Of a DNA stretch of 24,000 nucleotides, positions 1 to 24,000 are shown one piece after another. Location: assembly GCA_943371965.1 (NCBI GenBank), contig CALRWV020000001.1, positions 284,706 through 308,705 of the forward strand, read 5' to 3'. Source of the DNA: Prosthecochloris vibrioformis (lineage in GTDB: Bacteria > Bacteroidota > JABWAT01). How positions within the stretch are numbered: the first letter of the stretch is position 1; every line of letters begins with the position of its first letter. The notes under the pieces are model-generated. The model saw nothing but the letters and a program-made list of their open reading frames with translations, had not been told where the DNA came from and searched no databases. The position numbers were made by a program, and so were the translations under genes.

Positions 1-1
1 C

Positions 2-487
2 CTTCTTTCAGGTGATAAAGATTTCGAACGCCCTTTGCTTGTTTACTACATTAGCAATCCTGATCATTTGCACTTTAATCTGTCACCTTCAGATAAATTG
101 GATATTGTTGCTGATCTCAACAAAAAATCAATTTGTGTCATGATTGGTGATGGGTTGAATGATGCCGCCGCATTGCAGTCAGCATCGGTTGGAATCAGTG
201 TGGTTGAAGATCAGAGTCAGTTTACTCCAAGCTGTGATGCCATTCTTGCAGCTGAGAAAATGACGGAATTCAATAAATATGCACAATTTGCAAAATCACT
301 TCAGTACATCATAATCATCACATTTGGAGTTTCAATTGCATACAACAGCATCGGATTATTTTTTGCTGTTCAGGGGAAACTGACTCCTTTACTCAGTGCA
401 ATTCTGATGCCATTGAGTTCGATCACGGTCATTTCTATCGCAATCGGTCTAACAACAATATTCGCTTGGAGGAAGAAAGTACTATGA
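2..487 (+). CDS. ccoI: Heavy-metal (Cu) translocating P1B-type ATPase, C-terminal fragment (CcoI/FixI-like); 5' end lies outside the window
   Basis: The frame is open from base 2, with no stop upstream of the TTG listed at 35, so the ORF enters from the left edge. It has the P-type ATPase hinge motif GDGLNDAAAL followed by two hydrophobic C-terminal helices. The stop TGA 485-487 overlaps the next ATG (ATGA). It sits directly upstream of ccoS-ccoNO. Confidence 0.85.
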   Translation, partial: LLSGDKDFERPLLVYYISNPDHLHFNLSPSDKLDIVADLNKKSICVMIGDGLNDAAALQSASVGISVVEDQSQFTPSCDAILAAEKMTEFNKYAQFAKSLQYIIIITFGVSIAYNSIGLFFAVQGKLTPLLSAILMPLSSITVISIAIGLTTIFAWRKKVL

Positions 488-636
488 ATATTCTTTATTT
501 CCTGATCGGGATTTCAGTGCTGATGGCATTGTGTTTTCTCTTCTTCTTTATTTGGGCTGTGAAATCCGGTCAATTTGAAGACCGTTCTACTCCGGCCATG
601 AGAATATTATTTGATGATCTTAAAAAAGAAAAATAA
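484..636 (+). CDS. ccoS: cbb3 oxidase maturation protein CcoS/FixS (50 aa); not in the ORF track
   Basis: Hand translation gives MNILYFLIGISVLMALCFLFFFIWAVKSGQFEDRSTPAMRILFDDLKKEK, with stop TAA at 634-636. It has one TM helix followed by the CcoS signature WAVKSGQF(D/E)D...P..RILFDD. An ATGA overlap links it to the ATPase gene. Confidence 0.9.
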   Translation: MNILYFLIGISVLMALCFLFFFIWAVKSGQFEDRSTPAMRILFDDLKKEK

Positions 637-674
637 CAACTTAATAAAACCGCAATCAAACTAATGGGGGCTCA

Positions 675-2858
675 ATGTTGGAAAAAGAAACAATTCAATA
701 TGACAATAAAATTGTCATGCAGTTTGCTGTTGCTGCAATAGTCTGGGGGATCGTAGGATTTCTGGTAGGACTGATTGTTGCCACAAAACTAATTTATCCG
801 GATTTTCTGGGATTCATTCCGGAATTTTCATATGGTCGGTTACGTCCATTACATACCAATGCTGTAATATTCGCATTTGTTGGAAATGGAATGTTCATGG
901 GAATTTACTATTCGCTTCAGAGACTTACCAAAGCGAGAATGTTCAGTGATAAATTGAGTGCGATCAATTTCTGGGGATGGCAGACCATTATTGTTGCAGC
1001 AGCCATAACACTTCCAATGGGATTGACTTCAAGCAAAGAGTACGCAGAACTTGAATGGCCGATTGATATTGCCATTGCCCTTATTTGGGTTGTTTTCGGC
1101 TGGAATATGTTTGGTACTTTATACAAACGCCGTGTGAAACACATGTATGTTGCAATCTGGTTTTATATAGCAACATTCTTAACGGTAGCAATGCTTCACA
1201 TTGTCAATTCATTTGAGCTTCCTGTCGGCATGTTTAAAAGTTACTCTATGTTTGCCGGAGTTCAGGATGCACTGGTTCAATGGTGGTACGGTCACAATGC
1301 AGTAGCCTTTTTCCTGACAACACCATTTCTGGGAATCATGTATTATTTCATTCCAAAAATATCAGGCCGTCCGGTGTTTTCTTATAGACTTTCAATTGTT
1401 CACTTCTGGGCTTTGATTTTTATTTACATTTGGGCTGGCCCCCATCACTTGTTATACACAGCGCTTCCCGGTTGGGCACAGGCTTTGGGAACAGTTTTCT
1501 CTATTATGCTGATTGCTCCTTCCTGGGGTGGTATGCTGAACGGATTGTTTACTTTGAGGGGAGCATGGGATAAAGTCCGGAGCGAACCATCACTTAAATT
1601 TCTGGTAGTTGGAGTTACAGCTTACGGTATGGCAACTTTTGAAGGACCAATGATGGCTTTGAAAAGTGTAAATGCCCTAACACATTACACCGATTATACC
1701 ATCGGTCACGTTCACATGGGAGCTTTAGGATGGAACGGCGGTTTGGTTTTTGCCATGCTTTATTATTTGATTCCAAAAATGTACGGAACTCAACTGTTCA
1801 GCAAAAAACTGGCATCCATCCATTTCTGGTTGGCTACCATGGGAATGCTGTTTTATGTGATTGCCATGTATTGGGCTGGAATTACACAGAGTCTGATGTG
1901 GAAGGAATTTACTTCTGAAGGAATGCTGAAGTATCCAAATTTCCTTGAAACAGTTACACAGCTTTTCCCAATGTACATTCTCCGTGCAATTGGCGGAACC
2001 ATGTATATTGTTGGTGCCTGCGTGATGATTTACAATCTTATAAAAACTGCAAAAAGCGGAGTATTTGTTTCAAACGAACAGGTTGAAGTTGCTCCATTGA
2101 TTGACGAAGAACATCCTGCAACTCCAGGTAAAAAAGAATATTTGCACAGAGCACTTGAATCAAAGGTTTTAGTTTTCAGTGTATTGGCATTTGTTGCAGT
2201 TGCGATTGGTGGATTGGTTCAGTTTATTCCGACCGCAGTTGTGAAATCAAATATTCCTTCCATTTCCGCTGTTAAACCTTACACACCACTCGAACTGGAA
2301 GGACGTGACATTTATATACGCGAAGGTTGCGTGGGATGTCACAGTCAGATGATTCGTCCGTTCAGAAGCGAAACCGAACGTTACGGTGAATATTCAAAAG
2401 CCGGAGAATTCGTTTATGATCATCCATTCCTTTGGGGTTCAAAACGGACTGGACCAGACCTTCAGCGTGAAGGCGGAAAATATGGTGATATCTGGCATTA
2501 TATGCACCTGAACGATCCGAGATCAACTTCTCCGGGATCTATCATGCCTTCTTATGCGTGGTTGTTAGACCATTCTTTGGATACAACCTATACCCTAGGC
2601 AAAATATCTGCAATGAGGACTCTGGGTGTTCCATATCCTGAAGGTTATGAAGCAACAGCAATGGCAGACCTTCACAAACAGGCAAATGAAATTACTTCAA
2701 ATATCAGGGAAGCCGGTTATGAAGAAAGTTCAGATAAAGAAGTTGTTGCACTCATTGCCTATTTGCAGAGATTAGGCAAAGACATCAAAGCTGATGCAAT
2801 GATACAGAGAGCCAACAAAAAAATTGTTGATACAACACAAAAACCTGAAAGTAAATAA
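675..2858 (+). CDS. ccoNO: cbb3-type cytochrome c oxidase, fused subunits I+II (CcoN-CcoO)
   Basis: 727 aa. The N-terminal ~470 aa are polytopic and carry CcoN strings (QWWYGHNAVAFFLT, PHHLLYT, IGHVHMGALGWNG). The C-terminal ~230 aa have one TM helix and a single heme-c site, CVGCHSQMIRP, typical of CcoO. Confidence 0.95.
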   Translation: MLEKETIQYDNKIVMQFAVAAIVWGIVGFLVGLIVATKLIYPDFLGFIPEFSYGRLRPLHTNAVIFAFVGNGMFMGIYYSLQRLTKARMFSDKLSAINFWGWQTIIVAAAITLPMGLTSSKEYAELEWPIDIAIALIWVVFGWNMFGTLYKRRVKHMYVAIWFYIATFLTVAMLHIVNSFELPVGMFKSYSMFAGVQDALVQWWYGHNAVAFFLTTPFLGIMYYFIPKISGRPVFSYRLSIVHFWALIFIYIWAGPHHLLYTALPGWAQALGTVFSIMLIAPSWGGMLNGLFTLRGAWDKVRSEPSLKFLVVGVTAYGMATFEGPMMALKSVNALTHYTDYTIGHVHMGALGWNGGLVFAMLYYLIPKMYGTQLFSKKLASIHFWLATMGMLFYVIAMYWAGITQSLMWKEFTSEGMLKYPNFLETVTQLFPMYILRAIGGTMYIVGACVMIYNLIKTAKSGVFVSNEQVEVAPLIDEEHPATPGKKEYLHRALESKVLVFSVLAFVAVAIGGLVQFIPTAVVKSNIPSISAVKPYTPLELEGRDIYIREGCVGCHSQMIRPFRSETERYGEYSKAGEFVYDHPFLWGSKRTGPDLQREGGKYGDIWHYMHLNDPRSTSPGSIMPSYAWLLDHSLDTTYTLGKISAMRTLGVPYPEGYEATAMADLHKQANEITSNIREAGYEESSDKEVVALIAYLQRLGKDIKADAMIQRANKKIVDTTQKPESK

Positions 2859-2867
2859 GGTAAGTTT

Positions 2868-3038
2868 ATGTTTAAAGAAGTTTTACAAAGCATTGATGGA
2901 GTGGCAGTTTTTCCTGTCATTTCCCTCGTTTTATTTTTCACTTTTTTTGTGTCGGTCTGTGTGATCTGGTTCCGCAAAGACAAAAAAACAGTTGATGAAT
3001 ATGCTCAGATTCCACTGGGCGAAACAGATAACCTATAA
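2868..3038 (+). CDS. ccoQ: CcoQ/FixQ-like small membrane subunit or assembly factor (56 aa); not in the ORF track
   Basis: Hand translation gives MFKEVLQSIDGVAVFPVISLVLFFTFFVSVCVIWFRKDKKTVDEYAQIPLGETDNL, with stop TAA at 3036-3038. It has a single TM helix and lies between ccoNO and ccoP. The IDGV..FP.ISL..FF.FF pattern matches my memory of Bacteroidota CcoQ-like proteins. Confidence 0.8.
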   Translation: MFKEVLQSIDGVAVFPVISLVLFFTFFVSVCVIWFRKDKKTVDEYAQIPLGETDNL

Positions 3039-3072
3039 ACAATTTTAAACTCTTTTTGAAAAGGAAAATACT

Positions 3073-3675
3073 ATGACGCCGGAAGAACAAGAAAAACTGA
3101 TGGATCATGAATATGATGGAATTCAGGAATTTGACAATAATCTGCCAGGATGGTGGACATATGGTTTCTATTTCTGTATCCTCTTCGCATTTGTCTACAT
3201 GATCATTTACTATGTTGTCGGATGGGCACCCGTTCAGGAAGGTGAATACAAGGAAGAGATGCAGACTGCCTACAATCAGTACAAACTGACTCCTTCATTT
3301 CTGAACACATCTGGTTTATCGTATGATGTTGATGCAACGTTTGAACTTCTGAAAGATGAAGAAGCAATTGCTGCAGGAAAATCAATTTTCACATCCAACA
3401 AATCATTATGCTATACCTGTCACGGTCCTGAAGGACAGGGACTTGTTGGACCGAATTTGACAGATGAGTATTGGAGAAACGGCTGTGATGTAAAACAGAT
3501 TGCAAAAAACATAACAACCGGGTTTCCAATCAAAGGAATGGTTCCGTTTGGAAGTGGTCAGAAATTGAGTGCCAAGGAGTTGAACCAAGTGGTGGCATTT
3601 TTGTATTCGATCAGAGGGTCAAACCCGGCGAATCCAAAACCAATCGACCCAACGCGTGATATCAAATGCCAGTAA
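3073..3675 (+). CDS. ccoP: cbb3-type cytochrome c oxidase subunit III (CcoP/FixP), monoheme form
   Basis: It has the FixP N-terminal signature HEYDGIQEFDNNLPGWW plus a TM helix. There is one CXXCH (CYTCHG) with a downstream Met (KGMVPF), and no second CXXCH in the 200 aa. An AAGGA motif lies upstream of the ATG. Confidence 0.9.
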   Translation: MTPEEQEKLMDHEYDGIQEFDNNLPGWWTYGFYFCILFAFVYMIIYYVVGWAPVQEGEYKEEMQTAYNQYKLTPSFLNTSGLSYDVDATFELLKDEEAIAAGKSIFTSNKSLCYTCHGPEGQGLVGPNLTDEYWRNGCDVKQIAKNITTGFPIKGMVPFGSGQKLSAKELNQVVAFLYSIRGSNPANPKPIDPTRDIKCQ

Positions 3676-3851
3676 CAGTTAACTTCAGTTAAATAAAATA
3701 TGGACCGTCTTGAAAGAGGTGCAGTTTTTTTAAAGATTAGTTGGTTTGGGTATCAGCAAGTTGATATTTGAATTGATTCTGCATCTTTCCATCCCCCCGG
3801 AAAATGCATAAAAATCTTTTGGGACAGTCCGTTTAATAAAGCAAAATAAAA

Positions 3852-5264
3852 ATGAGTGATTATTCGAATAAAGATGAATCCTTCAGAGATCATCTCGCTA
3901 CCGCAGATGTAACCGGAAAAAGAAAATGGATTTTCCCCAAAAAACCTTCCGGATTTTACCACAATGCAAGAGCTATTGTTGCTGTAATTTTATTGGGTTT
4001 CTTTTTCCTTTCACCGTTTGTTGAACTTCATGGTCATCAAATGGTTCAGTTCAATTTCATTGACAGAATTTTCATCATCTTCGGTGTTGTTTTCTGGCCG
4101 CAGGATTTTTTCATCTTTGCAATTGCACTTCTTGTTTTTTTGCTTTTCATCGTAACATTTACCAGTATTTTTGGTCGGCTGTGGTGTGGATGGGCATGTC
4201 CGCAAACTATCTTCATGGAAATGGTTTTCAGAAAAATTGAATATTTCATTGAAGGAGATTATGTAAAACAAAAAGCATTGACTGCAATGAAATGGAATCT
4301 GGAAAAAATTGTTAAGCGGCTGGGGAAACATGCCATTTTCTTTTTCATTTCCTTCTTAATTGCAAATACTTTTCTCGCTTATATTATTGGTAAGGAAGCA
4401 CTTTTCAAAATTGTAACTGAACCGGTGGAAATGCATATCAGTGGATTTACATCATTGACTATTTTTTCGTTTGTATTTTATCTGGTTTATGCACGTTTCC
4501 GTGAGCAGGCCTGTATTGTTGTTTGTCCTTATGGAAGATTTCAATCCGTTATTGTTGATGACAAAACGATTGCCGTTACGTATGATTTTGTCCGTGGCGA
4601 ACCACGCGGGGTTCAAAGCAAAGAAGAAATGAAATTGAATGCAAATCCGAAAGGTGATTGTGTCGATTGTCATCAATGTGTTAGAGTATGTCCGACCGGA
4701 ATCGATATCAGGAACGGAATTCAGCTTGAATGTGTAAACTGTACAGCCTGTATTGATGCGTGTGATGATATCATGACAAAAGTGAAAAAGCCGAAAGGTC
4801 TCATCCGTTATGCTTCGTATGAAAACATTGTCAAAGGCACCAAATTTCATTTGAATTTCAGAAATATTGCATACATGACCGTTTTGAGCATATTGTCACT
4901 TATTCTTGTATTTATATTTATGGGACGTCAGGATTTTGATGCTTTGGTTTTAAGACAGCCGGGAACTATTTTCCAGCAGTATGATTCAACCAGATATTCA
5001 AATCTGTATAATTTTACACTCAGCAATAAAGCATACACTGATCTGGACGGAACATTGGAAGTTGTTGGAATTCCCGCAGAAATTAAATTTCTGAATACCA
5101 AAACGCCGGTAACCTCGCAAAAACTGATTGAGTTCAAAGTTTTTATTATCATTGATAAAAAATATTTGAAACCAAATGCCAACGATTTGAAACTTTTGTT
5201 TACCACCGGTACCGGAGAAACAAAAAAACTGAAAACTGAATTTATAGCACCAGCAAAGTTGTGA
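3852..5264 (+). CDS. ccoG: CcoG/FixG/RdxA-type 4Fe-4S membrane ferredoxin (cbb3 assembly, cupric reductase family)
   Basis: 470 aa with TM helices. It carries the LWCGWACPQT motif, two ferredoxin clusters (CVDCHQCVRVCP and CVNCTACIDAC) and a C-terminal beta-rich domain. Confidence 0.92.
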   Translation: MSDYSNKDESFRDHLATADVTGKRKWIFPKKPSGFYHNARAIVAVILLGFFFLSPFVELHGHQMVQFNFIDRIFIIFGVVFWPQDFFIFAIALLVFLLFIVTFTSIFGRLWCGWACPQTIFMEMVFRKIEYFIEGDYVKQKALTAMKWNLEKIVKRLGKHAIFFFISFLIANTFLAYIIGKEALFKIVTEPVEMHISGFTSLTIFSFVFYLVYARFREQACIVVCPYGRFQSVIVDDKTIAVTYDFVRGEPRGVQSKEEMKLNANPKGDCVDCHQCVRVCPTGIDIRNGIQLECVNCTACIDACDDIMTKVKKPKGLIRYASYENIVKGTKFHLNFRNIAYMTVLSILSLILVFIFMGRQDFDALVLRQPGTIFQQYDSTRYSNLYNFTLSNKAYTDLDGTLEVVGIPAEIKFLNTKTPVTSQKLIEFKVFIIIDKKYLKPNANDLKLLFTTGTGETKKLKTEFIAPAKL

Positions 5265-5272
5265 GGGGAAAA

Positions 5273-5713
5273 ATGAAGATTTCATGGCCTGTTGGAATAA
5301 CAGCACTGATTCTTGTTTTTATGGCAGGAACCATGACAATGGTTTACATTGCAGTTCACCAGGATTTTTCACTCGTCAGTAAAGATTACTATGAAGAATC
5401 ACTTCAGTATGATTTGGTGAAAGAAAAACAGGAAAACAGGATGCGGGATAAAACTGATATCCAGTTTATTTATTCCGAGGAATCACAAACCTTAAACCTG
5501 TTTTTTTCTGAACAGGACAGTTCAGTCATTGGAATACTTCATTTTTACAAAGCAAGTGAAATAAACGATGATTTCAGTGTACCGGTTAATGCAGTTTCCG
5601 GTAACCAGTCTGTTGATGTTAGCCAGCTTGTTTCTGGTAAGTGGAAAGTGAAAGCAGATTGGAAACAGAACAATGTTGACTATCTGCAGGAATTTGTTTT
5701 GATGAAGAAGTGA
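5273..5713 (+). CDS. FixH-family protein (cbb3 assembly-associated)
   Basis: It has an N-terminal TM helix (WPVGITALILVFMAGTMTMVYIAV) followed by KDYYEESLQYD, as in FixH-domain proteins. It lies immediately after ccoG. I prefer ATG 5273, which is preceded by GAGGGG at 5263-5268, over the GTG at 5261 in the track. Confidence 0.7.
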   Translation: MKISWPVGITALILVFMAGTMTMVYIAVHQDFSLVSKDYYEESLQYDLVKEKQENRMRDKTDIQFIYSEESQTLNLFFSEQDSSVIGILHFYKASEINDDFSVPVNAVSGNQSVDVSQLVSGKWKVKADWKQNNVDYLQEFVLMKK

Positions 5714-5883
5714 ATCGGGAAAATGGAACACAGATGACACTGATTATTATGATGATTTCAGATGTAATCAAAGTTGGTTTTTAGCTATTAATTAATAAAA
5801 ACAACTATAAATAATGATTAATAAATAAATCGAATTAATCATAACGATCAGCGTTATCAGCGTTCAATTGAATTGGAATCCGA

Positions 5884-6591
5884 ATGAGTGAATATATAGT
5901 TTTAATGCTGATGGGTTTGGCCGGTTCTCTGCACTGTGCGGGAATGTGCGGTCCCATTTGTCTTGCTCTGACAAAAAAGGAAAAACCTTCTTCAGTTTTC
6001 AATCTCAATATTCTTGTTTACCATTTCAGCAGAATATCTGCTTATATCGTACTTGGTGTTCTCCTGTTTTTTTTCAGTGATATCAGCGGATTGAACCAAT
6101 ATCAGAATTCAATCAGTATTTTTTCCGGAATCGCAATTCTTGTCTTTATTTTTTTTACTGCATTCTGGTATAAACTCGAATATTTCGCAGCAAAGTTTCC
6201 GCTGTATAAATTTGTGAAACAAAATCTGTCAAACTCCCTCAAAAGCACTTCGAAATATTCCTTCATTTTTACAGGATTTCTCAATGGACTTTTACCATGC
6301 GGATTAGTTTATATTGCATTGATCAATGCACTTCGTCAGCAGGAAATTCAAACTGCTGTATTTTCGATGTTCTTTTTTGGTATCGGTACACTTCCAATGA
6401 TGACCATGATCGGGTTGGGTTCACAATTCTTGAAACGATCCCAAATATGGGCACATTCAAGAATTGCCATTACAACTGTTCTCGCTGTCTTTTTTATTTT
6501 ACGCGGTATGAATCTTGGAATCCCATACATTTCTCCTTCAGTCAACCATGATCACAGTCCTTCTGCATCTCACGATCCTATTTGCCATTAA
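5884..6591 (+). CDS. DsbD_2 / TauE-SafE-like polytopic membrane protein commonly ending Bacteroidota cco clusters
   Basis: 235 aa, about 6 TM helices. It has the paired motifs LHCAGMCGPI near the N-terminus and LLPCGLVY mid-protein, typical of the COG2836/DsbD_2 family, and a His-rich C-terminal tail (HDHSPSASHDPICH). Confidence 0.65.
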   Translation: MSEYIVLMLMGLAGSLHCAGMCGPICLALTKKEKPSSVFNLNILVYHFSRISAYIVLGVLLFFFSDISGLNQYQNSISIFSGIAILVFIFFTAFWYKLEYFAAKFPLYKFVKQNLSNSLKSTSKYSFIFTGFLNGLLPCGLVYIALINALRQQEIQTAVFSMFFFGIGTLPMMTMIGLGSQFLKRSQIWAHSRIAITTVLAVFFILRGMNLGIPYISPSVNHDHSPSASHDPICH

Positions 6592-6784
6592 AAATTGAAG
6601 ACTGAAGACTGTAATCGGGAGACCGATAGCAACCTGATTGTCAGTTTATTTTATTCTGTTTGAAATTTATTATTTCTCAAGACCTGATCCTCTATATACT
6701 CACACGCAGTTGAAACTGCTTTAAAAAATTGCGACTTTATCAGAATCGCTATCAATACATACCCTCAATTATTCAGGAAATATC

Positions 6785-8926
6785 ATGAAAAATATCGTAC
6801 TTGTACTTTGCTTAATTTTAACCGGTACTGCTGCTTTTCCTCAGCAAATTCAATCTCCATCCGGAAAATTAACTTTACAATTCAGTTTATCTTCTGAAGG
6901 GCAACCGACCTATCAGCTTTCATTTGGAAAAAAAACAGTAATCAAACTGAGTAAGCTGGGTTTGGAGCTCAAGAATTCAGCACCACTAACAACCGGTTTT
7001 TCAGTTTCAAAAATTGACTCATCAGTTAAAGACGAAAATTGGACGCCGGTTTGGGGTGAAGTAAAAACAATCCGTAATCATTACCGTGAACTTGCAGTAA
7101 CCCTTATACAGATAGATCAGAAAAACAGATCCATGATAATCCGGTTCAGATTGTTTGATGATGGACTGGGTTTCAGATATGAATTTCCTCAACAACCCGG
7201 TTTCTCTTACTTTACTGTGACTGATGAAAAGACAGAATTTAATCTGACTGGCGATCATAAAACATTTTGGATTCCAGGCGATTATGATTCCAATGAATAC
7301 CCTTATGCTAATACTCTGCTCAGTCAGATTCATGCGTTGGCTGAAAGCAAATTTGGCGGAATGAGCCTTCAGACAGTAATTGCTGACAATGCGGTTCAAA
7401 CTCCATTGATGATGAAAAGTGCAGATGGATTGTATATCAATATTCATGAAGCTGCTCTGGTAAATTATTCTGCCATGAATTTACTGGTTGACAGGAAGAC
7501 ATTTTCTCTAACAAGTCAATTGGTTCCAGACCCGGTAGGAAATAAAGCCTATCTTCAAACTCCCGCGAAAACTCCTTGGCGTACGGTTGTTGTCAGTGAT
7601 AAGGCAACAGATATTCTGACTTCCAAACTGATTCTGAATTTGAATGAGCCGTCAGTGATTGCAGATCCAAGCTGGATTAAACCGCAGAAAATGATTGGCA
7701 TCTGGTGGGAGCTGCACGTCAATAAAACAAGCTGGAATTATTCGGATGTAAATAATGTAACTCTTACCGGCACAGACTGGAAAAATATTAATCCAAACGG
7801 CAGACATGGCGGTACAACCGAACGTACCAAATATTACATCGACTTTGCCGCAAAAAATGGAATTGAAGGGATTCTGGTTGAAGGTTGGAATATCGGTTGG
7901 GAAGATTGGTATGGAAACTGGAAAGAAGAAGTTTTCGATTTTGTTACTCCTTATCCGGATTATGATGTAGATGCCATTCAGAAATATGCAGATGAAAAAG
8001 GTGTGAAAATGATCATGCATCATGAAACTTCAGCATCAGTTACCAATTACGAACGCAGAATGGATGAATCCTATAAATTCATGAAAAAACATGGATATGA
8101 TGCCGTAAAGACCGGATATGTGGGAAGAATTATTCCTCGAGGTGAATTTCATGATGGTCAGTGGATGGTGAATCATTATGTAAGAGTCGCACAGAAAACT
8201 GCAGATTACAAAATCATGATTGATACCCACGAACCTGTTAGACCTACCGGACTATCACGTACCTATCCGAACTGGTTGGCTGCCGAAGCAGCAAGAGGAA
8301 ATGAGTACAATGCCTGGAGTGCAGGAAATGCGCCCGAACATGAAACGATTTTACCATTTACAAGATTAATGGGAGGTCCGATGGATTATACTCCTGGAAT
8401 TTTCCAGATTAAACTGGATTATTACACACCGGGAAAGAAAGAATCAGTTCACACTACACTGGTTAAGCAAATGGCGTTGTTTGTGACGATGTACAGCCCA
8501 CTTCAAATGGCAGCAGATCTTCCGGAAAACTACGACCGGTTTCCTGATGCATTTCAGTTTATCAAAGATGTTGCAGTTGATTGGGATGATTCAAAAATAC
8601 TTGAAGCTGAGCCCGGTGATTACATAACAATTGCCCGTAAAGCAAAAAACAAGGAAGATTGGTACATTGGAGCAATTACAGACGAAAACTCACGCACATC
8701 GGATATTGGGTTGGAATTCCTGACAGATGGTAAATGGTATGCTGCTGATATTTACCAGGATGGAAAAGATGCACATTGGGATAAAAACCCGATGTCATAT
8801 AAAATTGATCACGTTCTGGTTAACAGCAAAACAAATCTGAAACTGAAGTTGGCAGAAGGTGGAGGGGCAACGGTTACTTTGAAACCTGCAACTGAAAAGG
8901 ATTTGAAGAATTTGAAGAAATACTAA
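6785..8926 (+). CDS. Glycoside hydrolase family 97 (SusB-like alpha-glucosidase), secreted
   Basis: 713 aa with signal peptide MKNIVLVLCLILTGTAAFPQQ. The N-terminal SPSGKLTLQFSL...GQPTYQLSF beta-sandwich start and the strings MHHETS, RTYPNWLAAEAARGNEY and GGPMDYTPG match GH97 as I remember it. Confidence 0.85.
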   Translation: MKNIVLVLCLILTGTAAFPQQIQSPSGKLTLQFSLSSEGQPTYQLSFGKKTVIKLSKLGLELKNSAPLTTGFSVSKIDSSVKDENWTPVWGEVKTIRNHYRELAVTLIQIDQKNRSMIIRFRLFDDGLGFRYEFPQQPGFSYFTVTDEKTEFNLTGDHKTFWIPGDYDSNEYPYANTLLSQIHALAESKFGGMSLQTVIADNAVQTPLMMKSADGLYINIHEAALVNYSAMNLLVDRKTFSLTSQLVPDPVGNKAYLQTPAKTPWRTVVVSDKATDILTSKLILNLNEPSVIADPSWIKPQKMIGIWWELHVNKTSWNYSDVNNVTLTGTDWKNINPNGRHGGTTERTKYYIDFAAKNGIEGILVEGWNIGWEDWYGNWKEEVFDFVTPYPDYDVDAIQKYADEKGVKMIMHHETSASVTNYERRMDESYKFMKKHGYDAVKTGYVGRIIPRGEFHDGQWMVNHYVRVAQKTADYKIMIDTHEPVRPTGLSRTYPNWLAAEAARGNEYNAWSAGNAPEHETILPFTRLMGGPMDYTPGIFQIKLDYYTPGKKESVHTTLVKQMALFVTMYSPLQMAADLPENYDRFPDAFQFIKDVAVDWDDSKILEAEPGDYITIARKAKNKEDWYIGAITDENSRTSDIGLEFLTDGKWYAADIYQDGKDAHWDKNPMSYKIDHVLVNSKTNLKLKLAEGGGATVTLKPATEKDLKNLKKY

Positions 8927-8929
8927 TCA

Positions 8930-9130
8930 CCCTCACCTTAATCTCAGCCTGAGGCTGATCTGCCTTTGGCATGACTCTCCCGTCAAGGGAGAGGAGATGC
9001 TTAAAAACTTTTAGTTTTCAAGAAAAAATGCAAACATGAAAAAACAAGATTGGTAACCAACAAATTAATTATTATGGAAACGAGTTCCCATATTTCCTCT
9101 CCCCTTTGCGGGAGAGGACTAAGGTGAGGG
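8930..9130. repeat. MITE-like element copy A (201 bp): 14-bp terminal inverted repeats, palindrome, two GC-rich hairpins
   Basis: Left end is CCCTCACCTTAATC (8930-8943). Right end is GACTAAGGTGAGGG (9117-9130), a 13/14 reverse complement. Inside are the palindrome TCAGCCT-G-AGGCTGA (8944-8958) and two hairpins: CTCTCCC-GTCAA-GGGAGAG (8975-8993) and CCTCTCCC-CTTTGC-GGGAGAGG (9096-9117). Confidence 0.8.
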
Positions 9131-9162
9131 GAAATAAAAATCAACGCAACCAAGAGGTGTAA

Positions 9163-9510
9163 ATGAACCTAACACCAATTGCCAGAAAACTCAGAAAATC
9201 ATCAACTCCACATGAACGGATACTCTGGAAACACCTGAGAAATGCAAATCTCGATGGAATCAAATTCAGAAGACAGCAGCCAATTGATCATTACATCGTT
9301 GATTTTGTCAGCTTTGAGATCCGGTTGATCATTGAGTTGGATGGAAGTCAGCATTTTGAAAATGAATCAGACAAAATCAGGGACGAATATTTGACTCAAA
9401 ATAAATTCAGAATACTCCGTTTCTGGAACAATGAGATTACTGAAAATCTGGATAATGTACTTCAGAAAATATGGTCTGAATGTGAAAAGCTGAAATCTCC
9501 CTCACCTTAA
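9163..9510 (+). CDS. DUF559 endonuclease-domain protein (Vsr-like, PD-(D/E)xK fold)
   Basis: 115 aa. The pattern ARKLRK..T..E..LW..LRN....G.KFRRQ.PI..YIVDF.......IELDG.QH......D..R...L......ILRFWNNE is the classic DUF559 pattern. GAGGTG at 9154-9159 precedes the ATG. The last four codons and the stop (CCC TCA CCT TAA) lie inside the left TIR of element B. Confidence 0.9.
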   Translation: MNLTPIARKLRKSSTPHERILWKHLRNANLDGIKFRRQQPIDHYIVDFVSFEIRLIIELDGSQHFENESDKIRDEYLTQNKFRILRFWNNEITENLDNVLQKIWSECEKLKSPSP

Positions 9511-9824
9511 TCTCAGCCTAAGGCTGATCTGCCTTTGGCATGACTCTCCCGTCAAGGGAGAGGAGATACTTAAAAACTTTCAGTTTTCAAGAAAAAATGC
9601 AAATATGAAAAAACAAGATTGGGAACCAACAAATTAATTATTATTGAAACGAATTCTCAGATCTTCTCTCCCGACAAGGGAGAGGAGATACTTAAAAACT
9701 TTCAGTTTTTATGAAAATACAGCAAATTTAAAAAAACGAGGTTGCAAATAAATAAGATATTTTTTATGGAAGCTGGTACCCAAAAATTTCCTCTCCCCTG
9801 AGCGGGAGAGGATTAAGGTGAGGG
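9499..9824. repeat. MITE-like element copy B (326 bp): perfect 14-bp TIRs, palindrome, three GC-rich hairpins, duplicated internal module
   Basis: Left end CCCTCACCTTAATC (9499-9512) and right end GATTAAGGTGAGGG (9811-9824) are 14/14 reverse complements. 9499-9659 aligns to 8930-9090 at a constant offset of 569 with 8 substitutions. Hairpins lie at 9544-9562, 9666-9684 and 9790-9811, and the palindrome at 9513-9527. Confidence 0.8.
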
Positions 9825-9857
9825 GTTCCTTTATTCTTGGAAGTACTTTCAAATTGA

Positions 9858-10403
9858 TTATTCCGTTTTAATTTTTACTACCTTGAACTCCTTCGACTTC
9901 AGTGATATTTCAGCAACTGCTTCCGTTCTGGTTTCAAAGACTTCGGTGTTTAAAAATGATCCTCTTAATTTTGTTCTGAAAACGCAATCGGCAATCAATT
10001 TATCACCTTCTTTTGTTATGCTTAATTTGTCAGACTTCATTTCTTTGATATTCGAAATCGGGTGCTTTGACAAAACATCAGCTTTTACCTCTTCTCCAAT
10101 CCTGTTTTTGAAATCGGAATAAAACTGATCCTTTTCATAACGGAAACCGGAAGTCTTTTCAACCCAAACAGATCTCAAATCAACAGCAAGCTGATGAAAT
10201 TCACCTTCGGTATTTTTTGCAATGAATTGATCTGCCAATTTCACATTTGATTCTGAAGATTCAATTTTAAAATCAAGATCATAGGATTGAGATATTGTTT
10301 TTTCCTGCTCAGAAATTTTATTTAAAAGAGTTTGGTAGTCGTCTTTTGGGTTTGAACAGGATAAACAGAAGACTGCTAAAATAATATATGAAAATCTGAT
10401 CAC
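9858..10403 (-). CDS. Hypothetical lipoprotein (no recognised domain)
   Basis: The ORF has no ATG start. A GTG at 10403-10401 is preceded by AAGGAA and yields MIRFSYIILAVFCLSC-SNPKDD, a signal peptide plus lipobox. The TTG at 10418 in the track is the alternative. Confidence 0.65.
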   Translation of the reverse strand: MIRFSYIILAVFCLSCSNPKDDYQTLLNKISEQEKTISQSYDLDFKIESSESNVKLADQFIAKNTEGEFHQLAVDLRSVWVEKTSGFRYEKDQFYSDFKNRIGEEVKADVLSKHPISNIKEMKSDKLSITKEGDKLIADCVFRTKLRGSFLNTEVFETRTEAVAEISLKSKEFKVVKIKTE

Positions 10404-10473
10404 TGAATTTCCTTTCAAATTAAGAGTTCATTCTGAAAATAGTTTAAGATTTTTTTACGGTTTATTAATGCAT

Positions 10474-10502
10474 AATCAGCAATAATTTGGTTATTGCTGA
10501 TT
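10474..10502 (-). terminator. Perfect 12-bp-stem hairpin downstream of the 10523-11491 gene
   Basis: AATCAGCAATAA (10474-10485), loop TTTGG, TTATTGCTGATT (10491-10502). It starts 20 nt after the stop codon of the upstream minus-strand gene. There is no clear U-tract on the minus strand, so terminator function is inferred. Confidence 0.5.
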
Positions 10503-10522
10503 TTAATTGGTGTAAATTATTT

Positions 10523-11491
10523 TTACTTATCCAGGTTATTATTATATATTTCCACTGCTTTGAATATATGTTCAGAAGAATTTGTATAGGAATAATATCC
10601 ATAACATGCCGCAATAAATCCACTGATGATTATTACTGCTGAACTTGTTTTTATTGTTCTGGATTTTTCAAACTCTTCAGTTTTTGGATTATAGGTTGTA
10701 AATTCTTCTCCTTCAGTCATACCGTTTAACGCTGCAATCCCAAAAGAAGCAAATGCACACCCAACTCCATAAATCAGCATATTTCTTTTCAATTTAAATT
10801 CCGACAATTCTTTCATGGCAACAGCATCTTCTTGAAGGTACAAGGCCAAATTGCCTCCCGAATATCCCGCATCAAATAATTCAGAATTCCCGACTTTGAA
10901 ATCATAACTGAATTCCTTCCAACTTCTTGCTTTAAATGGATCTAATTGAGCATAATCATGTTCTGTAACTTTATATGTTGTTTCAACCAGTATAATTTTT
11001 GCTTTCATTTCTGATTCATAATTTGGATCATTTTTATCCAGCAGGGTTTTTACGAATTTTATTTTCTTAGAGAGGGGCAAAATGATTTCATAAGCTGACT
11101 GATCATTTGTTTGAAGTTGGGTATAGTTTTTGGGAATCAAGGGTAGGTCCAACTCACTTGTTACAGTTACAAACGTGGTACTATCATTGTTGAAAATAAC
11201 TTTAACATTGTTGTAAGTCTTGGCTTTTACACCTGCTTTACGTTCTGGGTTAATATTGGCAACAGTTTCAGTGGGAGCATTGGGATCGTATGTTGATAGT
11301 TCAATTCTTTGAACCAAATTCAAGATAATTTTTCGGTCGCCTGAAGTTGTTTTTATCCGTAAATAATTACCAAGTGTATCTTTAACTTCACAATTTATTA
11401 TTATTGATCCGTTTGTTAGATGAACAGTATCTGCTTTGGTATCGACTGATACCAACATGTAAAAGATAATTCCAAGGACAAATTTGGCCAT
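10523..11491 (-). CDS. Hypothetical exported protein with two C-terminal TM helices
   Basis: 322 aa. Signal-like N-terminus MAKFVLGIIFYMLVSVDTKA. Hydrophobic segments LIYGVGCAFASFGIAALNG and SSAVIIISGFIAACYGYYSY lie near the C-terminus. AGGAA sits upstream of the ATG. I recognise no family. Confidence 0.65.
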   Translation of the reverse strand: MAKFVLGIIFYMLVSVDTKADTVHLTNGSIIINCEVKDTLGNYLRIKTTSGDRKIILNLVQRIELSTYDPNAPTETVANINPERKAGVKAKTYNNVKVIFNNDSTTFVTVTSELDLPLIPKNYTQLQTNDQSAYEIILPLSKKIKFVKTLLDKNDPNYESEMKAKIILVETTYKVTEHDYAQLDPFKARSWKEFSYDFKVGNSELFDAGYSGGNLALYLQEDAVAMKELSEFKLKRNMLIYGVGCAFASFGIAALNGMTEGEEFTTYNPKTEEFEKSRTIKTSSAVIIISGFIAACYGYYSYTNSSEHIFKAVEIYNNNLDK

Positions 11492-11627
11492 ACTGTTCCT
11501 TTTTTTATTTCTGTCGCTGATTTATTGTTGCGAAAATACAAATTTGATAAGCCTTAATGTAGCAAGTTGGTTACAATTACCAATAATTATTTATAAGCAA
11601 GTTCCGATATTCTGCAAACCAACAGGT

Positions 11628-12155
11628 TTAGAAACTGAACCCTAATTTAATTTCCACACCATATAAAATAATCCCGCCATATTGGATTCGGTATCCGTTA
11701 TCGTTGATGAGATAATATTCTGCGCCGGAGCTTCCCAATAAAAACACATAATCAACAAAAATATCTTCTGCTATAAATGATTTGTAACCTCCATTGATAC
11801 CATATGACATAAGTGGAACGTTTTTACTGTAATAATTCAGTTCAGTATACATTGCAAAAATTCCTAAGTGGGTCCGGTATGTCAGCCCTGTTTTCAGGTA
11901 GCGTGAAACACCCAGATAAACTTCCCTGTCCAGATTGATATCAAATCTTTTCCCTTTGGCAACATCAGTGTAAATTGCCCAGTTGTCGGTCAGCAGATAT
12001 TCGTATCCGATTTTAAACCTGCTGCTGAATACTGCTCCAAAATCAAAATTAAATGAATGTGGCTTTTTCAGATTCCAGGCTTCACGGTAATCTCTGATCT
12101 GAGCAATTGAAATCTCCCAGGAAAACAGAAAGATGATCAGCAGGATTTTTTTCAT
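11628..12155 (-). CDS. Putative small outer-membrane beta-barrel protein
   Basis: 175 aa with signal peptide MKKILLIIFLFSWEISIAQ. It has alternating hydrophobic/aromatic beta-strand patterns throughout and a C-terminal GVEIKLGFSF ending in Phe, as in OM beta-barrels. Confidence 0.6.
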   Translation of the reverse strand: MKKILLIIFLFSWEISIAQIRDYREAWNLKKPHSFNFDFGAVFSSRFKIGYEYLLTDNWAIYTDVAKGKRFDINLDREVYLGVSRYLKTGLTYRTHLGIFAMYTELNYYSKNVPLMSYGINGGYKSFIAEDIFVDYVFLLGSSGAEYYLINDNGYRIQYGGIILYGVEIKLGFSF

Positions 12156-12278
12156 GGTGTATAAGTTAAGTTTATTTATTTCAAAAGCATTATGTGATGG
12201 ATTTGTGAATGAACTGAATTGTAAATGCGGACAAAATAATTTCCTGAGGAGATATTCATATAATATTAGCTATCTGAT

Positions 12279-13022
12279 TTATTCCGTGAAATTAAATTCA
12301 GTTGGAGGCAATCCGCTTGAAAGTCTTAAATCATTGTATTTCTCGATTATTGAATCTTTCACAACTTGGGATTTAGACGATAAATCGTTTCCCAACCCAA
12401 ATTCGAAAGAATCAATTAAATAAGGATGCATAAAAATAAAGGTGTAGGACCAGTCAGGTTCACGGAAGAATATTTCACCCAATGCTGTTGATGGAGATTC
12501 GTCAGCCAAACCAAGTTCTACTTCCATAACCCTCAAATATTTTGAAAGCAGTTTATAGTCTTTTGATTTGCAGATAAAATCAGTAAGTGAATTAAGTGAG
12601 CCATCAAACTGATATTCATGAAAAAAAACGGGGTTGAATGTACTGCTGTTTTTTGAATTATTCGTTATCTCTCTGAAAAATTTAATCTCTGATTGAAAGA
12701 TTTCCGAATAGACCAAATGTACTTTTTCTTTGTCCAATTTGTTGAGTTCAGCTATTCTTGATTTGGATATATATCCTGTAACAGATTCAGCTAACATGGT
12801 CTTTGAAAGATAATTGAACTTGATTGTTGAGACATAACACCAATTCTGATCAGTTGAATCTAAAAAGAAAAATAGTTCATTATTCAATATTTTATCAACA
12901 ATCTCGAAGTTGACACCTTTACCCGACCGAATGTTTACATAACCATCGGTATCATTAATCAAACCAAGTCTCATGTTTGGATATTCCAAATCCTGTGCCA
13001 TTAAAACAGGAGAGAGAATCAT
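12279..13022 (-). CDS. SH3b-like domain protein, C-terminal domain unknown
   Basis: The N-terminal GYVNIRSGKGVNFEIVDKILNNELFFFLDSTDQNWCYV resembles bacterial SH3_3 domains. The ATG start leaves only MILSPVLMAQ as a signal remnant. The frame stays open upstream to 13073 and reads like a full signal peptide, but without a canonical start. Confidence 0.6.
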   Translation of the reverse strand: MILSPVLMAQDLEYPNMRLGLINDTDGYVNIRSGKGVNFEIVDKILNNELFFFLDSTDQNWCYVSTIKFNYLSKTMLAESVTGYISKSRIAELNKLDKEKVHLVYSEIFQSEIKFFREITNNSKNSSTFNPVFFHEYQFDGSLNSLTDFICKSKDYKLLSKYLRVMEVELGLADESPSTALGEIFFREPDWSYTFIFMHPYLIDSFEFGLGNDLSSKSQVVKDSIIEKYNDLRLSSGLPPTEFNFTE

Positions 13023-13176
13023 AAACAGGATTATTTTCAGTATAATTATTTTCTCCCAATTCAGTTGATAGGTCTATAAAAAATTCTGTCTTTTCTGTGC
13101 ACCAATGATTTTATTTTTTATCTCTATTGGCAATTCAACTGTTTCAACTGAAAACGGAATTCAAGTATCCGATTTC

Positions 13177-13839
13177 CTAAAATGATCTGTTGAATTTAAC
13201 CTGAGCGATGAATTTGAGGGCATTTTCTTTCGTTCTGATATCAAACCGCATATTCTGTTCTTCATATTTATTCACCATGATCGGATCTGATTTGGTAATC
13301 CACATGAAATTCTCATGACCTTTTAAGAATACACCGCTGTAACAAAAATGATTCATGTAAATATTGTAACTGGTTCCTCCGCCGGGATTTTTTGTTATTT
13401 CGATATCTCCGGGTACAAACATTTCAAAATAAACACCAGGAATACCGCTGATTGTGGTATCTCTTAAAGCTAATATTTCTGTTTTTCTTTTCAGTCTGAT
13501 GTCGAAAAAGTCGTTTACAAATGTTCTGAAATTTTGCGCTGTTGGCTGTGCATCTGAATTCGGAATGTTTTCAAGTGGAATTGGAATTATATAATATGAC
13601 CCTACCAAATAAGCCAACATATCTTTTGGACTAAGCTGAAGGGAATTATCTCCTACCTTGTTGAAATCATAATAAAATCCGCTCTCGGTAACCTGTACAG
13701 TGTATAAATTACTCGGGTGTGCAATAACCTGACCTATCTCAGCAGAATTGGATTTTTCAAGATTCCGCTGTGAGATTTCAGAATACAATCCGCAATTAAT
13801 GAACGAGATGATGATCAAAAGGTAAATAATGTATTTCAT
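13177..13839 (-). CDS. Hypothetical lipoprotein
   Basis: 220 aa. MKYIIYLLIIISFINC-GLY is a signal peptide plus lipobox. GGAG lies 8 nt upstream of the ATG. I recognise no family. Confidence 0.7.
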   Translation of the reverse strand: MKYIIYLLIIISFINCGLYSEISQRNLEKSNSAEIGQVIAHPSNLYTVQVTESGFYYDFNKVGDNSLQLSPKDMLAYLVGSYYIIPIPLENIPNSDAQPTAQNFRTFVNDFFDIRLKRKTEILALRDTTISGIPGVYFEMFVPGDIEITKNPGGGTSYNIYMNHFCYSGVFLKGHENFMWITKSDPIMVNKYEEQNMRFDIRTKENALKFIAQVKFNRSF

Positions 13840-13936
13840 AGGACTCCAATTAAATTAACTAACAGGATCAGGTTTATTCATTTGCTTTATTTGATCCAGG
13901 GGATTGTTTATCTGCAACATTTCAAATTCAGGCATC

Positions 13937-14383
13937 TCAAAAGAAATCAAAAATTCCATTTCTGATTTTAAGCCGCACCGGAATTGCAATTGAAACATTG
14001 ACTGCTTTTCCATTGTTTTTTGCCGGTTTGAATTTGGCTTTTTCGAATGCTTTTACGACTGCCAGATCACATTCATCACACAGCTTTTTGAGGACATGAA
14101 TATTTTTCGGATTACCAAGTTTATCAACAATCATTCTGAAAACAATTGTCCCCTGAATTTCTTTCTGCAATGCATCTTTAGGATATTCAACTTTCTTCGC
14201 GATATCTGCAAAAGGTATGATGGGTTCCGGCATTTCATCAGCAAAATTATAAACAGAATCTCCAAATACGACTGTCAATGAATCATTCAGTTTCGGTATT
14301 TCGGGAGGCGGCGTAACATGGTTTGTTGACGAGCAGTTTACAGCAAATAAAATAAGAGCGACTGGAATCAACCGGGTTAACAT
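13937..14383 (-). CDS. Lipoprotein carrying a stand-alone TonB C-terminal domain
   Basis: I prefer the ATG at 14383-14381, preceded by GAGGG (reverse complement of 14389-14393), which gives MLTRLIPVALILFAVNC-SS. After a short Pro-rich linker (TPPPEIP) comes VEYPKDALQKEIQGTIVFRMIVDKLGNPKNIHVLKKLCDECDLAVVKAFEKAKFKPAKNNGKAVNVSIAIPVRLKI, the TonB_C pattern (YP..A....I.G.V...F.V...G......V......C D.EA........KF.PA..NGK.V). Confidence 0.8.
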   Translation of the reverse strand: MLTRLIPVALILFAVNCSSTNHVTPPPEIPKLNDSLTVVFGDSVYNFADEMPEPIIPFADIAKKVEYPKDALQKEIQGTIVFRMIVDKLGNPKNIHVLKKLCDECDLAVVKAFEKAKFKPAKNNGKAVNVSIAIPVRLKIRNGIFDFF

Positions 14384-14443
14384 ATTTTCCCTCAATATTT
14401 TTGTTAACTGATTTGAAGACAGATTGTAAGTATCAGTTTGATT

Positions 14444-14980
14444 TTATTCTGAAATTATAACTTTGTTAACGAACTTCCAAATTGCCTGATCATCACCAGA
14501 AAGGTAATTCGGTTTGGAAATATGGAAATCAATCCAATATCCGTTTCTGAAATAATGAATATTCCAGTTCTTTTGATTAACCGTCTGACCACCAACTTCT
14601 GGAATAATATACTCATAACTGAATCTATCTTCTTCATCACCTGTTTTCATACTGACAGCTTTTTGTGATTTCAGCAAAGGCGACATTCTGCTCCATGCAA
14701 CATCCCTGCATTCTTTTGCAGAAGATGTTCCGGCTGGAGCTGGTTCGATATAAAAAGAAAAAGTAAATTTATCAGCCCTGTTGGAAAACAGAAAATATCC
14801 GGAATCACCTGACGATGAAGATTTTTCCTGAATGATGTCAACATCTTTTCCGCTGAACATGATCATCCAGGAATGTTTTGGCAACCAGATTGAAAGAACA
14901 TCCATATTCTTGTAAATGTAGCTTGGAGAACCGCAACCTGCCAAAGATAAAAAATAAAGCAGAGGCAATACTCTTTTCAT
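14444..14980 (-). CDS. Hypothetical lipoprotein
   Basis: The internal ATG at 14980-14978 gives MKRVLPLLYFLSLAGC-GSPS, with a canonical LAGC lipobox. The track's TTG at 15073 adds an implausible 31-aa extension. I recognise no family. Confidence 0.7.
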   Translation of the reverse strand: MKRVLPLLYFLSLAGCGSPSYIYKNMDVLSIWLPKHSWMIMFSGKDVDIIQEKSSSSGDSGYFLFSNRADKFTFSFYIEPAPAGTSSAKECRDVAWSRMSPLLKSQKAVSMKTGDEEDRFSYEYIIPEVGGQTVNQKNWNIHYFRNGYWIDFHISKPNYLSGDDQAIWKFVNKVIISE

Positions 14981-15069
14981 TTTTAGTCCATATGATGTTA
15001 AGTCCATTTTTTTTCTTCCTTCCCCGGTACACACCGTAAAGTTAATAAATTTTATAACAAACCTGAAAT

Positions 15070-15356
15070 TCAATTTACCAGCTTACAGGAAAGTTCGCTG
15101 ACTATCTTGACTCTTTTTGACATGATGACCGAATTAAAGGAATCATGGTAAGTTTCATAATAAGAGAATCTGGATTCACTTACCCATTTGATTGAATCAG
15201 GATACCAGTCACTGATGTATTCACTCCAGACTCTTTCAATATTTCGATTGTTGAGAATATTTATAGTGATAGCATCTTCATTATTAAGGAAGCGAGTGCC
15301 TATTGGTGATAATAGTGGATAAATTGATAGGCTGTTGTGGGTACCGGTAGAATCAT
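15070..15356 (-). pseudogene. Possible frameshifted or start-less small gene
   Basis: A 93-codon stop-free frame runs on the minus strand from 15351 to 15073, with stop TGA at 15072-15070. It reads ...GTRFLNNEDAITINILNNRNIERVWSEYISDWYPDSIKWVSESRFSYYETYHDSFNSVIMSKRVKIVSELSCKLVN and has no ATG/GTG/TTG near its 5' end. An ATG at 15356-15354 opens an 18-codon ORF in a neighbouring frame. A stop-free run this long is unlikely by chance in AT-rich DNA. Confidence 0.3.
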
Positions 15357-15385
15357 GAATTCATAAAAATATCACATAAGTAAAT

Positions 15386-15949
15386 TTAAGTGCCTTTTAG
15401 TAATTTAAAAATCACATATATATTATAAACAGCATAAAAAGAAAATCCAATCTGATATAAATATACTGTACCTATCAACTGAGAGGAAAACATATTATTC
15501 CCTAATCCACTAACTATAGGAGTACTTTTGTTTTCCAGTGTTTTCAAAAAGAATGGATAGCATAATCCAAGTACCAATGAAATAATCAGCTTTATATTGA
15601 AAGATAATTTATTCAAATCGAATCTGGTTTGTTCAATAATTGTATAATTTGGAAAGTTGAATAGTTGGGAATAAAACACTTTTATACTTTGACTTCTTTC
15701 AATGGTACGGAAAAGTGAATTATTATTTCCAAGATCTATATAATCATTTTTATCAATGCCTAATTCAATAAAAAAGGTTTTATGATCAGCATTGTAATTG
15801 CTTCCAATGCTAAAATTTATATCCCTGAGGGTTTGTCTGTCCGAATTGATATCATAGATATAAAGTGATGCAAAAATGAGATTGATAACAGAACAAGAAA
15901 AAATAAGATAATCAAACCCGCTGATTTTATATTTCTGTATTAATTTCAA
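15386..15949 (-). CDS. Hypothetical integral membrane protein (about 3 TM)
   Basis: 187 aa with a TTG start and no nearby ATG. Hydrophobic segments are FDYLIFSCSVINLIFASLYIY, IKLIISLVLGLCYPFFL and LIGTVYLYQIGFSFYAVYNIYVIF. Very AT-rich, and I recognise no family. Confidence 0.55.
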   Translation of the reverse strand: MKLIQKYKISGFDYLIFSCSVINLIFASLYIYDINSDRQTLRDINFSIGSNYNADHKTFFIELGIDKNDYIDLGNNNSLFRTIERSQSIKVFYSQLFNFPNYTIIEQTRFDLNKLSFNIKLIISLVLGLCYPFFLKTLENKSTPIVSGLGNNMFSSQLIGTVYLYQIGFSFYAVYNIYVIFKLLKGT

Positions 15950-16132
15950 TTTTTATCCAATTTATTAATTTGATGGAACTGATTTAGATTAGTCTGGAAA
16001 AATGATATTAGTAAATATAATCAGAAAATAGAAAATTAAATTTGTGGACAGGAATCCAATAGACATCTTCACATTTCGCTGAGACAGACCGCCTGACAGC
16101 TTCCCTTATCGGATAAGTTTATAAAACCCGAT

Positions 16133-17362
16133 TCAGTTACCCTTTTTTATCAAATGTATTTCACTTCCACTGTCAAATACAGTAATATTTTCATTTATAT
16201 ATTTGTTATATGCTGAATCAATTGAATCAGAATTAAGAAGATTTTCCAAATTACTTGGAATAAAACCAATATAATCCATAATAAATATAGTTGTGTTCTG
16301 CGGATGGTAAAAACTTATCATCTTATTGGAACGATAATCAACAATAAAATGAATCCACTTGGTAAAGTTTGTTTCTACATATTTATTTTTTATTAAGATT
16401 GATTGATAGGCTTTTACTTCTTCTGAATCCCAATGAAGCCTATCACCTGAAGCCCTGATTCTCAGCTCCTCAAAACCAGTGCTGGTAACAAGCATATTGA
16501 TAAATGGGGATAACATTAAATCATTGTATGCACTGATTAAATCAGATGGCTTTAAACCTACTTGAACAGTACTGTCTTCATTTATTGGAAATGCCAATTC
16601 ACAATACCAGCTAAACGGGGAATCTGCCTTAGGATGAAAATCACCTGACCATTGATCAGATTCATAGAAATATATTCCCGCAAAAGTACCAAGGTATGCA
16701 TCGCATTTGGAAATGATAAAATCATTTTTGAATGAAGATAATTCTGCACTTTGACTGAGCAATTGATTTCCAAGGTTTTTTGATCTTTCAAAACTTTCTT
16801 TGAAAATTTCACTGCCTGTTTTTGCTTTCAAATCTTTGAACGAATTTATTATTTCTCCACCCTCAGAATTGAACTGGTAAACTATTTTATCTGTAGTTAC
16901 TATTGTATACAGTTTGTAATCTTCAGAAAATCCGGTTTTCACAGATGTTTCCTCAGAATTCCATTCAAAATGTGAAACGCTTCTTGACACTGTCGAAAGA
17001 TCAAGCACCAATTGATCTATTTTATACTGTTTAATTAAATTATTTCTGCTGTAAAATGAAATAGCCAATTCATTTGTGAATGATGGCCATGGACCAAATC
17101 TAATTAAATGAATACCATCGTCGTGAATGAAAACTTCAAATGCATACCAGTCAATCGTCCACAAAAGACTGTCTTTTTCTCCGTTTGCAATTGAGAAGAC
17201 TTTTCCAGAACCCTTCTCTCCATATTTCTCAGATGGATTCATTTCAATTACGTATTTATTGTTTGGAGAATATTTGCAGTACACTCTGTTTTCTGCAACC
17301 TGATCTGCAATAACGATATCGCAATAAAGTGAAAATGTGATTAATAAAATGAATCTATTCAT
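16133..17362 (-). CDS. Hypothetical secreted protein (409 aa)
   Basis: The ATG at 17362-17360 gives MNRFILLITFSLYCDIVIA-DQ, a signal peptide. The track's TTG at 17386 adds 8 aa. It is a long uninterrupted ORF in very AT-rich DNA with no domain I recognise. Confidence 0.7.
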   Translation of the reverse strand: MNRFILLITFSLYCDIVIADQVAENRVYCKYSPNNKYVIEMNPSEKYGEKGSGKVFSIANGEKDSLLWTIDWYAFEVFIHDDGIHLIRFGPWPSFTNELAISFYSRNNLIKQYKIDQLVLDLSTVSRSVSHFEWNSEETSVKTGFSEDYKLYTIVTTDKIVYQFNSEGGEIINSFKDLKAKTGSEIFKESFERSKNLGNQLLSQSAELSSFKNDFIISKCDAYLGTFAGIYFYESDQWSGDFHPKADSPFSWYCELAFPINEDSTVQVGLKPSDLISAYNDLMLSPFINMLVTSTGFEELRIRASGDRLHWDSEEVKAYQSILIKNKYVETNFTKWIHFIVDYRSNKMISFYHPQNTTIFIMDYIGFIPSNLENLLNSDSIDSAYNKYINENITVFDSGSEIHLIKKGN

Positions 17363-17870
17363 AACTTTTTTTGGTTCCTGGTACAAAAAACAGATTCATT
17401 CAAGCACAGAATTTTATTCATTTTTTGATAAGTATGAATAAACAGGAAAGAAAACAAATATTTACAGATTTTCACCCAACTGCCTCATCTGATTTTTTAG
17501 TTTCAACAATCGGTTTTTTGATATCAATATCTTGTGCTCCAAAATTAATATTGTATAGGAAACACAAAATGGTTTTTCTAAGTCCACCCATTAAATAATT
17601 CGTGACCATGTAGCAAAATCATACTCCAACACTCAAATCATGCTGCCAAAGTAAGAACCTTTAACATCAATAACAACTGCAGGACATTGTGAAATGAAAA
17701 CAGGATCAAGTAAATTTAAACCGGCGGGAAACTAAAAAATCACCGAACATTTGGGAAGTAGTCAATTCAGGTTTGCAACAAATTCACAGATTTCAATTCG
17801 TACCAACATTCATTGTTTTAATTCGTGAATCTCCCGAAATATCAGGACAAGATGTGGCAATTTTTTGAAA

Positions 17871-17926
17871 CCCCACCCTCCCATAGGGATGCCTATGGCA
17901 TAACCCTCCCCGATTTCGGGGAGGGG
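17871..17926 (-). terminator. GC-rich double hairpin immediately downstream of the DUF1569 gene; possible terminator and/or degenerate relative of the 8930-9824 elements
   Basis: The sequence is CCCCACCCTC (17871-17880), then hairpin CCATAGG-GATG-CCTATGG (17881-17898), then hairpin CCCTCCCC-GATTTC-GGGGAGGG (17904-17925). The upstream gene's stop codon is at 17936-17938. On the minus strand the structure is followed by GGGGTTTCAAAAAATT. Confidence 0.45.
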
Positions 17927-17935
17927 ATATAAGCC

Positions 17936-18385
17936 TTAAACCCCAAATTGTCTCAAGTGATGATCAAGATGTTTGTATTGGGTTTTTGACCATTCATCAG
18001 TTGTTAGAAAACCAAAAAACCCGTGCGGATGTGTGGTGCATTTTTCATGACCGCCTTCATGAAAGAAAGTAATCAGTTTTTTGAGCCGTTCTTTTTCTGC
18101 ACTGAAATTCCGTTCGTCCTTAATGATGAATTCACTTGACGTAGGACTGCCTTTATCGAACGGTTTATCGCTCAGATATCCGGATTTTGCAAATGGACCG
18201 ATGATCTTTCCAAGCAAAGATTGTTTGATTGTTTTCTGTCCGGTAGCAATTTGAAGTGCTGTTGAAGCATGAGCCATCATTTGTGATACCTTCATTTTTC
18301 CCCAAACCGATTTTGATTCCGGTGCAAGGGAATCAAGTCTGGAAATGATTTCATCGTAAGTTGATTTATCGAACATGTTTTTCAT
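17936..18385 (-). CDS. DUF1569 family protein (DinB superfamily)
   Basis: The C-terminal THPHGFFGFLTTDEWSKTQYKHLDHHLRQFGV is the DUF1569 signature. I prefer the ATG at 18385-18383 (MKNMFDKSTYDEII...), which removes the overlap with the upstream gene. Confidence 0.8.
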   Translation of the reverse strand: MKNMFDKSTYDEIISRLDSLAPESKSVWGKMKVSQMMAHASTALQIATGQKTIKQSLLGKIIGPFAKSGYLSDKPFDKGSPTSSEFIIKDERNFSAEKERLKKLITFFHEGGHEKCTTHPHGFFGFLTTDEWSKTQYKHLDHHLRQFGV

Positions 18386-18395
18386 AATAAGTCTT

Positions 18396-18728
18396 TCATC
18401 TTTTTTCGATTCTTGAAATATTAATTGCTTTAATACAAAAACCTTTCGTTTCAGTCCAATCAAGTTTTACAAAAATGGGGAATTGAGTACTTTCATTCAC
18501 AATAAAGTCATTGGGTTTTGAATGTATAACATAAGTCTTTGAAGTAAATAATTCAGTCGAGTCAGAATCAACATTGATAAGAACTCCACCGCAACAGGCA
18601 CAGTCTCTGGGGTCAAATCCGGTAACAACTCCTTTGCTTTGAAACTCTTTCTTTTCATCTTCATTGCAGGACGTGAAAATGAATAAACCAAAAAACAGGA
18701 TTAAACAGGTAATAAAAATACGTTTCAT
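18396..18728 (-). CDS. Small Cys-rich hypothetical lipoprotein
   Basis: The ATG at 18728-18726 is preceded by GAGGT (reverse complement of 18734-18738). It gives MKRIFITCLILFFGLFIFTSC-NEDEKKE and contains DPRDCACCGGVLINVD. I recognise no family. Confidence 0.6.
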   Translation of the reverse strand: MKRIFITCLILFFGLFIFTSCNEDEKKEFQSKGVVTGFDPRDCACCGGVLINVDSDSTELFTSKTYVIHSKPNDFIVNESTQFPIFVKLDWTETKGFCIKAINISRIEKR

Positions 18729-18799
18729 ACTGGACCTCATGGTTAGTTTGGGAAATTATTGAAACTAACAGGTGAAAAAGTACAAATTGTTGCAGAAAC

Positions 18800-19321
18800 T
18801 TACAAATAATTTTTCCTGATCACATTCAAATGATGCAGTTCATGACCTGCAATGTGATAGACTAGTGATCTGACCGAATTCCGGTTACCGTTTGCTTTTC
18901 CGGTTCTTATCAGCGCTTCATCCGAAAAACTTTCAAACATCAAAATGGTAGATTTTCTGACAGCTTCATATTCTTTTAAAATATTTGAAAGCGATCTGGA
19001 TTCTGTTCCTGAAAATTCGATAAAATCATCCTGTTCAAATCCCGGCAGTTCAGTTTTGTCATTCCGTGCAAAACGAAGGGCACGGTATGCATAAATCCGT
19101 TCGTCATCAACAAGATGTACCAGAATTTCCTTTAATGACCATTTGTTCTTCTTATATCTGAAATTCAGTTGTTCTTCCGAAAGGGAAAGAATCAGTTTTT
19201 TGATTTCCTTGAAATTGTCTTTCAGATGTTTCAGTATCAGTCCATCATCGGGAACCAATTTCATGTACATATTGGCATACTTCGGATATTCGCCTGATTC
19301 CGGTTTTTGAATTTTCTTCAT
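18800..19321 (-). CDS. DinB-family (DinB_2) metal-dependent protein
   Basis: 173 aa. WSLKEILVHLVDDERIYAYRALRFA and the C-terminal VYHIAGHELHHLNVIRKNY match the DinB four-helix-bundle His-triad pattern. Confidence 0.8.
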   Translation of the reverse strand: MKKIQKPESGEYPKYANMYMKLVPDDGLILKHLKDNFKEIKKLILSLSEEQLNFRYKKNKWSLKEILVHLVDDERIYAYRALRFARNDKTELPGFEQDDFIEFSGTESRSLSNILKEYEAVRKSTILMFESFSDEALIRTGKANGNRNSVRSLVYHIAGHELHHLNVIRKNYL

Positions 19322-19446
19322 AAGTAATTTATCAACAATGTTGTTTGGTTGTATTCCTTAATTTGGAGATTGCTTCACCTGTGAGTACACAGATTCGTAA
19401 TGACATACCATATGTTAATTGCATCACTGAATCAGTTAGACATCAG

Positions 19447-19956
19447 TCAGTGCAAATCGAAAGTTCTGACAAGATCACGGTTTGTGGAATTTGAGTGACA
19501 GGAGATGCATCCATTTCCTTTTTTACCGGTGCTGAAATAAGTCTCCCCATTTGCCCGGAATTCTGCCCATTCATAACCACTTCCTGCAATAGATGAAGCC
19601 GGATTCTTTTTCATAACCGCAAAGAATTTCAGCGAACCGTTAGCATCAGTATAAACTTCTTTCACAATCAGTGATCCGTTGGGAAATGATTTTCCGGATG
19701 GCAGGTCTTGGTTTGCATCAAGAGCACTGAATGCGATGGAATCAAACTTGGTTCTGATAAATCCGTGCGGACTGTTTCCACGTGCAGCAGTTATTTCTGC
19801 ATTTCCTTTGTAATAAGTGAAAGATTTGGATGTTATTTCAGTAAACAGTTTTTTATCTATTTGATCTGAAGTTCCATCTTCAGAACTGGAGTCTGATGAA
19901 TTTGAACAGGAAAAGGATAGGATCGAAACAGTAAAAATCAGAATGGATAATTTCAT
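19447..19956 (-). CDS. Cytochrome P460-family heme lipoprotein
   Basis: The ATG at 19956-19954 is preceded by GGAG (reverse complement of 19962-19965). It gives MKLSILIFTVSILSFSC-SNSS. The body has SPHGFIRTKF...FPNGSLIVKEVY...FAVMKK...GYEWAEF and a C-terminal single heme site, GCISCHS...RDLVRTF, as in the P460 family. Confidence 0.7.
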   Translation of the reverse strand: MKLSILIFTVSILSFSCSNSSDSSSEDGTSDQIDKKLFTEITSKSFTYYKGNAEITAARGNSPHGFIRTKFDSIAFSALDANQDLPSGKSFPNGSLIVKEVYTDANGSLKFFAVMKKNPASSIAGSGYEWAEFRANGETYFSTGKKGNGCISCHSNSTNRDLVRTFDLH

Positions 19957-20070
19957 TGGATCTCCGGTTAGATAATCATGATTCATGTTTTTAGAATTGT
20001 TGAGCCTGATTGATCCATCACCAACAGAAACAGTGTCATTGAATTTCAAATGACACTGTGGTAAAACGTT

Positions 20071-20994
20071 TTACCCTTGGGCTACCGAAGCTTTTATTCC
20101 CTCAGAATATGAAGTTACTTTGAAATCCGGAAAACGTGCAGTGAATTTTGAACAGTCAAAGAAATAATCCAGCTCATACTGATAAAGCATTTCAACCAGT
20201 TCACCCAGAAAGGGAACAAACAGACCGATAAGTCTGGTCATGAATTTTGGAAGGACAGAATATTTGGGTTCAGCTTTCATTTCCGAAGCAAATAATTCAA
20301 CCCATTGTTTACCTGTCAACTTTTCCGGAGAAGTAGGCATATGCCAAATCTGATTGAAAGCATCGGGTGAGTTGCCTAACAAAGCAGTTGCTCTTGCTGC
20401 ATCGGGTGTGTAAGTGAAAGAATGTATTTTTTTGTCGTTGGAAAACCACATCGGTTTTTTTCCAGTCTTCAGGTTTTTGTAAACAGCTTCCATCAGAAAA
20501 CTTTTATCGTTGTTGGGTCCGTAAAAATCTGCTGAACGGGCAATCAAAGCCGTTAATTCACCTGTAGCGATTTTATCGGTTATCATTTTGGCAATGGCTG
20601 TTCTGACTTTTCCTTTTTCACTTGATGGATTTATTTTTCCCGTTTCTTTCATGTGAGGAATTTCGTTTTGATCATACATATACACATTATCGAAAAACAC
20701 CAGTTTGGCTTTGTGTCTAATGCACGATTTTACAACATTTTCCATCAGAGGAGGCCATTGTGTCCGCCAAACTTTCAGATTGTAATCCAATCCAACTGTC
20801 AGGTAAACAACGTCAGAACCTTCCACTGCTTTATCAATTTGTTCGGGTTTTGTAAGATCAGCAGGGAACAACTTGTCAGTATCATTTATTTTATTTGGGT
20901 TTCTGCTTACCAACCTGATATCATTCGTAAATGATTTCAATTCCTTTGCGAGAGTGGTTCCAATCGTTCCGCCTGAACCTAAAATAGTCTGCAT
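20071..20994 (-). CDS. NAD(P)-binding SDR-family protein (epimerase/dehydratase or NmrA-like)
   Basis: 307 aa. It has the N-terminal Rossmann motif ILGSGGTIGTTLAKEL and an extended-SDR-like length and layout. Confidence 0.75.
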   Translation of the reverse strand: MQTILGSGGTIGTTLAKELKSFTNDIRLVSRNPNKINDTDKLFPADLTKPEQIDKAVEGSDVVYLTVGLDYNLKVWRTQWPPLMENVVKSCIRHKAKLVFFDNVYMYDQNEIPHMKETGKINPSSEKGKVRTAIAKMITDKIATGELTALIARSADFYGPNNDKSFLMEAVYKNLKTGKKPMWFSNDKKIHSFTYTPDAARATALLGNSPDAFNQIWHMPTSPEKLTGKQWVELFASEMKAEPKYSVLPKFMTRLIGLFVPFLGELVEMLYQYELDYFFDCSKFTARFPDFKVTSYSEGIKASVAQG

Positions 20995-21043
20995 GTTTTT
21001 TTATTCCTTATTGTAAATTGTTTAAAAAGTTGTTTACCTTAAA

Positions 21044-21658
21044 TTATTTGGATTCGTATTTCCAGTTTCTGCCTTTTCCGTTTGCAATCCATTCCACGGC
21101 GGTCAGAACCCGTTTGTTTTTTGTCGCTTCTGTTTTTGCTTCATCAATCCACATAATGTATTCTTTTCTGTGCGAATAACTGAAAGCTTCAAAGTTGGAT
21201 TTTGCAATTTTGTTTTTACTCAGGGCAGATTTCAGTTCTTCAGGAATTACCAATTTCATCTTTTCAGGTGCAGGTTTATTTCTTACAACTTTTATTCCGG
21301 CTTCATTCAGCTTAACTGCTTCTTTGATATATTTGATGATGATTTTATCAGAAGGAAAATCTTTCAGCGAGGTTATTTTTCCCAAATGTCCCATTGCTTC
21401 TTCACGGTTCTTATCAAGAATATTGTCAGGGTCAGACATCAAGATTGCTTTCCAGAATCCGAACGCACTATGCTGTTTGAACGCCGCCATATTGCACAAC
21501 GGTCCGTTGAAATCAAAAAAGGGCATTCCCCATTTTATTTTTTCTTCCACTTCCGGACAAGCCTTATGCACCACATCACGGATATGCAACAGAATCGGTT
21601 GTGCAAAATCTGCAGACTTTGAAATATAATGATCAATCTGATTATTTTTTGAAGGCAT
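21044..21658 (-). CDS. DUF1801 (YdhG-like) plus YdeI/OmpD-associated domain protein
   Basis: The N-terminal IDHYISKSADFAQPILLHIRDVVHKACPEVEEKIKWGMPFF is DUF1801-like. The C-terminal FSYSHRKEYIMWIDEAKTEATKNKRVLTAVEWIANGKGRNWKY is YdeI-like. GAGGT (reverse complement of 21665-21669) lies upstream of the ATG. Confidence 0.8.
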   Translation of the reverse strand: MPSKNNQIDHYISKSADFAQPILLHIRDVVHKACPEVEEKIKWGMPFFDFNGPLCNMAAFKQHSAFGFWKAILMSDPDNILDKNREEAMGHLGKITSLKDFPSDKIIIKYIKEAVKLNEAGIKVVRNKPAPEKMKLVIPEELKSALSKNKIAKSNFEAFSYSHRKEYIMWIDEAKTEATKNKRVLTAVEWIANGKGRNWKYESK

Positions 21659-21670
21659 GACGTTACCTCA

Positions 21671-22636
21671 TTATTTTCTTGACAAAACTCCGGAAATGAA
21701 CTGATAAATCAGATGAGCGCCCAATTTGGCGGTTTGGCTGTCACGGTCAAATTTCGGGTTGATTTCACAAATATCAAAGCTGGTTACTTTCGGATTTTTT
21801 GCCATTCTGTAAACAAAGGGAATAATATCTTCTGCTTTGAATCCAAATGGTTGAGCTGCACTTGTTCCCGGCGCATCACCGGAACGGAATCCGTCAACAT
21901 CAATAGTCAGGTAAATATTTTCGTCAGAAGGTTTGATGAAATCCGAAGTTTCATATTCACTCAAATGTTTATTGAAATCAGTCAGCCATTCGATGGTGAC
22001 AGTCTGTTTTTTTGCATAGTCAACATAAGTTTCGGAGTTGGAATTTGGCTGTGCACCCAGAACAGAATATTTGTCTATCAATCCGGAAGGGTGTTCAAAA
22101 ATTTCCCTGAACGGAGTTCCGCTCGTACCGATTCCATCTGAAGGAATCGAACGCAAATCAAGATGCGCATCCAGGTTGATGATCGAAACTTCTTTTCTCA
22201 CTTCAACATATCCCAAGAAATGTCCGTAGGCTGTTTCGTGACCACCACCAATCACGACCGGAATTGCGTCATGATGCAGAACGAATGCTATTGCATGGCC
22301 TAACCGGTTCTGTGCTTCAGTGAGAGAATTTCCAATATCAATATTTCCCAGATCAAGAATTCTGTGGTTTTGAAAAGAAATTCCAAATTGGGAATTACTG
22401 GCAGGGAGTTTATAAAATGCCTGTTTGACAGCATCGGGTGCATCTTTTGCACCTTCACGTCCATGATTTCTTGTTACGCCGCGGTCTTCAGGAAAACCAA
22501 TCAGACAAATATCTCCAGATTGGATTTCGGGAACTTCAGTTCCGGCAAAATGGATAATTTCTCCAATCCGCACATCATCTGGATCATTGCGTTTGAATTT
22601 GATGGATTCAGGAACGGGAATCAAAGATAAAGACAT
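21671..22636 (-). CDS. hutG: Formimidoylglutamase (arginase/ureohydrolase family)
   Basis: It has the ureohydrolase Mn-ligand motifs GGGHETAYGHF, NLDAHLDLR and YLTIDVDGF. It lies directly downstream of hutI, with a 16-nt overlap (22621-22636) and AAGGGTGA upstream of its ATG. Confidence 0.8.
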   Translation of the reverse strand: MSLSLIPVPESIKFKRNDPDDVRIGEIIHFAGTEVPEIQSGDICLIGFPEDRGVTRNHGREGAKDAPDAVKQAFYKLPASNSQFGISFQNHRILDLGNIDIGNSLTEAQNRLGHAIAFVLHHDAIPVVIGGGHETAYGHFLGYVEVRKEVSIINLDAHLDLRSIPSDGIGTSGTPFREIFEHPSGLIDKYSVLGAQPNSNSETYVDYAKKQTVTIEWLTDFNKHLSEYETSDFIKPSDENIYLTIDVDGFRSGDAPGTSAAQPFGFKAEDIIPFVYRMAKNPKVTSFDICEINPKFDRDSQTAKLGAHLIYQFISGVLSRK

Positions 22637-23871
22637 TCCATCACCCTTTCATTTTTAAAGATGCTTTTTCCGTTAGCGAAAACTTCATGAACGTGATTGG
22701 CTGAACTGTGGTAAATCAGGTGTTCCCACGATGGTGCTTTCCATAAAACAAAATCTGCACGGAAACCGGGAGCAATCATTCCGGTAATTTTTTCACGTCC
22801 CAAAGCTTTTGCTGCATTGATGGTAACTGCACTCAATAATTCATCAGGTGTCAGATTCATGTACAAAGTGGAAAGCAAAAACAACTGTGAAAACTGATCG
22901 ATGGTACAGGAACCCGGATTGAAATCGGAAGCCACACAAACCGGAATATTCCGTTCAATCATTTTCCGTGCCGGTGCGTAATTCATTTTCAGAAACCATG
23001 CAGTTCCCGGCAGCAGCATGGCGACTGTCTCGGAATTTGCAAGATCATCAATTCCTTTTTCGGGAATGCACAACAGGTGATCTGCAGAAAGCGCATTCAA
23101 TTCTGCTGCAAGTGACGCACCACCCAATGGAGAAAGTTCATCGGCATGGACTTTTACTTTCAGTCCAAGTTCAAGAGCTTTCTTTAAAATGGTTCTTGAT
23201 TCTTCCACGGAATAAACTCCGGTTTCGCAGAACACATCAACAGCTTCCGCCAGATTTTGTTTGGCAACTTCAGGAAGCATTTCGTTCAGAATAATATCAA
23301 TATATTTTTGCTTGTCAGATTTGTATTCTGCTGGAATGTCATGAGCACCCAGAAAAGTTGAAGAAATATCAATCGGGAAATCTTTTTTGAGTTGCTGGAT
23401 GACGTCAAGCTGTTTGAGTTCGGCTTCAGTTGTCAGGCCATAACCTGATTTGATTTCCAGCGTTGTAATGCCCTGTTCAATCATTCTTTGTACTCTGGGA
23501 CGTGAAAGCTGGAGCAGTTTCGTTTTTGTTGCCTCACGGGTCGATTTGACAGTTGTAGCAATACCGCCGCCTTTTGCAGCAATTTCCTGATAAGTTGCGC
23601 CTTTCAACCGTTCACCGAATTCCAACGCACGTTCTCCTGCAAAAACAAGATGCGTGTGCGCATCAATCAAACCGGGAGTCAGAATAAAATTGGAGCAATC
23701 CTGTACTTCAAAAGTGTGATAGATTTCAGGAAGTTCATCTGAAAAACCGAACCAGGAAATGTTTCCGTTTTCGACTACCAGTGCTGCATTTTCAATGGTG
23801 GAAATATGACCGTTGCCGACTTTGGTTGGTGTGTAGAGATTTTTGATCTTGGTAAGGCAGAAAGAATTCAT
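22621..23871 (-). CDS. hutI: Imidazolonepropionase
   Basis: 416 aa amidohydrolase. GLIDAHTHLVFAGERALEF, KGGGI, KVHADELS and ASDFNPGS match HutI. Confidence 0.9.
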   Translation of the reverse strand: MNSFCLTKIKNLYTPTKVGNGHISTIENAALVVENGNISWFGFSDELPEIYHTFEVQDCSNFILTPGLIDAHTHLVFAGERALEFGERLKGATYQEIAAKGGGIATTVKSTREATKTKLLQLSRPRVQRMIEQGITTLEIKSGYGLTTEAELKQLDVIQQLKKDFPIDISSTFLGAHDIPAEYKSDKQKYIDIILNEMLPEVAKQNLAEAVDVFCETGVYSVEESRTILKKALELGLKVKVHADELSPLGGASLAAELNALSADHLLCIPEKGIDDLANSETVAMLLPGTAWFLKMNYAPARKMIERNIPVCVASDFNPGSCTIDQFSQLFLLSTLYMNLTPDELLSAVTINAAKALGREKITGMIAPGFRADFVLWKAPSWEHLIYHSSANHVHEVFANGKSIFKNERVMECLYL

Positions 23872-24000
23872 GAAGCAAAGTTAGGATAATGAGCGGAGAA
23901 TTGAAAACAATGGGGGAATGAACAGATATGATAACAATAAATCTGCTCCTTAGGATGTCGGCAGAAAACCATAAGGCATATGCGGGAAATAATTTCATGG

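Follow-up and report, generated by a model that had tools for sequence, protein, structure and literature searches.

The BoxC/PIT/TM repeats occur in hundreds of bacterial genomes and are among the most stable non-B DNA structures described. To our knowledge, no protein, mobility mechanism or function has yet been attached to them. The motif, also called TM_ECO in Escherichia coli, has been known since 1992 (Bergler 1992; Hoyne & Maher 2000, 2002; Holder et al. 2015, PMC4666352). Its published consensus is CCCTCNCCC-N3-6-GGGNGAGGG-N3-GGGNGAGGG, the second loop being TTA in type A and CCG in type B (PMC4666352). In vitro, a single strand of the motif, tested with E. coli sequences, folds into a hairpin with a third strand, and DNA polymerase is blocked by PIT/TM sequences; no triplex was detected in vivo (Holder et al., PMC4666352). 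TM sites are rearrangement hot spots by a mechanism called "unclear," and no transposase or integrase has ever been found near them in published surveys (PMC4666352).

In REP/RAYT systems, or REPtrons, a single-copy gene for an HUH (Y1) transposase of the IS200/IS605 type, which becomes covalently linked to DNA, lies between inverted short hairpin repeats. These repeats are species-specific and are much commoner elsewhere in intergenic DNA, both singly and as inverted pairs. The homing endonuclease I-Bth0305I (EDxHD family; PDB 3R3P) has a Vsr fold and an extra DNA-binding region, resides in a phage group I intron and targets a conserved gene; its small nuclease gene is selfish and polymorphic for presence or absence. 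Among nuclease families without a known function DUF559 is one of the commonest, and its E. coli K-12 member is ycjD. Vsr and the Caulobacter DUF559 protein VsrA, which causes DNA damage in vivo, have been interpreted in terms of T:G mismatch repair tied to cytosine methylation, and a link to repeats is unreported for them (PMC12907096).

We analyzed a stretch of 24,000 nucleotides from Prosthecochloris vibrioformis (hereafter the window) for which an initial annotation had proposed that a DUF559 gene is bracketed by two MITE-like elements, A (8930-9130) and B (9499-9824), in a REPtron-like unit. The region represents a copy of a compact, widespread cassette, in which a DUF559 gene of ~340 nt lies between inverted half-modules of ~40 nt. 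The repeats are not new but correspond to the BoxC/PIT/TM_ECO intrastrand-triplex motif.

The gene (9163-9510, plus strand) encodes 115 residues, and its last four codons and stop codon are read from block X of the repeat. Its assignment to DUF559 was confirmed by a match to PF04480 over profile positions 2 to 108 of 109 (E=1.2e-39; 135 bits, curated cut-off 20.6), and the family-invariant residues are all kept (D47, E58, D60, Q63, H64, R86, W88, N89 and N90). As had been reported, the unit fills a convergent gap between the stop codons of a GH97 gene (8926) and a lipoprotein gene (9858), and a domain search found no transposase or integrase among the window ORFs of at least 100 residues. The window does not encode a methyltransferase either.

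An AF2 model of the protein (pLDDT 88.7) has a PD-(D/E)xK fold according to Foldseek, which placed PDB 3HRL, the Neisseria gonorrhoeae protein NGO0050, first and I-Bth0305I next. The latter is the closest characterized fold, ahead of Vsr (Foldseek E=1.6e-4, TM 0.63-0.80), and is also matched at the sequence level (hmmsearch E=0.015). 3HRL itself matches family profile A1 with E=1.7e-36. The NCBIfam profile of the YcjD family, NF007294, recognizes the window protein with E=5.9e-24, but the score of 84 bits against a cut-off of 218 shows that the two are not equivalogs. YcjD and NGO0050 are thus homologues of the window protein, and both of their loci carry modules. The window protein shares only 64% identity with its nearest relative.

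The unit that recurs is a half-module of ~40 nt rather than element A or B. It consists of a C-rich arm, a loop, a pairing G-rich arm, TTA, and a G-rich mirror of the first G-rich block. Elements A and B are composites of a 3′ half-module, AT-rich filler and a 5′ half-module. The core of the cassette spans 9091-9567, and what lies outside it is more half-modules and AT-rich filler, which accounts for the appearance of two elements bounded by terminal inverted repeats (TIRs).

On the plus strand, element A begins with an L-type half-module. Its C-rich third-strand block X (TCA-CCCTCACC-TTAATC, 8927-8943) lies directly 3′ of the GH97 stop codon and has the TCA-X-TAA design of DUF559 gene flanks elsewhere and of the E. 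coli TM pair #1/#2. Between X and the hairpin CTCTCCC-GTCAAG-GGGAGAG with its GAGAT extension (8975-8998; covariance-model hit on the minus strand, 22.7 bits) is a lineage-specific insertion of 31 nt (8944-8974), with the palindrome TCAGCCTGAGGCTGA (8944-8958) and the mini-hairpin TGCCTTTGGCA (8961-8971). This insertion is missing from canonical modules elsewhere. The GTCAAG loop is a mark of the L orientation, and the identical loop is found in downstream hairpins of DUF559 cassettes from other phyla. After an AT-rich filler (8999-9090) with no copy among the related loci listed comes a complete R-type half-module, a type A variant of BoxC/PIT/TM (9091-9135, plus strand; covariance model R1, 45.6 bits, E=3e-11), composed of Y CCTCTCCC, loop CTTTGC, y′ GGGAGAGGA, linker CTA and x′ AGGTGAGGG(G). 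The DUF559 start codon is 27 nt downstream of this half-module, and the gene is preceded by a Shine-Dalgarno sequence of its own, 33 nt downstream of x′.

The other flank of the gene is the L-type half-module of the cassette (9496-9567, plus strand), with X at 9499-9512, the same 31-nt insertion at 9513-9543, the hairpin CTCTCCC-GTCAAG-GGGAGAG at 9544-9562, and GAGAT. In the filler of element B (9568-9784), an AT-rich spacer (9568-9659), a hairpin CTCTCCC-GACAAG-GGGAGAG (9666-9684) and a second, diverged spacer together form a tandem duplication of ~122 nt; element B is element A plus this internal copy of hairpin and spacer. Similar hairpin arrays lie 3′ of DUF559 in three other loci (L133, L166 and L186). 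Element B is closed by a second complete R-type half-module, called module B here (9785-9829, plus strand; R1 45.9 bits, E=2.7e-11). Both R-type half-modules contain a 20-mer present at more than 120 loci across phyla. A third, diverged L-type element (17871-17925, plus strand; weak R1 hits) comprises X CCCCACCCTCCC, an insertion at 17883-17903 with ATGCCTATGGCAT, related to the 31-nt one, and the hairpin CCCTCCCC-GATTTC-GGGGAGGG. It lies between ORFs ending at 17386 and 17936, adjoins no DUF559 gene, and is the one extra copy besides the cassette in the window, where all repeat copies are intergenic.

Most of what had been read directly from these letters was reproduced. The end sequence CCCTCACCTTAATC occurs at 8930 and 9499 on the plus strand and its reverse complement at 9117-9130 (13/14) and 9811-9824 (14/14); these four matches compare with 0.18 expected, and none of 100 shuffles reached four. 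Positions 8930-9090 are repeated at 9499-9659, at an offset of 569 nt, with the same eight substitutions (8951, 8999, 9012, 9035, 9054, 9076, 9084 and 9088). All five CTCTCCC-N-GGGAGAG hairpins are present (8975-8993, 9096-9117, 9544-9562, 9666-9684 and 9790-9811; 0 expected by chance), as is the TCAGCCT-N-AGGCTGA palindrome in both copies. Folding as single-stranded DNA gave z=-5.8 for element A and z=-7.9 for element B. In contrast, the elements are not the most GC-rich part of the window: their GC content is 34-40% at the 300-nt scale, below that of the GH97 gene, and at the 40-nt scale the hairpin parts merely tie with many coding segments (0.60-0.62).

The repeat was identified by its three-block structure, found at 9096-9131 and 9790-9825 (CCTCTCCC/GGGAGAGGA/AGGTGAGGG, with loops of 6 and 3 nt). 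The literal published regular expression misses the window modules because of one G-to-A change at the block ends, showing that they are an AT-adapted variant. A covariance model built from the modules in 200 fetched loci, which match the published consensus, gave the window modules 46 bits. The hairpin arms covary, with 31 double-change cells versus 10.2 in shuffles, and none of 500 shuffles reached the observed value. In 149 of 183 modules from related loci, the third block is the mirror of its own arm (33 with shuffled partners, maximum 48), and in both complete window modules x′ mirrors y′ at 9/9 positions, in keeping with the purine-motif triad rule. The presumed TIR, CCCTCACC, is therefore the third-strand block of the motif, mirror-covarying with the hairpin arm, and not a transposase-type end.

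The window repeats share with BoxC/PIT/TM_ECO the three-block architecture, the TTA second loop, the intergenic location and the inverted pairs with spacers of 14-27 nt; they differ by the AT-adapted GGGAGAGGA / AGGTGAGGG and by the 31-nt insertion between X and the hairpin in two L-type copies. Dispersal and inverted pairing of modules were also seen in other genomes, where solo half-modules are the commonest form and gene-less half-modules are far more numerous than those next to DUF559. Architectures of the X-H...H-x′ type, H being the hairpin, recur there as well. No Rfam family matched the window repeats at any sensible score.

Other readings of the repeat were discarded. A G-quadruplex made of the four G-tracts was dropped, as Holder et al. 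excluded it by NMR in favor of a triplex (PMC4666352). The core sequences do not match those of integron attC or Xer-like sites, and the arms covary freely. The TTGAC of the loop has no matching -10 box that would make it a -35 box, and a promoter scan was at or below chance. Pairing of X and x′ between mRNA ends, or as an anti-Shine-Dalgarno sequence, does not agree with the fact that the upstream and downstream variants of a cassette often differ. The orientation of modules relative to neighboring genes showed only a mild excess at gene ends.

The association of repeat and gene, which the initial annotation had asked to be examined elsewhere, is non-random and deeply conserved. We collected 80 metagenomic loci of this DUF559 clade and detected modules by the union of nhmmer at a relaxed threshold and a structural hairpin-pattern search, since nhmmer alone under-detects them; a covariance-model search gave a similar picture by eye. 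An upstream half-module was found in 64/71 loci, a downstream one in 66/74, and both in 54/65. They are in inverted orientation, with a fixed junction to the gene and an inner gap of 323-466 nt. Conversely, 44 of 50 convergent module pairs separated by 150-2500 nt enclose DUF559. The remaining six surround ordinary genes at different spacings, and DUF559 was the only recurring cargo among the 50 pairs. A 20-mer scan over many phyla showed that modules directly abut DUF559 in 5 of 124 cases among the matches listed. No family recurs more than DUF559 among the 502 ORFs beside those listed modules, and the other three-member clusters of neighboring ORFs are housekeeping families only.

The same arrangement was found in E. 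coli K-12 ycjD, Deinococcus, Synechocystis, Azospirillum and Neisseria. The K-12 YcjD protein ends with ...RSPSP*, and TM_ECO #9 is located 165 nt downstream of the gene; the module upstream is degenerate, and ycjD keeps to a single polymorphic locus. The Pro/Ser/Gly/Glu tails of DUF559 proteins indeed represent read-through of the repeat, and ~70% of the best 120 homologues carry them, in one fixed reading frame. The fixed junction between gene and module thus explains protein tails of the "SPSP/SPTP...GGG" type. As had been surmised, we found no paper on the association of DUF559 with a repeat: Holder et al. list ycjD merely as a neighbor in a supplementary table (PMC4666352), and the BoxC/PIT/TM_ECO literature treats an orphan repeat without an associated protein and does not mention DUF559. 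The link thus appears to be unreported so far.

Orthologous sites either carry the cassette as a whole or lack it, as with free-standing homing endonucleases. In Deinococcus psychrotolerans, DUF559 is surrounded by 55-bp TIRs in a paaD-paaZ intergenic region of 521 nt, and the orthologous site of Deinococcus sp. QL22 is empty (83 nt). In E. coli the whole ycjD unit shows presence/absence polymorphism at the sapF-fabI site, and ycjD together with its TM alternates as an allele with eefRABCD (PMC12817139). At the GH97 junction, three relatives of the source organism, with 85-88% identity in GH97, carry neither the gene nor intact modules; the far flank is not syntenic. The lipoprotein side was discarded as a clean empty site: the only homologue of the lipoprotein, on a contig of 754 bp, is similar up to the stop codon and has a different gene next to it. 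No closely related filled and empty sites of a module pair were recovered. Target-site duplications were not evident at 8927/9830 or at the Deinococcus junctions, flank divergence limiting the junction analysis. Gene-less H-x′/X-H pairs are candidate empty sites for homing.

We weigh at about an even chance the explanation that the cassette belongs to a selfish system made up of a nuclease and a repeat, combining REPtron-like logic with a Vsr-fold enzyme and triplex-forming repeats. In its favor are the identity of the repeat, its association with the gene in metagenomic loci and independent isolates, the presence or absence of entire units, the conserved catalytic residues and homing-endonuclease-like fold of the enzyme, the DNA damage caused by VsrA, and the rearrangements known from TM sites. 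Half-modules would fold when DNA is single-stranded during replication, transcription or repair, and would then stall polymerases. The DUF559 nuclease would recognize a folded module or module pair and nick or cut beside it. Host recombination and repair, with another copy as a template, might then copy, delete or rearrange modules and occasionally the whole cassette. Gene-less half-modules and pairs would represent a non-autonomous population, and the cassette the autonomous or source copy. The system would follow the same logic as REP/RAYT or a free-standing homing endonuclease, but its enzyme would be another one and its repeat triplex-forming.

The REPtron analogy accordingly stands as to population logic, with one nuclease gene between inverted copies of a far commoner gene-less repeat, but not as to enzyme class. 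DUF559 and REase_MTES_1575 were the only Pfam matches of the window protein, whose Vsr-type PD-(D/E)xK fold is that of a hydrolase. As the enzyme is not an HUH transposase, membership among REPtrons is ruled out, and the chemistry of spread cannot be that of RAYT. Unlike species-specific REP sequences, the cassette modules keep exact 20-mers across phyla. I-Bth0305I is the best characterized structural match and a similarly polymorphic small gene. The DUF559 cassette, by contrast, stands alone in intergenic DNA, with a dispersed repeat instead of a conserved gene as its candidate target. Vsr and VsrA share the fold and family of the window protein (PMC12907096).

Several observations count against a selfish system. 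The cassette occurs in two orientations, H-x′ gene X-H in the window and X-H gene H-x′ in Deinococcus and Synechocystis, and the two modules flanking one gene are often of different variants. We know of no PD-(D/E)xK nuclease that can transpose DNA alone. Where it could be counted, ycjD is present at one place per E. coli genome, and this, with the 64% identity of the nearest relative of the window protein, indicates that the gene itself is not proliferating. Although other TM-like places are more numerous in ycjD+ than in ycjD- E. coli (medians of 16, n=37, and 3, n=23), which speaks for the system, the difference is confounded by phylogroup, and O157 lineages keep ~12 TM copies without ycjD. 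As to vehicles, transport by phages or plasmids was rejected, since cassettes are rare on both: only 14 relatives were found in 2.9 million viral contigs, and 38 of 72,556 plasmid records had one, mostly megaplasmids or mislabeled chromosomes.

It is unlikely, though worth serious consideration, that the modules serve only as cis-regulatory or insulating flanks of a host Vsr-like, potentially toxic repair nuclease and are unrelated to the protein elsewhere. They might then block read-through, structure the 5′ or 3′ end of the mRNA, or supply or occlude a ribosome-binding site. Consistent with this idea, in most loci x′ (GGGTGGGGGTGA) stops 5-25 nt short of the start codon, and it looks like a Shine-Dalgarno sequence; the window gene, however, has one of its own. 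The interior of the cassette leaves no room for a promoter, and the hairpin and T-run on the minus strand of module B were the only terminator-like site for the lipoprotein gene in our scan, but Hoyne and Maher found neither promoter nor terminator activity for PIT elements (cited in PMC4666352). Caulobacter VsrA provides a precedent for a chromosomal, SOS-induced DUF559 protein with a proposed role in mismatch repair (PMC12907096). Regulation in cis nevertheless does not explain the dispersal of modules without the gene, the joint gain and loss of gene and flanks at orthologous sites, or the occurrence of both flank orientations.

We consider it distinctly unlikely that the co-location is passive, i.e., that fragile, recombinogenic modules gather small accessory genes, DUF559 being a common passenger or inserting via host functions without an enzymatic tie. 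The rearrangements at TM sites, the synteny break downstream of GH97 in the source genus and the 119 of 124 listed modules without an adjacent DUF559 gene would fit this proposal. However, gene and module meet at the same nucleotide and in the same reading frame across phyla, 83-90% of the clade genes are flanked, DUF559 is the essentially exclusive cargo of convergent pairs, and no family beats it in recurrence beside the modules listed.

A caretaker role, in which DUF559 helps the host to clear replication blocks caused by triplexes or hairpins and the linkage is addiction-like, the modules being harmful without the gene, seems improbable. The block to DNA polymerase in vitro, the single-copy gene under purifying selection and the higher copy number of modules tolerated by ycjD+ E. 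coli are as expected for a caretaker. Yet many lineages have modules without the gene (~12 in O157, 1-3 in B2 strains), 3 of 80 metagenomic gene copies are interrupted, and the rarity of cassettes on plasmids and phages makes vehicle-driven co-transfer not obvious. Finally, it is very improbable that elements A and B are literal MITEs moved by a transposase encoded elsewhere, with DUF559 as an incidental neighbor, because, although both have inverted ends, fold end to end and have recurring X-H...H-x′ counterparts in other genomes, no transposase is found in the window or near surveyed TM sites, the "TIR" covaries as a mirror repeat with the adjacent hairpin arm, as expected of a structural motif and not of a transposase binding site, half-modules are found most commonly as solo copies, and no target-site duplication is evident.

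Returning to the selfish nuclease-repeat system, its general form, for which we put the chances slightly short of even, is that DUF559/YcjD-type nucleases are dedicated protein partners of BoxC/PIT/TM repeats, that together they make up a hitherto unrecognized, pan-bacterial class of selfish nuclease-plus-structured-repeat elements with REPtron-like population logic and homing-endonuclease-like chemistry, and that they are the missing cause of instability at triplex-motif sites. The DUF559 nuclease is a candidate for the first protein partner of these repeats. The association with the repeat explains a widespread annotation artifact, the Pro/Ser...Gly tails and "MGEAA" starts of DUF559 proteins. 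If true, the link would bring simple experiments in E. coli, with its 23 mapped TM sites, within reach, and the selfish-system reading would also explain the genomic instability reported at such sites. The link would provide a candidate function for the nuclease family and the repeat alike.

The 115-residue DUF559 ORF placed at 9163-9510 by the initial annotation is genuine (PF04480, E = 1.2e-39). CCCTCACCTTAATC and its reverse complement do delimit the flanking elements A (8930-9130) and B (9499-9824), with four matches versus 0.18 expected; five CTCTCCC/GGGAGAG hairpins were recovered, against a chance expectation of 0, and the eight substitutions between the left arms of the two elements are exactly those described. 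The window contains no detectable transposase or integrase domain, as claimed. The only part of the sequence description that did not hold was the exceptional GC richness of the elements. As single strands both fold much better than shuffled sequences (z = -5.8 for A and -7.9 for B), and element B corresponds to element A plus an internal tandem copy of about 122 nt comprising a hairpin and a spacer. A third, diverged triplex-type element lies at 17871-17925, in an intergenic gap without a DUF559 gene nearby. It consists of a C-rich third-strand block, X (CCCCACCCTCCC), an insertion with ATGCCTATGGCAT, and the hairpin CCCTCCCC-GATTTC-GGGGAGGG. This element has a lineage-specific insertion, 'ATGCCnnnGGCA', in common with the two cassette-side copies (8961-8971 and 9530-9540), which suggests a genome-specific sub-family. 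The convergent lipoprotein gene has no terminator-like site other than the right-hand module hairpin followed by AATTTTTGGG on the minus strand (9789-9812); the module may have been co-opted as its terminator.

The repeat is one already known under three names: BoxC (Bergler 1992), PIT element (Hoyne and Maher) and TM_ECO (PMC4666352). The DUF559 gene ycjD of Escherichia coli K-12, whose product ends in ...RSPSP*, is followed 165 nt downstream by a complete module, numbered TM_ECO #9 by Holder et al. 2015 (PMC4666352). The published consensus is CCCTCNCCC-N3-6-GGGNGAGGG-N3-GGGNGAGGG; the motif is known from more than 260 genomes, and five of the 23 copies in MG1655 belong to inverted pairs (PMC4666352). 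In vitro it folds into an intrastrand triplex of very high stability, in vivo detection having been negative. It has no promoter or terminator activity, does not correlate with neighboring gene functions and was never found near a transposase or integrase, and its sites are associated with local genomic instability by a mechanism called 'unclear' (PMC4666352). In our collection the hairpin arms covary, in a test that is partly circular because perfect stems were a criterion for picking the seeds. Of 183 modules, 149 have a third block that mirrors the purine arm of the same module, versus 33 with shuffled partners, and the mirror match is 9/9 positions in both complete window modules. Both observations agree with a structural constraint on the repeat, and the "TIR" of the initial annotation is therefore the third strand of the triplex motif.

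Although the nearest relative of the window protein is just 64% identical, about 70% of its best 120 homologues, from Geobacter-like bacteria, Nitrospirota, Omnitrophota, Desulfobacterales and others, carry C-terminal tails such as SPTPQPPPARGGG or SPSPLPLPSREG, and many also begin with MGEAA. These tails and starts are translated repeat of the kind that flanks the window gene, in the same frame every time. Many DUF559 proteins in databases (P0002-P0120) are affected by a systematic annotation artefact, with spurious C-tails (SPTPQPPPARGGG..., HPPLNPLPSREGK) and N-terminal extensions (MGEAA, PLPLWEGGGGG) read from the flanking repeat.

Eighty metagenomic loci of the same DUF559 clade showed one uniform layout of module, gene and module. 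The upstream module reads C-arm, CTTGAC-like loop, G-arm, TTA and GGGTGRGGGTGA, followed by 5-25 nt before the ATG; the downstream one reads TCACCCYCNCC, TAA, C-arm, GTCAAG-like loop and G-arm. An upstream module was found in 64/71 loci, a downstream one in 66/74 and the two together in 54/65, the 'missing' ones being mostly visibly degraded copies. The inter-module gap measures 323-466 nt. DUF559 is enclosed by 44 of the 50 convergent module pairs that lie 150-2500 nt apart, and the other six enclose ordinary genes at different spacings. Three of the 80 genes are interrupted, and the cassette is rare among viral contigs and plasmids. Half-modules cluster within a few kb of DUF559 in L133 (>15 model matches, ~1046-3980) and L125 (~10), and L180 holds a pair of cassettes encoding proteins with 69% identity to each other. 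In Neisseria gonorrhoeae (L225, 1280-1883), modules that alternate between the plus and minus strands are arrayed 3′ of an NGO0050-type DUF559 gene, with a period of 281 nt. The order hairpin-x′, gene, X-hairpin (x′ being the G-rich reading of X) is found in the window, the metagenomic set and the E. coli pairs, and the opposite, X-hairpin, gene, hairpin-x′, in Deinococcus and Synechocystis. Orientation (third-strand block versus hairpin facing the gene; L121-L200 versus L223 and L224) appears to split by DUF559 sub-clade.

The repeat is far commoner than the gene. The window 20-mer GGAGAGGAYTAAGGTGAGGG has exact matches at no fewer than 120 genome loci, versus about 2 expected by our own estimate, and those listed span Chloroflexota, Verrucomicrobiota, Planctomycetota, Omnitrophota, Nitrospinota, Flavobacteriia and others. 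Among these listed matches a DUF559 gene directly adjoins 5 of 124 modules, and among 502 neighboring ORFs no other family outnumbers DUF559. Modules lie between genes, with no more than a slight preference for gene ends. They occur solo, in convergent pairs separated by 10-50 nt, as one long palindrome, or as X-hairpin...hairpin-x′ units of the element A type.

Gene and flanks are present or absent as a whole at orthologous sites. In Deinococcus psychrotolerans, DUF559 lies between perfect inverted repeats of ~55 bp, each of which extends a module by a few bases. The inserted unit separates paaD from paaZ, whose intergenic region measures 521 nt versus 83 nt for the orthologous one in Deinococcus sp. 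QL22. The E. coli ycjD allele, found in 3378 of 5426 genomes at one copy apiece, alternates with the eefRABCD operon in the sapF-fabI interval (PMC12817139), and an eef+ strain has no module at that site. The sapF terminator is a palindrome, CACCTCATYCTGA...TCAGRATGAGGTG (L206 2761-2810; L221 1100-1150), whose 3′ arm contains the GTG start codon of ycjD. It is shared by the ycjD and eef alleles, and its arms resemble degenerate X/x′ blocks. Between ycjD and TM_ECO #9 in K-12 (L206 2290-2400), a second, truncated ycjD 3′ end, GGAGACGGTGCTGGAGAATATTC..CTGAACCG.., resembles a leftover from a duplicated or second cassette.

In three relatives of the source organism (GH97 85-88% identical), upstream synteny is kept as far as the GH97 stop codon, past which there is neither a DUF559 gene nor an intact module. 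Two have ordinary terminators at this junction; the third may hold a decayed copy. Directly after its GH97 stop (L202 8165-8215, equivalent to window 8927-8998), TCTTACCTT...GACTCTCCCAACTGCGGGAAGG resembles an X block and hairpin in decay. Synteny with congeners (L202-L205, L201) stops precisely at the two flanking stop codons, that of GH97 on one side and that of the lipoprotein gene on the other. This places the cassette at a rearrangement junction, in keeping with the published instability of triplex-motif sites.

The DUF559 protein has a nuclease fold and keeps every family-invariant residue. Its confident AF2 model (pLDDT 88.7) best matches the uncharacterized NGO0050 (3HRL), followed by the catalytic domain of the homing endonuclease I-Bth0305I (E = 1.6e-4, TM 0.63-0.80), with Vsr lower (E = 0.09); sequence-level comparison likewise ranked I-Bth0305I ahead of Vsr. 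The only functional study of any DUF559 protein showed that Caulobacter VsrA provokes the SOS response in vivo (PMC12907096).

Among 60 evenly spaced E. coli genomes, the median number of further module-like places was 16 in ycjD+ and 3 in ycjD- genomes (Mann-Whitney p = 2e-9), a correlation that is suggestive only because the groups are phylogroups; such places number 2 in B2 strains (UTI89 and Nissle, for example) and 12 in O157. The nuclease might recognize the folded module or module pair, and its cuts would then drive recombination-dependent copying and rearrangement. We give such a functional partnership about an even chance. Four observations are problems for this reading: flanks occur in two opposite orientations, no target-site duplications were found at cassette junctions, the gene is single-copy, and modules persist in lineages devoid of it. 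Its chief rivals are a purely cis-regulatory role of the flanks, passive co-location of gene and modules at fragile sites, and a role of the nuclease as 'caretaker' for the host. The cassette is like a REPtron in logic, yet is not one.

The main text of PMC4666352 mentions neither ycjD, DUF559 nor an endonuclease, ycjD appearing in its supplement merely as a neighbor, and we found no paper linking nuclease to repeat in the literature on DUF559, ycjD and intrastrand triplexes. The enzyme family, like the repeat, was already known. What appears to be new is the link between the two, which is conserved across phyla and open to testing in E. coli.
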